Shown one piece after another: positions 1-64,000 of a stretch of DNA of 64,000 nucleotides (positions are counted from its first letter, which is position 1; each line of letters begins with the position of its first letter). Below the pieces are notes generated by a model. It saw only the letters and a program-made list of their open reading frames with translations, did not search any database and was not told the DNA's origin. The position numbers and the translations under genes were made by a program. Source of the stretch: a virus. Its lineage: Duplodnaviria; Heunggongvirae; Uroviricota; Caudoviricetes. The stretch lies in IMG/VR virus record IMGVR_UViG_3300042890_002891, positions 66,831 through 130,830 of that record; one strand, given 5' to 3'.

Positions 1-99
1 GCCCGGAGGACCCCACAAGAATAAGGGACGTTTGACTTCAAATGCCTTGAGCAGGCTTTTACGAGCCTGGATGGCTGTGACTGTGCGTGAATCTGACAT
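1..99 (-). CDS. AAA+/MoxR-like ATPase, N-terminus (runs off window)
   Basis: Manual translation MSDSRTVTAIQARKSLLKAFEVKRPLFLWGPPG, ending in the start of a Walker A motif. Confidence 0.7.
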   Translation of the reverse strand, partial: MSDSRTVTAIQARKSLLKAFEVKRPLFLWGPPG

Positions 100-147
100 G
101 GAGTGGGTCCTTCTAGTTACTAAGTTTATATTATAACACTAACACGA

Positions 148-315
148 TTAAAGGTCAACTGTGGCCGGCTCAAGCAGTTCACGAAGTTCATGCATGTGAA
201 TGCTGTCGTAGACCAAGTTGACAGGAACATCTAGCAAGGCACTGATTGAGGCCGGAGTCTCATCTTGTGCCAGTAAATCCTGGATCTCAATATCAAGTTC
301 TTTAAATTGTCCCAT
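148..315 (-). CDS. hypothetical protein (MGQFKELD...)
   Basis: ORF; start overlaps the stop of the upstream gene, GGAAG SD-like sequence. Confidence 0.55.
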   Translation of the reverse strand: MGQFKELDIEIQDLLAQDETPASISALLDVPVNLVYDSIHMHELRELLEPATVDL

Positions 316-764
316 TATGCTACTTCCTTTTGAGTTGTCAATGCTTCTGTCAATGCTGTCAATGTCCGGCTCAGCGGGTGTGTGTTTTCGTATGTGGTGC
401 CACAGTACCACATACCGTCCCGCATGATGTAGTAATACTCAGCAGCACAGTCATCGCACTGTTCCAGGAACTGTTCAAAGGTCAATGCTACTCGGAACTC
501 TGTGTTCTTTTCACCGCGATCGCGTCCGTAAAATACAGTGATGTCTCCAGCAGGAGCGTCAAACGAATGTTCAACATCTGGTGGAATTTCAATATTCTTG
601 CACAACACACTCATATCGCCCAGTGCTACCAAATAGTTGGCCTTGGCACTGTCATAATGTGCTTGCAAGACAGCACCCGTGTGTTCCACGCTGCCATTCC
701 AGTGGCAATAAACGCTTTTGACTTTGTTGCCATGCATGACGCCAATTCTGCTTCGTGTACCCAT
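315..764 (-). CDS. conserved phage hypothetical protein (MGTRSRIG...YCHW)
   Basis: ORF with GGAG SD, downstream of a sigma70 promoter at 796-824. Confidence 0.7.
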   Translation of the reverse strand: MGTRSRIGVMHGNKVKSVYCHWNGSVEHTGAVLQAHYDSAKANYLVALGDMSVLCKNIEIPPDVEHSFDAPAGDITVFYGRDRGEKNTEFRVALTFEQFLEQCDDCAAEYYYIMRDGMWYCGTTYENTHPLSRTLTALTEALTTQKEVA

Positions 765-795
765 TTTTGACTCCGGTTTGTTGCTGTATGTGTGT

Positions 796-824
796 ATTAT
801 AGCATTTCGGTGAATATTAGTCAA
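796..824 (-). promoter_or_regulatory. sigma70-type early promoter TTGACT-N17-TATAAT
   Basis: Near-consensus -35/-10 with extended TG; member of a repeated promoter family. Confidence 0.8.
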
Positions 825-828
825 CCAA

Positions 829-1122
829 TTAGTCTTTGGGTGAAAGATATTCAAACAGGATCCACTTGGCACGATTCAGCAGTTGGCGCTGATCTTCCTG
901 AAGATTGGCCAAGGTGTCTGAGTCATAAGGACCATGTGCCATCATCTCTTGGCAATCGCTCAACATGCTGGCCACAACCATTGCAGGGCCAGTGAACCGG
1001 AATGTGATGCTGGACTCTACACTTTCTCGAAGTTCAGCTTCGGTGCAACCGTACATGGCACGTTCACGTTCAAGTTTGATATTTTTGCCAACTGCGGCGC
1101 GGATTTCTGGTGCTGCTGTCAT
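829..1122 (-). CDS. hypothetical protein
   Basis: ORF with AAGGAG SD behind the promoter at 1149-1177. Confidence 0.65.
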   Translation of the reverse strand: MTAAPEIRAAVGKNIKLERERAMYGCTEAELRESVESSITFRFTGPAMVVASMLSDCQEMMAHGPYDSDTLANLQEDQRQLLNRAKWILFEYLSPKD

Positions 1123-1148
1123 CTACTACTCCTTGTTGCTATGTGTGT

Positions 1149-1177
1149 ATTATAGCATTTCGAGTAATAATGGTCAA
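1149..1177 (-). promoter_or_regulatory. sigma70-type early promoter TTGACC-N17-TATAAT
   Basis: Consensus elements, same family as 796-824. Confidence 0.8.
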
Positions 1178-1182
1178 CCGTT

Positions 1183-1386
1183 TTATTTCTTTTTGGCAGT
1201 GGCTTCTTCTTCGGGGGTCATGAAGCGCGGTGGGTACGGATGATCCAGGAACTTGAAAAATCTCACTGGTTTCCAGTAGGTGTGCAAGAGATAGTTGATC
1301 ACCACAACACCTGCGGTGATAACCACAAACCCCAGCATTATCAAAATGCTGCCTGTGAAAAAGAATGCGGCTTGATCTAGATTCAT
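1183..1386 (-). CDS. small membrane protein
   Basis: Single hydrophobic segment, basic C-terminus. Confidence 0.6.
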   Translation of the reverse strand: MNLDQAAFFFTGSILIMLGFVVITAGVVVINYLLHTYWKPVRFFKFLDHPYPPRFMTPEEEATAKKK

Positions 1387-1387
1387 G

Positions 1388-1561
1388 TTAGTAGATTTCT
1401 TTTACTAGAGTGAATTCTTCAGTGGGCCATAGTGCTTTGAATTCATCTGTTTTGACATAGTCGTTGTAGGACTTGGCATCAAAGAACACTTTGTGGAATG
1501 CTGTTTTAAGAGTACCTTTTGGGTTTATTGTTAAGTAAACCGATTTTGCTTTGCCTGCCAT
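1388..1561 (-). CDS. hypothetical protein, 57 aa (MAGKAKSVYLTINPKG...)
   Basis: Manual translation; AGGAG SD; fills the gap; below ORF-track cutoff. Confidence 0.65.
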   Translation of the reverse strand: MAGKAKSVYLTINPKGTLKTAFHKVFFDAKSYNDYVKTDEFKALWPTEEFTLVKEIY

Positions 1562-1628
1562 TTCGTGCTCCTGGTGTTAAGTATTGATTATAACACTAGA
1601 AGGAATACAAGTCAATGGCATGTGGCAA

Positions 1629-3563
1629 TCAACGATCTAAGCCGGCAGCAGCTAACTTTTTTATTCTGGTGTTTATGGCCGCAAGTCTTTGCTGCATTTC
1701 TGGCGGCAGCTTGGCTGCATCTTCAGGAGTCTTGAGATATTTTTCAAGTACCGCAGCATGTTGTCCTAGTTCTGCTTTTTCCTGGTCTGTCAGATAGTTG
1801 CCGGCATCGTTGGTTGCTGCTGGACCAATTTGGCCAAATTGGCCAAGAGAATTTGCATTACGTGCCAACTGAGTCATAGTGCTGATCAACTCTGTTGTCA
1901 TGTCGTACAATTGATATGTACCGTAGAGTGCTGTACCACCCAGTCCTAATTTTGCTGCGGTCCAGGCTTTTTTGCCAAACGTGCCAGCAGTGGTTGCAGC
2001 GGTGGTTGCAGCGGCTGTTCCTGCCTTTGCCATAGCAGGTGCTGCTTTGGCTGCTATAGACTTTCCATATTTGTAGGCTAGTGCTGCCGCCGCAGCAGTA
2101 CCAAGAATCTCATTGATCATGTCACGGCGCACAGCCATTTGTTCTGACTCGGACAGCAGGTACATGTTTTTGAATACATAACTGCGCAGTTCATGTTCTG
2201 TCATGACGTCAACATTGTTGGCCAACTCAACGTCTTCAAATTTATATTTGGTCAGAATTTTTTCAATGCCATCCACACTCTTGACCAGGTCATCTGGTGC
2301 TGCCACTGGTGTTGCAGATTGCCCACCATCAGCAGGAGTATCAGCCACAATCACTGTGGCCGCTGCTTTGATCACACGTTCTAGTCTAGTTCGGATCTCA
2401 GGAGTTATGGCCGCAGCAACAGCAGGATCCTTGCTCAGGTCTTGAATAGCCTTGAGATTTTGATCCAGCACAGCAGCATCTTCGGGAGAGATATTTATTT
2501 TTGGATCGTTGACAGCATCTTTGGCCAGGTTCACTGCATTTATTCCCAGACTTGCGGCCCATCCCCAACCAGGTATAAGACTCGCCAGTCCTGCTGCACC
2601 AGCAATACCGGCTCCAGCATAGTCACCTTTCTGGTAGCGGTCATATGCATCTTGCGCACTTAGCACAGCACCAACACCAGGCAGTGCCCGACCTACTGCG
2701 CCTTTGAGTAGACCTTTGCCAGCAATCTTTCCTGCTGCCTGCGTATTTGGCATTGCCTGAGCCGGAGCAGTCGCAGCAGTGCTGGCTGTTTGTGCTGCCC
2801 TTTGCGCCTGATATGCCTGAGCTTCTCTGCTGCCACCCGGTCTAGACACATAAGGATTGGCCGGTGCCGAAGGTGCAGGAGGTACATAACCGCCTTTTTG
2901 TATTTTTGATTGTGCAAAGCCCGGAGTCGCAGCAGATGTTGTAGGATCCGCAGGTATTGTGCGTTGGATAGCATCCTGATACGATCGACGTTGTTGAGCG
3001 GTTGGAACAGCTTCCATCAAGTTGCGCCAGGTTGCCATTTGATCGGGCATGGCAGCTGATCGACTTTCAGACATCTTGACCTTGTACTTGGTCAGAATTT
3101 GTTCAATGGTATCAAGTGCTGTGGTCAATTGAGATATAGTGGCCTGGCCAGCAGGAGTAGATGTCTCTGTGCCCAGCACATCCGAATATTTGGCTGCAAT
3201 TATTGGATTTTTTGCAGCGGCAGCACGAGTAAGTGGTCCCAGAGCGCCGTCGATACCATCACGACCTGCACCAGTGGCACCAAGAGGTGCACCAGCGGCC
3301 TTGAGCTCTTGCTGTAGTTGTTTTATTCTGGCTATACCACCACCGCTACCACCTGGTTCAGCAGCAAAAGCATGCTTTAGGCCGGTGTGCTGGGCTCGAG
3401 GAGTTCCGCATTTGACACAGCGATTTTCCTGAGCCGAAGCCGCTGCTATGGCCTGATCATTGGTGAATGTGCCCAGGCTGGGCAAGGCCACATTGGTGTT
3501 GGGCGGCACTGGATCTGCCTCGTTCAGGAGGTCAAGATATCTGCGAAAATTGTGTGTGCTCAT
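1629..3563 (-). CDS. Ala/Gly-rich putative virion protein with a peptidoglycan-binding-like segment
   Basis: IKQLQQEL..G....DGIDGALGPLTRAA matches the PG_binding_1 pattern; TAAATA late-promoter-like box 5 nt before the ATG; internal repeat D.IE.ILTKYK. Confidence 0.6.
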   Translation of the reverse strand: MSTHNFRRYLDLLNEADPVPPNTNVALPSLGTFTNDQAIAAASAQENRCVKCGTPRAQHTGLKHAFAAEPGGSGGGIARIKQLQQELKAAGAPLGATGAGRDGIDGALGPLTRAAAAKNPIIAAKYSDVLGTETSTPAGQATISQLTTALDTIEQILTKYKVKMSESRSAAMPDQMATWRNLMEAVPTAQQRRSYQDAIQRTIPADPTTSAATPGFAQSKIQKGGYVPPAPSAPANPYVSRPGGSREAQAYQAQRAAQTASTAATAPAQAMPNTQAAGKIAGKGLLKGAVGRALPGVGAVLSAQDAYDRYQKGDYAGAGIAGAAGLASLIPGWGWAASLGINAVNLAKDAVNDPKINISPEDAAVLDQNLKAIQDLSKDPAVAAAITPEIRTRLERVIKAAATVIVADTPADGGQSATPVAAPDDLVKSVDGIEKILTKYKFEDVELANNVDVMTEHELRSYVFKNMYLLSESEQMAVRRDMINEILGTAAAAALAYKYGKSIAAKAAPAMAKAGTAAATTAATTAGTFGKKAWTAAKLGLGGTALYGTYQLYDMTTELISTMTQLARNANSLGQFGQIGPAATNDAGNYLTDQEKAELGQHAAVLEKYLKTPEDAAKLPPEMQQRLAAINTRIKKLAAAGLDR

Positions 3564-3602
3564 GAAGATATTTATCTTCTTTTGACAGCACACACAGAGA
3601 GA

Positions 3603-3836
3603 TCAATACTTGCGATGGTGGCTTTTGCTCACAATATCCTGTGGTTTGTACAGCCAGCTACGATCCACAAAACCCTGTTCAATTTCACGCAGGGCAGTGA
3701 CCACATGACTGCTTACCTTGGTAACTCGGGGCATGTCGCCGCGGCTGAGTTCTCTAGCACGCCGTGCAGCTACCAGGATCATTTCGTATCTGTTGCCAAT
3801 TGCAGCCACAGCCACATCACTTGTAATTCTTGCCAT
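3603..3836 (-). CDS. rpoZ: RNA polymerase omega subunit homologue
   Basis: MARIT...GNRYEMILVAARRAREL...VVTALREIEQG, the RpoZ signature. Confidence 0.9.
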   Translation of the reverse strand: MARITSDVAVAAIGNRYEMILVAARRARELSRGDMPRVTKVSSHVVTALREIEQGFVDRSWLYKPQDIVSKSHHRKY

Positions 3837-3915
3837 TTTGTAGTCCTTGAGTTTGAGTTAAACAACTGTTGCGTGTTGTGCTAGCAGTATAACAGATTGC
3901 TGTCACAAAGTCAAC

Positions 3916-3941
3916 AAAAAGCCCACCGAAGTGGGCTGATT
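3916..3941 (-). terminator. rho-independent terminator (AGCCCAC-TTCG-GTGGGCT-TTTT)
   Basis: GC stem, UUCG loop, U-tract; identical copy at 4628-4653. Confidence 0.85.
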
Positions 3942-3945
3942 TGAA

Positions 3946-4074
3946 TTACATTTCTACATAATCTTCTTTGAAGCCACCGCATTCAGGGCAGGGAAAATCC
4001 TCTGGTAAATCATCCCAGACTCCTTCAAGTTCTTGATCATGCACATGACCGCAAATAACGCACACATGATCCAT
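3946..4074 (-). CDS. rubredoxin, 42 aa
   Basis: Manual translation MDHVCVICGHVHD...WDDLPEDFPCPECG, two CxxCG motifs. Confidence 0.9.
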   Translation of the reverse strand: MDHVCVICGHVHDQELEGVWDDLPEDFPCPECGGFKEDYVEM

Positions 4075-4523
4075 TATAGTGTCTCCAGAACTTGAGTATA
4101 TGCTGCCGCATGACGCTGTTCAACTTTGGCCAGGGCAGTGAAACGCCGTTGAGCCTGGGCTAGAACTGCGGCAAATTCTTCAGCATGTTGTTTTGATTCT
4201 GCTGTTTGATCTGCGGCTTCTGTGGCAGCAGCGGTGTTGCCTTCTGCAATGGCTTCTGCTTGCATTGTGGGGTACATTGTGGTGAACTCATGAGTCTCTC
4301 CTGCAATGGCCATTTCTAGACACTGCTTGACATCTGGTTTACCAACCAGCAATTCTAAATGACCCCAGGCGTGCAGCAGTTCTTGATCTGCTGTGTGTTC
4401 AAAGTGCAGTGCAACATCTTCGTGGCCTTGTGCTCGGGCCATCTTGGCAAAGTAGCGATACTTGACATGAGCCTGTGACTCACCAGCAAATGCTGCCTCC
4501 AAGTTTTTGATTGTGATCGACAT
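4074..4523 (-). CDS. rubrerythrin (di-iron domain only)
   Basis: NLEAAFAGESQA..KY..FA...E..H...AIAGE.HE..MYP...E..H diiron motifs. Confidence 0.9.
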   Translation of the reverse strand: MSITIKNLEAAFAGESQAHVKYRYFAKMARAQGHEDVALHFEHTADQELLHAWGHLELLVGKPDVKQCLEMAIAGETHEFTTMYPTMQAEAIAEGNTAAATEAADQTAESKQHAEEFAAVLAQAQRRFTALAKVEQRHAAAYTQVLETL

Positions 4524-4627
4524 AGATACCTTTCTGTTAAAATACTATTGTACAACTATTTACTATAGGAGTCAACTATAAAATGATATTTTTCAATTGT
4601 AAATTCCTATTACATCAATAGGTCAAG

Positions 4628-4653
4628 AAAAAGCCCACCGAAGTGGGCTGATT
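4628..4653 (-). terminator. rho-independent terminator after the tmRNA
   Basis: Identical to 3916-3941. Confidence 0.85.
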
Positions 4654-4654
4654 G

Positions 4655-4970
4655 CTATTTTTGATTACAAGGTATAACTACCTCGTTTGGCGTCAAGCGT
4701 TAGCTGCTACCAAATATTGTGAGTCATTTGCATTTCTCTTTTTTGTGTCTACGGCCGAGCTTCCCCAACCCTAACGGCTTCTACATTGCCGGACTGTCCA
4801 TTTCTGTACTCTTAACCCTGTCGAAACTATGCAGGCCCATTATAAAGAATACTACTGAATTGTGTTGGATGTTGCCATCCGCAAAAACCTGTGCAATATT
4901 CTTTATGGTGGACCTGGGGGGATTCGCACCCCCGTCCAGAATCCTTTTCTGTCTACTTCATACAGTCTTA
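4655..4970 (-). ncRNA. ssrA: circularly permuted (two-piece) tmRNA
   Basis: T-arm and CAGGUCC-A-CCA acceptor piece (ends 4906) precede a hairpin spacer and the GGGCCUG...UUCGAC coding piece (starts 4838); G3.U70 pair; tag ANDSQYLVAANA* at 4731-4693; outer ends approximate. Confidence 0.9.
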
Positions 4971-4978
4971 ACTGTTAT

Positions 4979-5863
4979 TTATTTTAATGAGTTAACTGAG
5001 TCTTCCCAGTCTTGATTGAATGTTGACATTTTTGTATCCCACTCAAACTTCATTCCACTACCTTCCCAAATTTTAGCAGTGTTTGAATTGGGATTCTGAT
5101 GTACAGCCTTCATAGCAGCCTGAATCTTGTTGCGTTGTGCATCAGTTGCGTTCTTCAAGATAAAAAGCACATAGTAGCCGACCTTGAGATTTTTGTTGGC
5201 AAGATCTTTTGCAGCCAATGGAATCAAGGCATCAGCTGACGATGGGCTCATACGATACATGCATGTGCCGTTGCCTGACTGTGCAAATTTTCTTGCCAGC
5301 TTGCTTTCAATGATACCGTAGTCAACTTCACCGTTTAGCAAAGCAGTGATAGTGCTTGGACTGCCAGCAGCAAAATGCACAGGTTTGTGAGTGGTCTTGA
5401 ATGACGCATTGATTCCGTTGTTGATGCTATTGACCATCACACTAGCAGGAATGGCATGTCCAATCCTGTACGATGATCCAGCTGTGACCATACGGGCAGC
5501 ATTCATTTCTGGTTTGGCTGAACAGATATAGTAAGAGTCATAGTGTACACGAATCAATTCTTTTTCGGTAAATGTCATTATATTGCAAGAGCCTTGTTTG
5601 CGGATACCGGCGTCTATGTCGCCTGCCCAGGGAAATAGCACAGGCATATTTTTATCTATTTTGTCAATAACAGCCGTTGCCAGGCACCCAGATCCTGGGT
5701 TGATGTAGTCAATTTTGAATTGGTTCTGCAGATCCTGGGTCAATGCACTGGTCTCCAGATAGAACCCACCTGTTTTTGAGCCAGTGTTCACAATGGTGAT
5801 GTCCTGTGCCGCAGCAGCCAAGGTCATGGTTGCAAACGCAACCAACGCTAGTAATTTCTTCAT
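4979..5863 (-). CDS. periplasmic solute-binding protein (TctC/Bug- or TAXI-like)
   Basis: Signal peptide, GSKTGG and ALLNGEVD motifs, adjacent to TctA. Confidence 0.6.
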   Translation of the reverse strand: MKKLLALVAFATMTLAAAAQDITIVNTGSKTGGFYLETSALTQDLQNQFKIDYINPGSGCLATAVIDKIDKNMPVLFPWAGDIDAGIRKQGSCNIMTFTEKELIRVHYDSYYICSAKPEMNAARMVTAGSSYRIGHAIPASVMVNSINNGINASFKTTHKPVHFAAGSPSTITALLNGEVDYGIIESKLARKFAQSGNGTCMYRMSPSSADALIPLAAKDLANKNLKVGYYVLFILKNATDAQRNKIQAAMKAVHQNPNSNTAKIWEGSGMKFEWDTKMSTFNQDWEDSVNSLK

Positions 5864-5878
5864 TTTTTTTCAGTCCTT

Positions 5879-7159
5879 TTAAAAATACAATGAATGGAGT
5901 CTAAGTCCATAATCCAACAACTTGTCACCGATAAAGTATCCAAATATCAGTCCAGTTGTGTCTCTAAGTCGTAGTGCCCATCCGAGTATGAGCAGACACA
6001 CCATGCATTGTAACACAAATACCATGTTGTAGTCAAGCCAGGCCTGATACAATATTGCCAAAACCAAGATGGCCAAAATGCCTGCACGCAACAGTTTCAA
6101 ATTGGTTCTTAGTATGGTGAGTACCTGTGTGACCAAGGGCCAGGCCATGATCAAACCAATTGCTGCCACAGTCATCTGCAGCAGTGCAGTTGCGCCAAAA
6201 ATTATCGACGCTGATGCAATTGATGCTGTGAATCCTTTCAACTCCATCAGCGACAACGCTATGGCTTCGCTGGGCACCAGAGGTAGCCCAAATATTATCA
6301 AGGGTATCAGCTGCGACACCGCTCCTGCATTGTTTGCTGTTTCTGCAGATATGATTCTTTCTCTAGGATCTGTGGTGGTTCTACAGGTTATGTTATAGCT
6401 CAGCATTGAACTAAAAATCATTGCCAGGCCAGGCATGAGTCCACCCACAAAACCCACGGCACTGTATTGCGTGATGCGCAGATAATTCAATCTGGGCCAC
6501 TTGACTGATGTTGGTATGTGGTTCACCGTCACAGCAGAATTAGACAGTCGATACAGCTGAGGAAATGTAAACAAACACAGCAGCACAATGTCCCAGGGAA
6601 CTCCTGCTGTGAGTGAGCTATTTCCAAAGGTAAGAATACCTGTCTCTAGATTAGAGTTATACCCAACCAGGCCCAACAAGATTCCTGACAGGCATAGCCC
6701 AATACTGGTTTTCAAATCGTCACTAGAATATTTTATTACACCTATCAAGGCAAACACAAACAACATTGATATCAGTTCAGTACGCAAGAAGTAACTCATT
6801 GCTGACAAGTGTGCTGCAAGAATCCAACATGCTGTTATAGATAAGATTGCTGCCACAAAACTACCGACCGCGGCAGCAGCAATTGTGTCTCCGTACTGCG
6901 ATGCTGGCAGTCTTGGTAGCTCTGCTACTGTGGGTATGCCACTGGGTTCTCCTGCAATCCCTGTGTACATGGTGGTAACACTACCGGTGAATTGACTAAT
7001 TTGAGTTAGTGCAGCATAGAACAAAAATATATCTACAGGCGCCCAGGTTATTAAAAACGGAGCAGATATTATCATGGCTATCAAGATGCCCATGCCAGGT
7101 AAAATTCCAATGGCCATACCCAGCAATGATCCAGCCAGGATGGCCAGCAGATGTTCCAT
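5879..7159 (-). CDS. tctA: tripartite tricarboxylate transporter permease TctA
   Basis: GILPGMG, ETANNAG..SQLIPLIIFGLP motifs; polytopic membrane protein. Confidence 0.85.
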   Translation of the reverse strand: MEHLLAILAGSLLGMAIGILPGMGILIAMIISAPFLITWAPVDIFLFYAALTQISQFTGSVTTMYTGIAGEPSGIPTVAELPRLPASQYGDTIAAAAVGSFVAAILSITACWILAAHLSAMSYFLRTELISMLFVFALIGVIKYSSDDLKTSIGLCLSGILLGLVGYNSNLETGILTFGNSSLTAGVPWDIVLLCLFTFPQLYRLSNSAVTVNHIPTSVKWPRLNYLRITQYSAVGFVGGLMPGLAMIFSSMLSYNITCRTTTDPRERIISAETANNAGAVSQLIPLIIFGLPLVPSEAIALSLMELKGFTASIASASIIFGATALLQMTVAAIGLIMAWPLVTQVLTILRTNLKLLRAGILAILVLAILYQAWLDYNMVFVLQCMVCLLILGWALRLRDTTGLIFGYFIGDKLLDYGLRLHSLYF

Positions 7160-8391
7160 CAGAATCCCACCTGGTCTGACGAATATGTCTTGCCGTCTGT
7201 TAATGAATAAAACTTTGACATTAATCCTTTTGTGCCAGCGGCTGTCACAGGGTTTCCGTAACGGTCGGTGTTCCAGATATTTTTATACTTGTCACTGTGC
7301 ATAACTTCCTGAATCGCAAGAAATTTTTTGTACCAACGTTTGCCTTCGTCAGTCCCAATAACATTGTTATAAAACATATTGCTATTGTAGCCTGATATTT
7401 TTTTGTCTTCCCATAATTTAGCTGAATAGTCAACGTCAGTAAAAAATCGTTTTATTTGAGTTATATGGTGTGTTGGCACTCGACCCAATGCACGATTATA
7501 CTCTATTCCCAGCGTGGAATAAAATCTATTAACAACTGTATCAGTTGATTGTTTAGCGGTGTGATAGTGTTTGAGAGCATATGCTGTTTTTAACAATAAG
7601 GACGGTATATTTCTACTAACAAAAAAATCCTCGTACCGATCAGAGATTGATGGCAACCATTCTGAACTGTCAACACTGAAAGTATACCAGTTGTTGTTTT
7701 TTTTAAACAATCTAGCTTTGGTGCCACCAAATAAATCACACCAATCATTGTGGTCGGTAGTTTTTACAGCATTGTGCCATGCCCAACTGGTGTCCATCCA
7801 AAATATACCGTGACTTCCATCCAGCCCAATGGGTATATCTGTATCATCGGCAATTGAAAACCAGTCATCGGCATCCTTGACTGTGGCCTGTGACATGGTA
7901 ATTTTTGTTTTGAGTAGTCTGTGAGCTATGGTTTTTAAATAAGGAATAGTAGCAATTGCTATCTCTCGATTGGTGGTGTTTACGGCTGTGTTGGCATCTT
8001 TGTCTAGTTTAACATCAACCACAATTTCGTCTAGATGTATATTGTTGTCAACAAAACTGACCAAGGCTGTGTGGCTGTCAGCGCCGCCGCTGTAAAATAA
8101 TCTAATATAGGAATAGGTGTCACGAAGCTCTTGAGCTCGTTGACGGCATAGCTCAGCCAGAGTCTCAACAGGCTCAACTGATGGATTTAGTCTGGCAAAG
8201 GCATCTTCGTACCAGTGAAAATGTGCCGTTGCATGTGGCAACGTATCGCGGTACAACACCGCATCAATTTTGTAATCAAACCGAGTCTCGGTATTGGTTT
8301 CATAGTTTTTTACAGTCCAATACATTGCCCTGTCTTGATAATGACTATTCTGAATAGATAGCAATTGTTTGGTTGAAAAATTGAATGCCAT
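7159..8391 (-). CDS. PP-loop (adenine nucleotide alpha-hydrolase) family protein
   Basis: LFYSGGADS PP-loop motif. Confidence 0.6.
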   Translation of the reverse strand: MAFNFSTKQLLSIQNSHYQDRAMYWTVKNYETNTETRFDYKIDAVLYRDTLPHATAHFHWYEDAFARLNPSVEPVETLAELCRQRAQELRDTYSYIRLFYSGGADSHTALVSFVDNNIHLDEIVVDVKLDKDANTAVNTTNREIAIATIPYLKTIAHRLLKTKITMSQATVKDADDWFSIADDTDIPIGLDGSHGIFWMDTSWAWHNAVKTTDHNDWCDLFGGTKARLFKKNNNWYTFSVDSSEWLPSISDRYEDFFVSRNIPSLLLKTAYALKHYHTAKQSTDTVVNRFYSTLGIEYNRALGRVPTHHITQIKRFFTDVDYSAKLWEDKKISGYNSNMFYNNVIGTDEGKRWYKKFLAIQEVMHSDKYKNIWNTDRYGNPVTAAGTKGLMSKFYSLTDGKTYSSDQVGF

Positions 8392-8448
8392 GCATTAATT
8401 ATACACTATGTTATGCTGATCAACTATTATTACGAACAAGTTCATAAT

Positions 8449-8522
8449 TGGTGCTCTCAACAAGGATCGAACTTGTGTCTATACATTACCAATGTATTGT
8501 ACTACCACTGTACTATGGGAGC
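8449..8522 (-). tRNA. tRNA-Thr(GGT)
   Basis: Cloverleaf, TTCGA T-loop, encoded CCA. Confidence 0.9.
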
Positions 8523-8881
8523 GTGGATTTCACGATAACAGGCCAGTGCAAGGTGTCTTGCCTGTGCCAGTCTATCAAGCACATACTTGGTCAATTCCGG
8601 ATCATCTCGACGACAACACGGACCACTGCGCCGTTCATCACAATTGGATTGTCTCCAATCATAACTGGTGGGAAAGAGTGGTTCCGATTCGGCGGGTTCA
8701 GAACGTTTCGGTTGTTTGGAATCTGTACAGTCTGATTGATTATTGTGTTGCATACATATACAACGCAGTAACCTGTTGTTGAGTTGACACAGATTGGCAA
8801 ACCTGCTAGAAGAACCCGACCGTAACACACAAGTATCTCGGAGTGACCATGTGCCAGAGGATCGGGCCGTGTTTCATTATC

Positions 8882-8955
8882 TGGAGCGGGTGAAGAGAAT
8901 CGAACTCTCGTCGTAACGTTGGCAACGTTCTGCTCTACCATTGAGCTACACCCGC
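8882..8955 (-). tRNA. tRNA-Gly(GCC)
   Basis: Cloverleaf, GCG start, U73, CCA. Confidence 0.92.
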
Positions 8956-8964
8956 TTATAAAAA

Positions 8965-9360
8965 TTAATTGTTGTCTGCTTGGCTGGCACAGTTTGGGCA
9001 CAGCAGTTGCAAGTTGTTTGCGGCATTGTTGTTGATGTTGCCATCTAGATGTTGCAGTACAAATTGCAAGGGTCGACCCAGATAGCTGTCAATGTTGCAG
9101 CATTCACAACGTTGTGGTCGAATCACCGCTGAATCAGCAAGACGTTGTTTGCGTTGTTCTACCACATCACTAGCCTTGACAGCAACAGGCACAGATTCAA
9201 TGGCCTTTGCCAACTGTTGCAGTTTGAATGGCGTCAGACTCTTGCGAGTAGCATCATCTGCTTGACATTTTATACTGCAAAAGCCCGGCGTAGATCGTTC
9301 CTGTGTCCAGGAATATCGATCTCTGCAATGTTCGCAATAATAAGTTTGATACACAGTCAT
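8965..9360 (-). CDS. HNH endonuclease-like zinc-binding protein
   Basis: CECC...QHLDGNINNNAANNLQLLCPNC; TAAATA box upstream; last HNH His is absent. Confidence 0.75.
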   Translation of the reverse strand: MTVYQTYYCEHCRDRYSWTQERSTPGFCSIKCQADDATRKSLTPFKLQQLAKAIESVPVAVKASDVVEQRKQRLADSAVIRPQRCECCNIDSYLGRPLQFVLQHLDGNINNNAANNLQLLCPNCASQADNN

Positions 9361-9388
9361 CCAGTATTTATCGCAAACATCACAGGCG

Positions 9389-9859
9389 TCAAGCTACCTT
9401 GAGGCTACGGAATCGATCAGCAGCATAACTGGCAGCAAAGGCTTCGGGCTTGACAAAAGGAATCACATTGCATGTGCCCTTAATATAGCCCACGGCCTGA
9501 CTGATAACACAGCTGGAACCGTGCATTTCGTTGGGGTTGATGTCAAGGTGTACTTCAACATCACGTCCATCTAGTACTTCAGCCAGTTGGAGATACAGTT
9601 CAGAAACCTTGTAGACTTCGGTCATGAGTCGCATGGCAGGTTTGCCGGGCTTGCTGTCATAGTCACGCTCACGCTGTACTTCACCAAACAACTTGCAGCC
9701 ATTGTTGCCGTTAATATGCACCACAATAGCCAACACATAGTCAGCATGCCATGCACCGTTGATTTTCACACGTTCACTGTCACAGCCCAGGTAAATTTTT
9801 GTTTCTGGTGTCTGTGTTCGAATAAACGCTGCCACCTGGGCAAAATCGATTTTTCTCAT
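9389..9859 (-). CDS. RNase H-like YkuK (DUF458) family protein
   Basis: IYLGCDS, EVHLDIN, KPEAFAASYAADR motifs; real start is MRKID (the longer ORF runs through a tRNA). Confidence 0.8.
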   Translation of the reverse strand: MRKIDFAQVAAFIRTQTPETKIYLGCDSERVKINGAWHADYVLAIVVHINGNNGCKLFGEVQRERDYDSKPGKPAMRLMTEVYKVSELYLQLAEVLDGRDVEVHLDINPNEMHGSSCVISQAVGYIKGTCNVIPFVKPEAFAASYAADRFRSLKVA

Positions 9860-9873
9860 TTGTTTCTTTCTTT

Positions 9874-9952
9874 TGGTACCCCGCCTCGGAGTCGAACCGA
9901 GAGAACTCTTCCTTTTGAGAGAAGCGACTTTGCCAGATTTGTCCAGCGGGGC
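9874..9952 (-). tRNA. tRNA-Leu(CAA), short variable region
   Basis: Cloverleaf, A73, CCA. Confidence 0.85.
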
Positions 9953-9953
9953 T

Positions 9954-10502
9954 TTAGTAGTTATATCGCTGACCAAATCCTACTGGATCAGCTTCATGTG
10001 CTTGAACAGCTTGAGTTATGGCTCGTACCACAAACTCATTGAACGAGATATCCAGTTCATGTGCGGCCTTCATGTATGTTAACAGTTCTTCATCTGTGAA
10101 GTCCACCGGCACTTGCACACGAGTATCATACTCTTGACCGGCCACAATGGCCTGAAACTTTTGAACAAAGTCATCGTCTGTCTCAAGATCAACATAGTTG
10201 ACATCATCCCAGGCTTCATTCATGTTAACACCGCGATTCTTTGCTTCCTTGTCATGCTTTTTCACATAGTCAGGATGCATCATTCTGTAGGCACGATCGT
10301 TTGTGTAGTCGCATACTTCCACACAATAGACCTTTTGGCTCCGGGTGCTGAACACAATATTGGCACTCCAGCCACCTGTGCCATGAACGCCATTCCAGGA
10401 GCTCAACTGATAGCTGTTGGATCCAAAGCACTGCCAGCCATATGTGTCGCCTTCGGTGATCCGGTAATCCACCAGTTCCATAAATTCTTTCATACTCAAC
10501 AT
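9954..10502 (-). CDS. conserved phage hypothetical protein
   Basis: ORF from MLSMKEF with AGGAG SD. Confidence 0.7.
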   Translation of the reverse strand: MLSMKEFMELVDYRITEGDTYGWQCFGSNSYQLSSWNGVHGTGGWSANIVFSTRSQKVYCVEVCDYTNDRAYRMMHPDYVKKHDKEAKNRGVNMNEAWDDVNYVDLETDDDFVQKFQAIVAGQEYDTRVQVPVDFTDEELLTYMKAAHELDISFNEFVVRAITQAVQAHEADPVGFGQRYNY

Positions 10503-10503
10503 G

Positions 10504-10920
10504 TTATACTCCTGATTGTTTGCGTGATTCACGCAGGTTGTGATGTGTGTCGCACAAGGTCTTGAGCCAGCCACCATGGCGCAGTACGCCCTGTGAGCCA
10601 CACTCTTCGCAGGCATGGCTTGCCCAGGCTGCTGCCATGGTCACCATACCGCTGATCTCATTGTCGCCGCCATCATAGTAGAAACGCAGTCCGCCAAATT
10701 TTTCTTTGATCTGTGCCACTGTCACTTGGGGCACCACTGGTGACTGCCGGTTCTGCCAGTCAATATGATGTTGGATACTGGCGCACAGGCTGGCAATAAT
10801 GGGCCACCATCCAGCAGCACATTCAATGCCACCGTATTGGCCCGCAAACATTTTGGGGTAAGTGGTTTCAAGATGCTTGACGAAAGCATCGTATTCTTGA
10901 AATTCCGGGTCCTGATCCAT
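10504..10920 (-). CDS. conserved phage hypothetical protein (QIKEKFGGLRFY, C-terminal Zn ligands)
   Basis: ORF with AAGGA SD; CxxC...CxxH. Confidence 0.7.
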   Translation of the reverse strand: MDQDPEFQEYDAFVKHLETTYPKMFAGQYGGIECAAGWWPIIASLCASIQHHIDWQNRQSPVVPQVTVAQIKEKFGGLRFYYDGGDNEISGMVTMAAAWASHACEECGSQGVLRHGGWLKTLCDTHHNLRESRKQSGV

Positions 10921-10994
10921 GAGTGATTCCTTTGTTGTGATAGAGATTGCGGCCTGATCAAGAGCACTGATCATGGCAGGATTGTTCCATTCCA

Positions 10995-11219
10995 TCATCG
11001 TCGTGTGGCGCCAATTCTGCTGGCCTTGTTCCAGTCGTATGCAACGCCATCGGGGCACACTCCATCTTGAACACTATCCACACCAAATATGCCACACGCT
11101 TCAAAGTCCGGACCCCGAATGGTCACAAACATGCCAACAATTCGAGCAAAGCTGATTGCTTCGCTCAATGTAGGACATGAGTTGAGTGGTAGTCCTGATT
11201 TGCTGATTACTTTGTACAT
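10995..11219 (-). CDS. hypothetical protein (MYKVISK...)
   Basis: ORF directly after a TTGACA-N17-TATAAT promoter. Confidence 0.6.
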   Translation of the reverse strand: MYKVISKSGLPLNSCPTLSEAISFARIVGMFVTIRGPDFEACGIFGVDSVQDGVCPDGVAYDWNKASRIGATRR

Positions 11220-11260
11220 GATTTCATTATACAGTATTTGTGACTTGTTGTCAAATGATT

Positions 11261-11345
11261 TGGTGCCCCAGGTCGGACTCGAACCGACACGCCACAAGGA
11301 CATGAGTTTCTAAGACTCACACGGCTACCATTACGTCACCGGGGC
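11261..11345 (-). tRNA. tRNA-Leu(TAG)
   Basis: Cloverleaf with variable arm, CCA. Confidence 0.92.
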
Positions 11346-11351
11346 ATTATT

Positions 11352-11427
11352 TGGTGCAACCTGTAGGAATCGAACCTACTTCAATGCCTCTTCAGGGCAC
11401 CGCTATAACCATATCAGCTAAAGTTGC
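11352..11427 (-). tRNA. tRNA-Phe(GAA)
   Basis: Cloverleaf, CCA. Confidence 0.88.
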
Positions 11428-11434
11428 ATGTTGT

Positions 11435-11525
11435 TGGCGGAAGGCTAGAGAGTTGAACTCTAAAGGCGCTATTAACGCTCGGCTGTTTTCAAGACAGATC
11501 CCATCGCCAATTGGGTTGGCCTTCC
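11435..11525 (-). tRNA. tRNA-Ser(TGA)
   Basis: Long variable arm, G73, CCA. Confidence 0.9.
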
Positions 11526-11531
11526 GTTGAG

Positions 11532-11609
11532 TGGAGCACAGGGTGAGATTTGAACTCACGATTTTTCAGATTTGCAATCTGGTGCGTTGGACCGCTCCGC
11601 CACCTGTGC
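11532..11609 (-). tRNA. tRNA-Cys(GCA)
   Basis: Cloverleaf, U73, CCA. Confidence 0.9.
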
Positions 11610-11616
11610 TTGATGT

Positions 11617-11690
11617 TGGTCTCTCGAGAGTGAATCGAACACTCGTCATATGGTCCCAAACCATAAATTCTACCATTAAACTACCGAGAG
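11617..11690 (-). tRNA. tRNA-Pro(TGG)
   Basis: Cloverleaf, C1-G72, CCA. Confidence 0.9.
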
Positions 11691-11694
11691 AATC

Positions 11695-11768
11695 TGGTAC
11701 CTCGTGACAGAATCGAACTGCCGTCTGCGCCGTGTAAAAGCGCGGCCCTACCATTAGACGAACGAGGC
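11695..11768 (-). tRNA. tRNA-Val(TAC)
   Basis: Cloverleaf, CCA. Confidence 0.9.
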
Positions 11769-11853
11769 ATAAATTAGTCGCACACAACTTGTCCTATTAT
11801 ACTCCGTGTGCTATGGAGAGTTTGGCTGCGAGTGTTAGTCGCTTAAATACTTG

Positions 11854-12018
11854 ATGTACACATATGACAACATTACCACAACTGGACTGCATATCCACTT
11901 GAGCATGAGCAAGCACGATACCTGTTATATTTTTGTCAATGATATTTTTAGTAACCGATTGACTCTGCGTTTCTTCAACAACACAGAATCGGCACTGGAG
12001 TTTATCCGCAGCTTTTGA
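11854..12018 (+). CDS. hypothetical protein, 54 aa (MYTYDNITTTGLHIHLS...)
   Basis: Manual translation; TAAATA late-type box 4 nt upstream of the ATG. Confidence 0.5.
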   Translation: MYTYDNITTTGLHIHLSMSKHDTCYIFVNDIFSNRLTLRFFNNTESALEFIRSF

Positions 12019-12046
12019 TCAACTGCGGATATTTTTGGATGGGATG

Positions 12047-12313
12047 TTACGCAGGATCAGAGATTGCTATACTAACAATATCTAGTCCGTATGTGTTTGC
12101 AAATGTGCCAACATAGGCCACGTCTTCCTCGGCTGCTGCTTGGTCCAACCAATCTCTGATCACAGTGTGATCAGAGATTATACCTGCAACATCCGTTGTT
12201 AGTCCAGCTAGAAATTTTGTTTGAAGATAAGCTAGACGTATTTCTCGAGCAGCTAAATAGCTTTCATCCAACGGGGAATTGGTCCCCCACACAATTGTAA
12301 CATTTTTTGTCAT
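12047..12313 (-). CDS. hypothetical protein
   Basis: ORF with AAGGA SD and upstream TAAATA. Confidence 0.65.
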   Translation of the reverse strand: MTKNVTIVWGTNSPLDESYLAAREIRLAYLQTKFLAGLTTDVAGIISDHTVIRDWLDQAAAEEDVAYVGTFANTYGLDIVSIAISDPA

Positions 12314-12359
12314 AAATTTTCCTTTATAGGATGAACACCAGGATCATCTTTGCTAATAT

Positions 12360-13196
12360 TTAGCAAATATTATTTTTTATATACTGCGAATACAGTAAAT
12401 CAGCAAAGTAAACATTCCAGTCATGTCCAAAATGCAACCGGTCTCGGGCTCTAGAAAATCCAAATTCGTGTCCCAACGAGTTTGACAAATTGTCAGATCT
12501 GCGAGGATCAAAATCTCGTTCGTAAGTGTAAACGTCAAAAGAATCTAGATCTTCGTCCTTGCACAATGTAATTTCTTGTAGCGGTATTTTTCTATTTTTG
12601 CAAATTTCTTGCAGCATGGCACGATTCTTGTCAAATTGATATTTTATATAGCTATTGTCATTGAATATATCAGCTGCCTTTTCCAGGCGCTCAATGATGT
12701 TAGCATAACCGTCGTGATTTCCTAGTATTATTTTGTACGGCAAGAATCGACGTCTAACAGAAATTTCTCTGGACGAAAACGCTGGCCACTGAACAAACAC
12801 TGCCCGTGGTTGCAACACATCAATGGTTTTGGCAATTGCTCGTACCACATAATCGCTGCTGGCAGCAGCAAGACCTAAATTATACAACTTGGTATCAGGA
12901 AACTTTGTTCTCAATATGCCAGGCCAGGTGTGTTCAACTGGACACCCAAGGCCAATGGTGCAACTGTCACCAATTGTTATTATAGAATCTCGGCCATCAT
13001 CAACAAATTCATCAGATCTAAATCCGTGTGTGTTCCACTGGTATGTGATATCAGTGTCTGAGTAGATACTGTCAGGATTAACTCCCGGCGCATCTCTGCG
13101 ATACCAGTAACTGGTTTCAGTGTGATCGGGCCCACCAGGAACATTTACAACACTAAAAATTCCTTTGTCCCAGTTGTTGAAATTGGAAGTCAGCAT
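12360..13196 (-). CDS. SGNH/GDSL-like hydrolase fold protein
   Basis: GDS-C-T-G, NLG, D..H motifs. Confidence 0.6.
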   Translation of the reverse strand: MLTSNFNNWDKGIFSVVNVPGGPDHTETSYWYRRDAPGVNPDSIYSDTDITYQWNTHGFRSDEFVDDGRDSIITIGDSCTIGLGCPVEHTWPGILRTKFPDTKLYNLGLAAASSDYVVRAIAKTIDVLQPRAVFVQWPAFSSREISVRRRFLPYKIILGNHDGYANIIERLEKAADIFNDNSYIKYQFDKNRAMLQEICKNRKIPLQEITLCKDEDLDSFDVYTYERDFDPRRSDNLSNSLGHEFGFSRARDRLHFGHDWNVYFADLLYSQYIKNNIC

Positions 13197-13855
13197 AGAC
13201 TATCCAGATCCAGTTTGCGTCTAAGTCTGATACTGAGAGTGGTTCTTGGCAAGCTACCTAGATTAATTGCACGGTGCGGAATAGTTACATTTAAATATAT
13301 CGGTTGAGTCAAGCTGGCGCGAGCAACTTCAACGGCCGAAGATTCGTCATATGTTGACCAATTCATTACAATTTTTTTCATTAACTCTGCAGGTGAATCA
13401 AAAAATTCTGGTGATGCAGGTGCGCTACCTAATTTTGTTGCTGCGTACCAAGCAGTATAAGAGTTATCAAAATTCAACAAAGGCAAATTGATAGCCTCAC
13501 CTGTTAAATCCAACGGAAAGGCATCCCCAACGTCGGAGTCTATGTGTATGGGCATGCTTTCTATGTGGGCTCCGTTGCTGGCAATAACAATCCAGGAAAT
13601 TAAATAAATGTCACGAGGTGTTATTTCTTTGCTGTCCAGCCAATCTGCAAATACAGGACATGCATTTTTAAGATTTCTGATATCGCGTAAAAATCGGTGA
13701 TCAACTATTTCATTGTTGTTAATCAACCCAGTTGAAGTAGTGTCTGTATCATACATTGACACATACAACGGACAAGTGGCTCGGAGATAAGTGTCAATCT
13801 CAGCAGACATCTGTGGCAGGTTTGGAGCAGCAAGTGTTTTGTAATAAGGTAGCAT
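13190..13855 (-). CDS. putative 2OG-Fe(II) oxygenase / cupin
   Basis: HxD...H...R arrangement (IHID, IPH, RTTLSIR). Confidence 0.55.
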   Translation of the reverse strand: MLPYYKTLAAPNLPQMSAEIDTYLRATCPLYVSMYDTDTTSTGLINNNEIVDHRFLRDIRNLKNACPVFADWLDSKEITPRDIYLISWIVIASNGAHIESMPIHIDSDVGDAFPLDLTGEAINLPLLNFDNSYTAWYAATKLGSAPASPEFFDSPAELMKKIVMNWSTYDESSAVEVARASLTQPIYLNVTIPHRAINLGSLPRTTLSIRLRRKLDLDSLC

Positions 13856-13861
13856 AGTAGA

Positions 13862-14533
13862 TTAAATCAAGTTAATGGCCAACATGTATTCATGTATCTG
13901 ATTCCAATTCTCAATTGTGACATCAGTTGTGTTTTGTTTCTGAGCTGGAGGATTACTGCTGACCAGTTTGTTTTCCAACATTAGATCTTCATAGTACGCT
14001 GTTTGAATTTTGTGTTTTAGTTTGTTTTTGTTTGATTCAACATTTGGATCAATCACTCGATTGTAGAGATTAACAACCATGTCCATGTCAACAGTTACAG
14101 AAGATGCAGTTATGGGTATCATCCAGGCATTCAGAGTGTATGCAATGGCCAATGATTTGAATGCTTTTAATTTGTCTCGACGTTCCAGAAACACAACTGT
14201 GGCATTTTGTGCGTTGACCCAGTCAACTATGTCTGGTCTGTTCAGATAGAATGAATGAATTTTTACTGATTTTGGCTTGCTGACTTTGGATAACCCAACT
14301 ATTCTGTCAGACATCATGGCAACAAATTCAGATTCAGAATACTGCGTAGGTTCCGGATCTTGATCAAAGGTAACATCGTTGCCGTGAAAATCAACTGTAA
14401 CAAACTTGCTGAACGGTTCTGAACAATTCACATGAGGCAAACAACTTTGTAGCCATGTGCTGCCTGATCTAGGATGCGAAATAATTATCACGTCTTGATC
14501 GGGATTTATGTCTAATAGATCAGAATTTGCCAT
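13862..14533 (-). CDS. sulfotransferase-like protein
   Basis: SHPRSGSTWL 5'-PSB motif, LERRD. Confidence 0.7.
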   Translation of the reverse strand: MANSDLLDINPDQDVIIISHPRSGSTWLQSCLPHVNCSEPFSKFVTVDFHGNDVTFDQDPEPTQYSESEFVAMMSDRIVGLSKVSKPKSVKIHSFYLNRPDIVDWVNAQNATVVFLERRDKLKAFKSLAIAYTLNAWMIPITASSVTVDMDMVVNLYNRVIDPNVESNKNKLKHKIQTAYYEDLMLENKLVSSNPPAQKQNTTDVTIENWNQIHEYMLAINLI

Positions 14534-14594
14534 GTTAAAAATTGCACTCTTTAATATAACCTATTTAGCCTGGCATACAAGCAATCTGAATAAT

Positions 14595-14668
14595 TGGTAG
14601 CCTGTCCGGGTAACGATCCTGGGTCGCTCGATTATCAGTCGAGTGCTCTGCCATTGAGCTAACGGGCT
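14595..14668 (-). tRNA. tRNA-Ile(GAT)
   Basis: Cloverleaf, CCA; atypical ATCG T-loop. Confidence 0.88.
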
Positions 14669-14678
14669 ATTCTAAAAC

Positions 14679-14752
14679 TGGTACGGGTGGAAGGAATCGA
14701 ACCTTCACTAACAGAGTCAAAGTCTGTTGTGCTACCACTACACAACACCCGA
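14679..14752 (-). tRNA. tRNA-Gln(TTG)
   Basis: Cloverleaf, CCA. Confidence 0.9.
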
Positions 14753-14760
14753 ATAAAACT

Positions 14761-14835
14761 TGGTGGTTGTGGTTGGTATCGATCCAACCTCCTCGCCTTA
14801 TGAGGGCGGTACGCATCCATCTACGTCACACAACC
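14761..14835 (-). tRNA. tRNA-CAT (elongator Met or Ile2)
   Basis: Cloverleaf, CTCATAA loop, CCA. Confidence 0.8.
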
Positions 14836-14840
14836 AAATT

Positions 14841-14916
14841 TGGGGTATCCTACCGGTATCGATCCGGTACTACCGCTTTCACAGAGCAGGGTGCAGGCCA
14901 CTACACTAAGGATACC
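14841..14916 (-). tRNA. tRNA-His(GTG)
   Basis: G-1:C73 pair, cloverleaf, CCA. Confidence 0.9.
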
Positions 14917-14920
14917 ATAT

Positions 14921-15033
14921 AGGTGCTCTCTGTGGCGCTTGAATCCACGGTAGCCCTGCTCTTCCTGGCACTTGTTCACACGCCGCGGGCTAGTGAAGTT
15001 CAGTGTTGTTCCAGTGTAGCTACTACAGAAAGC
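14921..15033 (-). ncRNA. tRNA-like RNA of unknown type
   Basis: 7-bp acceptor-like stem GCTTTCT/AGAGAGC plus ACC, T-like arm GTGG/CCAC, enlarged interior with a TAGCCC/GGGCTA stem. Confidence 0.5.
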
Positions 15034-15117
15034 ATTTATATAATACCATAGAAAAACACACTTGGCTCCCCTTGGTTGTTTGTATCTGTCAATTCAGATT
15101 GAAAGTGCGTTTATCTA

Positions 15118-15193
15118 TGGTAGGACCACTCGGACTCGAACCGAGGATTTACAGGTTAAAAGCCTGATGTTATAACCGCTTAACTATGATCCC
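15118..15193 (-). tRNA. tRNA-Lys(TTT)
   Basis: Cloverleaf, CCA. Confidence 0.92.
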
Positions 15194-15196
15194 ATG

Positions 15197-15271
15197 TGGT
15201 CCCTCCACCGAGATTTGAACTCGGACGTCACGGATTAAGAGTCCGGCATGCTGCCTTAACATCTTGAAGGG
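15197..15271 (-). tRNA. tRNA-Lys(CTT)
   Basis: Cloverleaf, CTCTTAA loop, CCA. Confidence 0.88.
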
Positions 15272-15332
15272 TTGGTATGTAAAATTGTCTTTCACGTGCC
15301 AACCCGGACCTACACAGGATCTGGAGTTGACA

Positions 15333-15359
15333 CTATAGTTTAGGAGATTTTCGTTTCAT
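15333..15359 (-). CDS. putative Lys-rich leader peptide MKRKSPKL
   Basis: 3 of 8 codons are AAA; the stop codon overlaps one arm of alternative hairpins that reach into tRNA-Lys(CTT). Confidence 0.5.
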   Translation of the reverse strand: MKRKSPKL

Positions 15360-15625
15360 ATAGTTCTTTCTTTGGTGTGACTGTTGTTATTTTCTGCGTG
15401 TGAATTTGCGCAGAAATTTTAAAAAATAATATTTCAACCCGCGTAGTGGGGCCAACTCAAATGCGAATTGTCCCGGCAGCTCACGCGGGACACTGCGTAG
15501 GCTCGATCAATGACTTCTTTGCTGCTTATGCTGCACTTCAGTTGTTTAATAACACTCTGCGACAGAGTTTAGCCGGATTACATCAAATATTCTTGTAACC
15601 TATCAGCTGCTCAGGATCATTTTAA

Positions 15626-17110
15626 TTACCTAAATGTTGGCAAATACTTCTCATCCGTAACTAGTTCAAGTAATCTTCTTTTGTATTCTGATAGAAACTT
15701 ATGGGGAGGAGTAGGTTCTTTTTCATAAAAGAGACTACCTGTGTTACTTTGCAGATCATTATATTTTTCAATGAGTCGTTGAGCTTGGAAAAAATTCATT
15801 TGGTCATTTTCCCATATTACAAAATTATGATGTGGTGCGTTGGGCATTTCGCGGTATCCAAATTTTGCATAATCTTTGGTGATACTGCTTTCAAATACTG
15901 CGCCGTTTGCTTTTTTACCAATTATTAATGGTCTAAAGGCGAACGAGTCTAATTTTATTTCACGTGTACTCAACGCCTTCAGAGTGCGCTCAGCTGATTT
16001 AATTGTTTCGTAAGGAGTTCCAATTATAAAACTGCCATGCAGATTCATGTCATGGTATGTTTCTTTAATGGTTGATATCATTGCAATTTGTTTTTCTCTA
16101 TTATAGCCTTTACCAACAGCTTGTCCACTTTTTCTATCCAACGTTTCTATACCAAAAAACATTGATCTTACTCCAATATCGTATAACATATGAATAGTTT
16201 CGGGATGAGTGCAAATCAAATCTAATCTTGCATAACACCAGAACTCAGGTTTAAATGGCAACGATACTATCATGTCTCTTAACTGCACAAGTTTTTCAAC
16301 TGAATCGTTGAAAGTGTCATCTACTATCATGTAAATACAAATTCCATGATTGTTATAATTATGCAATAGTTCTTGTTTCAGTGTGGCAGCATCTTTAATA
16401 AAATCTAGTTTGGTCTTACCGTTCATAGGGTACGAACAAAATGCACAGCTGAATATGCATCCTCTGCCAATTTCGATAGGTAATCTGGTATGATTCACAA
16501 CGTCTTCAGCACACCATGTCATGGTATCCTTTGAAAATTCGTATCCTTCTGCAAGCACATTGTTGATGATAATCTTGTTGTTGTTGATATTTTTATAGCT
16601 ATTTTTTAATACAACACCGTGTTTTATGTGATCAACCAAATTTACTATGTTTGCTTCAGCGTATCCCAGCACCAGGAAATCAGCATACTTGCATCGTAAT
16701 TCTGGTCGTACTATCGTACCTCCTGCGACAATTTTTATTGCAGCATTCAACTTGTTGATGTGTGCAAACACTTGATCATCAAAATCTGCTCCTTGCGGAA
16801 ATAAATTAAAATTTTGTCCATGAATATTAGAATTAGATCCAGCCGTCGGCCCAGTTGCAACACTTGTAATCAAATCATAGAATGTGGTGCTAAACCCTAT
16901 CATGCATGTGTCTGACCCTACGGCACGATTTAATAATGTATAAATTTCATCAATAGTAAACTCGGACACATGATTCACTACTAAACAAGAATACCCACTG
17001 GCACGCAGAGTATTTGCTAACTTGTATGCGCCAATAGCAGGAATAAATACTGAGTCATTAGGATTTCTGCGAACTATATCAGTAAAAAGAATAACATTAA
17101 AATTTGGCAT
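15626..17110 (-). CDS. B12-binding radical SAM protein
   Basis: GRGCIFSCAFC CxxxCxxC, DDTF, GIET motifs, N-terminal cobalamin-binding-like domain. Confidence 0.85.
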   Translation of the reverse strand: MPNFNVILFTDIVRRNPNDSVFIPAIGAYKLANTLRASGYSCLVVNHVSEFTIDEIYTLLNRAVGSDTCMIGFSTTFYDLITSVATGPTAGSNSNIHGQNFNLFPQGADFDDQVFAHINKLNAAIKIVAGGTIVRPELRCKYADFLVLGYAEANIVNLVDHIKHGVVLKNSYKNINNNKIIINNVLAEGYEFSKDTMTWCAEDVVNHTRLPIEIGRGCIFSCAFCSYPMNGKTKLDFIKDAATLKQELLHNYNNHGICIYMIVDDTFNDSVEKLVQLRDMIVSLPFKPEFWCYARLDLICTHPETIHMLYDIGVRSMFFGIETLDRKSGQAVGKGYNREKQIAMISTIKETYHDMNLHGSFIIGTPYETIKSAERTLKALSTREIKLDSFAFRPLIIGKKANGAVFESSITKDYAKFGYREMPNAPHHNFVIWENDQMNFFQAQRLIEKYNDLQSNTGSLFYEKEPTPPHKFLSEYKRRLLELVTDEKYLPTFR

Positions 17111-17177
17111 AATTGATCAATGCTGTATCAGGTGACAGCATAATTTTCATAATTGTTCCTTTAAACTATTTATATAG

Positions 17178-17251
17178 TGGTGCCCCACGACAGAATCGAA
17201 CTGCCATCACAGGATTACAAAACCAGTGTACTGCCATTGTACTAGTAGGGC
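17178..17251 (-). tRNA. tRNA-Thr(TGT)
   Basis: Cloverleaf, CCA; two mismatches in the anticodon stem. Confidence 0.85.
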
Positions 17252-17306
17252 GAAAAAGAACAGTTCAGGGACCTAACTTCTTAAGATGAAGAGTATGAAC
17301 TATATT

Positions 17307-17385
17307 TGGCTCCGCATCTGGGGTTCGAACCCAGCTAATCATTGATTAACAGTCAAGTCCGTGCACCTAGCTCGGATTCTGCGGA
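17307..17385 (-). tRNA. tRNA-Asn(GTT)
   Basis: TCC start, G73, CCA. Confidence 0.88.
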
Positions 17386-17394
17386 ATAAATTGT

Positions 17395-17484
17395 TGGCGG
17401 AACGAAAGAGACTCGAACTCTTAAAGCGGCTTTCACCACTCGACGGATTAGCAATCCGCTCCAATACCATTATGGGACCGTTCC
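17395..17484 (-). tRNA. tRNA-Ser(GCT)
   Basis: Long variable arm, G73, CCA. Confidence 0.92.
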
Positions 17485-17600
17485 AGGAAAATACTTAGCA
17501 GCATTGTGCTCTGCTAGAAAAATTTAACGTGGAGCCTTTCACTTGCCACGATTGGTACATCAAAGTACTTGAAGGTTACACCCAACCTCTAAGAGTGACT

Positions 17601-17689
17601 TGGTGGAAGTGGTAGGATTCGAACCTACAACGTTTCTTATGTGGCGGATTTACAGTCCGTTGCCTTCAACCAATTCGGCACACACTTCC
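17601..17689 (-). tRNA. tRNA-Tyr(GTA)
   Basis: Variable arm, A73, CCA. Confidence 0.92.
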
Positions 17690-17695
17690 TAATAA

Positions 17696-17770
17696 TGGTG
17701 GAGGATAGGAGAATCGAACTCCTGACTGAAGCTTGCAAAGCTACTGCGTTCCCAATTACGCCAATCCCCC
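17696..17770 (-). tRNA. tRNA-Ala(TGC)
   Basis: G3.U70 pair, CCA. Confidence 0.92.
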
Positions 17771-17777
17771 GTTATCT

Positions 17778-17854
17778 TGGTCGGTCCTGACGGATTTGAA
17801 CCGCCAACTTCTAGTTTCGAAGACTAGCACTCTATCCAGTTGAGTTAAGGACCG
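17778..17854 (-). tRNA. tRNA-Arg(TCG)
   Basis: Cloverleaf, A20, CCA. Confidence 0.9.
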
Positions 17855-17859
17855 ATATC

Positions 17860-17934
17860 TGGCGTACCCCCAAGGACTCGAACCCTGACTTAACGGTGTT
17901 GGAGACCGTTGTGCTGCCATTACACTAGAGATAC
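17860..17934 (-). tRNA. tRNA-Trp(CCA)
   Basis: Cloverleaf, G73, CCA. Confidence 0.9.
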
Positions 17935-18159
17935 AAAATTTCTACACACTGTCTGCGGCATCACAGCCCTGATCAGCTCAATGTGTGTATCGAAGCACTC
18001 TTCATGGATGGACCCACGTGTCTCCCGACGGATAGAGAGTGCTTCGATACGCTGTAATTTTTCATCTCACAAAAGAGACTCTATCCTACAGGCCGCCCAT
18101 TTGCCCATGTTTTGAGTGCGGGTCAGGATCTCGTTTCCTATACACACTATCTAACGCTG

Positions 18160-18195
18160 AAAAGAAAAAACCCTGGAGTTTTTAGTTCCAGGGTC
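18160..18195 (-). terminator. attenuator terminator GACCCTGGA-loop-TCCAGGGTT-TTTTCTTTT
   Basis: 9-bp stem plus U-tract; its 5' arm can alternatively pair with 18238-18253. Confidence 0.85.
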
Positions 18196-18221
18196 TTTTG
18201 AATTTGCGGATGTTAACTTAG

Positions 18222-18350
18222 TTACTCATCACACCTCTCAAGAGATCCCGGAACGCCTGGAATACTATTCATGCGACCATACGCATGTGACCAGGCGGAT
18301 ACCTGGGTAAACATGGGTTTCGTCAACAGTGAACAGAGAGTTGTTTTCAT
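18222..18350 (-). CDS. leader peptide, 42 aa (MKTTLCSLLTKPMFTQVSAWSHAYGRMNSIPGVPGSLERCDE)
   Basis: Manual translation; lies between a perfect promoter and a terminator; all 20 amino acids, 36 distinct codons. Confidence 0.7.
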   Translation of the reverse strand: MKTTLCSLLTKPMFTQVSAWSHAYGRMNSIPGVPGSLERCDE

Positions 18351-18360
18351 CTTAAATCCT

Positions 18361-18389
18361 ATTATACTTTATTTATCATTTGATGTCAA
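18361..18389 (-). promoter_or_regulatory. perfect sigma70 promoter TTGACA-N17-TATAAT with an embedded TAAATA box
   Basis: Exact consensus 10 nt upstream of the leader ATG. Confidence 0.85.
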
Positions 18390-18436
18390 CCACCAAAGAT
18401 AACTTCGTGTGAAGTATTTATACTTCACGGCCAAAA

Positions 18437-18510
18437 TGGTTGCGGGTGACAGATTTGAACTGCCGATGCTCCTGGCTTATGAGACCGGAGTGGTGACCAC
18501 CCTACCCGCT
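18437..18510 (-). tRNA. tRNA-fMet-like (CAT), reduced D-arm
   Basis: 1:72 mismatch, GCGGG/CCCGC acceptor, CTCATAA loop, ACCA; own TTGACA-N17-TATAAT promoter at 18533-18561. Confidence 0.8.
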
Positions 18511-18568
18511 AAATTATTTATCCTATGCGTGTATTATACAACACATTTGATTTGTTGTCAACCAGGTT

Positions 18569-18743
18569 TGGATAAGCTGATCATGTGACTGCCATACGTT
18601 TAAAAGTGTTGCCACCTTCCTGAGCATGAGTTGACTGTGACTATCAGTCTCGTACCTTTAAACGTCAGAGGTTCAGGATTTAATCGTTGTCCCTGGCAGT
18701 TGGGCCCATCGTCAATGAGTTTTTCCGCCACATGATCTGCTTA
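18569..18743 (-). ncRNA. structured RNA of unknown class
   Basis: Nested stems TAAGC.GATCATGTG/CACATGATC.GCTTA, ACTGCCA/TGGCAGT, ACGTTTAAA/TTTAAACGT; no ORF; strand inferred. Confidence 0.5.
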
Positions 18744-18803
18744 AACTGTAATTATCTGTTTGCTGTAGTGCAACCATATAAATAATTCACAACGGAGTCA
18801 TAC

Positions 18804-19511
18804 ATGGAATACAAAACAATTTATCGTGGCAAAGAACTTCCTTTTGCGGATTATTTTGAAAGCAAAAAAGCCGGTCTGGTAGCAGAATTTCTAGCACAGT
18901 ATCCTGACTTCTCTAGCACAGAAGTGCTGAACAATTCAGAGATCATGCAAAACAAGATCACTGCCAAAATTTCTACCACCCAGGGCAGAGGCACTGCTTG
19001 GAAATTGCTACAGGTCAAAGGCAACTACTACGGTGAGCCTCCTTACTATGGTTCACAACCCTTTGAAGAATCAAAGTCGAAATTTCCAACCATGATAAGC
19101 ATCATTGATTATTTTGGATTTGATAATCTTGGCAGCGTGACCTATTCTGTACTGGAAGCCAACGGCATCATTGCCAGACACACAGGACCTGAAAATCGTG
19201 CAGGTAAATTTATTCGTTGCCACATACCTTTGATTGTACCCGAAGGTGATCTGGGTATGGAGATCAACGGAGAAGTAGTTGACTGGAGTGAATCCTTTGG
19301 ATTCAACAATCAAATCATACACAGTGTCTGGAACAACACTGATTATCGTAGACTGGTATTGATGATTGATATAAAACGCTCGTACATTGGGTTGCCTGAT
19401 GCGCCTCCGTGGACAGAAGAAACAAATGCTGATGCAGTTCCTTTTGAAAAGACTCACAACAAAGTGACATATGGCCCTCAAGAGATTATACCAGCAGTGA
19501 ACTTGAGATAA
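18804..19511 (+). CDS. aspartyl/asparaginyl beta-hydroxylase-like 2OG-Fe(II) oxygenase
   Basis: YSVL..IARHTG...RCHIPLIVP...HSVWN.T.YRRLVLMID. Confidence 0.85.
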   Translation: MEYKTIYRGKELPFADYFESKKAGLVAEFLAQYPDFSSTEVLNNSEIMQNKITAKISTTQGRGTAWKLLQVKGNYYGEPPYYGSQPFEESKSKFPTMISIIDYFGFDNLGSVTYSVLEANGIIARHTGPENRAGKFIRCHIPLIVPEGDLGMEINGEVVDWSESFGFNNQIIHSVWNNTDYRRLVLMIDIKRSYIGLPDAPPWTEETNADAVPFEKTHNKVTYGPQEIIPAVNLR

Positions 19512-19520
19512 CTCTGTAGT

Positions 19521-20198
19521 ATGAAACTCCAAACAATTTATCGTGGCAAAGAACTTCCTTTCGTGGATTTTTTTGAAAGCAAAAAAGAAGATCTCATAAA
19601 AGAATTTCTAGTACAATATCCTGAATTCCACAGTATCGAGCCGTTGCATAATTTAGACCTCTTGCAAAACAAGATCACAGGGGCATTGGGCAATAGAACC
19701 CACCCTGGATCTCCTTGGGAAATATTGCAAATCAAAGGTACTTATTTTGGCGAACCTCCATATTATGGCTCACAACCCTTTGAAGAATCAAAGGCAAAAT
19801 TTCCAACAGCAACAAGTATTATTGATTATTTTGGATTTAGTGTCGTTCGGTCAATTTCGTATTCGGTTCTGGAACCGCACAGTACCATAGCCAGACACTG
19901 GGACCATGAAAATCATGAAGGCAAATTCATACGTGTTCATGTACCCTTGATTGTGCCCCATGGTGATCTGGGCTTAGAGGTCAATGGGGAAGTGGTTGAT
20001 TGGAGTGAATCCTTTGGCTTCAACAACCTAAGATTACACAGCGCCTGGAACTTCACGGACCATCGTAGACTGATATTATTACTTGATCTAGAACGCTTGC
20101 ATCTGGGGTTGCCTGATGAGCCATCCTGGTCCGAAACAACCAATGCTGATACCGTACCCTTTCCCAAGACACCTGTTTTTTTATCAAAGCGCAATTGA
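19521..20198 (+). CDS. aspartyl/asparaginyl beta-hydroxylase-like oxygenase (tandem paralogue)
   Basis: Same motifs; highly similar to 18804-19511. Confidence 0.85.
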   Translation: MKLQTIYRGKELPFVDFFESKKEDLIKEFLVQYPEFHSIEPLHNLDLLQNKITGALGNRTHPGSPWEILQIKGTYFGEPPYYGSQPFEESKAKFPTATSIIDYFGFSVVRSISYSVLEPHSTIARHWDHENHEGKFIRVHVPLIVPHGDLGLEVNGEVVDWSESFGFNNLRLHSAWNFTDHRRLILLLDLERLHLGLPDEPSWSETTNADTVPFPKTPVFLSKRN

Positions 20199-20205
20199 TC
20201 TAAAC

Positions 20206-20297
20206 TGGTACCAGCGGAGAGGATCGAACTCTCTCAAGAACGCTAATCTGGCGCTAAAAGGTGTATAAGACCTCTCTGACTACCAAGTCTCGCTGGC
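20206..20297 (-). tRNA. atypical tRNA with TAT anticodon, long variable arm and tiny D-arm
   Basis: GCCAGCG/CGCTGGT acceptor, canonical T-arm, CTTATAC loop, ACCA. Confidence 0.7.
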
Positions 20298-20302
20298 ATG
20301 CA

Positions 20303-20376
20303 TGGAGCGGGATAAGAGAATCGAACTCTTGACTGGAGATTGGAAATCTCTAATTTTGCCATTAAACTAATCCCGC
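20303..20376 (-). tRNA. tRNA-Gly(TCC)
   Basis: Cloverleaf, U73, CCA. Confidence 0.92.
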
Positions 20377-20389
20377 ATGAATTGAATTT

Positions 20390-20605
20390 GAGAGCCTACG
20401 CCGCGTTTATCGTAGATTTATTCAGGACTTACCGGCCGCCTAGCCTGACCTCGAGCACGATGGATATCACTTGGGCTCCGTCCAGTACAGTCCCCATTAC
20501 GGACCTCCGCAGTTGCCCGCGGGTGGGAGTTGAACCCATTAACCTTTTACTGCTTTGGTCCTTCGAAGAAACCTAGACAGCGTGACTTCACTTGCTGACA
20601 CTCTC
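20390..20605 (-). ncRNA. structured RNA of unknown class
   Basis: GAGAG/CTCTC closure, internal GGGTTCAACTCCC T-loop-like hairpin, AGTGTCAGCAAGT motif shared with 21156-21326. Confidence 0.5.
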
Positions 20606-20807
20606 AAAACTAAAAATGTAGTAGGCTGAGACATAACTCAATTGGTTTGCGCTTCGATGTTTAACGCCATTAAAGGATCCGCAACGCCATTTACTCCGGC
20701 ACCAGGCCGGAACTACAAAAAAGGTTGAGCAGCAGAGGACTTGCACCTCACAGTAACTAGTATAGGAGACTTCCGTCTCTACTGCATCTATGCTCTACTC
20801 ATAAAAT

Positions 20808-20888
20808 TGGTGGACCCCGTCGGTACTTCGCCGCACTCCTAGTTCAGTAACGTTACTTCTGAACCAACGCATCTCACGTTGAGAGCCC
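20808..20888 (-). ncRNA. tRNA-like RNA with an Ala-type acceptor and no normal anticodon loop
   Basis: GGGCTCT/GGGGTCC-ACCA with G3.U70; 11-nt anticodon-position loop. Confidence 0.6.
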
Positions 20889-20953
20889 ATAAACTAATCA
20901 AGGGCTTGTAGACCAAACTACAATTTACCGGTTTCTAGACGAACCCCTAAACT

Positions 20954-21029
20954 TGGTGGGCTATCGAGGACTCAAACCTCGCAACATCTCTATGTCAAAG
21001 AGACAGGATTTCCAATCACTCTAAAGCCT
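20954..21029 (-). tRNA. divergent tRNA-Val(GAC)
   Basis: TCTCT-TTGACAT-AGAGA arm, T-arm, ACCA; weak acceptor and D stems. Confidence 0.65.
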
Positions 21030-21035
21030 ATTATT

Positions 21036-21149
21036 TGGTGGAGACAGCCTACACACATGCACTACACACCTGTGCCGTCCACTTTATCCGCTGGTCTCAG
21101 CAGTCGCGCCGTTCTAGCAGCGCCTTGCACAAGATCAGTTTCAGTCTCC
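21036..21149 (-). ncRNA. CCA-terminated structured RNA
   Basis: GGAGAC/GTCTCC terminal stem followed by ACCA; no cloverleaf. Confidence 0.55.
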
Positions 21150-21155
21150 GAAAAT

Positions 21156-21326
21156 TGGTGATTAGTGCTGCTGCGACACAGCGACATCCCCGGAGCGAGA
21201 GCGTAGGAACTGAATCTACGGGTTTAGCACCTCCGGGGTCGAACAGTCAGGACAACTACTGGTACCGTACTTGCTGACACTTGTTCAAGGTGTGTCGCGT
21301 TTTTGTACTTTCATTTCCAACTAACC
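21156..21326 (-). ncRNA. CCA-terminated structured RNA (about 170 nt)
   Basis: GGTTAGT/ACTAATC-ACCA terminal stem; internal GCGACAC/GTGTCGC and CCCCGGAG/CTCCGGGG stems. Confidence 0.6.
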
Positions 21327-21798
21327 ATATAGAAACACACTCAAAACTGCTGTTAAACCCTTGCAGGGGCATGCCTAGTTAAAAAATGTGTTCTTATATG
21401 GCTGGCAATGTTATGAGGGCTCTTACCCCATCGTTGTTTGTATAGGCTGCGCGACCTATACATCCCGGACACACTCCCTGACCCGGCAATGCTTACTTTG
21501 TGGCTCTTGCTTTCCACTTGATTCTGATCATATAGAAACACACTAGAGTTTTACGATAAACTACGCTCCTGAGTTTCTGCTCAGGACCCCATAGGTCTGC
21601 CTATGTTTCTAATGTGTTTTTATATAACAAAATAGTGAACAGGATTTGCACCTGTGCCCACAGCCTGTTGACAAGACTGCACTCTCCTACTAATCTACCA
21701 CCATATAGGAACACACTGGCACTCAATTGTCAATTGCAGAGCATAATAATTCTACGCCCTATGAGTTACGCATACTCTTCCAATGTGTTTTTATATGG
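21325..21798. repeat. three tandem hairpin elements with the conserved closing stem CATATAGRAACACACT...AATGTGTTYTTATAT
   Basis: Copies at 21325-21401, 21529-21626 and 21701-21798; further copies at 15044-15122 and 22015-22255. Confidence 0.75.
21632..21704 (-). ncRNA. degenerate tRNA-like element (TCA at the centre of the anticodon loop, no encoded CCA)
   Basis: ACAGG-TGCAAAT-CCTGT T-arm, CAGTCT/AGGCTG stem, ATGGTGG/TCACTAT acceptor. Confidence 0.45.
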
Positions 21799-21858
21799 TA
21801 TAGTAAAAACGTAATGGTTACGATTCCATTGCTACTTGATCATGTAGCCGATTTTGTT

Positions 21859-21933
21859 TGGCGCCACGGACGGGAATCGAACCCGTCTTGGTCGGATAGA
21901 CAATCCGTTGCCCTCCCAGAGAGCTACCGTGGC
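21859..21933 (-). tRNA. tRNA-Asp(GTC)
   Basis: Cloverleaf, G73, CCA. Confidence 0.9.
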
Positions 21934-21939
21934 AAAACT

Positions 21940-22014
21940 TGGTAGAGCATAGCGGAGTCGAACCGCTCTTAGTGGACTGAAAACCCACTGTCCTAACCGA
22001 TAGACGAATGCTCC
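21940..22014 (-). tRNA. tRNA-Glu(TTC)
   Basis: Cloverleaf, CCA. Confidence 0.92.
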
Positions 22015-22255
22015 ACTATATGAAAACACACTTATTCAGGAACGTGCTGATCAAACACAAGAGAGCTACTCTTGTGCCCATCCGCTGTCATTACTGTCCA
22101 CATGTTCCGCCGCTTGTCCAGATCAACTGATTTCTCAGTGAGAGCCTATTTCATGCCAGCGAGGGAGTAGCCTGCTAAGGCGGGGTTCAAACCCATAATC
22201 CTGATTCACTTGCCTAACGGTGTGGATAACCTGTATAACTGTGCTTACATATAGT
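22015..22255 (-). ncRNA. about 240-nt structured RNA closed by the conserved stem
   Basis: ACTATATG..AGCACA / TGTGTT..CATATAGT closure, internal hairpins (CACAAGAG/CTCTTGTG). Confidence 0.5.
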
Positions 22256-22351
22256 GCCCAGAACCAAATCTGGGTACACTATACAAAATCAAATTTTTAA
22301 CGAACTCTTCACACTGTGTCAATGCACTGTGCTGCTTTCTAACTAGTCTCT

Positions 22352-22480
22352 AGTATAACATGTTATGCAATACTGGTCAACCTGTTTTGCAAATGCCCCG
22401 CTGTAGTGTAGGGTCTTTGCAAAATCTGCTGTTCTCCTGTCTCTTGTGTGTATTATAGCACTAGACTGAATAAGAGTCAA
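22352..22480 (-). promoter_or_regulatory. two tandem sigma70 promoters (22452-22480 and 22352-22380)
   Basis: TTGACT-N17-TATAAT and TTGACC-N17-TATACT. Confidence 0.75.
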
Positions 22481-22487
22481 CCGCCAT

Positions 22488-22511
22488 AAAAAAACCCGCT
22501 TGCTGCGGGTC
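22488..22511 (-). terminator. attenuator terminator GACCCGC-AGCAA-GCGGGTT-TTTTT
   Basis: GC stem plus U-tract; its 5' arm overlaps the antiterminator arm CAAAGACCC. Confidence 0.85.
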
Positions 22512-22536
22512 TTTGAAGGATGCGTTTTTGATCACA

Positions 22537-22626
22537 TCAACAAAGACCCAGGCTCCCGTCACGCTCATAGGCCATCCCCGAATCAATTGTCGGTATGACT
22601 GCTGAGAGGATAGTGAGCCGGTTCAT
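22537..22626 (-). CDS. leader peptide, 29 aa (MNRLTILSAVIPTIDSGMAYERDGSLGLC)
   Basis: Leaderless ATG 6 nt after TAGACT-N17-TATACT; 26 distinct codons of 29; last codons form an antiterminator arm. Confidence 0.65.
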   Translation of the reverse strand: MNRLTILSAVIPTIDSGMAYERDGSLGLC

Positions 22627-22686
22627 AAGTGTAGTATATATGCCTTTGCGACAAAAGTCTATTATTTTGGCAAAATTTGTGGTGGT

Positions 22687-23250
22687 TTAGTCTGAGACCA
22701 CTGACCATCCTAGACGAGCAAGGTCTTCACGTATCTCATCAGTGACCATGCCCTCGCCCACATGTGCTTGGCTTTCCCGGTGGAACGTCTGCTGCTCTTG
22801 TGTGAGCATGTTCCATTCAGCCTGTTCTAGTGTGGCAGTATCCCTGATGCCTGAACAGTACCAGTCAATGTAGTCACCTTCGCCCCGCATGTTGGCCACA
22901 ATGCCACCAGCCGATCGCCATGTACAGGCCCAGGTTTGATCTTTCAGTATGGTCCACACATCTTGTTTCTGGAACGTGTTGTTGCACAGGGCAGCATAGA
23001 GATTTTGAGCATACACTCTGCTTTCGCAAACCTTGGCCACCATCCAGTCGGTGGTACGCATGTCAAATTCCATGTTGTTCTTTTGCCATTCAGCATTGAC
23101 TAGATTTTCTTCATCTCGAAGTGCCCAGCTTTCGTACATTTCAAGCATGGCCTGCACCTCAGGATCGTCGAGACTCTGGCCCGCTTCTAAACAACCTTCA
23201 ATGTACTTTTGCTTTTGAAAAGTGTGACGATCAGGACTGGCGGAAATCAT
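22687..23250 (-). CDS. conserved phage hypothetical protein
   Basis: ORF; YAQNLYAALCNN, WR.AGG..A..R..GDYIDWYCSG blocks. Confidence 0.7.
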   Translation of the reverse strand: MISASPDRHTFQKQKYIEGCLEAGQSLDDPEVQAMLEMYESWALRDEENLVNAEWQKNNMEFDMRTTDWMVAKVCESRVYAQNLYAALCNNTFQKQDVWTILKDQTWACTWRSAGGIVANMRGEGDYIDWYCSGIRDTATLEQAEWNMLTQEQQTFHRESQAHVGEGMVTDEIREDLARLGWSVVSD

Positions 23251-23501
23251 TGCAGGATTCTTGTGTGGGAACCAGATTCAATACTGTCTAGGGATTCTGC
23301 CAGTCGTTGTGCCAGTTCGGGATCAGATTCAGTCAGCTGTTCAAAATCTACTGCATGACTCGTGGCCGCAAGGTCTTCGGCTGTCATGTTCTCAAACATG
23401 CTGTGAATTTCAGCCATCAAGAGATCCAGTTCCTCTTGAGTTCCTTCAAAATCGTCAAAGCAGCCTGGGGCAAATTGCACTTTTAGTGGTTGATCAGTCA
23501 T
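23247..23501 (-). CDS. acidic hypothetical protein
   Basis: ORF, translationally coupled to the next gene. Confidence 0.6.
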   Translation of the reverse strand: MTDQPLKVQFAPGCFDDFEGTQEELDLLMAEIHSMFENMTAEDLAATSHAVDFEQLTESDPELAQRLAESLDSIESGSHTRILQ

Positions 23502-23512
23502 ATGTTCTTTCA

Positions 23513-23590
23513 TGGTGCGGTGGGCGGGATTCGAACCCGCACTGTACAGATTTTAAGTCTGTTGTCTCCTACCTATTGCACTACCACCGC
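23513..23590 (-). tRNA. tRNA-Leu(TAA), short variable region
   Basis: Cloverleaf, A73, CCA. Confidence 0.88.
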
Positions 23591-23597
23591 ATTGCTC

Positions 23598-23672
23598 TGG
23601 TCCGGCGTGACGGAATCGAACCGCCATGTACAGGGTAGAAACCTGCTATATTATCCATTATATGAACGCCAG
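23598..23672 (-). tRNA. tRNA-Arg(TCT)
   Basis: Cloverleaf, CCA. Confidence 0.88.
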
Positions 23673-23677
23673 ATACT

Positions 23678-23752
23678 TGGTGCGACTCCTTGGTTTCGAT
23701 CCAAGTACCAAGACCTTATGAGGGTCCTGCTCTCCCATTGAGCTAGAGTCGC
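23678..23752 (-). tRNA. tRNA-CAT (Met or Ile2)
   Basis: Cloverleaf, CCA, ATCG T-loop; TTGACA-N17-TACAAT promoter upstream. Confidence 0.85.
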
Positions 23753-23794
23753 TATTTTTACATTGTAACAGGAAAGTTATTTAGTGTCAACAGA

Positions 23795-23989
23795 TTATTT
23801 CACAGACAGCAACGCCTGTAGATCCTGAATTTGTTTTTGCAAACGCTCAATTTCTGCGGCTGCTTCATCCAAGAGATCAGCAATACGGTCAGTCTCACCT
23901 TGTTCCACACTTCTGCGTCCAGGAATCTGTCTGCGTATCTCGGCTCGCTTGCGTAATCGGTACACCAGACCTTGTTCTTGCAAGGTCAT
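23795..23989 (-). CDS. hypothetical coiled-coil protein
   Basis: ORF coupled to the upstream gene by an ATGA overlap. Confidence 0.6.
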   Translation of the reverse strand: MTLQEQGLVYRLRKRAEIRRQIPGRRSVEQGETDRIADLLDEAAAEIERLQKQIQDLQALLSVK

Positions 23990-24195
23990 GATTCGACTCC
24001 AAAATGTTTTTTAATTCTTTGTCCAGTTGTTTGTGTGACATATCCACACCCAGCCGAAGTATTTCTTTCAATATCTGCAACTTGGGCACATTCCTGAATC
24101 AGTAGTTCAGCAAACTTTTCTAGTGTTCGACCGCCCACGTCAGGATAGTGGCTACCGCCAGCCGCCAGGGCCAGTTGTTTAATTTGTTCGTTCAT
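23986..24195 (-). CDS. MNER...HFGVE family mini-protein
   Basis: MNEQIKQLA..EKFAELLIQECA..KHFGVE. Confidence 0.75.
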   Translation of the reverse strand: MNEQIKQLALAAGGSHYPDVGGRTLEKFAELLIQECAQVADIERNTSAGCGYVTQTTGQRIKKHFGVES

Positions 24196-24410
24196 GATTC
24201 GACTCCAAAATGTTCCAACACAATTTTTCTTGCCCGTGGATGACCATCTATATCTTCGGCAAGTTGGGCACATTCCCGAACAATTGACTCTGCAAACTTT
24301 GCCAATTCATCTGCCCAACATTCAGCAAACGCTCTCACAGGAGTTTCTGTTGGGTCGTAGGTAAATTCTATTCCAGCCTGTTCGGCAAGTAGTCGAATTC
24401 GTTCGTTCAT
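24192..24410 (-). CDS. MNER...HFGVE family mini-protein
   Basis: Family motifs. Confidence 0.75.
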   Translation of the reverse strand: MNERIRLLAEQAGIEFTYDPTETPVRAFAECWADELAKFAESIVRECAQLAEDIDGHPRARKIVLEHFGVES

Positions 24411-24643
24411 GATTTCTCCAGAGTCCGTAATAGCGTTTTTTCCCGAAATGTGGCCAGGCGTTGGTCAAGTTCGGCCCTGACATCCCAGTGTTGTTTGCTG
24501 AGTCTTAAAACCCAGGCACTCAACAGGCCCAGCTGATATGCAATTTCATCTGCGTCCGTGTATTGGCCGCCACTGCTGACTGCGTTTAGCACATCAGTTA
24601 TTTCTTTGTGATTTTTTACGTGAACTTTTAGGTTGCTATACAT
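24407..24643 (-). CDS. hypothetical protein
   Basis: Coupled ORF. Confidence 0.55.
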   Translation of the reverse strand: MYSNLKVHVKNHKEITDVLNAVSSGGQYTDADEIAYQLGLLSAWVLRLSKQHWDVRAELDQRLATFREKTLLRTLEKS

Positions 24644-25097
24644 GCCATATCTCCTGGAACCCCTCTTCCAGTGTGGGTTCTTTCAAATTTTGTAACATAC
24701 TTAGCATCACATGATCCGGAATGCTTTTGCCTGGACGGCCAGCCAGTCTACGAGCAAGTTCCACAGGTTCGGGTGTGCCAAACACCACAGCAATATGTTC
24801 ATAGTCGGGCAGCATGTGAAACTTCTTTCGTCGGCTGGCCACAGTGGTTGAGGTTTGATCCCAGATCACACTGTGACCATGTTCCCGTGCAAACACCACC
24901 TGTTGAGCCATTAGATCCACTGCTCGAGGCATGTAGTCTCGAAACACTTGATTGTAGGTTTGGCCTTGTGCTCTAGCATAGTCTTCCACAAACGTGTCTG
25001 TACTAACCACAGTCAAGCCCAGGGCCCATATTTGGTTCCGGATCCAGGTGCTTTTACCCGAACCTGGCACTCCAATCATTTGATAACATTTTGGCAT
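24636..25097 (-). CDS. P-loop polynucleotide kinase-like protein (AAA_33)
   Basis: GVPGSGKSTW, STD, WDQT, R...R lid. Confidence 0.8.
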   Translation of the reverse strand: MPKCYQMIGVPGSGKSTWIRNQIWALGLTVVSTDTFVEDYARAQGQTYNQVFRDYMPRAVDLMAQQVVFAREHGHSVIWDQTSTTVASRRKKFHMLPDYEHIAVVFGTPEPVELARRLAGRPGKSIPDHVMLSMLQNLKEPTLEEGFQEIWHV

Positions 25098-25984
25098 CCT
25101 GCCTCCAGATAGTTTCTAACCCAGGCCAAGCGAGCCTGTTCGTCCATCACAGTATAAGTGTCGATGTTGTTGCGTATGTGATCCAACAGCGGGTAGTATT
25201 CCTCGTCAATCTGTTCTCGAAACTGTTGAGTCAACAACTTGTCAGTTCTTGGGTTACGTGCCACCCACTTGGCAGTCAGGTAGTAGGGTGACTTCAACTT
25301 GGAACTCACATTACCTTCATCGGTATAGAAAACAAAACCTTCGTGCTTGACAGTCTTGACTTCTTGCAATAGTTGACCCATTGAAGTGTAAAACGACTGC
25401 ACAATGCGTGTGCGAAACGCATTTTGCAACAGCATCATGATTGCAGCATTGGCCTCAATTGGACTGCACCATTCGTTCTTGCGCATGCCCAACAAGTACA
25501 TGCCTGGCTGCTCAGGAACAATGTGTGGATCACTTTCATGAACACATTCAAACATAAATGTGTGGCCTTCATACTGCTTGCAAGTGGCACGATAACGATC
25601 TATGTTGTCACCAATCATTTCACGTGCCATGTCAACATAAGGACTGTCAGTGCTACCAGTTGTGCTGATCAGTACATCATCCCGATACCATGTGCAAGCC
25701 ACCATGAAACCGTTGACCTTGCGATAAGCAGTCACATGAACATTGTCAGCCAGCACAGGTGCAGACTTTTCAATGCCGTAGTTGTAGATCTTGGTGAATG
25801 GATAAGCAACCAAGTTGAAGTCACGATCCACAATGCTTCCACGACATTCGGCAATGTATTCGTCCCAGAGGCTGTCGTAGAACACTTTCTTCTTGTACTT
25901 GAGCACGTAGATACCATCGCCACATTCTCGGCGGTTCACCAGATTGGATGATTCCACATACTGTTTTAGTTTTTCTCTAAACAT
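25076..25984 (-). CDS. T4 Rnl1-like RNA ligase
   Basis: ECRG, F.KI.N, motif I KVNG, FE, EGFV, KLKS..Y. Confidence 0.85.
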   Translation of the reverse strand: MFREKLKQYVESSNLVNRRECGDGIYVLKYKKKVFYDSLWDEYIAECRGSIVDRDFNLVAYPFTKIYNYGIEKSAPVLADNVHVTAYRKVNGFMVACTWYRDDVLISTTGSTDSPYVDMAREMIGDNIDRYRATCKQYEGHTFMFECVHESDPHIVPEQPGMYLLGMRKNEWCSPIEANAAIMMLLQNAFRTRIVQSFYTSMGQLLQEVKTVKHEGFVFYTDEGNVSSKLKSPYYLTAKWVARNPRTDKLLTQQFREQIDEEYYPLLDHIRNNIDTYTVMDEQARLAWVRNYLEAGCQNVIK

Positions 25985-26525
25985 GATGACCCTTGATCTT
26001 GCCTTTTAGGGCTTGTGCAATAGCACGTTCCATGGTGATAGCAATTGCGCCAGTGGCATCCATGCCCACGTCCAACGCACGATAATTTTCCAGGCTGCTG
26101 GTGCCACCGTGCAAGTGTCCGTGAAAATGAACAGCACCGCGATGCATCTGATCCCACTCTGCTATGGGATAATGAAACATCACTACCTTGGTTTCGTTGA
26201 ACTGTGCATCCAGGTACTTGTGTATCTGTGCAAAGCAGTCACGGAAATCCTGATCTTGCAACAGCTTGCGGTCGTGGTTGCCTTCAACCAGAATCTTGAC
26301 TCCATTCAGTCGACGCACAGTTGCCACGGCTTTTTCCGCAGGCAAGAATGCCACGTCACCCAGAATGTACACAGTGTCGTCTGCGCCAATCAAGTCGTTC
26401 CATTCTCGAATCATGGCCTCGTTCATGTAGGCCACATCGTTACGAAACCGTGCCCGTGACTCAGGGCAAAATTTCATTATGTTCTTGTGTCCCCAGTGGA
26501 GATCACTTGTGATCCAGGTTGTCAT
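25977..26525 (-). CDS. calcineurin-like metallophosphoesterase
   Basis: SDLH, LGD, GNHD, HYP, HGHLH motifs. Confidence 0.9.
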   Translation of the reverse strand: MTTWITSDLHWGHKNIMKFCPESRARFRNDVAYMNEAMIREWNDLIGADDTVYILGDVAFLPAEKAVATVRRLNGVKILVEGNHDRKLLQDQDFRDCFAQIHKYLDAQFNETKVVMFHYPIAEWDQMHRGAVHFHGHLHGGTSSLENYRALDVGMDATGAIAITMERAIAQALKGKIKGHHV

Positions 26526-26537
26526 TCTTGTAGTCTC

Positions 26538-26762
26538 TTAATGTTTAGGTTGTTCTTTTTTTGCAGGTTTCTTTTCTCGTCGGGCTTTTTCTTCTTCAAC
26601 TGCTTTTTTCTGTGCCTCTGTCATGACCAATACTGTTTTGCATGTTTTTTTGGCAGGTGCTTTTGAAGAAGCCTCGCTGGTTTCACACACCCGTTGAGTT
26701 TTGTAAGCCGGGCTGGGCGAAACCGCAATCAGTATCAATATACAACAGATGTATTTCTTCAC
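26538..26762 (-). CDS. small secreted hypothetical protein
   Basis: Signal-like N-terminus, basic tail. Confidence 0.55.
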   Translation of the reverse strand: MKKYICCILILIAVSPSPAYKTQRVCETSEASSKAPAKKTCKTVLVMTEAQKKAVEEEKARREKKPAKKEQPKH

Positions 26763-26787
26763 TTGTCAACTTCTCAAATTTGTTCGT

Positions 26788-27093
26788 TCATTGTTCAACT
26801 CCGAATACTTGATTAATCCATTGTCTTGCTGTAATGTTTTGATATTTAACATCACTACCGTGCTTGCCGCCAGGATACACAACAAATACTTCGTTCATTA
26901 CATCATCAATAATCAACTCGGCAAACTTTTTCAGTAAATCGCCTTCTAGCAATTTTACAGCGACTTCATAGTTGTTCGAAACAAAGTCGTTATCGCTTTC
27001 TAAATAGCCATCAGGCTCCTCGTCAATATACGGTCTCCGAGGAATGACATTGATACCAGCCTCTACAGCAAGTTGAGTAATTCTTTCATTCAT
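26788..27093 (-). CDS. MNER...FGVE family mini-protein
   Basis: Family motifs. Confidence 0.75.
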   Translation of the reverse strand: MNERITQLAVEAGINVIPRRPYIDEEPDGYLESDNDFVSNNYEVAVKLLEGDLLKKFAELIIDDVMNEVFVVYPGGKHGSDVKYQNITARQWINQVFGVEQ

Positions 27094-27205
27094 TCTTCAT
27101 TTGCCTTAATAAGAGCCATTAGAAATTTCAATTCCGATAATTGCACTGGAATCTCTGATTCTATTTCCATCCCTGTAATAAGAGATTGTAGATATTCAAT
27201 TGGGG

Positions 27206-27433
27206 TCATTCTCCAACTCCGAAATGTTTTAAAATATCAGATTCATACCATTCACCATGATAATCACCGCATCGACCTCTTGACTGTATATGGATTTGTT
27301 CCAAACATTCCTGCACAATCAACTCAGCGAACTTTTTTGTAAAGTTGTTGAATTCTTCCGCTGTAAATGGTCCATTAGGATCGACAGTGCCGTCAGCAGC
27401 CTGAAGTTCAAGTTCTCTAATTCGTTCGTTCAT
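27206..27433 (-). CDS. MNER...HFGV family mini-protein
   Basis: Family motifs. Confidence 0.75.
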   Translation of the reverse strand: MNERIRELELQAADGTVDPNGPFTAEEFNNFTKKFAELIVQECLEQIHIQSRGRCGDYHGEWYESDILKHFGVGE

Positions 27434-27663
27434 CCTTCGACTCCAAAATGTTTTGCAATTGCATAGCCGACCCAAGATATACCTAGTTTTTCTGCATCAT
27501 CCTCGCACACTTCATCTACTTTATCAACCTGTGCTAGACATTCTTGCACAATCAACTTGGCGAACTTTTCTTTATCAAACACTTCAAAGGTAAGTGGATT
27601 GTAAGGAGTGGGGCCTTGAATAGATGTAGCCTGTTCAGCAAGTTTTTGAATTCGTTCGTTCAT
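27430..27663 (-). CDS. MNER...HFGVE family mini-protein
   Basis: Family motifs. Confidence 0.75.
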   Translation of the reverse strand: MNERIQKLAEQATSIQGPTPYNPLTFEVFDKEKFAKLIVQECLAQVDKVDEVCEDDAEKLGISWVGYAIAKHFGVEG

Positions 27664-27775
27664 AGAATCTCCCAAGTGATAGCAGTTGAATTTGTTGCCT
27701 TGCGTGCCTTCCAGTAAGGCAGTGCCCATGTCACATTCGATTCAACCACAATAAGTCGTTTGTTAAAATATACTT

Positions 27776-27982
27776 TCATTCTTCAACTCCGAAATGTTCA
27801 TACAAATCTTGAGGGGTAGCATGACCTGAACGGGAATAAACAACTTCAGCACATTCCCGCACAATCATGTCAGCGAACACCTGTTTGATTTTGAGCACCT
27901 GGCTGTGACTCAGCCGGGTGTATGTTTCAGGCACTGCTGCATCCAGGGCCTGTGCCCACAGTTGATCAATTCGTTGGTTTAT
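27776..27982 (-). pseudogene. MNER-family member whose start codon reads ATA
   Basis: ATA-NQRIDQLWAQA...FADMIVRECAE...EHFGVEE*; frame otherwise intact. Confidence 0.55.
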
Positions 27983-27985
27983 ACA

Positions 27986-28171
27986 TCAACTCCGAAATGT
28001 TTGCTTGACCAGTTGGCCAGTTTTTCGATCCACTGACTCAACCACAATCCCTTGCTTCAACATGTTCTCGTTCTGTGTGCCTGTTGTTTCACATTGCCGA
28101 CAGAGTTTGAACACGCCCAGCAACATGATGAAATGTCCGTTGTGGGGTTTACCACAGTTAATACAGTTCAT
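27986..28171 (-). CDS. small zinc-ribbon protein
   Basis: CxxC...CxxC. Confidence 0.55.
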   Translation of the reverse strand: MNCINCGKPHNGHFIMLLGVFKLCRQCETTGTQNENMLKQGIVVESVDRKTGQLVKQTFRS

Positions 28172-28398
28172 CGTTCAACTCCGAAATGTTTCAACAAATC
28201 TGTAATAGCAAATTCACAACCCATCTTTTCACTATCAGTATCACAATTAGTTTCAATTGTTTTCTCAATGGATCGAGCACATTCTCTCACAATCAACTCG
28301 GCGAACTTTTCAGTAAACTCTTTAGGCAAATCAAAGTCTACATGGTCGGGAATTGCCTTAATAGCCTCAGAGATAAGTTTTCCAATTTGTTCGTTCAT
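28168..28398 (-). CDS. MNER...HFGVE family mini-protein
   Basis: Family motifs. Confidence 0.75.
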   Translation of the reverse strand: MNEQIGKLISEAIKAIPDHVDFDLPKEFTEKFAELIVRECARSIEKTIETNCDTDSEKMGCEFAITDLLKHFGVER

Positions 28399-28628
28399 TC
28401 TGCTTCTCCTACAAATTCACGTACCCATTCAAATCTGGTGCTGGCAGGCACCCATCTGAACTGGCTCTTTCTGCGTTCAGATTGTTGCCAGTCCATGCAT
28501 ATCATCACCCAGTCGGGCTCAGTACTGAAGGCCACAGTTTCAGCAACCCGCACGACTTCTACAAATCGTCCGTCTGTTGTTTTTGCTACCATAACCATCA
28601 TGTAGTGCTCCTTACTCTTTCTTGCCAA
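28395..28628 (-). CDS. hypothetical protein
   Basis: Coupled ORF. Confidence 0.55.
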   Translation of the reverse strand: MARKSKEHYMMVMVAKTTDGRFVEVVRVAETVAFSTEPDWVMICMDWQQSERRKSQFRWVPASTRFEWVREFVGEAE

Positions 28629-28794
28629 TACGCTCGGCCAGTTTCATTTTAACAATGTGCAGTTCGTTGATGGCAGTGTTGCTGCCATGTTTGGCAATAG
28701 ACTCTTCCCAGAACTTAATCAACTGCTCCAGTTCTTTTGTTGACTTGGAAGCATAGTGTGCGTCTTTGTCAAATTTGGGTGAATTGTACGCCAT
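28612..28794 (-). CDS. hypothetical protein
   Basis: AAGGAG SD behind an early promoter. Confidence 0.6.
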   Translation of the reverse strand: MAYNSPKFDKDAHYASKSTKELEQLIKFWEESIAKHGSNTAINELHIVKMKLAERIGKKE

Positions 28795-28820
28795 GTTGTG
28801 CTCCTTGCTGCTATGTATGT

Positions 28821-28849
28821 ATTATAGCATTTCGGGCAATAAAGGTCAA
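28821..28849 (-). promoter_or_regulatory. early promoter repeat TTGACC-N17-TATAAT
   Basis: Near-identical to 30002-30030, 30378-30406 and 30640-30668. Confidence 0.8.
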
Positions 28850-29023
28850 CCTAGGATTTTCTCGTGGCTTCAAACGAGCAATAGCCCACAGTAGCTGGTC
28901 GCCGCTGGGCCTGGATTTTGGCCCGTTCACAAGCGGCCTGACCAGCGTAGATGGCACTGCTAAATTGGGCAGGCTGTTCCCCTTGTGCCATGATGGTTAT
29001 GACCAACAGCACCCACATGATTA

Positions 29024-29359
29024 TCAATGCCACTGGCCTTGTAGGCAATGCAAGAACTCATGGCCCACTGTTCGCATGTCTACTTTTTCCGGCAGGATTA
29101 TGTAGCAGCGATCGGGCCAGTTCCAGGAGCAGGCCAGGGCACCACCCGGAAAACCGTTGAACCCAAACTCACGACTTTGTGCATTGCATGCCTCCAGTAG
29201 TTTGGCTGCAGGAACGTATCGCACAGTGACCACGGTCTTTTCTGTTTGATTCTTGCTCATGTCAAATATTCTGCTGCCGGAATTGTTAAAATCCCAGGTC
29301 TGGGCCGGTACACCCACACACAGTAAACCACACATCAATAACGCAAGGGCTTTTTTCAT
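29024..29359 (-). CDS. secreted HExxH protein (mini-metallopeptidase-like)
   Basis: Signal peptide, GHEFLHC. Confidence 0.55.
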   Translation of the reverse strand: MKKALALLMCGLLCVGVPAQTWDFNNSGSRIFDMSKNQTEKTVVTVRYVPAAKLLEACNAQSREFGFNGFPGGALACSWNWPDRCYIILPEKVDMRTVGHEFLHCLQGQWH

Positions 29360-29574
29360 TGTTCAACTCCAAAATGTTCTAGAATACGATCCATGTCATC
29401 ATTGTGATTGCATTGCAACGCACATTCCCGCACAATCAGTTCGGCAAACTTTTCCAAACCAATCAAGGGGTCAACCATCATGCCAGTTTCTTTGTCCAAC
29501 ACACATAACCATTTTTGGTTTTCGATACGGGCAATACCAGCATCCAGTCTGAGTTCATTTAATTTGTTTTTCAT
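29356..29574 (-). CDS. HFGVE family mini-protein
   Basis: EKFAELIVRECA..EHFGVE. Confidence 0.75.
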   Translation of the reverse strand: MKNKLNELRLDAGIARIENQKWLCVLDKETGMMVDPLIGLEKFAELIVRECALQCNHNDDMDRILEHFGVEQ

Positions 29575-29789
29575 TCTTCGGGCTCCTGCATACCAAAGTA
29601 TTCCACAATGCTGTTATAAACTTCATAATTGCCGTCAGCCTTGAGCGCACCTATGTCAGCACATTTCTGCACAATCAGTTCGGCGAACTTTTCTTGAACA
29701 ATCTCAGCGTAATCTGAGCCGTCATAATCAAACACTTCATCGGCTAATTCACGAGCCTGGTCCAATAGTTTCATAAATTGTTCGTTCAT
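29571..29789 (-). CDS. MNER-family mini-protein
   Basis: MNEQ..EKFAELIVQKCA..YFG. Confidence 0.7.
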   Translation of the reverse strand: MNEQFMKLLDQARELADEVFDYDGSDYAEIVQEKFAELIVQKCADIGALKADGNYEVYNSIVEYFGMQEPEE

Positions 29790-29971
29790 AGTGATTTCCA
29801 ATACATTCCCCAAGAAGAATACCCAGGAGGCAAAGGACCATATTCCTCGTTACGCATCTGTTCACGGGCTTGATAAAAACTTTCGTTGTTTGTTTCTTTC
29901 ATACGTTTTTTAACCTTTTTAATTGAAGGTTCTTTGCCCTGCTTTTTAAGTTCTTTAATTCGTTCGTTCAT
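29786..29971 (-). CDS. hypothetical protein with the MNERIKEL N-terminus only
   Basis: SD behind an early promoter. Confidence 0.55.
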   Translation of the reverse strand: MNERIKELKKQGKEPSIKKVKKRMKETNNESFYQAREQMRNEEYGPLPPGYSSWGMYWKSL

Positions 29972-30035
29972 TCATGGCTCCTTGTTGCTGTGTATGTGTG
30001 TATTATAGCATTTCGGGCAATAATGGTCAACCCGA

Positions 30036-30371
30036 TCAGCACCCACGAACATCGCTGTTCAAGTTGGGTCGATGCTCACGTATGAGTTCGCGCTCTAGAG
30101 CGTGAGCAGCACTCTTGCCGCGCACCACGTCCACAATCACCACTGTGAAACTGTCTGCACCGCGCTCGCGCATGCACTCATACAGTGCCCAACTCTTGTC
30201 TTCAGTTCTGCTGCGATAAACGTGCTTGTTGAAACGAGTCTGCACACTTCGGTTCACTGTGCTGGCAGTCTTGGCAGTGACGCCAATGTAGAAATCAGCA
30301 CCAGATTGCAGCATGTATATTGCATGCATACGATCTGTTCGCTTTTTACGGGTGATGTTTTTTGCTTCCAT
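30036..30371 (-). CDS. GIY-YIG-like nuclease domain protein
   Basis: AIY...FYIG.T...R...H...E..LI....P.LN; leaderless start behind the 30378-30406 promoter. Confidence 0.65.
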
Positions 30372-30411
30372 GCGTGTATTATAGCATTTCGGGCAATAAT
30401 GGTCAACCGAA

Positions 30412-30612
30412 TTATTTCACCCCAAAATGCCTTGAAATCTTGTTGAAAAGCTCAAAGTTGCCAGTGGCTTGTCCATCAACTAGTGCAATTTCGGCACATT
30501 CAGCCACAATCAGGTTAGCGAACTTTTCTGGATCCAATTCACCACACACATAATCTCCACCATTTTCAATTATGATAGCCTGGTCGTAAAGTTCTGCGAT
30601 TCGTTCGTTCAT
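30412..30612 (-). CDS. MNER...HFGV family mini-protein
   Basis: Family motifs; own promoter at 30640-30668. Confidence 0.75.
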
Positions 30613-30671
30613 CTCCGGCTCCTTTTTGCGTATGCCCATATTATAGCATTTTGGGCAATAAAGGTCAACCG

Positions 30672-31037
30672 CTAGGTGCGTTCCAGATACCGCATGAATC
30701 TGTTCAAATCCCCATACATGGTCAGCATTAACGCCTGCTCGCTGCCAAACAAGGTGATCTGCGGTTTCTTTCCTGTCCTGAGATAATAAGGGCAATCTAG
30801 CTTTCGATCCATCAGCAGCAGATGTCGTGGCAGCAGAGCCATGCTCACTGGAATATCAAACACATACGCCGCAATATCAATTGTGGCAATGGCCTGATAA
30901 CCTGCTGTGGTTAATCGCATACCGCCCCTGTCGCGAGAATCCATCCACCAGGCGGCAAATGCTTCGTCAAACGCAGGGCAATCGTCTGTCGGCAAGCCTT
31001 GTAAGATTTGTTGGGTGAGTTGGGATTTATCGAGCAT
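30672..31037 (-). CDS. hypothetical protein
   Basis: ORF in a coupled run. Confidence 0.65.
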   Translation of the reverse strand: MLDKSQLTQQILQGLPTDDCPAFDEAFAAWWMDSRDRGGMRLTTAGYQAIATIDIAAYVFDIPVSMALLPRHLLLMDRKLDCPYYLRTGKKPQITLFGSEQALMLTMYGDLNRFMRYLERT

Positions 31038-31323
31038 CGGGGTATATCTTGTCCCCTTGCTTGAGTAGCACTACTGAAAACTTGTCAGTGCGAAATTGCA
31101 CATTCAATTTTCGTGCAAGATTGATTGCGTGTCCCGGGTTCGAAAACGAGACCTTTTTGTACTTGGGTCCAGGATACTGAGTCAGCAGATTAGAAGTCTT
31201 TAGGTTGATGGGCAAGTTGTCAAAAAACACCGCCCAGATACCTTCGCTGGCCAACACTTGCTCAGATTTGTAAGTTTGTTTGTTGGTGTTTTCTATCAAC
31301 ACCTTTGGCTTTGGGCGACTCAT
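31027..31323 (-). CDS. conserved hypothetical protein (MSRPKP...)
   Basis: ORF with SD and TAAATA box. Confidence 0.7.
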   Translation of the reverse strand: MSRPKPKVLIENTNKQTYKSEQVLASEGIWAVFFDNLPINLKTSNLLTQYPGPKYKKVSFSNPGHAINLARKLNVQFRTDKFSVVLLKQGDKIYPDAR

Positions 31324-31365
31324 GCAGTAATACTCCTACATTTATTTATCAGAAATGTATGTAGT

Positions 31366-31575
31366 TTAAAAGTCTTTGCCCGAGAGTTCCACGTTGACGA
31401 TCTGTGAATTGTTTGTGTCCAGCAGTCGGCGTTGCAGTTCAGTGACTGCCAACAACATTTTGGTTATGTCACTGTGCAGATCCTTGGCATCTCGCAGGCT
31501 CATGACAAAGTCCTTTTGCCCGCGAGATTCGTGTGCTTTTACTGAATCAACAAATCGATTTATATGTATGCTCAT
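31366..31575 (-). CDS. hypothetical protein
   Basis: Coupled ORF. Confidence 0.6.
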   Translation of the reverse strand: MSIHINRFVDSVKAHESRGQKDFVMSLRDAKDLHSDITKMLLAVTELQRRLLDTNNSQIVNVELSGKDF

Positions 31576-31964
31576 TAAGAGAACTTGTTGAATGCGCCTT
31601 TTCGCTCTAGGAATGATTTCAAGTTAGGTGCGACCCAGCCCACTGGCTTCAACACCTTGCCATCTTCACGCTTGCGCACCTTGCCATCTTCACCAATCTT
31701 GGCAAAGTTTGTGGCCATGACTTCTTTCCAGGCACCTTCACCGTCTGCACCCATGGAGTGAATGGCACCAATGGTCACAACCAAGATATCAATCAAGGCG
31801 TCCAGTGTTTCCACTGCATCATCTGTGTCGCATGCCTGCGCTAGTTCCTTGCATTCTTCTTCGATCAAATTTCTATACAACATGAACTGTGCCATGTTGT
31901 GTTGTGCGACCGTTTGGTCGCAGGCCTTCATGAATTTTTCCTGATCACGGAAGAGGTTTGACAT
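31575..31964 (-). CDS. MazG-like/PRA-PH nucleotide pyrophosphohydrolase
   Basis: LIEEE..EL, DALIDILVV, N..K...R.DGKVLKP.GW. Confidence 0.85.
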   Translation of the reverse strand: MSNLFRDQEKFMKACDQTVAQHNMAQFMLYRNLIEEECKELAQACDTDDAVETLDALIDILVVTIGAIHSMGADGEGAWKEVMATNFAKIGEDGKVRKREDGKVLKPVGWVAPNLKSFLERKGAFNKFS

Positions 31965-32403
31965 TGGCTTCTTCTTTGGTGTAAAATGGACCTTGGTATT
32001 GATAACGCTGCAAGGTAATAAGTTTGGGACTCTGCTCAATAGTCCATGTTCTGCGTTGTTTGACCTGATACCAGCCAGCAGCATACCAGGATCTGGATTT
32101 TTTATTCTTGGTGTACAGGGGCAACTTGTGCTGCACATCCCAGATGGGATTGTACACTCGTGAACCGGATGGATAACCCTGCACCTGATAACTGGCAGGT
32201 TCCTTTGACGGTCGATTTCCTACCGCAGCAAATTCAATATCGCCTTGTTTACGGATCATGGCCATGGTCTTGAATGGCGTAATCTTGTTGTTGATCTTGA
32301 CTGCAAAGCCATCATCAGTGGCTTCAATGTTGCCGACCTTGCGATCGTCCTGTTTCAAAATCCAGAACTGATCTTTGACTATGGGTTTAGCTACTATGTT
32401 CAT
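31945..32403 (-). CDS. hypothetical protein
   Basis: Coupled ORF. Confidence 0.65.
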   Translation of the reverse strand: MNIVAKPIVKDQFWILKQDDRKVGNIEATDDGFAVKINNKITPFKTMAMIRKQGDIEFAAVGNRPSKEPASYQVQGYPSGSRVYNPIWDVQHKLPLYTKNKKSRSWYAAGWYQVKQRRTWTIEQSPKLITLQRYQYQGPFYTKEEANVKPLP

Positions 32404-33397
32404 TCAATACTCCTTTGTAGGTTTCATTCAACCAGCGTCCAAAGCTGTCTGCTGAGTCGCTGCACTTGACCAATTCATACTTGCCACAGAATCTCAAAAA
32501 GTGACTGCCCACTTGTCCCACATCCTTGTGACTCACTTGAGCACGTATGGCAGCATCCACCAGATCCTTGATCTCTTGTGGCTGTGCTGTGAGATCAATT
32601 AGGGCACGGTTGCGTTCATAATCATCCAAGACTCTGTGTTCCTCACCATTGTGGTCAATCCAACGTTGCAACATGAGATTGTTCCAGGCATAGCCTTTTT
32701 TGCCCATGTCGCCAAATGCTTCTTCCAGTCCAACCTTGTTCTTGGTGCCCTTGGTCCGCACACCAGGATATGCTGAGAACACATTGTCACTGGTATCGCC
32801 ACGCATGCACTTTTCAAACAACAACCAGGCAGGATCAGGCACAGTCTTGGGCAGCTTGGTCTTTTTGTCCTTGATCAGTTGACCCTTGACATCAAAGATT
32901 CCATCTAGTGTGATCAGCTCATCAGTGATACCGTTATACTGTTTGACATTGGGTGCGATCAGCTGCACAAAATCTGTGTCTGAGCTGACAACTATGTGTT
33001 CGTCTTGGGGGTGTAGGGCTATCCATCGTGCAATGATGTCATCCGCTTCGGCCTGGGGCTCACGAATCACACTGCAATTGGTCTTGTTGCTGAGATATTT
33101 AGTCAGCTCATCATAGGTTTCCCAGAACAGCTTGTCTTCTTCGGCCTGTTCATCATTCATGGCCGCACGAGCCACAGCACGATTGGCCTTGTAGGGCTTG
33201 TAGTGATCTTTGCGCCAGCTGCGACCTTCGAGACAGAAAATCACATGATCTGCTTGGAATCGCCGCACAACCTTGTTGGCACTCATCAAGGTTAGATATA
33301 GTGCAAAGCCTAGTTTGGTCCAGGAGTCCGCAGCACGGTGTGCCTGATGCCGTGCTCGAAAGAACATGTTGCTTGTGTCAATAAGAAGGTATTTCAT
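32387..33397 (-). CDS. 5'-3' exonuclease / T4 RNase H-like (FEN family)
   Basis: LLID, WRK..Y..YKANR, EADD, SSDTDF.QL, GD.SDN..PG. Confidence 0.9.
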   Translation of the reverse strand: MKYLLIDTSNMFFRARHQAHRAADSWTKLGFALYLTLMSANKVVRRFQADHVIFCLEGRSWRKDHYKPYKANRAVARAAMNDEQAEEDKLFWETYDELTKYLSNKTNCSVIREPQAEADDIIARWIALHPQDEHIVVSSDTDFVQLIAPNVKQYNGITDELITLDGIFDVKGQLIKDKKTKLPKTVPDPAWLLFEKCMRGDTSDNVFSAYPGVRTKGTKNKVGLEEAFGDMGKKGYAWNNLMLQRWIDHNGEEHRVLDDYERNRALIDLTAQPQEIKDLVDAAIRAQVSHKDVGQVGSHFLRFCGKYELVKCSDSADSFGRWLNETYKGVLNEHSS

Positions 33398-34106
33398 TAG
33401 GACTCAGTAGTTGGTTATCTTTAATGTATTGTAACACATGTTCCGCCCAAAAGCAATGGGCATCTTGCCCAAAATGCCAACTATCTGCACTTACTGTGCA
33501 AAATCCTCGACGTCTGAGTACCGAGTCATAGGTTTGATCAGCACTGTACGGACTCATGTAAGTGGCTTTCCAGTCCTGTTGCTGTGTGATATTGCCAAAA
33601 TGACTGTTACCGTTGAACATCAAATGCCGTACACCTTGCTGTTCAAGTTCACAATGAAATTGCCAAATGTCTTCGTGTGCCTGTTTACTGCACTTGGCCC
33701 AGTCTATGTCAGTCACAAATTGTCGATATTGATCTTGTAATTGTTCAGGCACTTGATCTATACCGCTGGCGTTGACCTGCCACCAGGTGTGGTCATGCCA
33801 CCATTCTTCGCGTTCCCAGGTGCTCCATTGAATCAGCACAAACAGGTCTGATACGTCTTGTTTGTTTTGTTTGATCCAGTCTCGGGTGGTTCGCATGATG
33901 CGTGAGTTGGATCCACCTGCTTGTGCATCAAGATACAGTATTGCCCGTAACCAATTGGCCAATTCGCAGCCAAAGCTCGCACGTTCGTTGTCAGGATGCG
34001 GCTGTTGCCCTAGACCCCAGTACATGCTGTCATCCTGTGCCCAGGCATGTGGGACTGCTGCTTCAGCGGCAGCAGCATGGCTGTCACCGTTGACGTAGAG
34101 AATCAT
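33378..34106 (-). CDS. SGNH-like hypothetical protein
   Basis: NGDSH, GGSN.RI.R, IQWS..R.E, H..AH. Confidence 0.6.
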   Translation of the reverse strand: MILYVNGDSHAAAAEAAVPHAWAQDDSMYWGLGQQPHPDNERASFGCELANWLRAILYLDAQAGGSNSRIMRTTRDWIKQNKQDVSDLFVLIQWSTWEREEWWHDHTWWQVNASGIDQVPEQLQDQYRQFVTDIDWAKCSKQAHEDIWQFHCELEQQGVRHLMFNGNSHFGNITQQQDWKATYMSPYSADQTYDSVLRRRGFCTVSADSWHFGQDAHCFWAEHVLQYIKDNQLLSPNEIPSY

Positions 34107-34773
34107 TGATTACATTTTTTAATAGATAATCAGCAAACATTTTATGACCATCTTCATAGAGATGATATGTTGGTGTAGTGTTGAGATGGTTGTCCTTTGC
34201 CCATTTACCTATGTTAAATTCGTGTAGATTTACAATGTTTGAATCTTGACTAAGTCTTTGAAACATCTGCAAATTTTTTAAACTATTCCAATTTAAATTT
34301 CTATAATCTGTATTGTTGGCTGCTGAAAAAATATAGTATGGAAGATCCATAGACTTCAAAGTCTGAACAAACATAAACAACTTGGTATAAAAATGTGTTA
34401 CCTGTTTGTTGATATTCTGATCAATAATTGCATGCATAGTCGATTCATCAACCTTATCCATCCAGTTTGATGTAATCAATTGAGATCCAGGATAATCTTT
34501 TATTCTGACTGAATACTTTGCTATGTCCTCAACCCAAATTTCTTCTCTAGTTATAAAACTAAATCCAATAATTATCAACGGGCGTTGATTTTGTTTTAAA
34601 TTTGCACAGTATTCAAGGGCTGTTCGAAATATGCGATCGTTGCAAGATCCTGCCACTGCGTGATTTATTACAGGAATATCTATTATGTTAGCAATAAAAC
34701 TGCTGTACGAAATTTGTCCTATAGGTTCTGCAGAATAACTATCACCATTGATATAGACTTCTGTGATCATCAC
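34084..34773 (-). CDS. SGNH-like hypothetical protein
   Basis: NGDSY, GSCNDRIFR, H...GH. Confidence 0.6.
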   Translation of the reverse strand: MMITEVYINGDSYSAEPIGQISYSSFIANIIDIPVINHAVAGSCNDRIFRTALEYCANLKQNQRPLIIIGFSFITREEIWVEDIAKYSVRIKDYPGSQLITSNWMDKVDESTMHAIIDQNINKQVTHFYTKLFMFVQTLKSMDLPYYIFSAANNTDYRNLNWNSLKNLQMFQRLSQDSNIVNLHEFNIGKWAKDNHLNTTPTYHLYEDGHKMFADYLLKNVINDSLRQR

Positions 34774-35172
34774 TCAACTCACTTCTGAGCGACCGTCACC
34801 AATACTGGTACTGCGTACCCACACGCCTGATTTGTTTATGGCTTCTTCCTGTTCCCAGGTTTCCATCACAACATGTCTACACACATTCTGGAACCAACGA
34901 TCCACAATCTCAGCGTCGGTATCGTCCTTCTTGATCATGTAGCCGGCTTTGACCAGTCGTGCCACAAAGATTTCATTCCAGTCCAGTTCAAACGCACCCT
35001 GATGCAGATTGTCAAGATCCACGTCTAGACTCAAGATGTTCACATATGGCTCATTGCTTTCGGTTGCCAGTTGTTTAGCACTCTTGACCGGTGCCTTGGG
35101 TTTGGGTGGAGCGGGTGCCACCGGTGCCTCAGCTGCCTTTTTTGGCTTGAAAAATTTATCAAACAGTCCCAT
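34774..35172 (-). CDS. conserved hypothetical protein
   Basis: FELDWN..F...L...GY block. Confidence 0.65.
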   Translation of the reverse strand: MGLFDKFFKPKKAAEAPVAPAPPKPKAPVKSAKQLATESNEPYVNILSLDVDLDNLHQGAFELDWNEIFVARLVKAGYMIKKDDTDAEIVDRWFQNVCRHVVMETWEQEEAINKSGVWVRSTSIGDGRSEVS

Positions 35173-35173
35173 A

Positions 35174-35647
35174 TCAATCCTCTTTTATTTCCATCCAAGT
35201 ATGATCGCCCATGTATTTTACCTGTGCCACATACTCGTAATCTTCCGGAGCACCACTGCTCCAATTTGTTGGACCATTGGGTACCAACAACATTTTCTCT
35301 AATCTCTTTTCCCACACCAACCAGTAACTCTTACCCATGACCAATTTGAACTGAAACTCTGCGCCATGCACTGCATCTGTTATTTCCAGTCTGCGTTTGA
35401 TCTGCTGTGCCTGTTCTTCCAGCACACGAACCAGGGTCATTATACGATCATATTCTTGCTGGGCATACATCCTGGCATGATTGATCATTAGATCTTTTTG
35501 TTCAGTAACTGGAACAAGATCAAATTTAGGACCTCCAGCTTCGGTAGCATAAGGAGTAACATTCCTGTTAAGGAATGGAATGATTGCTCCTGTACTAGTA
35601 CTATCGTAGCTTTCGCGTCCTTTTAGTATATTTGGTTTGTCAGTCAC
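35174..35647 (-). CDS. DUF2452-like protein
   Basis: Coiled coil, then A...F....G..Y.L and D.TW motifs. Confidence 0.55.
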   Translation of the reverse strand: MTDKPNILKGRESYDSTSTGAIIPFLNRNVTPYATEAGGPKFDLVPVTEQKDLMINHARMYAQQEYDRIMTLVRVLEEQAQQIKRRLEITDAVHGAEFQFKLVMGKSYWLVWEKRLEKMLLVPNGPTNWSSGAPEDYEYVAQVKYMGDHTWMEIKED

Positions 35648-35651
35648 TCTC

Positions 35652-35849
35652 TCAAGTGCCCCACTTTATTTTTAACCAAATTCTTTCGTGTATGTAATAA
35701 TCAACACTTAACAGAATATGTAATACTGTAGCAAATCCGGTAGCACTACCAAGGTCTCCAGTAAACAAGTATGTCCATAAGATAGTGAATATCCAGGCTG
35801 TCAGCCGATAGGTAATCATCCTAACCACTGTTCGTTTTTTAGTTTCCAA
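35652..35849 (-). CDS. DUF2061-like small membrane protein
   Basis: ET.KRT....TYR...YY.HERIW..I.WG. Confidence 0.7.
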   Translation of the reverse strand: METKKRTVVRMITYRLTAWIFTILWTYLFTGDLGSATGFATVLHILLSVDYYIHERIWLKIKWGT

Positions 35850-36707
35850 TCAAGTGCCCCATTCGTTCTTGAACAAAGGTACCTGCAGCCGATCACTATA
35901 ACGCAAACCATTCTTCATGGCAAAGTTTGCCACAGCACGGTTGTTCAAAGCATACACACTTTCTACACCACCAATGGGCATTAGATAAACATGTCCGGTA
36001 AATCCGGCTGCACGATAGATGTCAACGGTTTCCAGGGCTTCTTCAGCATCTTGCTCTGTGGCAATTACCAGTTTGAGATATGTGTTGCCAACGTCTTGGT
36101 ACTCGCACACAATCTCTGGCTGAATAGCTTCATGTCTTGATTCACCAGAGCAACTGAGTTTGGCACTGACACTAAATGTAATTTCTCTACAAAAATCTTT
36201 ATCATGATGATGTGCCCAAGTATGTAGATACGCAGCAAATTCTGGAGTTAGCTTTTGAGTGCCATTGGTCTCAAATGTGATCTCTTTGAGTTTATTCATG
36301 CTAGCATGTGACAGCAAGTCAGGATAAGCACGTTGCCACCCCAACAAGGGCTCACCGCCTGTGATAACCAGATGCTCATCTTCCCAACGCTTTTGCGGAA
36401 GTATTTCCATAATGCGATTTACAATAGCATTGCTTTCAAGCATTGGACTTAGATCTTTGAATCGCGGATCCCAGCTGGCGTAGCTGTCACAGCCTGTGCT
36501 GACAAGTGGAAGCTCAGTGTAATCTTTGAATTCTGTGATACGTGCAGCAATTGCTTCAACCTCTTGACTTGCTTTGCCTGTCGGCATTCCAAAGCCGGAA
36601 CACTTAAAGTTGCATCCAAATGTTCTCAAGAACACACTGGGCACCCCCATGTAGCGTCCTTCACCTTGTATGCTGTAAAACAGCTCTGCTATTTTTAATT
36701 TGCTCAT
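35850..36707 (-). CDS. queE: 7-carboxy-7-deazaguanine synthase (radical SAM)
   Basis: ELFYSIQGEG..G.P.VFLR..GCN..C...CD, ITGGEP, ETNGT. Confidence 0.9.
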   Translation of the reverse strand: MSKLKIAELFYSIQGEGRYMGVPSVFLRTFGCNFKCSGFGMPTGKASQEVEAIAARITEFKDYTELPLVSTGCDSYASWDPRFKDLSPMLESNAIVNRIMEILPQKRWEDEHLVITGGEPLLGWQRAYPDLLSHASMNKLKEITFETNGTQKLTPEFAAYLHTWAHHHDKDFCREITFSVSAKLSCSGESRHEAIQPEIVCEYQDVGNTYLKLVIATEQDAEEALETVDIYRAAGFTGHVYLMPIGGVESVYALNNRAVANFAMKNGLRYSDRLQVPLFKNEWGT

Positions 36708-37483
36708 ATTTTCCGTGCTTTAATCAACAAATGCCATCCCAGGTATTCTTTGACTGCTGCTCGCATGTCTTCGGGCATGGCAGCAAACCAGGGTTCTAGT
36801 TCGTACTCGCCTTGGCGGTAATTGGGTACATTATACATGAAACAATGATCTTGTCTAATCCTTAGGACCTCAAATTGTCCTTGTAGTAGATCGTAAATTT
36901 CTTCTCGGCTGTAGGCCTTGGCATACGGACAATCGGATTGTGCTTCAAATTGGTCCAGACCCTTCTGGATCATGGCATACTTCCAGGAATTCTTTGCATA
37001 CACCAGCATACGGAATTCACCCATGGGCCTCAATGCATTATGAATGTTGTCTAGACACGCAGTCATGTCTGGATAGTGATGCAATACACCACATGAGTAC
37101 ACCAGATCAAACTGTCCTAGACTGGACACTGCTGCACCATCGGCAGCATCCATCACATGGAACTCTCCAGCTAGCCCGAACAGGTCGAATCGTTGGCGGC
37201 TCATGGCCACAGATTCTGCAGAAAGATCAATGCCCACATAGTCAGCACCGTGCCGTGCAAATTCCACAGCGTCAGATCCAATACCAGATCCTATTTCCAA
37301 CACACGTTTGCCACGCCATGAGTGAAAACCCGCAAAGTCACGCAGATGTGGTTCTACAAAAAATCTACGCTCAGTAACTTCATTCCAGTACTGTTCTGTG
37401 CCAGGCACACCCAAACTGTGCTTGATGTTGCAGGGCTGTGCATTCCAGTACTGTTTGATTTTGTCTATTAGTTCAGTGGTCAA
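36704..37483 (-). CDS. class I SAM-dependent methyltransferase
   Basis: VLEIGSGIG, GIDLS, FDLVYSCGVLHH. Confidence 0.85.
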   Translation of the reverse strand: MTTELIDKIKQYWNAQPCNIKHSLGVPGTEQYWNEVTERRFFVEPHLRDFAGFHSWRGKRVLEIGSGIGSDAVEFARHGADYVGIDLSAESVAMSRQRFDLFGLAGEFHVMDAADGAAVSSLGQFDLVYSCGVLHHYPDMTACLDNIHNALRPMGEFRMLVYAKNSWKYAMIQKGLDQFEAQSDCPYAKAYSREEIYDLLQGQFEVLRIRQDHCFMYNVPNYRQGEYELEPWFAAMPEDMRAAVKEYLGWHLLIKARKI

Positions 37484-38315
37484 GTTCGTGTATCTTCCAT
37501 TGTTTCATTAGGCCTTTTTTGTCCAGGGCTGCCATTTTTTCCCAGATATCTATTTTGTTCTCTAGGCCTAACTTAAAGTGGGTTAGATCGTAGCCGAGTG
37601 GTGCTAGATAGTTGCCAATCATCATGGCTTCTTGCATACGACGTTTACGCCAGGTAACATGATTGAAGTCTCTGGGGTTGTTGGGATTGCCCTCCAGCAT
37701 GGGACGATTCTTAAAAACGTCATCACCATTCTTGCCAGTTAGATCATAGCGTTGATGCTCAATCATTACAGGTATAGTGACCACAATATCCAACATCCAT
37801 CCAATCTGACTGGTCCATGCATCATTGATTTGATGCGGAGAAAGGTGTCCAGTAATTTCTACCCACTTGCGCGGCAGGATGGGAAATATAGCATATGGAT
37901 GCTCATGATTGGTTTCTGCTCTGAGCAATGCAAACTGATCATTGTGAGAGCGTATGACGTCATCCCAACCAGTTGTGGTCATTACAGCATCATCGTTCCA
38001 GAAGAACATCCAGGCACCTTGACTATTTTCAGCCAGCTTGTTGAGATATTCGTTGAGTCTGATATAGCCCAGGCGTTTGAATTGCATGGCAGTATATGTG
38101 ACTTTTTTGCTGTCCAGATACGGAGCAATCACATCAACAAAATATTCAATGGTGTCTGTGTCGTCATTGTCAAACGCAATCAATACTTCAATTCGTTCTG
38201 GTGCCGATGCTGTGTCAATTAGAGTGCGTAGACAATCCTCCATGGGGCCCGGCCGTTCGCGGACCGGCAACAGTACACTGATATCTATGTTGGGGTTTTG
38301 TTCAAGTAAACTCAT
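37473..38315 (-). CDS. GT-A (family 2-like) glycosyltransferase
   Basis: ISVLLP.R.R, D.DD, WNDD; paralogue of 40234-41091. Confidence 0.75.
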   Translation of the reverse strand: MSLLEQNPNIDISVLLPVRERPGPMEDCLRTLIDTASAPERIEVLIAFDNDDTDTIEYFVDVIAPYLDSKKVTYTAMQFKRLGYIRLNEYLNKLAENSQGAWMFFWNDDAVMTTTGWDDVIRSHNDQFALLRAETNHEHPYAIFPILPRKWVEITGHLSPHQINDAWTSQIGWMLDIVVTIPVMIEHQRYDLTGKNGDDVFKNRPMLEGNPNNPRDFNHVTWRKRRMQEAMMIGNYLAPLGYDLTHFKLGLENKIDIWEKMAALDKKGLMKQWKIHELDH

Positions 38316-40237
38316 GTTGTTACATATGTGATAGTGGTTTTTCCAAAGTTGCGTTTTCGACCAAAGTACATGTTCTCTAAAAATCGATCCTCGCTCATGG
38401 CAGGTGATTCTGTGGTGGCAAATTGATAAACAGTGGCATTTGTTAGTTCGGTATTGTCCAAAATATATCCCAGGAAGTCATAGTCAAATGCCTGTGTGAT
38501 TGGCAGAGATTTTAGATCTCTGTAGTCAATCACATAGTTTCTTTGAAACTGCAACAGTTGACGTTTCACTTGTGAGTCTATATTATAGTGGTTGTCCAGG
38601 AATTTGTCAAGCGATTCAAACACATAGTTGATCATTTTGTCTTTGACCATGTACAAGGTAGTGCGGTGCATGAGGTTCCAGCCAAACACTTCGATGTTGC
38701 CAATTCTGGGATGATCAATACGACCCTTGGTCATCCAGTTCTCAAAGTAACTGCGTGTCTCAATAAATTGCAACTGGAACCAAGGATCTTTTTGTACCCA
38801 TGCATACAGGTCTTCGTAGAATTTACTGTAATCAATATTTTGATGCTTGGCCAGATATCTAGCAATGTAGGTCGAAAGTCCATTGATGTGAAAAGTTTGT
38901 ATAAAACTTGACCATACTAGAGTATCCAACATGGTTTCTCGCGGTATGGTCTTGGTGCTTACTACCACATCAATGCTTTCATTAAGATCAACATCACCGT
39001 AGCTGCCACTCATGTAATCATACACCGGCACCGATTCCAACTTGTATAATTTCTTCTGCAACAGGTTCATCTCAGCATTTTCCAACAGCTGACATTGCAG
39101 GATGTTGATACCACCGTGATTGCCTGCTCGGAAGATCTTCCAGAAAGCTTCTTTCCAGGATTCCACAGTCTCGCCAGGCAAGCCCAGAATCAGTTCTGTG
39201 TACACAGGAATATTGTTTTTGTCACACAAGGCAAAGATCTCGTCAATCTTGTGTTGATCAAGATTTCTACGTTTGATATTCTCTAGTACGTCATTGTCCA
39301 TGCTCTGTACACTGACTGTGAGACCTTGGCCGAAGTTAGGCGATTCATCAATTAGTTTTTTCACAATGTCCACAACTTCGTTCTTTTGATTCTTGGCCCA
39401 GGTCATGGAGAAACTTTCCAGTTTGCCCCAACGCTTCTGAACTTCAATCAGTTTGTCCACAATCATGTTGTCACGTTCTACAAACATGCCAAAGTTGGCA
39501 TCAGTGATTGTGACAAATCCGCAGTGTTCGCCAATCCAGTCCAGTTCGTCATACACACGTTCGAGTTCAAACTTCTTGACCTTGTTGTAGGTAAGACTGC
39601 CCCAGTCGCAGAATGTGCATTGATACGGGCAGCCGCGATTTGTTTCCAGAGTGGCATTCCAGATAACATCAGGATTGTCGGCCATCATGCGATCAAATAT
39701 GCCGGTTAGATATGGACTAGGAACTTCGTCTAGATCGTTGATACGTTTTGGATCTCCAGTGTCGACCAAGCCAGCAGGAGAGTTGATCAAGAGCCCAGGA
39801 ATATGTGTGTAATCAGAGCCGTGATCTTCTAGAATGTGACGAAAGGTCATCTCGCCTTCCATCTTGATCACCAGATCCATGAACGGCTCTTTTGCAAACA
39901 AGTCAGGATCTTCAATAGCAGGCTCGGGTCCGCCGAACACAATCAAACACGTGGGATTAAGGGCTTTGACTCTTTGTGCCAACCGATAGTTGTATCTGTG
40001 ATTCCATACATAGGTTGAAAAAGCAACCACATCACTGGTGCTGAGTTTTGCTGCCAGAGCCTCAATTGGCTCTCTGCGCCATACCAAGTGATCTAACTCC
40101 CAGGCTGCACTGACTTTTTCGCTGCCCAGTGCATAACTCAGGATTACACCAGCTGAATAAGGCAAGTAGTAGGCATTGAACTCCTTGGGGCCTTGCTGGA
40201 AGTTGGGTTGAACAAAGCTGATTTTCTTTTTTGTCAT
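38312..40237 (-). CDS. B12-binding radical SAM protein
   Basis: FSTYVWN, GGP, ETNRGCPYQCTFC, GLPGET. Confidence 0.88.
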   Translation of the reverse strand: MTKKKISFVQPNFQQGPKEFNAYYLPYSAGVILSYALGSEKVSAAWELDHLVWRREPIEALAAKLSTSDVVAFSTYVWNHRYNYRLAQRVKALNPTCLIVFGGPEPAIEDPDLFAKEPFMDLVIKMEGEMTFRHILEDHGSDYTHIPGLLINSPAGLVDTGDPKRINDLDEVPSPYLTGIFDRMMADNPDVIWNATLETNRGCPYQCTFCDWGSLTYNKVKKFELERVYDELDWIGEHCGFVTITDANFGMFVERDNMIVDKLIEVQKRWGKLESFSMTWAKNQKNEVVDIVKKLIDESPNFGQGLTVSVQSMDNDVLENIKRRNLDQHKIDEIFALCDKNNIPVYTELILGLPGETVESWKEAFWKIFRAGNHGGINILQCQLLENAEMNLLQKKLYKLESVPVYDYMSGSYGDVDLNESIDVVVSTKTIPRETMLDTLVWSSFIQTFHINGLSTYIARYLAKHQNIDYSKFYEDLYAWVQKDPWFQLQFIETRSYFENWMTKGRIDHPRIGNIEVFGWNLMHRTTLYMVKDKMINYVFESLDKFLDNHYNIDSQVKRQLLQFQRNYVIDYRDLKSLPITQAFDYDFLGYILDNTELTNATVYQFATTESPAMSEDRFLENMYFGRKRNFGKTTITYVTT

Positions 40238-41091
40238 GTGGTATTTACTCTTCGTGCTGTGGCATCAACTTGATTGTTGATGTCGTTGGCTCGCATTTTG
40301 ACCCAGGGATCCTGCCGGCCTTCCCAGGCATCAACAAAAAATGTCAGGTCCAGACCGTGATCTTGCATCCAGGTGGCCAGAGCAGCAGTGTCATGCCCAC
40401 GCAATTTGATCATGTCAGGATGATTTAGATCCCCAGCCTGGCCAGGATCACCTTCCATCACACGACGTTGTTGATAGGTTGCATCATTGTTGATTCCAGT
40501 TATATCGTAACGATTGTGATCACAATACACTTCAATGCGTTCAAATATGTCTAGATAATAAGCAATCTGACTCACATACGCATCATTGCTGCTGTGTTGA
40601 CTGATGTGTCCTAGAATTTCAAACCACTTTCTTGGCAGGATAGGAAAAATGCTGTAAGGATGTTCATTGTGAGTGTGTACACTCAACAGTCGAAACTCAC
40701 CAGTACGCTCGCGTATGCGTGAGTCCCATCCAGTGGAGATCATTACAGCATCGTCGTTCCAGAAAAACAACCAGGCACCTTGACTATTTTCCGCCAGGCC
40801 ATTTACATATCGATGTAGATTGTTGTAGCCGTAGGGTTCAAAAACAACTATCTTGTGATTGATTTTGTGAGCTTCAATCCAGGGAAGTACATTGTGCAGC
40901 ATGTTCTCCATGCCCACGACATCGTCGTTGTCAACACCAAACAAGATTTCGATAGTGTCAAAATCTTCCGCAAGACTGCGTAGGCTTTCAATGCTGCTCA
41001 TGAGAGCATCCGACCGCCCTCTAGTGGGCAGCAGGATACTGATATCAACTGGTTGAGTCAATGCAATCTCAGTTGCCGGAGTTTGCAGCAT
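40234..41091 (-). CDS. GT-A (family 2-like) glycosyltransferase
   Basis: ISILLPTRGR, DNDD, WNDD. Confidence 0.75.
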   Translation of the reverse strand: MLQTPATEIALTQPVDISILLPTRGRSDALMSSIESLRSLAEDFDTIEILFGVDNDDVVGMENMLHNVLPWIEAHKINHKIVVFEPYGYNNLHRYVNGLAENSQGAWLFFWNDDAVMISTGWDSRIRERTGEFRLLSVHTHNEHPYSIFPILPRKWFEILGHISQHSSNDAYVSQIAYYLDIFERIEVYCDHNRYDITGINNDATYQQRRVMEGDPGQAGDLNHPDMIKLRGHDTAALATWMQDHGLDLTFFVDAWEGRQDPWVKMRANDINNQVDATARRVNTT

Positions 41092-41701
41092 CCAAGTGCA
41101 GTACTCGTTTTTGCAAGAAACTCAACAACACGCCGTATGCTGGCAAGATAACTGCAAGACTCACTGCGATCTTGGTAATAATATGATTGGTAGCAACAAT
41201 GTGCCAGTTAGCAGCCATGAACTCATTGGCACCACCAGCAAACGCCACACCAAAGAATGTGTAAGTATCAATGATGGTTGACACAATCGAACTCAACAAC
41301 GGAGCAATGTACCACTGGGTATAGCGTTCACGAAAATACTGAAACACATACACATCCAACATTGTGGCAATAAAGTATGCACAACCTGATCCCAGACCAA
41401 TACGGACTGCAACTGAATCAGGTGCGCCTCCTAGAGATACCACAGCCATGCTAACCAGGATAGCAGGAATAAATGCCAGGGCAATTACTGCTCGACCCAT
41501 CTCTTTGCCCAGCATGCGAACAGTCAAATCCGTTGCCACTACCACTAAGGGGAATGTAAACGCTGCCCAGGCCAGAGGATGACCAAAAACGTTGAATGTG
41601 AACTGAACGATATAATTGCTAAAAGCAATAATAAAAATATGGAAGGCCATAATTTTATACGCCAGCTTGCGATCTAAATTTCCAAATAATTTGTCTAACA
41701 T
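41069..41701 (-). CDS. yhhQ: queuosine precursor (preQ0/preQ1) transporter, VUT family
   Basis: SNY.VQ, W.AFTFP....TDLTVR..G, LD..VF..R, DT..FF.VAF. Confidence 0.88.
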   Translation of the reverse strand: MLDKLFGNLDRKLAYKIMAFHIFIIAFSNYIVQFTFNVFGHPLAWAAFTFPLVVVATDLTVRMLGKEMGRAVIALAFIPAILVSMAVVSLGGAPDSVAVRIGLGSGCAYFIATMLDVYVFQYFRERYTQWYIAPLLSSIVSTIIDTYTFFGVAFAGGANEFMAANWHIVATNHIITKIAVSLAVILPAYGVLLSFLQKRVLHLDAANSGN

Positions 41702-41711
41702 AGTGTTTCCT

Positions 41712-42194
41712 TTAAAATAAGTCTTCATTGTCTTCACGACGGCCTTGACGCCCCGCCATGTTTGAATCGGTTTCACGTACCTCTACTTTGGTACACCAAA
41801 CACGAGCCGCCTCTTCAGTGCCACAGTTGGGCAAGAAAATACCATTTACATACTTGTACAAAAAGTCAGCAATGCCTTCGCAGCCAGTGCGTTCAACTTC
41901 AGTAATCTTGGCCAATTTGAGTCTGCCCAGTTCCAACAAGTGTTCACGCATGGGATCATCTTGTGCCACCAGCAAGGTGTGGTCAAACCATTCTTCGAGA
42001 CTGGCCTTGAGAGGCTTTAGACCGCCAAAGTCTGTGACCCAATTACGGGCATCTAATGTGTCTGCTTCGAATTCAAAGTGAAAGCTCATGGCATAACCAT
42101 GAATCAAATTGCAGTGGCTATCTGCACGCCACTGACGATAAGCAACAGGTCCAATTTGCTTGTATGTTTTTGTACTAAAGAATTTTTGTGCCAT
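41712..42194 (-). CDS. queD: 6-carboxy-tetrahydropterin synthase (QueD/PTPS)
   Basis: SHC..IHGY, DFGGLK, FDHT, E, VEVRET..N. Confidence 0.88.
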   Translation of the reverse strand: MAQKFFSTKTYKQIGPVAYRQWRADSHCNLIHGYAMSFHFEFEADTLDARNWVTDFGGLKPLKASLEEWFDHTLLVAQDDPMREHLLELGRLKLAKITEVERTGCEGIADFLYKYVNGIFLPNCGTEEAARVWCTKVEVRETDSNMAGRQGRREDNEDLF

Positions 42195-42278
42195 GATTTC
42201 TCCTATGTGTATTATAGCATAGGCAGCAGAGTTTGTATAGCGGGAATGATGCCAGAAAGGCCGCTGTTAGATCAGTAC

Positions 42279-42683
42279 TTATGCTGGCAATTGATAGCCG
42301 CCAGAATGATAGTTGGCTTGGCCATGGATCACTGCCCGCACTCCGCCCACAGGATCAGCACAGTCGCCGGTGCGTCTAGGAATCAAATGCACATGTGGAT
42401 ACATTACTGTTTGTCCAGCAGCAGCACCAGAGTTCATGCCCACGTTGAATGCATCGCATTCTCCGGCTGCAACCATTCGGTTGCCTTCGGCCAGTGCAGA
42501 TTCAAAACAGTCTCGGATCACTGCTGGTGTATTGATTCTAGGCACAAACAACAAGTGACCGTGGGTGACTGGAAAGAGATCACGAAACACCGCCACGCGA
42601 ACGCTACTCAGTTCCGCTGCCACTTGACTCCAGGGTGCAGAACCCATTCGGGCAGCATGCCCTAGTGTGTCATACTGAGTCAT
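42279..42683 (-). CDS. HIT family hydrolase
   Basis: D.FPVT.GHLL.VP, AGQTV..PHVHLIPR; first His of the triad is replaced. Confidence 0.85.
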   Translation of the reverse strand: MTQYDTLGHAARMGSAPWSQVAAELSSVRVAVFRDLFPVTHGHLLFVPRINTPAVIRDCFESALAEGNRMVAAGECDAFNVGMNSGAAAGQTVMYPHVHLIPRRTGDCADPVGGVRAVIHGQANYHSGGYQLPA

Positions 42684-42799
42684 GCCACCTCCACCACGTG
42701 ATATCGACTGTAGGGATAGTTGGCCTGCAACCACTCAATCATGCCCGGTTCCCAGGGCAAAAACACAGTGCGAGCTTGGTTGGAAATGTACTGTTTCAT
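42680..42799 (-). CDS. hypothetical protein, 39 aa (MKQYISNQARTVFLPWEPG...)
   Basis: Manual translation; ATGA-coupled at both ends. Confidence 0.6.
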   Translation of the reverse strand: MKQYISNQARTVFLPWEPGMIEWLQANYPYSRYHVVEVA

Positions 42800-43494
42800 C
42801 GTGGTGCAAATTCCTGTTGCAGTTTGATGTTGTCAAAGAACTCTTTCTTGGTGCTTTGGTCAGTGTTGAATGCACCTTTGAGTACTGTGGTCTGTGTAAG
42901 ACTGCTATGTGCCATGATGCCGCGATTCTCACAGCAGCCATGAATGGCCTGTATGTACACAGCTACATCGTCGGTGTCAGTAGCCTTCATTATTTCTCTG
43001 GCGATGTCGTTGCAAAGTTCTTCCTGGAGAGTCCCGCGACGAGCACACCACTGAGCAATACGAGTGTACTTGCTAAGACCAATAAGTTTTTGTGCGGCGA
43101 TGATGCCAATGTAAGCGACCCCACTAACGGGCTGATGATGATGACTGCACATAGAGCGCAACTCGCTACGTACCACCAACATACCTTCGTAACGGTCTGC
43201 TGAATCATTTGGAAATGCTGTTGCGTCGGGAGCTTGTTCATATCTTCCTGCCATAATTTCGTTGTAGTACATCTTGGCCAAGCGTCTTGCTGTGCCTTGG
43301 CTATTGGGATCGTTTTCTCGATCAATTAGTAGACTGTCTAGCACACCTTCGAATGCCACAGTGGCTTCGTTGACCAAGATTTCTTTGTCGTCTTCTTCAA
43401 GATAATCTGCAATATTATCGCCGGCCCAGAATCTTTTGCCGTCGTTGTTCATTCGATCGCGAATCACTTGCGATAAATTTTTACTTGTGTCCAT
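42796..43494 (-). CDS. folE: GTP cyclohydrolase I
   Basis: SMCSHH, GLSKY.RI, LQE, HGC...RG. Confidence 0.95.
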   Translation of the reverse strand: MDTSKNLSQVIRDRMNNDGKRFWAGDNIADYLEEDDKEILVNEATVAFEGVLDSLLIDRENDPNSQGTARRLAKMYYNEIMAGRYEQAPDATAFPNDSADRYEGMLVVRSELRSMCSHHHQPVSGVAYIGIIAAQKLIGLSKYTRIAQWCARRGTLQEELCNDIAREIMKATDTDDVAVYIQAIHGCCENRGIMAHSSLTQTTVLKGAFNTDQSTKKEFFDNIKLQQEFAPR

Positions 43495-43560
43495 TTTTTA
43501 TTCTCCGATGATAGCGCAGTGGATTGCGTTTGTTAAGTATACACTATTTAGGTCGTAGTG

Positions 43561-44157
43561 TCAAGATGTAATAGTAATTTCTCTGCAATCAGGATAAACT
43601 ACCAGAGGCATGTTGGGTGGTGTCTGCTCAAATCCTTGTAGTACAGTCAGAGCCTGTACAGCTTCTTCTATGGTGGGTTTATAGTGATAACCAACTCGAA
43701 ATGTTCTTTGTGCAGGCCAGGGTGCGATAGAGAGATCGCGACCGTCGTAGCGTTGCTGAATCATGGTCTGATATGCATCACGATCGTCCAACAAGATAGC
43801 GCCACCACGACCCACGCTCAAGGGCTTGCCGTGCCCAAAGCTCACACACTGCATCTGTCCTTTGCGATACATGTTGCGTTCCATGTGTCTAGCACTGTCC
43901 CAGATCCTGGTGTTGTGAAACTGATACTCAGTGGTCCAACGCTGCCATTCATGATCTAGGTAAGAGTATTCAATGCCCAGCTTGTGCATCAGCATGGGAA
44001 TACTTAGATAGGTGTAGGGCGTGAACGTGACCGTCTTTGTTTGGTCATGCCTCAAGCAAAGCTCAATGGCATGTGTGCAACAATCAGTCATGATCGCATA
44101 AGGAGCACCGGTGTATTCAGCCAGTGCAGTTTCAAACTCAAGTATCTTGCAGAACAT
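43561..44157 (-). CDS. DegT/DnrJ/EryC1/StrS-like PLP aminotransferase (short form)
   Basis: FE..LA.Y.GA, CT.A, DSA, SF...KPL..G.GG. Confidence 0.8.
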   Translation of the reverse strand: MFCKILEFETALAEYTGAPYAIMTDCCTHAIELCLRHDQTKTVTFTPYTYLSIPMLMHKLGIEYSYLDHEWQRWTTEYQFHNTRIWDSARHMERNMYRKGQMQCVSFGHGKPLSVGRGGAILLDDRDAYQTMIQQRYDGRDLSIAPWPAQRTFRVGYHYKPTIEEAVQALTVLQGFEQTPPNMPLVVYPDCREITITS

Positions 44158-44158
44158 G

Positions 44159-45109
44159 TTATCGATTGTACCATGCCCATGCATGCGATATCATGTCATG
44201 TAGATCATGCCGTCGCCATGCACCACCAGAGATCTCATCAATCTTGGCTGCACTAGCAGTCAGTACAGGAGGATCGCCTGGTCTAGCTGGACCAATGGTC
44301 ATGACCACAGCATGTCCAGTGACTTGTTGTGCTTGTGTGATAATTTCTTGATTGCTAACACCTGTGCTGGTGCCTAGATTGTACACACCTGGTTCCAGTT
44401 GAGGGTCCAGAGCCAGTCTGTGCGCCCGTGCAATGTCTTCCACATGCACATAGTCCCGAACGCAGGTGCCATCTGGTGTGGCATAGTCAATGCCATTGAG
44501 TGTGAACTCTTGCCCCTGCATGATACTTTCTAGCACTCGAGCAATGATGTGTGTGGCTCCGGGTTCTTGTCCGTGGCGACCTTGACTGTCTGCGCCGCAG
44601 GCATTGAAGTAACGAAATGCCACATAGTCCAGTCCATACGCACGATGATAACTCGCCAAGATCTGCTCTACCATCAGCTTGCTTTCACCATAGGGACTGA
44701 TGGGTTCTTTGGGATCAACTTCGTGACACGGAGTCATAACAGGTTCACCATACACTGCTGCACTTGAACTAAAGATAAATCTGGCTCGGGGTATAGCAGC
44801 CATAACAATGTTCAACAGATTAAGAGTCTTGACCACATTGTTGTGGTAGTATTCAGACGGGCGCAGAATACTGGGACCAACCAAGCTGGTGCCTGCACAG
44901 TGTATGACGGCTGTGGGTTGTACAGAAATCAATTTACGATAAGATTCATCGCTGTCAAAGTCTGCTTGCACAAAGTCCATGACATCTTGAAGATGATGCG
45001 GCAGAGGTCTGCGATCAATGCCAACCACTGTGTGTCCTGCGTCTTTCAACAGCAGTGCAATTTCGCCGCCAATGTAACCTGCGGCACCTGTAACTACAAT
45101 GGTGCTCAT
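44159..45109 (-). CDS. galE: UDP-glucose 4-epimerase
   Basis: GAAGYIG, FSSSAAVYG, YGESK, RYFN..GA, DGTCVRDYVHV.D. Confidence 0.9.
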   Translation of the reverse strand: MSTIVVTGAAGYIGGEIALLLKDAGHTVVGIDRRPLPHHLQDVMDFVQADFDSDESYRKLISVQPTAVIHCAGTSLVGPSILRPSEYYHNNVVKTLNLLNIVMAAIPRARFIFSSSAAVYGEPVMTPCHEVDPKEPISPYGESKLMVEQILASYHRAYGLDYVAFRYFNACGADSQGRHGQEPGATHIIARVLESIMQGQEFTLNGIDYATPDGTCVRDYVHVEDIARAHRLALDPQLEPGVYNLGTSTGVSNQEIITQAQQVTGHAVVMTIGPARPGDPPVLTASAAKIDEISGGAWRRHDLHDMISHAWAWYNR

Positions 45110-46311
45110 GATTGAGCCTGTTGTAGTCGATATTTGGCTGTGGCAGCATGATCGCGATATCGATTGCCATCTCTGGCCCAGATGTCGCCTTTGCCTTCGA
45201 TGATATCAATCACACGATCCACTGTGCCATCTGTCCAGTCACTGATCCGGCCCATGTTCTTGTGTGGCACTAACAATAACTTTTCCAGTTTGTTTAGAGC
45301 ATCTTCTATGCTCCAGGGCACATACAGTCTTTCGTGATCGTTGGCAAACGTTTCAGGAAAACTTCTATACGCGGGATACAGCACATTGGCGCCTAGTGCG
45401 TCTGCTTCACTCACTGTGTTTGATACCCAGTCTTGCAGCGCACAGTTGAACACCACACGGCTGTCATTGACAATGTTGTAGTATTCATTCTTGCCTAGAT
45501 CTTGGTGAATAGTCAGTTTACCTGCTGCTTCTAGTTCATGGGTTCTGGCCATGTAGGAGTCATTGTTGGACTTTAACACACCGCCTGAGCAGATGCAAAA
45601 CTCCACAGCAGTCAAGGGATGACGGCGATGATATGCTTCAATTAGATCCATGTAGAAATCCGGTTGCTTCTCCTGATCCCATCTTGCAGAAAATACCACA
45701 CGATGACGGCGTTGGGCAAACGGAAGAATACCGGCTGCTCCGCCCACACGTTCTTGTACTTCTTCTTTGCCAAACGCCAGACCTGAGATGTTGTAGATAG
45801 GAGCCGTCCAGCCTGCAACACGCATGTGGGCAACCATCTCTTCGTTGGTGGCAAGTACTCCGGTTACAAACTCATTAACCATTTGCTCATAAAGTCCCAT
45901 CCATTTAGCCATACCCCACACGTGAACAAAATCATCAGGGTCGATAGACTGAGCGAGACAACGCACGTAAATGCGAGGCCGCAGCTCAGCAGGTACCTGG
46001 TCCAGTATGTACGGAAGTGATTCGATACCTGGCTGAAACATGTCTTCAAAATAGATAACGTCTTCATGTGTGACCTCACCATTCTTCATGAGTTGCACCA
46101 AGTTCATCATCTGGCTCATACCAAAGTAACTGCGCCCGTGTGCGTCCAGAACTTGGCCAACACTGATGGCTTGTGTGTTATCTATAGTTATGCCAGGCAC
46201 ATAAACAACATCTAGTCCACGACGATCAAACACACGCCGATTCCATTCTGTTAGTTGTAGAGTGTAACGGGCTTTGTAACTTTCAAGTCCCATGTAGTAT
46301 AGTTTTCTCAT
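45106..46311 (-). CDS. GT-B glycosyltransferase
   Basis: F..R...EKQP, A.QD.....EA...G.....P. Confidence 0.7.
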   Translation of the reverse strand: MRKLYYMGLESYKARYTLQLTEWNRRVFDRRGLDVVYVPGITIDNTQAISVGQVLDAHGRSYFGMSQMMNLVQLMKNGEVTHEDVIYFEDMFQPGIESLPYILDQVPAELRPRIYVRCLAQSIDPDDFVHVWGMAKWMGLYEQMVNEFVTGVLATNEEMVAHMRVAGWTAPIYNISGLAFGKEEVQERVGGAAGILPFAQRRHRVVFSARWDQEKQPDFYMDLIEAYHRRHPLTAVEFCICSGGVLKSNNDSYMARTHELEAAGKLTIHQDLGKNEYYNIVNDSRVVFNCALQDWVSNTVSEADALGANVLYPAYRSFPETFANDHERLYVPWSIEDALNKLEKLLLVPHKNMGRISDWTDGTVDRVIDIIEGKGDIWARDGNRYRDHAATAKYRLQQAQS

Positions 46312-46326
46312 AAAATATGCCTTTGT

Positions 46327-46911
46327 TTATTTAAAATTTGGACCGTTCACCCAACCTACCAAACTGTATCGTATGCCTTGAGTCACCGGAGTAACATCGT
46401 GAACCATCCAGGTTGGGAAGAAAATTATTTTTCCTCTAGTTCTTGGTGCAATCTCTGGTTGAGTTTTGATGTAGTGGAATCTTAGATCCCCACCAGTGTA
46501 CTCGTTGTCGTCTGATAATTGAATACTAAAACTCAACTTCCTGTTAGGAAACGGTCGTCCAAGATCCATGTGTTTTTGATAATTGCTGTTATTTTTTCCA
46601 TCGTACACTGTGAATTGTAACGCAGTCAGGTGGGTCAAGTCAAATTGAAAATACTCGTTATTGACTTTTTTAATAGCATCGGTTAAAGTAGCGTACACCC
46701 AGTCAAAATCTGATTCTGTCTCGTCAGACTTTAACCATGCAATATCACAAACACGATAATCCGAAATTGAACCGCTCACAGTACCGGATGTTTTTTTTAC
46801 CCTGTTTCCTTGAATAACAATTTCATCCAGCTCTTGGTCAGTAAAAATATTTTCCAAAGCAACCCAACTGGTGTTATCCTTGGAAATACTAACCAATGGC
46901 CATTTGGTCAT
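46327..46911 (-). CDS. 2OG-Fe(II) oxygenase
   Basis: HMD, RKLS, Y.GGDL, FPT..H.VTPVT.G.RYSLV.W. Confidence 0.9.
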   Translation of the reverse strand: MTKWPLVSISKDNTSWVALENIFTDQELDEIVIQGNRVKKTSGTVSGSISDYRVCDIAWLKSDETESDFDWVYATLTDAIKKVNNEYFQFDLTHLTALQFTVYDGKNNSNYQKHMDLGRPFPNRKLSFSIQLSDDNEYTGGDLRFHYIKTQPEIAPRTRGKIIFFPTWMVHDVTPVTQGIRYSLVGWVNGPNFK

Positions 46912-47318
46912 TTGTTTACTAGTCCTTTTATATACTGATCTTTTATATACTGATCTCTCAAACTCTGTACCTGTTGATCTTGTGCCCAGGTCTCGTTGGG
47001 ATAAAGTCTACTTTCAACTTGCCCAAATGTTGTGCCGTTGTACTTGGCTGTTGCGATAGCTCGGTCTCTTTCGGCCAACACACGATTTTCAACAACACCT
47101 AGTCTTCTATTTAGGTTGGTGACATCATTCACTAATCTTCTCAGCGGACCACGCTCAACAGAAGTCTTGGCTTCAGGTCTTGTTAGTGCAACAATCATCA
47201 ACAAGCCCCGCAAGGCGTCAATCACTCGCGGGTCTTGACTGGTCAGTGCTTCATCAAACATGTTGATAAAACGATCTAGATCAAAGTCTGCAGAATCTTT
47301 TTCTCTTGATCCACTCAT
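46908..47318 (-). CDS. hypothetical protein
   Basis: Coupled ORF. Confidence 0.6.
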   Translation of the reverse strand: MSGSREKDSADFDLDRFINMFDEALTSQDPRVIDALRGLLMIVALTRPEAKTSVERGPLRRLVNDVTNLNRRLGVVENRVLAERDRAIATAKYNGTTFGQVESRLYPNETWAQDQQVQSLRDQYIKDQYIKGLVNK

Positions 47319-47542
47319 GCAGGACGAAATCCAGCCAGTCTACGAGCATCTTCCCACCACATGTTCTTGGCATTCTTGCCCTGGTGCCACTTGTTGAACT
47401 GCTGCCATGCATAGCTCTTGAAGTTGTAGAGATCGCTTTCATTGTAGCGATATCCGTATTCCTGACAAAAATCCATATACGCTTCGAGGTCCTCGAAGAT
47501 CTCAGTTACACGGGGATTGGATTTGAAAGACAATTTGGCCAT
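47315..47542 (-). CDS. hypothetical protein
   Basis: ORF with AAGGAG SD. Confidence 0.65.
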   Translation of the reverse strand: MAKLSFKSNPRVTEIFEDLEAYMDFCQEYGYRYNESDLYNFKSYAWQQFNKWHQGKNAKNMWWEDARRLAGFRPA

Positions 47543-47553
47543 GATGGCTCCTT

Positions 47554-48006
47554 TTAGATATTGATAGATTGAACAGGGCGGTGAGTTTCATACTTGACCA
47601 GTGCGCCGTTTTCACCATCTTCGGACACTTCGATCCAGATTGCACGATCTGGATATCGGGAGGCAATCTGAGCATAAAGATCATCTGCCATCATTTCGCA
47701 ACTTTTGTAATCTAGACTCAGAGTGGAATCACGATACAGATTCTCAAGCCACCGTTTGAACTGGATGAACTCGATGTCCCGATCATTATGGAACACATCG
47801 ACCCACACCCTGAAATGAAAGATGTGGCGGTGAGGACTAGCAAGAAACGATACATCATATTCATCTCCAGTGGCCAAGGCAGGATCTGTGGCAGCAGCTG
47901 GATATTTATGGATTCCTTCTTTTTGGAATGTGACCCAAATTTGTCGACGGGCATGCTGCATGATTCTGCTGCGGGTGTCTGCTAGTGATTGTTCTCGTTG
48001 ATTCAT
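47554..48006 (-). CDS. QueD-like T-fold protein, probable DpdL (CDG decarboxylase)
   Basis: LASPHRHIF fits the LxxxHRHxF signature; SCEM, V.EDGENG. Confidence 0.65.
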   Translation of the reverse strand: MNQREQSLADTRSRIMQHARRQIWVTFQKEGIHKYPAAATDPALATGDEYDVSFLASPHRHIFHFRVWVDVFHNDRDIEFIQFKRWLENLYRDSTLSLDYKSCEMMADDLYAQIASRYPDRAIWIEVSEDGENGALVKYETHRPVQSINI

Positions 48007-48512
48007 AATGTTTTGTCCTTGGTATATTTAGACCAGTCAGTGAAGTGATCTCGATTTTGTAATTCATGCACACTATGACACCATACTCCGGGATTGGTTG
48101 CGTCAAAGTCTCGGTCATCCAGTTTGAGTGTGGCATTGTAGCCCAGTTGCTGAATGTACGGCAACTTGACCGATATCATGGGAATAAAGTTGTGGTGTTC
48201 GCACAATCCTGATTCCAGCAGGCCTTCTACACATCGAACATCTATGTCCAGGGTGCATAGATAGTCGCGATCAAGAAAGCCTTGGATCATGTCTTCCCAA
48301 GGTTTCCACGCAGCAGCATCATTTATATCTGGATTGGGAAAACTTTGATTAGCACCAAAGTAGATATGACGCCGTCCATTCAAGCGATACGCAATCCATT
48401 CCGCCTCTTGAATACCTACCACAAACAATGTGGGCATGCCATATGCTGGTGTGTGTTCTACTTCTGTTCCAGTAAAGAACTTTACTGATTCGTCGTGATC
48501 TGGTCTAATCAT
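48003..48512 (-). CDS. conserved hypothetical protein in the deazaguanine locus
   Basis: Coupled between the DpdA-like and DpdL-like genes. Confidence 0.65.
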   Translation of the reverse strand: MIRPDHDESVKFFTGTEVEHTPAYGMPTLFVVGIQEAEWIAYRLNGRRHIYFGANQSFPNPDINDAAAWKPWEDMIQGFLDRDYLCTLDIDVRCVEGLLESGLCEHHNFIPMISVKLPYIQQLGYNATLKLDDRDFDATNPGVWCHSVHELQNRDHFTDWSKYTKDKTL

Positions 48513-50164
48513 GTTGCCTGCTCGTTTTCAAGTTGATCTAGTGCTGCTGTACTTAATTGTACTACATCATCTGTGATCATGTCAACCTCTTCCACGTCAA
48601 AAAGAGCATTGAACTTTGTGTTAGCATTCACGGTCTTTTTGCCTTTGAAACCACGTGTGCCAATGATGTCCATCCAGTATTTGGAATAGTGTTCAATTAT
48701 GGCTTCTGACTCGTCTCGATCAGTGGTAGCAAAAATTGCATCCACAATGTCTGCAAATCGTGCATGGTCACCACTTTCATTCCACATCATGTATGGCCAT
48801 TCGGCACCTGCGTCGAATGTTTGGTTTGCTCGTTGCACCGATTCTAAATGTGTCCACACATTGTGACCCATGAGCAAGGCATAGCTAAAACTATCCCAAC
48901 TGGTCTTGCCATTCTTACCAATTTTGTTTAGATCTGGTGGCACATGAAAGTGAGTCATGTTGTTGGGATCAAATATTTCACCATTCAATTCTGCATCAGT
49001 TTTGCGAACACCCGGTTTGTAAACACAAATATCCTTCATCTGCAACTGACTACTGATAGGGCTTTCGTCAAAGTGGTCCACAAATTTTTCTGCTACCACA
49101 GTTGGTCCATATGGGCGTGTGTCTGTGGAATATTTTTTGTCATCCACAATGGGGCTCATTCGATAGCTCCATTTTTCATTGTGTGTTAGATCAATTTCGT
49201 GATACACTTGACCGTTTGCAGTGGCCAGGAACGGACTGGCACAATCAAAGCTGATGGTAAAGGTTGGATTCACATATTTCCGTATGGCCCGTTGAATCAC
49301 AGTGAGCAACACTGCCCACTCCAGTTTGCTTGTGCCCAAAAAGTGCATCCAATCGTGAGTGCCTGATTGCAACAAGTTATCATGCCGTAGTGCTACCAGT
49401 CTGCGAAGTATCAGGTGGACGTCACACATGTTCTGCCCGCCCATGGCCCAGCCATCAAAGTGTGTGTCCGGGTATTTCACAGGGTCACAATAGTCCTTCA
49501 TTTCCTGATACCAAGATTCTGCACTGGTGTGATTGTCGCCTTGCAGCACATTTAAAATCTTTGTTCCGCCGTCGTTCTTTCCTCGACGATTCTTCATAAA
49601 GTACTCGTTGTTGTACTTGGTTGCTGCCACAGCTTCAGGCAAGGTCTTGATGCCACATGCGTCGCTGGCTTTCTTGTCATGGATAACCCAGGTGGGAATA
49701 TCCAGGGTCATTGCATAGTCACTGATACCATCCAGCCATTTGAGAATAGCGTCACGCTTCTTTTGTGCTTTGGCACAACCTGAGTTGGCCTTCCAGTCAC
49801 CTTCCCACAAGCCCTTGGCAATCTGGAATCCGCCTGAGTCACCCAGCATGAATGTGCCAGGCTCGCGATTGCGAACCATGTCCTCCGACCAGTCCTGCTT
49901 GGTCAAATCCAGATTGGCATGACCACCGGAATACAGGCTCCACTTGTAGGGAAACAAGGCTTTAGAACTGTTGAGCCAATTCATTTGTTCCATGTCTGGT
50001 ATACCGCTGGGCATACGACTGGGAGCAACATAAGGACCGTTTACAGGATCACGCTGTTTACCTATGTATGTTGCATAGAATCCAGAGATAGCCGGAAGGA
50101 ACACAGCATATTGACTTAGTCCATCAGGACCCAGTTGTTTTTCAGTAAAATTATCTTGAGTCAT
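48509..50164 (-). CDS. TGT-fold transglycosylase (DpdA/queuine tRNA-ribosyltransferase-like)
   Basis: GDSGGFQ, LDIP, VLQG, HFLG, SFD.AS motifs. Confidence 0.8.
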   Translation of the reverse strand: MTQDNFTEKQLGPDGLSQYAVFLPAISGFYATYIGKQRDPVNGPYVAPSRMPSGIPDMEQMNWLNSSKALFPYKWSLYSGGHANLDLTKQDWSEDMVRNREPGTFMLGDSGGFQIAKGLWEGDWKANSGCAKAQKKRDAILKWLDGISDYAMTLDIPTWVIHDKKASDACGIKTLPEAVAATKYNNEYFMKNRRGKNDGGTKILNVLQGDNHTSAESWYQEMKDYCDPVKYPDTHFDGWAMGGQNMCDVHLILRRLVALRHDNLLQSGTHDWMHFLGTSKLEWAVLLTVIQRAIRKYVNPTFTISFDCASPFLATANGQVYHEIDLTHNEKWSYRMSPIVDDKKYSTDTRPYGPTVVAEKFVDHFDESPISSQLQMKDICVYKPGVRKTDAELNGEIFDPNNMTHFHVPPDLNKIGKNGKTSWDSFSYALLMGHNVWTHLESVQRANQTFDAGAEWPYMMWNESGDHARFADIVDAIFATTDRDESEAIIEHYSKYWMDIIGTRGFKGKKTVNANTKFNALFDVEEVDMITDDVVQLSTAALDQLENEQAT

Positions 50165-50832
50165 TGTTTTGTTCTAGCTATTAATTCGTAATCTTTTGCA
50201 TACGCCTTGATCACACGTTGCGCAAGATCGGGTCGTTGCTGTAGTCGATCAACAAAGAATTTTTGCAACAGTCGCATATTGGCATTGTTGCCAGCTGAGT
50301 TTGAGTCTAGATCCGAGTATGGAGCAAATCCAAGATAGTCTGCAATTGCTGCATCAAAGTTGCGATCCAACAAGAAGTATTTTCTCTTGACTGCGGGCAA
50401 CAGGTCCTCAACAAACTCATGCTGTGACCACACATGATCATCAAACCTATTGACAACATCAAATATCAAACGCTCAGTGGTCTGATTGTATCCGTCTATC
50501 CATTGCACTGCATCCATGGGCCAGTTGTGCGGCGAATATGGTTCGTCAGGAAACACAGGACCATTGGGACCTTGCGGCGAAAGTATATAGGTGTTTAGGT
50601 ATTGCACTATTCCACTTACCCAGCGATCCAGTGGATCTCGCAGTATCACAATCATTTCTGTTATGGTGTCACTGTGATCATCTGCCACTGCGGTCATCCA
50701 CTGATGGCGTCTTGCCCAGTCCAACATGTAGCTACTGGCGTTCTTGGGAATGTTCACAATGAATTGTGACAGATCCGGACTCAGTGTTCCGGAACCGTAA
50801 CTAAACCCTCGATCAACCAGTTGTGGGATCAT
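50161..50832 (-). CDS. sulfotransferase-like protein
   Basis: IPKNASS, LRDPLDRWVSG, H..Q. Confidence 0.65.
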   Translation of the reverse strand: MIPQLVDRGFSYGSGTLSPDLSQFIVNIPKNASSYMLDWARRHQWMTAVADDHSDTITEMIVILRDPLDRWVSGIVQYLNTYILSPQGPNGPVFPDEPYSPHNWPMDAVQWIDGYNQTTERLIFDVVNRFDDHVWSQHEFVEDLLPAVKRKYFLLDRNFDAAIADYLGFAPYSDLDSNSAGNNANMRLLQKFFVDRLQQRPDLAQRVIKAYAKDYELIARTKQ

Positions 50833-51551
50833 TTGGTCTGTGCAGGCAAAATGTAGTTGTACACGGCAAGACCAGAATTCACTGTGATTTGCATGCAGCC
50901 ATCATCAGATATCTGCATGGTTTTGTCTCCAGTCAGGCTCAGAATGCTCATGACCTGACTCACTGGCCATGACCAGGCATGCTTTAATGCACCAGTAATG
51001 TCATGCTGGAACACAAAGTTACCACTGTGCGTGGAGTGATCACCAAAGAAGAATTTGAGATCCTTGCCATCAGTCTTGACTTGAAAGTTGAGTTCTTCTG
51101 AATTGGCCTGTGCTTGCATTCGCAAACGTTGGATAGCAGCCACAGTGGGTTCAAAAGTAATATGCCAGTTTACACCTTTGAATTTCAGTGTCTTGAGTTT
51201 GTCATTCACAATATCACTTGCCATGAATCGATAGTTGTTTTTAAAGTCACCTACCTTGTTTTCAAAAGTAATGCCGTCCAGTTCACCATTGGCTTTGCGT
51301 GTGACTGCCAGTTTGGCATCTTCTCTGTATTCTTGCAAATTCAACAGTGTCTTGAGTTTGCCAAGATTGGGCATGCCAAATGTTCCAACAAAGTCAGCCA
51401 TTGGATTGGCAAACTGTGCATCGATAATAACTGATTTGTCTTCGGCTAGTCCACCAACTGTGGTAGCAGAATCAGTGCCAGTAATTTTGATTAAATCAAT
51501 ACAACCCAGGTCAAATGTGTGTTGTACAATATCTAGTAAATAGTCTTTCAT
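50829..51551 (-). CDS. putative DNA polymerase sliding clamp (gp45-like)
   Basis: 240 aa beta-rich protein near DNA pol; C-terminal Y.Y..PA. Confidence 0.6.
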   Translation of the reverse strand: MKDYLLDIVQHTFDLGCIDLIKITGTDSATTVGGLAEDKSVIIDAQFANPMADFVGTFGMPNLGKLKTLLNLQEYREDAKLAVTRKANGELDGITFENKVGDFKNNYRFMASDIVNDKLKTLKFKGVNWHITFEPTVAAIQRLRMQAQANSEELNFQVKTDGKDLKFFFGDHSTHSGNFVFQHDITGALKHAWSWPVSQVMSILSLTGDKTMQISDDGCMQITVNSGLAVYNYILPAQTK

Positions 51552-52759
51552 GTTTCGGTCCTTTTGTTAAAACGTATAATCAATCTTCGGAGTTTTTCAT
51601 CCGACAATCCCATTGCTTCTATCTTGGCAGATATTGCTCTGCGGACTTTTTTAATGTTGAGTTGTCCCTTTGTGGTGGCATCCTTGAGATCCACCGGCAA
51701 TATTGCAGCAATCTCAATCAGTGCCATTAGCTCTAGTTCATTATAGATATCTTTTGTTGATCTGTCAACTGATTCTGGTGGTGTGGCATCAATTATTATG
51801 GGCGGTGCAGCATCAATATCTTCTTTTCTAAAAATTCCTGCCAGGGCTTGTCCGCCTCTAATACTTGCCAGAACACCGGGTTTTTTTAGTTCTATCCAAC
51901 TGGTGCTGCCGTTGTTGTTGTGCTCGTAGATGATCTCGTAGCCCAGTATCTGTGCATGCTCACGCACCAATCTACCAGGAGTATAGCAACAAAAGTGATG
52001 TTCCACAAGACTTACTGCACCTTGCTGATCGCAGTTGTTGTAACTGAATACAAAACTTCCACCGGGTCTCAACAGTCCAAACACTTCGGTCATGTATTGC
52101 TTGACTATTTCCAAAGGCTTGAAGTTGAAGTAGTGAAATGAATACACAAATCCAAATTGTTGTTTTGGCAGGTTCCAAAATATCGGATCAGTGGTGTATT
52201 CCTTGACCACGTAATAGCGAAGTCTACGCTGATACTCTTCAGTAAACTGTGTTCGCATAGGCTCCAACAGTTCTGTGTCGGTGTCCACCAAGTACATGGG
52301 GTCAAGTGCTACCAGATCTTCTACACCGGGACTGTGTGCTGGCCTAATCACCATGCCTGGATAATGCCAATCAGTATACAGTTGCAATCGGCTTTGCAAA
52401 AACACCCAGGTCAAGGGTTCTATAGACAGTTGTCTTGATAGAATATATTCTGGCGTGTCTTTTTTCATACCAGTTTGATATAGGTCTGTGCTGTCAGCAA
52501 AATATGCAGGCTCTTGTTGCACAATTAAATCCTGTACACTATCCCTAAGTTGCTGTAGATTTTGATCAAACTGTCCAAGAAATTTCTCAGCACGACTCTT
52601 TGATTCGTTCAAACTGTCCAGGGCATCGGGCACCTGCACTCGACTGTCTTCAACAATTTTCACAATCTTTTTCAGCTCTCCGATAGTTTCAGTTGCAGTT
52701 GCCTGCACACTCAAGGTGTCCAGAGTATTTAGATATCCAACAAGGTCACTTAATTTCAT
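51548..52759 (-). CDS. methyltransferase-domain protein
   Basis: QFGFVYS, LLRPGG.F.F post-II motifs. Confidence 0.65.
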   Translation of the reverse strand: MKLSDLVGYLNTLDTLSVQATATETIGELKKIVKIVEDSRVQVPDALDSLNESKSRAEKFLGQFDQNLQQLRDSVQDLIVQQEPAYFADSTDLYQTGMKKDTPEYILSRQLSIEPLTWVFLQSRLQLYTDWHYPGMVIRPAHSPGVEDLVALDPMYLVDTDTELLEPMRTQFTEEYQRRLRYYVVKEYTTDPIFWNLPKQQFGFVYSFHYFNFKPLEIVKQYMTEVFGLLRPGGSFVFSYNNCDQQGAVSLVEHHFCCYTPGRLVREHAQILGYEIIYEHNNNGSTSWIELKKPGVLASIRGGQALAGIFRKEDIDAAPPIIIDATPPESVDRSTKDIYNELELMALIEIAAILPVDLKDATTKGQLNIKKVRRAISAKIEAMGLSDEKLRRLIIRFNKRTET

Positions 52760-55419
52760 TCAAACGAAAACAAACTTGTGAATGTATTTTCAGTATTGGT
52801 TGCAGATGCAAGATCCCACTCCAGTACTCCCAGCAAGTTGTCAATCTTTTGATCCACAACCGTGGCCTCCATCAGCCCATCATCGAACGGCAGTTCTGTA
52901 AACCAGACAGGCAAGCGTTGTTCATCTGTGGGATATCCAATTGATGTCCAACCCAGCGCATTTGACTTGAGCTTGCACACAATGGTCTTCATGCCGTCTA
53001 CAATCTGCATGCTGTAGTTGTCGCTGTTCATTCGTCGCAGGTTGTTCCAGTTCATGGCTGCTCTAACATGTCCTGGCATGTTGGCTCGACCCTGGGCAGC
53101 TTCTGCAGCACCATACTTGGTCAAGTTGTTCACACGCTTGGGCGAACCCTTCTCCCAGCCCGGCCGCTCCATGAATTCATACTTGAACTTGCGAATATGT
53201 TCAATCACGTCGTCACGTTGCACACCACTCAGTATCTTGTTTAGAATTTCCAACAAGAACTCTTGAATAACCTTGGGTGTGTCCGAACGTTTTAGATCCA
53301 GGCCAGTGGCCTTGGTCTTGCCAATCTTGCCGTTCACATCCAGTCGATTGCCTTCAAGGTCAATGATGTTCACAGCATAACGCTTCTTGGTAATAAACAG
53401 GCTGCGGTCTGCTACCATCTCACGACCACACTTGATCAGTTCGCCCATATCCCGCGGACAATGGAATGCCTGTTCCATGAAGCCTGGAAACGAATCATTC
53501 ACTTGATCAGCAATCGAATCATACAGTTGAATACAAGTTTCTTTGCTCCACTCCATACGACCTTCTGCAACTTCGTTTTTCAACACAGACCAAGCACTGA
53601 AATAACATGAATCTGTGTCACCATAGATAACTGCTGCACCCACATGATCATATTCACCAGTGATACATTCATTGATGTATGCATCCATGTGTCTAGCAAT
53701 AGCACGACCAGTCAGTGTGGTTGATTGTCCAATGCGCTTGTCAAAGAATCTGCAACCTGGATTCAAAATAGCACCATACAAACTGTTCAAGTTGATCTTC
53801 TTGACCAGTTGTCGCTTGTCCCAGAACGCAATGTCCTTGGGATCTGTTGCTGCTTTTTTCTTGGCCTGCATGTCCTTGCGTTCTGAATACCAACGTTCCA
53901 GCAAGCCGGGAATGATACCTTTTTTCTCATAGGTAAGAATAGTGCCATTGGCAGTGAGTATCCAGGGCTGGTGGCTGTCAAAGATCAGTTTCCAGATCTC
54001 TGCTGCTGAGTGAGTGCTTTCAGAGCCGTCCTGCCAGTCAATGGTGATTTCAGTTCCTACCTCTGTGTTCATCACAGCGGTATATTCAAGACTGCCAAAC
54101 AGGTTCTCCCAGGCATCTGCAAACTTGCCTCCGTTCTTGGCCATCTTTTCTCGAATGTAATGATCAGTCATGGTCTGCCGCAACTGCCCCACAATGGTTT
54201 CCGGACCCATGTTCTGTGCTCTAATGGCCGAAGGATACAGACTGTTGATGTCAACTGACCCTACCCATTCATGCAGACCTTTTTTGGGATATGCAACATA
54301 AGCACCTGCTGCTTGATTGTCTTCCGTGTCGTTGCGTTGCTTGCGGTTGGGCACAACAAATCCACGTTCATGTGCTTCCACAATGATGGCCTGTTCAGTC
54401 ACTGCCACAGCACCCATTGTGGTCTGCAACAGCACAGTGTTGGCATGTGCCAGTTCATTGGCCAGTTCCAGAAAGCGCAGTTTCTTGTCCAGTTTGTCCA
54501 GCAGTGCAGTATCTTGACGATTGTATTCAATAAACTTCTTGAAGTGTTGATTATACAACTGATCCAGAGTGCCTTCGAACTGTGTCTTAGTCTCTCCCAG
54601 TTCGTATTCAGCAATGGCATCCAGACTGTAGCTGTGACGTTCTTCATAGGTGTACTTGCGATACAACTGCATATAGTCCATGTGTACTCGGCCCACTAGG
54701 TCATAGGTTTCTTGTTCAGCACCAAAGCGTTCAAACATACGCTTCTTGGGATGTTGCCCCCAGAGACAGAACTTGCGAGTGTCATCCTTGCTGAGAACTC
54801 GGATGGTTCTATTGATAGTGTAAGGAATATCGTAGCCCTCTGAGTTCCAACCACTCAGCACGTCTGCATCGTCAATCAAGTCCAGGAACATCTTGATCAT
54901 GTCACGCTCGTCTTCAAACAAGAACGTGTTTTCAAAGTCAGCCACCAGTTCTTGTGCAGTAGCCATGCTCATGTGCTTGGGTGGCACAGCCATGGTGACC
55001 ATTTGATCCAGCCAGTTCAGGTAAACAGAAATAGCAGTGATGGGATTGAACGGATCATCCACAGGTGAGAATCCACGATCCTTGTTGAAGTCTACCTCAA
55101 TGTCAAAAAATGCTGTGTGCAGATCCGGAGCATCCTGCCCCTTGTAGTTGTCCTCTAAACAACGAAAGATTGGATTGATGTCACTTTCATACAACTGCTT
55201 GCCTGAATGCATGCTGACTTCTTTGCGAAACTCTTTGTTGTTTCTTGTGCTGAACCTTGACACTGGTGTGTCATAGATGCTGCGATGTTTGCCTCTGGGG
55301 TCATCGTAGTAGAACACAAAGTTTGCGGGGTATTCTCTGTAGACTCGAGTGCCATTGCGGCGTTCCACCACGTGAATGCGATCGTGGGCACGATCAAAAA
55401 GACTGTCAATATAACTCAT
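52756..55419 (-). CDS. family B DNA polymerase
   Basis: FFDIE exo I, GWNS..YD, SVDINSLYPS, KINLNSLYG, YGDTDS, KKRY. Confidence 0.97.
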   Translation of the reverse strand: MSYIDSLFDRAHDRIHVVERRNGTRVYREYPANFVFYYDDPRGKHRSIYDTPVSRFSTRNNKEFRKEVSMHSGKQLYESDINPIFRCLEDNYKGQDAPDLHTAFFDIEVDFNKDRGFSPVDDPFNPITAISVYLNWLDQMVTMAVPPKHMSMATAQELVADFENTFLFEDERDMIKMFLDLIDDADVLSGWNSEGYDIPYTINRTIRVLSKDDTRKFCLWGQHPKKRMFERFGAEQETYDLVGRVHMDYMQLYRKYTYEERHSYSLDAIAEYELGETKTQFEGTLDQLYNQHFKKFIEYNRQDTALLDKLDKKLRFLELANELAHANTVLLQTTMGAVAVTEQAIIVEAHERGFVVPNRKQRNDTEDNQAAGAYVAYPKKGLHEWVGSVDINSLYPSAIRAQNMGPETIVGQLRQTMTDHYIREKMAKNGGKFADAWENLFGSLEYTAVMNTEVGTEITIDWQDGSESTHSAAEIWKLIFDSHQPWILTANGTILTYEKKGIIPGLLERWYSERKDMQAKKKAATDPKDIAFWDKRQLVKKINLNSLYGAILNPGCRFFDKRIGQSTTLTGRAIARHMDAYINECITGEYDHVGAAVIYGDTDSCYFSAWSVLKNEVAEGRMEWSKETCIQLYDSIADQVNDSFPGFMEQAFHCPRDMGELIKCGREMVADRSLFITKKRYAVNIIDLEGNRLDVNGKIGKTKATGLDLKRSDTPKVIQEFLLEILNKILSGVQRDDVIEHIRKFKYEFMERPGWEKGSPKRVNNLTKYGAAEAAQGRANMPGHVRAAMNWNNLRRMNSDNYSMQIVDGMKTIVCKLKSNALGWTSIGYPTDEQRLPVWFTELPFDDGLMEATVVDQKIDNLLGVLEWDLASATNTENTFTSLFSFE

Positions 55420-55489
55420 GTATCTCCGTTTATGGCCGGTAAGCCGTGTTGCTTGCCCGTAACGTGGGCGACTCGTTGTAACGCAATAT

Positions 55490-55750
55490 TTATAATGTCT
55501 TGCCCACTGTGGTGAGAATTGTTTCCAACAGTTCATGATCTTGTTGTTCTTGCCCAAAGCTGGCCTTGTGTGCCATGCGAATTGCTTTTTTCAGCACAGC
55601 TGGCTTGATTTCCAGTTCCTCTGCAATGGCCTTGACTGTGTCGGTGAGCCCGCCTTGCAAGGTATCAATCTCGTGCATGACCTGCATGCCTTCATTGATG
55701 ATCTGGGTGAGTTTGATTTTTTGGTCGCCGTTGAATGTTTTGTTTTCCAT
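55490..55750 (-). CDS. small helical DNA-binding-like protein
   Basis: Coiled coil plus helix-turn-helix-like segment upstream of the polymerase. Confidence 0.55.
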   Translation of the reverse strand: MENKTFNGDQKIKLTQIINEGMQVMHEIDTLQGGLTDTVKAIAEELEIKPAVLKKAIRMAHKASFGQEQQDHELLETILTTVGKTL

Positions 55751-55851
55751 GAGAATCTCCTAAAGTAGTCAGCTAGTATAACTGATACAGTAGGAGATGT
55801 CAAGATGTTGTTGCTCACTTTAGGATTCCCAGTAGACGCGATAAATAAAAT

Positions 55852-56433
55852 ATGACAGAATTTAAACCTACCTTCCTATACGTTAAGCAACATAATGTCA
55901 CCGGAATGAAATATTTTGGAAAAACTGTTGCCAATGACCCTATAAAATATAAAGGATCTGGGAAGCTCTGGCTGCGTCATATTAAGAAGCATGGGAATAA
56001 TGTAACAACAATTTGGTATCAACTATTCACAGATAAGAAATCTATAGTAGAGTATGCTTTAAGTTTTTCTAAAGAACAACAAATAGTAGAATCTAAGGAT
56101 TGGGCAAATCTAATGCCCGAAAATGGGTTGCTGGGCAGTGGCGTAAAGGGTATTAAGATAAATCGCACCCCGGAACATAATAAAAAAATAAGCGATGCAA
56201 TGAGAAAGCGTAGTTTAGAAAAAAATGGATTTATAAAAAAAGATCAGCCTAAGGTTGAAAAAGGAAAATCTAAAGGTGGATGGAAATGGAAATCGGAAGT
56301 CAAGTTAAAACATTCCCAATTACAAGCAAGAATAGTTAAAAGAAGAATGTGCTGCATACATTGTCGAATCGAGAGCGGGATCGGTAACATAGATCAATGG
56401 CACGGTGATAAATGTAAAATGAAACCGGTTTAG
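55852..56433 (+). mobile_element. GIY-YIG (Seg-like) homing endonuclease gene
   Basis: LYVKQH..TG.KYFGKT...YKGSG..W..H; AT-rich, opposite strand, TAAATA box, flanked by an AGTAG direct repeat. Confidence 0.85.
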
Positions 56434-56490
56434 ATCATCTGAGTAGCGAATTCATTTGATCAAGGCCCGGCTTCCCGCCTGCCCTCGCAA

Positions 56491-57645
56491 CTAGTGCGGT
56501 CCTAAGGGTGTTCTCAAAGTCATTTGTTCAAGTACGCTGGTTAATTTTGTTCGTGTTCTGTTTTCATACCAACTGTATATATTCCTAATTGTATCAACAT
56601 TGCTAATAAAGCGTGATCTGCACTGTTTCCATTGTGATTTGGCGTGTTCGGTATCAAGCAACAGTGTTCGATTGAGTTCAATGGCTGCGACTATGCGGTC
56701 AAACGGGTTGGCAATAGTATCATAACTATGATCAACTACATCATCAAACATGTCAAACCCAAGTTCTCTAAGGTGAGATATGATACCACACCCACCGAGG
56801 ATAATTGGAAAATTACAACCATAAAAACTATGTGCAGTTTTTTCAGTGATCATGAATGATGGCGCTGCAAATACAGACTCACTCACTATTTCTACAAAAC
56901 TGTCCTGATACATGGCTCGCAATCTGTTTTCAAAATTCCCAGCATTGTCAGTGGCACCTTGGCCATATTCCTGATAGATATTGTAGCTGTCCAGATTGAT
57001 AGCATTGTTATTTTTTACATGATCAAATCCACGGAGTATAGATTCTCGTATGACATCATGTGTTGGTCCAAACTGCCAGCCCACTGTGTCTAAAAATGAC
57101 TGCGGCATGCCATTGGGGTTGTTCAAATAGGTTATCACACCTGTGCGATTGTACTCCTGACCAAACAAATAACTCAATGCAACCAATCTATGAGCACGTA
57201 CATGTCTGTTTAGACTGATATAGGTGTTGTCACTGTCAAAGTTTTTGTCCAGCACCGGTTCTATCAAACTGTATTCAGCACGTTGATTTGTCCAGTCACC
57301 GCCCCAGGCAATGATATGCAGATTAGGCTCACTGAGTTCGTTCTCTAATTGTTCTACACTGGTAAACAATACTATTTGTGTGTCAGGATGACGACGAGCA
57401 AATCCTTCAATACTGATAACTCCTGATTGTTGACGATCCTGCCACCAGTTGAATTCACTCCATCCATGCAACATATCCTTGATTCCCACAAACACCACTG
57501 GAGACTGGCATTGTGCGCTTTGCAAAAATCTATCCATGGCCAGTGTATCACAACTCCACAGATAGTAACTTTCATTGTTGCCCACTAGTTCTTGAAATAG
57601 TGGTAAACTACAATCATCATACACTGCTTGGCTTATTACATACAT
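56491..57645 (-). CDS. putative glycosyltransferase-like protein
   Basis: SLN...R.HR, EIV.E, ITEKT, LR.LGF..F, D.SYD. Confidence 0.55.
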   Translation of the reverse strand: MYVISQAVYDDCSLPLFQELVGNNESYYLWSCDTLAMDRFLQSAQCQSPVVFVGIKDMLHGWSEFNWWQDRQQSGVISIEGFARRHPDTQIVLFTSVEQLENELSEPNLHIIAWGGDWTNQRAEYSLIEPVLDKNFDSDNTYISLNRHVRAHRLVALSYLFGQEYNRTGVITYLNNPNGMPQSFLDTVGWQFGPTHDVIRESILRGFDHVKNNNAINLDSYNIYQEYGQGATDNAGNFENRLRAMYQDSFVEIVSESVFAAPSFMITEKTAHSFYGCNFPIILGGCGIISHLRELGFDMFDDVVDHSYDTIANPFDRIVAAIELNRTLLLDTEHAKSQWKQCRSRFISNVDTIRNIYSWYENRTRTKLTSVLEQMTLRTPLGPH

Positions 57646-58283
57646 TAGATTTGTCCTGCCACACGAACTGAATACCAGTCTTGCCGTAGCTGCCGCGCCT
57701 GCTCCAACATTGGTTCAATATTCATTTGATTGCACACCAACATGTATTCTTCCACAAAGGCCTGTTCACTTGCCAACATCTTGGTTAAATTTATAGATTT
57801 CATATGGTATTGTTTTTTGTAGTTTTCAAACAGTTGATTTTCGTTGCCACGTGTATCAAATCCTAATTTTTCTTGTTGACCGGATACCCATGCTCCCCAT
57901 TGGTCTAAATCAAGGTCTACATAATAAAATTCAGTTGGATCTATGTTCACAAAATAATTTTCAAATTCTCCCGGATGTACCGGCAACACTATTCTAGAAT
58001 AGTGCAGCCCACAAAATACATTGAGCAGTCTATACTGTGCATTTTCTAAAAAATCAGCATGAGCTCTATGAAACTGTTGCCAACTGTCAAATTCTTGAGT
58101 TACTTGACCAAAGCGATAATTTTCCAATCTGTCAAAATTGTCAGGAACTGGCGTTCCTTGATCCAGGTGATGATCCAGTTGGTCTTTTCGCAGCAGCGGC
58201 ATGGTGTCTTCTCCTAGAGAAAACAATCTGGCTAGAAAGTTGCCTGCATGCCCGGGCAGATACAACAAGATCACAGTCTTCAT
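57645..58283 (-). CDS. hypothetical protein (sulfotransferase-like P-loop)
   Basis: Y.PG.AGNFL. Confidence 0.5.
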   Translation of the reverse strand: MKTVILLYLPGHAGNFLARLFSLGEDTMPLLRKDQLDHHLDQGTPVPDNFDRLENYRFGQVTQEFDSWQQFHRAHADFLENAQYRLLNVFCGLHYSRIVLPVHPGEFENYFVNIDPTEFYYVDLDLDQWGAWVSGQQEKLGFDTRGNENQLFENYKKQYHMKSINLTKMLASEQAFVEEYMLVCNQMNIEPMLEQARQLRQDWYSVRVAGQI

Positions 58284-58290
58284 GCTCTAC

Positions 58291-58914
58291 TTATAGGTGC
58301 ATGAGCCGCAGAGATTTTTTAGATTGTAGCCGAATCCAGTGATCCAGGAATTTGAGTTGATGTGTATTGGGAGGATCTATTATATTTTTTCCGTGGGCAA
58401 ACTCTTTGAGGTTTATAATCTGGTCTGGAGAATACTCTTGAATTATTTTGGGCACCGCCGGATCAACTGGCTGTCCGTTGAATGTGTCTGCATCCTTGAT
58501 AATTTGTCTTAGGTAGACTTGATTGTTATCCGGAGCATGGGTGCATCGTCTAGTCTCATCTGTAAACCACCAGGCCTGTTTTTCCCAAGCCAGTCTCAGT
58601 TGCAGGTGCAGGTCGGCATATAGAAAAATCTTAAAGGTATCATTGGGTATTGACCGATTGTAATCACCCCAGAATGGATTGCACACCAGGAACAGCTTGC
58701 GGCCTGCTAGTTGTTTTAATTCATGATTGTTGGGCCAGATTTCTTGGGTTTTCCATTGGCTACGATCACGCATCAATTCTGGTGAGAACTGATGGTTGAT
58801 CATTTCCCACGTTTCATCGATGCTGTGTTGAAAATTGCCGGACAACAATAGATAGTAATACAACGCAAAACCGCCGGACCCACCTTGATAAAGGATGCAA
58901 ACGTCTTGTGTCAA
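58291..58914 (-). CDS. hypothetical protein
   Basis: Y.GGSGGF N-terminal loop. Confidence 0.5.
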   Translation of the reverse strand: MTQDVCILYQGGSGGFALYYYLLLSGNFQHSIDETWEMINHQFSPELMRDRSQWKTQEIWPNNHELKQLAGRKLFLVCNPFWGDYNRSIPNDTFKIFLYADLHLQLRLAWEKQAWWFTDETRRCTHAPDNNQVYLRQIIKDADTFNGQPVDPAVPKIIQEYSPDQIINLKEFAHGKNIIDPPNTHQLKFLDHWIRLQSKKSLRLMHL

Positions 58915-58917
58915 AGG

Positions 58918-61900
58918 TTACTGTGTTTTGATAATGCTGGCCATGAGTCTGAGTCTACTTTCGTGGACTGCTTGGGCTGACTGTTTGGCATCCTGATCAA
59001 ACTGTTTCTTTGTGGCCTTGACAATTCCGCTGAAGCGACGATCACCAGTTTTGCGATCACCTGCGGAATCAGCAGCAGTGGCAGCAGCACCGGCTTTGGT
59101 TTTGTATCTGGCAAGAGTAGCAGGGCTGAGTTCGTCTAGTTGTTTATTATCGGTTGCTGCGTCTTGCTGACCTGTTAGTGCTTGCAGCAATGCTCTAGCA
59201 ACCACACGATCTTTTTCTTGTTCATCGTCAGGCAACTGATCATAGTCAATGTTCATCAACTTTGCTCGTTGTTGAAGTTTTGCTTCTAGTTTGCCAGCGG
59301 CTCGTAATTTTTCTGTGTCATCAAATTGTTCAGGATTTTGCACAAATGCTTGAGCAGTGGTATTCCAACCTTGGTGAATGGCATCGCTGATGGCTTCGAT
59401 GTCTGTGACGCCTTGATCAATCATTTGTTTGGCATACGCAGCTGATTTCAAGTTTGCTTGCCATCCAAATGTGTTGCCAGGGCTACTACGACCATATCCG
59501 TATGCAGTATCCAGTGCTTCGTCACTGACAGTTGCCAGTTGTTGTACGCTTAACTGCTGGTCATTGCCTTCCGACACACCTCTACCTAGTTGTCTTAGAT
59601 CAGATGTCAGCACTGTTTTTGTAGTGGCACTGGACGGAATTGTGATACGAGCATGCTCTCGGTCCCGGCTCATGTCAACCACTTGTGCTTTTTGGTCAAT
59701 GTACCGTACTGTGTCACCTATCTGTATCTTTTTCATGGACACACCGCCAAGATTGACTGGTCGATCACCTGCATAGTTACCGTGGGCTTCTGAGATATCC
59801 TGTTCGGTCATTGAACTCATTTCAATGTAGCCTTTTTCTTGTGCGTCACTCCATCTGGCCCATTCACGATTATCTATTGACACTGTGGTTCTACCTGTAG
59901 TACCGGAGTACTCTGAGTTGTCATCGTACTTGGAACTGTTGATATCATCTACTGCTTGTGACCACTGTTTCTTATCATCAAAGAATTTTTTAGTTGGTGC
60001 TGATGGCAAATTGATGCCACGAGTTCCACCCATGTGATCCACATCAAACGGGAAGCTGCCTTTGAAGTTGTGGGCTTCTGCTATGCCTTGCTCGGGCAGT
60101 TGACCCGCAGGGCCTGCCATTTTGTTTCTTGCGCCGCGCTTGATTTTGTATTCACGGTTGGGACTAGTCAACTTCATATTACCCATGATCTCTCGGGCTT
60201 GGGCCACACTGTGATATGTTCCTTCTTTTTTGCCATCTCTATAAATGCTATACACATACTCTGCATCAGGAGTGTGTCCCAAGGTGTAGTTGACAGATCC
60301 ATCTGCGGCTGAGCCTTCCGCCACACCTTGCTGTTTAAGTTTAGCAGTAACTACTGGATTCTTACTTGTACCAAATCTTGCTACTGCTTTCTTGATTGCT
60401 TGTTCTTTAGTGCCACTGAAAGTCATAGTGTGTGATGTGCCACCTGTCTTGGTGCCAACTGTAACTACCCACTGTTGATCAGAGCCTTCCGCCACGCCTT
60501 GAGAAGCATTCTTTGAAATTTTGAAATACTTTTGTCCCTTGACAATATCAACTACATCCAACAGCCCTTTTTTATACAGGTAGTAATCAGTACCTTCCAT
60601 TCCAGCGACCCCACCTGGGCTTCGGGGATTTGGATCAATACCTGCTGCTCTTAACATATCTGCACGACTGCGAACTTTTCCATCCTGCATCACTCTCAAT
60701 ACTTTTTTCATTTTATCATTGATTGTGTTTGGAACTTTGGACAACCAAGAATCATAATTTATCTTGAGTTTGCCTTCCGCCATGTCTTGCTCTCCATCAG
60801 AGCTAAGAATAGATTCTAATTCATCTACTATTTTATCATATTGAGGTGTGCCGTCAATTTCCTCGGGATTAGTGATAACTCCAGTTACATAAACCATTGC
60901 TCTATAGAACTCAGGGCTATCATCAACTGCGGCCTTTACTTCAGGAACAGTTTTATAGATTTGAACCATCTTTCTTGCCAAGCCACGGTATTTGTTATTA
61001 ATGTCTATTACTGTGCCTTCCGCCACACCCTGCTCATCCAACTCATCATCTGTTCCCATGCGGTCATCTTCGAGTCCTGCTATGTCTGCTGCACCGCCTG
61101 CGTCTCCGGCTGTTTGTTGTATGGCCGACCATAGGCGCAGTGGAGCAACCAGATCATCACCGCGAAATTCAATGTGGTCACCAAAGCGATCCATCACAGC
61201 ATAGTAAGCAGGTTCAGAGTCAATGAAAAATTTCACTTCATCATCAGATCTGGCACCCTGCAGATTGTCTTGCGATTCAAATTGGTCTGCATCTTTAGCG
61301 ACTCTACGCTCACTGCCTTGAGCAGGGAAACCTTGTTGTGATTGTTGGGTCGGTTGTTGAATTTTTTGTGCTGCTGGATTGGATAATTTTGCTGCTGCTG
61401 CTTTTGTTTGAGCGATGGTCATCCAGGTGTTTCGCTGTCTACTGTCCATGGGTTGACCTCGTTCTGCAACCATTTGGGCGTAAATTTCTTTAGCCAGGGC
61501 ATTTACATCTTGATTTTGTTGTATGCGAGGATCATCTCGACGCATATTAAAAAGGTCAGACGTGGTATCTTTGGCCATGACTTGCTCGTCTAAATTCCTA
61601 AAAAAGCCGTGCCATATTTTGTTGCCATTATTGACATGTATGTCTGTTATCATAAACCCTGTATTACTGATGCCCAGGTCTTCCAACCAAGAATCAAATT
61701 CAAAAATAGCACTATCTTGATCTCGACGAGCCAATTGAGTAAACCGTTTTTGGTCCACATCTGCCAGCCACTTGTTTCCCAGGCCAGATCTTACAGAATT
61801 TAGTAGTTTAATTAATTCTTCATCAGTTAGTTTAAAAACGCCACCGTCTCCACCGCCATTACCATCGTGATTGCTATCACTGCTGGGTGCAAATTCGTTT

Positions 61901-62421
61901 AATCGGCCTTTTGCCATACCTTGCTCTTTGAGAGCACCGTAATTTTTTAGTAGCATGTTAGCGCCCTGAACAAAATCAGCATCAATTTGATACAGCATTT
62001 TTACTAGTTCTTGGTGTTGGCGAGCAGCCAGGGCCGGTTCAGGACTGTAGGATCTGTTACCTGACATTATTCTATTAGATGCAGTGTCACGAGAACGTGC
62101 AATACGATCATATTCTTTTCTAAATTCTGGATTTGAAAAACTGAATTTATCTGCTGTGCTCCGCACTCGTTGATATTCAGCTCTTGCTGCTGGGTTTTGA
62201 AGCTGTGCGGGACCACCTGCTGGTGCTACTGGAGTTGACCCCATTGGCGGTTCTGTTGCGTCATCATCATCATCTGTTGCTGTTGCTGGTGCTGCTGCTG
62301 AAGTGTTTACACCTGGTAAGTTTTGCAAGTTTGGGTAAATTGGATTACCGTTGGCGTCAAAGGTCACACGTTCCGTTAGGTTGTCGGTGGAGTTAGGTTT
62401 GAAAAATTCGTCAAGTATCAT
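58918..62421 (-). CDS. large modular putative virion protein with QGVAEG linker repeats and a RyR-like domain
   Basis: About 9 (Q)G(V/M/I)AE(G/A)-type linkers; H..W...YDQLPDDEQEKDR RyR-domain motif. Confidence 0.7.
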   Translation of the reverse strand: MILDEFFKPNSTDNLTERVTFDANGNPIYPNLQNLPGVNTSAAAPATATDDDDDATEPPMGSTPVAPAGGPAQLQNPAARAEYQRVRSTADKFSFSNPEFRKEYDRIARSRDTASNRIMSGNRSYSPEPALAARQHQELVKMLYQIDADFVQGANMLLKNYGALKEQGMAKGRLNEFAPSSDSNHDGNGGGDGGVFKLTDEELIKLLNSVRSGLGNKWLADVDQKRFTQLARRDQDSAIFEFDSWLEDLGISNTGFMITDIHVNNGNKIWHGFFRNLDEQVMAKDTTSDLFNMRRDDPRIQQNQDVNALAKEIYAQMVAERGQPMDSRQRNTWMTIAQTKAAAAKLSNPAAQKIQQPTQQSQQGFPAQGSERRVAKDADQFESQDNLQGARSDDEVKFFIDSEPAYYAVMDRFGDHIEFRGDDLVAPLRLWSAIQQTAGDAGGAADIAGLEDDRMGTDDELDEQGVAEGTVIDINNKYRGLARKMVQIYKTVPEVKAAVDDSPEFYRAMVYVTGVITNPEEIDGTPQYDKIVDELESILSSDGEQDMAEGKLKINYDSWLSKVPNTINDKMKKVLRVMQDGKVRSRADMLRAAGIDPNPRSPGGVAGMEGTDYYLYKKGLLDVVDIVKGQKYFKISKNASQGVAEGSDQQWVVTVGTKTGGTSHTMTFSGTKEQAIKKAVARFGTSKNPVVTAKLKQQGVAEGSAADGSVNYTLGHTPDAEYVYSIYRDGKKEGTYHSVAQAREIMGNMKLTSPNREYKIKRGARNKMAGPAGQLPEQGIAEAHNFKGSFPFDVDHMGGTRGINLPSAPTKKFFDDKKQWSQAVDDINSSKYDDNSEYSGTTGRTTVSIDNREWARWSDAQEKGYIEMSSMTEQDISEAHGNYAGDRPVNLGGVSMKKIQIGDTVRYIDQKAQVVDMSRDREHARITIPSSATTKTVLTSDLRQLGRGVSEGNDQQLSVQQLATVSDEALDTAYGYGRSSPGNTFGWQANLKSAAYAKQMIDQGVTDIEAISDAIHQGWNTTAQAFVQNPEQFDDTEKLRAAGKLEAKLQQRAKLMNIDYDQLPDDEQEKDRVVARALLQALTGQQDAATDNKQLDELSPATLARYKTKAGAAATAADSAGDRKTGDRRFSGIVKATKKQFDQDAKQSAQAVHESRLRLMASIIKTQ

Positions 62422-62422
62422 G

Positions 62423-63103
62423 TTATGCTTCTTCTATGTAATCTGCTGAGGAATTTCTGGCAGCATTTTTTCTATGTGCCTGAAACATTCTCACGGCCAT
62501 GTCTGCTTCATCCAGACTTCTGAACCGACTGGGCAACACCCGACCCAGATGACGGATTTCAAAACCGCGCACCTGATCGCCATAACATTCCAGGCATGTG
62601 CCATCTTCCAGAGTGATAGTTTTTACAGGACCAGCTTCGGCCATCACAGGGTTGATTGTGGGCGGCGGAACATAGTCTTCACCGCTGGGTTCGTCTTGAG
62701 TGGGGTCTTCCGACACTTCTTGATCGTCGGCCTTGGCTGGATTACGGTCTTGTATTTCTTTGCTGGCCTTGCGTTCTAGTTCTTTTTTCTTGTCTTCCAG
62801 TTGATCCAGATACTGTGTAAGGTCTTTTCTGACCCGGCTCAGCATGTCTTCGTCAATCTCGGCCATGCGTTCGGCCAGTGCAGTCTGAGTGGGTACCACA
62901 TCATCTCCTACCATGTACCGGCCAAAGGGTTTGGATTGCTTGTTGCTGCCCAGCACCGGAGACACCGTTTCAGGCTTGAACAAGGCCGGCAATTGTGGCA
63001 CTGATTTTTGTTGTGCGTTGAGTCCCGATTTTGTTTTGACAGGAGTAATGTCTGACTCTATCACAGCCAGACGTTTTAGTATATTGGCGATGCTGTTGCT
63101 CAT
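62423..63103 (-). CDS. hypothetical (probably virion) protein
   Basis: ORF coupled in a late-type run. Confidence 0.6.
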   Translation of the reverse strand: MSNSIANILKRLAVIESDITPVKTKSGLNAQQKSVPQLPALFKPETVSPVLGSNKQSKPFGRYMVGDDVVPTQTALAERMAEIDEDMLSRVRKDLTQYLDQLEDKKKELERKASKEIQDRNPAKADDQEVSEDPTQDEPSGEDYVPPPTINPVMAEAGPVKTITLEDGTCLECYGDQVRGFEIRHLGRVLPSRFRSLDEADMAVRMFQAHRKNAARNSSADYIEEA

Positions 63104-63540
63104 GCTCTATTGTCTTTCAGATAACTACGCAATTGCCAATGATATTTTCCATGCTGACTTAGACGTCCTGCCACAAAGTCAGCAATACCCTGTTGATTTT
63201 CTTGTTCTGCTTCGGCAAAGCACTGATTCAACAGATCAATCATTTGTTGATTGTTGGCCAACAGTTCTTCAATCATGAGTCGAGCACGTGGTATTTTGGT
63301 CTGACCTGAAATTTGTGTAAGCTCGCCAAAACGTTCAAAACTGGCCGGTGCATACTCGTCAAGATATCTTATGTACTCGGCAACAGGATCTACGGCTGAA
63401 TACGCATCTTGGTAGATGTTCTGGAAAAAATCATGCAGTTCGCCAAAGTCCGGCCCTTCCACATTCCAGTGAAAGCCCTGGGCTTTTAGATAGTAGGCAA
63501 AGTTAGTTGCCAATAGAGTTTTTAAACTGTCCGCGAGCAT
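63100..63540 (-). CDS. dps: Dps / DNA-protecting ferritin-like protein
   Basis: K...FHWNV.GP.F..LH..F..Y....D..AE, H.K..W.L. Confidence 0.92.
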   Translation of the reverse strand: MLADSLKTLLATNFAYYLKAQGFHWNVEGPDFGELHDFFQNIYQDAYSAVDPVAEYIRYLDEYAPASFERFGELTQISGQTKIPRARLMIEELLANNQQMIDLLNQCFAEAEQENQQGIADFVAGRLSQHGKYHWQLRSYLKDNRA

Positions 63541-63721
63541 TCTTGTTCCTTTTGTATTCCTTGGGCGTGTTAGGCGTAGGATCTGTAGAGTATTTACCTG
63601 TCAACAAGGAACCACCTGATCTTGCGACCATGCCCATGGGCTGGCTTACAGTGGCCATGCTGCCCGTCCCACTGGTACCCACCGAGATGTCTTCCATTAT
63701 TTCATATGCTCTCATTTTCAA
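63503..63721 (-). CDS. hypothetical protein
   Basis: Coupled ORF. Confidence 0.5.
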   Translation of the reverse strand: MKMRAYEIMEDISVGTSGTGSMATVSQPMGMVARSGGSLLTGKYSTDPTPNTPKEYKRNKNARGQFKNSIGN

Positions 63722-63989
63722 TCCTTAACAGTGAGTTTTTTACTATGCGTGAGTTTACTGGACCTTCTGCAATTCTCACGTTTTTCACTTCAATTGTGCC
63801 GCATGCTGGCGGAACTAATTCCCAACGCAGTTCGTACTTGCCTGGCGCAGCCCAGATCTGCAGAAATTCTTCCAGATACTGTTCTCTCCAGACCCAGGTT
63901 CGTTCTGCAAACAGTTCATTGTTCACATACACTCTGTAGTTGGGATCAGCTCCAGTCCAGTCCACACTCACGTCTGCTTTGACTATCAC
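63702..63989 (-). CDS. hypothetical protein (may start beyond the window)
   Basis: YRVYVN.ELF.ERTW block. Confidence 0.55.
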   Translation of the reverse strand: MIVKADVSVDWTGADPNYRVYVNNELFAERTWVWREQYLEEFLQIWAAPGKYELRWELVPPACGTIEVKNVRIAEGPVNSRIVKNSLLRIENESI

Positions 63990-64000
63990 AAACTGGCGGG

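Follow-up and report, generated by a model that had tools for sequence, protein, structure and literature searches.

A conserved attenuator-like leader with a short reading frame precedes tRNA-Glu and tRNA-Asp genes in a giant freshwater phage

Introduction

In the attenuators of amino-acid operons and pheST (trpL, hisL, pheL, thrL, leuL and ilv; the pheL leader is described in PMC3082878) an intrinsic terminator is preceded by a short ORF and has its 5' arm in common with an alternative hairpin, the position of the ribosome selects the hairpin, and the clustered control codons match the product that is regulated. T-box riboswitches also couple tRNA status to readthrough by the choice between antiterminator and terminator, but they bind uncharged tRNA directly, without translation, and control synthetase and amino-acid genes. 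Bacterial stable-RNA operons (rrn P1/P2, tyrT) have serial promoters, one regulated and one more constitutive, and are controlled at the promoter, which senses ppGpp or iNTP. The role of phage tRNA genes is debated, codon compensation and escape from tRNA-targeting defences being the two views (PMC10264068, PMC11555353). No paper on leader-peptide attenuation of tRNA genes was found in the full-text literature, most subscription journals lying outside it, so that an older report is possible.

The locus described here lies in a window of 64,000 nucleotides from a virus of the Caudoviricetes (positions 66,831 to 130,830 of IMG/VR record IMGVR_UViG_3300042890_002891). It shares with the amino-acid attenuators the short ORF before an intrinsic terminator, the alternative hairpin built on the terminator 5' arm and a codon cluster cognate to the product, and selection between the hairpins by ribosome position is proposed here as well. 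By combining Glu, Asp and Tyr codons it is similar to the multivalent thrL and ilv leaders. Unlike the amino-acid attenuators, it is present in a phage, precedes tRNA genes instead of biosynthetic or synthetase genes, has an apparently leaderless ORF and is followed by a constitutive promoter after the terminator. A further difference is that the type A leaders, which include that of the window, have two competing hairpins only and no 1:2 pause or anti-antiterminator pairing, so an untranslated type A leader should read through and not super-attenuate. In contrast to T-boxes, the element keeps a reading frame. Its likeness to rrn P1/P2 and tyrT lies in the two promoters in series before stable-RNA genes, whereas here readthrough from the upstream promoter would depend on a translated leader and a terminator.

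Results

The leader module in the window

The module is encoded on the minus strand, where every sequence feature claimed by the first-pass annotation was found (Table 1). This applies to the promoter P_L with the ATG near +1, as well as to the perfect complementarity of the ORF end, arm A, with arm B, which overlaps the terminator. Arm A:B pairing and the terminator, which have GACCC in common, are mutually exclusive. The terminator stem was present as proposed, with a run of T7 and not T6. The consensus match of P_L (9/12) is at chance level when taken alone (28 promoter-like sites against 21 expected from shuffles), and its -35 is weaker than the TTGACT seen in many relatives. The ATG (22626-22624) is located 6 nt past the -10 with no Shine-Dalgarno sequence. 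In addition to the codons listed in Table 1 the ORF includes a GAT codon at 22584-22582, and CAAAGACCC is present again downstream of P2 (22419-22411).

Table 1. Features of the leader and of the region downstream of it in the window.
Feature	Position	Strand	Details
Leader promoter P_L	22633..22661	-	-35 TAGACT 22661-22656, 17-nt spacer, -10 TATACT 22638-22633
Leader ORF MNRLTILSAVIPTIDSGMAYERDGSLGLC	22537..22626	-	29 codons + TGA (22539-22537); predicted leaderless
Proposed control codons	22558..22569	-	TAT 22569-22567, GAG 22566-22564, CGT, GAC 22560-22558
Antiterminator 5' arm (arm A) GGGTCTTTG	22541..22549	-	last sense codons ctG GGT CTT TGt
Inner helix of antiterminator hairpin	22519..22538	-	GATGTG 22538-22533 / CGCATC 22524-22519; MFE folds; contains the stop codon
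Antiterminator 3' arm (arm B) CAAAGACCC	22507..22515	-	GACCC common to terminator 5' arm
Intrinsic terminator	22488..22511	-	GACCCGC 22511-22505, loop AGCAA, GCGGG 22499-22495, T7 22494-22488
Promoter P2	22452..22480	-	TTGACT-N17-TATAAT, TG-extended, 11/12; directly after terminator
Promoter P3	22352..22380	-	TTGACC-N17-TATACT, 10/12
First downstream tRNAs	21859..22014	-	tRNA-Glu(TTC) 22014-21940, tRNA-Asp(GTC) 21933-21859

The two further promoters that had been noted just past the terminator were also recovered, both stronger than P_L, P3 being the counterpart of the single post-terminator promoter of many relatives. Since the strong promoter P2 follows the terminator, any attenuator here can only add to basal transcription. 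All the tRNAs attributed to the downstream array, Glu(TTC), Asp(GTC), Val(GAC), Gly(TCC) and Ile(TAT), are present in the window. The upstream gene encodes 187 aa (22687-23250), the terminator lying about 180 nt past its end, and genes for a T4 Rnl1-like ligase, a kinase and a phosphoesterase adjoin the leader and tRNA region.

The module in related phages

Two pattern scans and a regex search of IMG/VR found 50 instances of the module, 36 of them distinct and representing 11 lineages with less than 80% identity. Most loci were retrieved by leader patterns, and such scans may have missed more divergent members. The promoter, ATG, frame, arms, terminator and following promoter recur in the 36 distinct sequences; this conservation across related phages places the module beyond chance and confirms that the leader is a real, conserved feature. 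The promoter of the relatives reads T(T/A)GACT-N17-TATA(A/C)T, with a nearly invariant block CATATATA(A/C)TACAC, and the ATG follows the conserved -10 by 5-6 nt, again with no Shine-Dalgarno sequence. Arm A is invariant or nearly so among the type A relatives, and the inner antiterminator helix is kept in relatives in which its sequence differs. A strong promoter is located within about 10 nt of the terminator in all 35 Glu-family members.

The module is nearly always found upstream of tRNA-Glu(UUC)-(Tyr)-Asp. At every locus of sufficient length, Glu(ttc) heads the downstream tRNAs and Tyr(gta) and/or Asp(gtc) come next; in the arrays of L077 and L116 two Leu tRNAs precede Glu. The upstream neighbours vary, and at least nine relatives have a terminator of their own just before the leader -35, which argues for an autonomous unit tied to the downstream genes. 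When the region 21800-23800 was searched against the GenBank phages of INPHARED (blastn in distant mode), only tRNA matches were obtained and none over the leader; the search thus yielded no cultured close relative.

Reading frame

All 35 distinct relatives have an open ORF, and in 34 of the 35 distinct ORFs the distance between the ATG and arm A equals 2 mod 3, their lengths to the arm ranging from 20 to 28 codons. Substitutions are distributed evenly among the codon positions (13/13/16), nonsynonymous and synonymous differences numbering 390 and 108. The C-terminal residues differ completely between the subfamilies (GLC, SGSSGT, SGPSDI), yet the RNA pairing encoded there is kept, and the stop codon always falls within the antiterminator hairpin. 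Judged from these alignments, the reading frame is conserved and the peptide sequence drifts freely. Elsewhere in the genome, 7 of 16 sites with the same -10/N6/ATG layout start ORFs of 50-390 aa. The ATG close to the -10, the missing Shine-Dalgarno sequence and the layout shared with these long ORFs would suit a leaderless transcript, and the tiny ORF is probably translated.

Alternative RNA structures

The 142-nt leader folds with a z-score of -3.85, and in MFE folds the free RNA forms the A:B hairpin. The duplex between the ORF end and the region of the terminator 5' arm has a dG of -16.4 in the window against -9.3 in shuffled sequences (P = 0.008), and this complementarity exceeds that of shuffles in 19 of the 20 lineages. 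Types B and C, a second leader family and L123 (see below) reach an equivalent complementarity from different arm sequences. Two pairs of the terminator stem are compensatory (GC/UA 13:8, CG/GC 18:3). The RNAalifold analysis of the type A alignment recovered the terminator alone because the ORF part aligns poorly, and the switch was judged instead by constrained folds of each sequence.

The constrained folds of every lineage examined produced the terminator when a ribosome footprint was placed at the stop codon. Placing the A site on the Tyr or Glu codons gave the antiterminator in type A, a structure that also formed in free RNA and with the ribosome stalled anywhere up to about four codons before the arm. 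No anti-antiterminator (1:2) pairing was found in type A, including the window, where the free RNA forms the antiterminator; a similar pairing is confined to some members of types B and C. In types B and C the full-length MFE folds kept the terminator in every state tried, and the switch was visible only in truncated (co-transcriptional) folds and not in all members.

Permissive Rfam scans of the region gave sub-threshold matches only, to Trp_leader, Leu_leader, isrK and RsmY, all through the terminator, and no match to a T-box. Membership in Trp_leader (RF00513; 23.3 bits, gathering threshold 41) and in Leu_leader (RF00512; 17.4 bits, gathering threshold 50) was rejected, the terminator part alone being aligned.

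Codons preceding the antiterminator arm

Glu, Asp or Tyr is specified by 44 of the 110 codons (40%) in the ten positions before the arm but by only 4 of 139 (3%) upstream of these, the background being 15.6%. The enrichment is strong (Fisher p = 3e-14), even though the statistic overstates independence because the 11 lineages are homologous. The three amino acids are the most frequent residues of the ten-codon stretch, and in nearly all type A leaders they have a fixed spacing in the right-anchored codon table (Tyr at k-6, Glu at k-5, Asp at k-3). Codon choice within the cluster is uneven (GAG:GAA 15:4, TAT:TAC 13:0, GAT:GAC 10:2), GAG representing only 22% of the Glu codons in the phage genes; synonymous variants (GAA, GAC, TAC) do occur at the cluster positions. 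In some folds the TGAG sequence forms a helix with a CTCA further upstream, and part of the GAG conservation may therefore be at the RNA level.

The cluster is cognate to the first downstream tRNAs, Glu-(Tyr)-Asp. The earlier proposal that the codons of the leader match its own downstream tRNAs thus holds for the local Tyr/Glu/Asp cluster and not for the whole ORF, which is at chance; nor were the suggested Val, Gly and Ile matches conserved features in the relatives. Tyr codons are absent from two lineages without an adjacent tRNA-Tyr (L107; L135/149/155), whereas the window and type C keep them without one, so the correlation is mixed. When the loci with at least 3.5 kb of downstream sequence were counted, together with L107 with 1.6 kb, an ATA codon and tRNA-Ile(TAT) were both present in six, ATA alone in four, neither in three and the tRNA alone in none. 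This trend is suggestive at most, as the loci are few and cluster on the phylogeny, and codon usage across the phage confounds the comparison.

Parallel leaders

L123 carries a leaderless ORF of 30 codons that includes Cys, Ser and Trp codons and stops 5 nt short of tRNA-Ser(TGA)-Trp(CCA)-Cys(GCA); no promoter separates the two. The second leader family has conserved Ala and Trp codons and is located upstream of Trp and Ala tRNAs. In Caulobacter phage phiCbK, the tRNA region of which was located by an Rfam tRNA search, a 20-codon ORF (..RYEREATGLD..) and an annotated terminator are found directly before tRNA-Glu/Asp, within JX100813 48,000-48,200. Leaderless mRNAs are translated efficiently in Caulobacter crescentus (PMC4117421).

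Discussion

Proposed mechanism

The earlier view of the locus as an attenuator-like module with a short leaderless ORF is supported by the sequence and by its conservation in the relatives. On this computational basis we consider it probable, at roughly 60%, that the leader is a leaderless leader-peptide (ribosome-mediated) transcription attenuator which senses the decoding of Glu, Asp and Tyr codons and travels with the tRNA-Glu/(Tyr)/Asp block. Sequence and comparison establish the anatomy of the module and its conservation, the maintained reading frame, the exclusive pairings and the codon cluster, whereas we infer the transcription start, the translation of the ORF, the stalling of ribosomes, and in which direction and how strongly expression is regulated.

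Transcription from P_L would start at or next to the ATG, so that a 70S ribosome could load on the 5' end. If translation proceeds smoothly to the stop codon, the ribosome would cover arm A (GGGUCUUUG), since this arm spans the last sense codons with the stop just after. Arm B CAAAGACCC would then be available for pairing into the terminator with GCGGG-U7, and transcription would stop at 22488. If the ribosome lags, the free arm A could pair with the emerging arm B, no terminator would form and the polymerase would enter the tRNA-Glu/Asp block, adding to the transcription from the constitutive promoters P2 and P3. The lag would take place at the conserved Tyr-Glu-x-Asp stretch, three to six codons before the arm, with its mostly wobble-read codons TAT, GAG and GAT. 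As the relatives keep both the switch and the codon cluster, more tRNA is probably made when ribosomes read Glu, Asp and Tyr codons slowly, and the supply of cognate tRNAs would thereby be under negative feedback.

Competing explanations

The leader could also be a generic sensor of translation rate, responding to ribosome availability or global elongation speed with no codon specificity, the cluster being a by-product of RNA structure or ancestry. The type A folds agree with this: the antiterminator forms for any earlier stall and is already favoured in the free RNA, so that a lag at any codon would lead to readthrough and neither Glu, Asp and Tyr codons nor their exact positions are mechanistically required. 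Also the overlap of the GAG codons with the possible CTCA:TGAG helix fits a structural origin. Such a sensor, however, leaves the near absence of these codons from the first half of the ORF and their fixed spacing near the arm without an explanation, as it does the synonymous variants at the cluster positions and the independent leader families in which other codon clusters suit the tRNAs behind them (Cys/Ser/Trp in L123, Ala/Trp in the second family). We regard it as unlikely.

It is improbable, too, that the unit is a stand-alone small gene, the RNA of about 140 nt and/or the 29-residue peptide of which acts in trans, with a compound terminator and with P2 and P3 alone driving the tRNAs. The unit does have its own promoter and terminator, with the next promoter immediately after in all relatives, and the leader RNA could in principle pair with the second copy of CAAAGACCC. 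Trans-acting RNAs and peptides derived from attenuators are known, as illustrated by rnTrpL/peTrpL of Sinorhizobium (PMC7968998). On the other hand, the peptide is not conserved as a protein, as seen in its even substitutions, while the pairing is kept beneath differing C-termini; the stop codon never leaves the antiterminator hairpin, and L123 has an equivalent design in which no promoter separates the terminator from the tRNAs.

In its full form, the model of the first-pass annotation was that the leader samples as many codons as possible and divides the work with a second leader at 18160-18389, each of them covering its own array. Several of the underlying counts proved correct. The window ORF has 26 distinct codons among 29, where about 23 had been expected (23.2 under uniform sampling, P = 0.09; 22.0 under phage usage, P = 0.024), the peptide is without W, H, Q, F and K, and the two leaders jointly use 47 of the 61 codons (P = 0.0002 against phage usage). 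The mean z of codon diversity over the 11 lineages is +0.64 relative to the uniform null. Sampling as a design did not hold in the relatives, however, since only the window, L108 and L118 show high diversity, the other eight of the 11 lineages being at expectation. The excess over phage usage arises largely because a frame without peptide selection lacks codon bias. Tracking of the downstream anticodons failed as well: the whole-ORF match was at chance in every lineage (all p > 0.12), and for tRNAs within 2.5 kb it was at the expectation level in all 20 leaders tested. The division of labour is not borne out by the relatives, the closest of them, L108, having K, H, W and Q and others having F, H and W. 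The full model thus appears very improbable.

That the terminator merely ends the operon of the 187-aa gene, with a chance ORF in the spacer, is hardly credible: its position shortly after that gene and the weak -35 of the window would suit this, but 36 distinct sequences share the promoter, ATG, frame and arms, the module lies more than 1 kb from the gene in L004 and L008, and a separate terminator precedes the leader promoter in many relatives.

Leaders and blocks of tRNA genes

A wider reading, which we offer tentatively and hold to be possible rather than probable, is that large phages split their tRNA genes into blocks and that each leaderless mini-ORF uses the codons of the first tRNAs behind it, so that a shortage would be sensed and exactly the missing species resupplied. 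Tyr/Glu/Asp codons before Glu-(Tyr)-Asp, Ala/Trp before Trp-Ala and Cys/Ser/Trp before Ser-Trp-Cys would be examples. The shortage could stem from host anticodon nucleases or from the codon demand of the phage. Protection by phage tRNAs against defences that target tRNAs is known (PMC10264068, PMC11555353). The adjoining ligase, kinase and phosphoesterase genes would fit a module for sensing, replacing and repairing tRNAs.

Significance

If the attenuator reading is true, the leader would be the first known feedback control of tRNA genes that acts through decoding speed, and the reach of leader-peptide attenuation would then include the translation apparatus as well as amino-acid metabolism. 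The element is self-contained in about 175 nt of an uncultured giant freshwater phage, and an analogous ORF and terminator are present in the cultured phage phiCbK.

Genomic setting

The window comprises bases 66,831–130,830 of a 261,673-bp IMG/VR phage record with an estimated completeness of 75%. Its minus strand carries all of its 29 tRNA genes as well as a permuted tmRNA. The leader lies on the same strand, between the gene of a 187-aa protein and tRNA-Glu(TTC), and the tRNAs following it are in the order Glu, Asp, Val(gac), Gly(tcc) and Ile(tat). Three consecutive genes just upstream of the tRNA region look like a tRNA-repair module.

The permuted, two-piece tmRNA (4602–4998, minus strand; tag ANDSQYLVAANA) matched the Rfam tmRNA_permuted model with 93.9 bits; it may point to the host group, and hints at an alphaproteobacterial host such as Caulobacter. 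A tRNA-like gene at 21631–21704 (minus strand) has an enlarged anticodon loop containing GUC and scored 35.1 bits in Rfam, above the threshold, while ARAGORN did not call it. A tandem pair of paralogues that have an Asp/Asn beta-hydroxylase domain (PF05118; 18804–19511 and 19521–20198) lies within the tRNA region, on the opposite (plus) strand.

Positions of the leader elements, neighbouring genes and comparable loci (window coordinates unless a locus or accession is named)
Feature	Position	Strand	Remarks
187-aa gene	22687–23250		upstream neighbour of leader; no known family
Promoter P_L	–35 TAGACT 22661–22656, 17 nt, –10 TATACT 22638–22633	minus	sequence reading
Start codon	ATG at 22626	minus	six bases past –10; without Shine-Dalgarno
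Leader ORF	stop TGA 22539–22537	minus	29 sense codons MNRLTILSAVIPTIDSGMAYERDGSLGLC; sequence reading
Arm A (5' antiterminator arm)	22549–22541	minus	GGGTCTTTG; within last codons of ORF
Arm B (3' antiterminator arm)	22515–22507	minus	CAAAGACCC; overlaps terminator
Terminator	22511–22488	minus	GACCCGC-AGCAA-GCGGG-T7; sequence reading
Post-terminator promoters P2, P3	22480–22452, 22380–22352	minus	both stronger than P_L
tRNA-Glu(TTC)	22014–21940	minus	first tRNA after leader
tRNA-Asp(GTC)	21933–21859	minus	second tRNA after leader
AAA_33 kinase (153 aa), T4 Rnl1-type RNA ligase (302 aa), metallophosphoesterase (182 aa)	24636–26525	minus	consecutive, just upstream of tRNA region
Protein-coding ORFs of 50–390 aa	G000:C1 (full record of this phage) 97201 (= window 30371), 185656, 195620, 232056, 260095	minus	start 5–6 nt past consensus –10 with proper –35
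Members of second leader family	L008:11899, L009:10842, L116:8168, L122:3317, L131:5967, L141 (-):10296, L149 (-):3718, L151 (-):10049		
phiCbK 20-codon ORF region	L160:1240–1480 = JX100813 48,040–48,280		
phiCbK CbK_gp083 region	L160:2741–2970 = JX100813 49,540–49,769		

Structure and conservation of the leader

Minus-strand reading bore out every sequence element listed in the first-pass annotation: promoter, ATG, ORF, both arms, terminator and later promoters. Taken alone, P_L is a chance-level 9/12 match (28 such sites were found against 21 expected). The 142-nt leader folds better than 200 of 200 shuffles (z = -3.85), and its minimum-energy structure contains the hairpin of arms A and B, not the terminator.

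About 30 nt past P2, TTTTGCAAAGACCC (22411–22431, minus strand) repeats the arm-B motif at 22419–22411 and is followed by a second TTTGCAAA palindrome at about 22392–22385; similar TTTG(C/T)AAAGACCC motifs follow P2 in many relatives. Arm A could pair with the repeated motif in readthrough transcripts or in trans. The phage also seems to reuse an extended promoter sequence, since the P2 region (22480–22445) has two 82–86% identical copies, at G000:C1:65100–65135 and 67619–67656 (the latter window 789–826).

The 187-aa protein has about 600 relatives in IMG/VR, and nucleotide similarity to the leader was present in only three of 80 fetched loci of these. In the alignment of the three loci the promoter, ATG, frame, both arms and terminator are conserved, in contrast to the diverged central part of the ORF. 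IMG/VR was scanned with two patterns, both arms in one and the –10/ATG block in the other; membership, then defined by a regular expression, gave a Glu-family leader with 50 instances, of which 36 are distinct, in 11 lineages below 80% identity. The family divides into three subfamilies: type A, with 21 sequences including the window, pairs GGGTCTTTG with CAAAGACCC, while in types B and C CAGCGGG pairs with CCCGC of the terminator arm and has an upstream partner as well. The terminator stem shows compensatory changes among relatives.

The first-pass annotation had allowed that the terminator might merely end the upstream operon. Every member has a second promoter about 10 nt past the T-run, and in at least nine an independent hairpin and T-run terminator stands directly 5' of the leader's own –35; the unit is therefore self-contained and does not form the end of the upstream operon. 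What stands upstream varies (in some relatives a tRNA, in others the 187-aa gene or different DNA), but the downstream partner is constant. When the 6 kb after each instance were searched with ARAGORN, all loci of sufficient length had Glu(ttc) as the first downstream tRNA and then Tyr(gta), Asp(gtc) or both; in loci L077 and L116 a pair of Leu tRNAs precedes the Glu block.

Terminator and antiterminator folding

Each lineage was folded with an imposed ribosome footprint of assumed size (A site –15 to +12 nt). A ribosome placed at the stop codon gave the terminator in all lineages. Type A formed the antiterminator when the RNA was free and when a Tyr or Glu codon occupied the A site, in which case the footprint stops just short of arm A; full-length RNA and transcripts ending ahead of the terminator 3' arm agreed in this. 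Types B and C kept the terminator in every full-length minimum-energy structure, and some of their members resemble the three-state design of classical systems: the arm is paired upstream in free RNA, and a stalled ribosome frees it to pair downstream.

Pairing of the final 36 nt of the ORF with the region of the terminator 5' arm exceeds that of shuffles in 19 of 20 lineages tested, L139 being the only exception (P = 0.053). This test also included other leader families with unrelated arms (GGGTCC.., CCGGGGTTC and GGTTTTGTGTT), and such independent sequence solutions to one pairing are the best structural evidence at hand.

Codons before arm A and the proposed mechanism

When a single representative of each lineage is counted, 44 of 110 codons in the ten positions that precede arm A encode Glu, Asp or Tyr, the three commonest residues there, but only 4 of the 139 codons further upstream do so (15.6% in phage proteins); the lineages behind these counts share ancestry. 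The first downstream tRNAs serve precisely these three amino acids, although the correlation between Tyr codons and a downstream tRNA-Tyr is mixed. The spacing in type A is fixed, with Tyr, Glu and Asp at k-6, k-5 and k-3, respectively, k being the codon that holds the start of arm A. Synonymous variants (GAA, GAC, TAC) occur at these positions, but wobble-read codons are preferred (GAG 15:4, TAT 13:0, GAT 10:2); GAG makes up only 22% of the Glu codons of phage genes, and pairing within the RNA may constrain it in part.

The best-supported reading, on computational grounds and with a probability of roughly 0.6, is a leaderless attenuator of the leader-peptide type, linked to the tRNA-Glu/(Tyr)/Asp block. 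If translation ran smoothly as far as the stop codon, arm A would be masked and the terminator could form, while a ribosome lagging at the Tyr-Glu-x-Asp codons would leave arm A free for the antiterminator, and transcription from P_L would then join that from P2 and P3. Since the terminator is followed by a strong promoter in all members, the effect could only be additive. For type A, a delay of any kind should be enough, and the model thus leaves the need for specific codons unexplained. The same property favours a sensor of translation rate that is blind to codon identity, which we consider unlikely but the foremost of the alternatives.

Probable translation of the leader ORF

Of 35 distinct ORFs, 34 have the same offset modulo 3 from ATG to arm A, over distances of 20–28 codons; the sole exception, L107, has a single-G deletion and ends at a second in-loop TAA. 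In all members the stop codon falls 0–4 codons past arm A, within the hairpin. Among 65 promoter-like sites in this genome, 16 have ATG or GTG 4–9 nt past the –10, and seven of these open ORFs of 50–390 aa, several with an identical TATAAT-ACAC-N-ATG layout. Leaderless mRNAs thus seem to be common in this phage, as ORFs of this size start 5–6 nt past a consensus –10. In alphaproteobacteria, Caulobacter among them, leaderless mRNAs are common and efficiently translated (PMC4117421). The kept frame, the stop placement and the genome-wide –10/ATG layout indirectly support translation of the ORF.

Conservation does not extend to the peptide: in the main type A group the variable sites are distributed evenly among the three codon positions (13/13/16), and nonsynonymous codon differences outnumber synonymous ones 390:108 in the leader ORFs. 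A drifting peptide in a kept frame is what a regulatory leader would predict and argues against a functional microprotein. A stand-alone gene for a small RNA or peptide is likewise unlikely, slightly more so than the rate sensor.

Codon diversity is one basis of the codon-sampling model in the first-pass annotation. In the window ORF 26 of 29 codons are distinct (P = 0.09 against uniform sampling, P = 0.024 against the codon usage of this phage), but diversity was at expectation in 8 of 11 lineages, and the fraction of codons readable by tRNAs within 2.5 kb was at expectation in all 20 leaders tested. The proposed division of labour with the leader at 18160–18389 fared little better: Trp, His, Gln, Phe and Lys are indeed missing from the window ORF, but only there, the closest relative (L108) having K, H, W and Q, and the 47 of 61 codons covered by both window leaders, although above the phage-usage null (P = 0.0002), largely reflect a bias-free frame. 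The full codon-sampling model is therefore improbable, and a plain terminator beside a chance ORF more improbable still.

Comparison with known systems and other leaders

Mechanistically closest are the enterobacterial leader-peptide attenuators, four of whose defining features are found here in silico. Unlike these, type A has no 1:2 anti-antiterminator, and the putative phage system differs in controlling tRNA genes, in its phage location, in leaderless translation and in the promoter after the terminator. Rfam scans of the region placed the leader in no Rfam leader family, and no report of leader-peptide attenuation of tRNA genes was found in the full-text literature, which was incompletely covered.

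A general scan of all fetched DNA for modules of promoter, ATG, short ORF, terminator and tRNA detected two further kinds. In relatives the second leader family, homologous to window 18160–18389, lies about 200 nt 5' of Trp(cca) and Ala(tgc) tRNAs and has 36–43 codons, with conserved Ala and Trp codons and a conserved stretch ..A/P-W-S-R/H-A/G-F/Y... These copies are leaderless (TATAAT-N6-ATG), whereas in the window copy AGGA stands 7 nt ahead of the ATG. The leader/switch/tRNA design is seen most cleanly at L123:1999–2405, in a leaderless 30-codon ORF MTKFNNTLPTTSIYHNCDESWSTRFCVKEK (..NCDESWSTRFC..), whose end (GGTTTTGTGTT) pairs with AACACAAAACC overlapping the terminator; tRNA-Ser(TGA), Trp(CCA) and Cys(GCA) begin 5 nt past the T-run, with no promoter between.

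The tRNA-Glu and tRNA-Asp genes of Caulobacter phage phiCbK are immediately preceded by an ORF of 20 codons (MTHLLTRYEREATGLDTTTA) and an annotated terminator. Also CbK_gp083 of this phage, 45 aa and rich in Ser, Leu, Pro and Lys, is followed by a terminator and then by tRNAs for two Pro, two Lys, three Leu and two Ser. As a cultured system, phiCbK is open to experiment.
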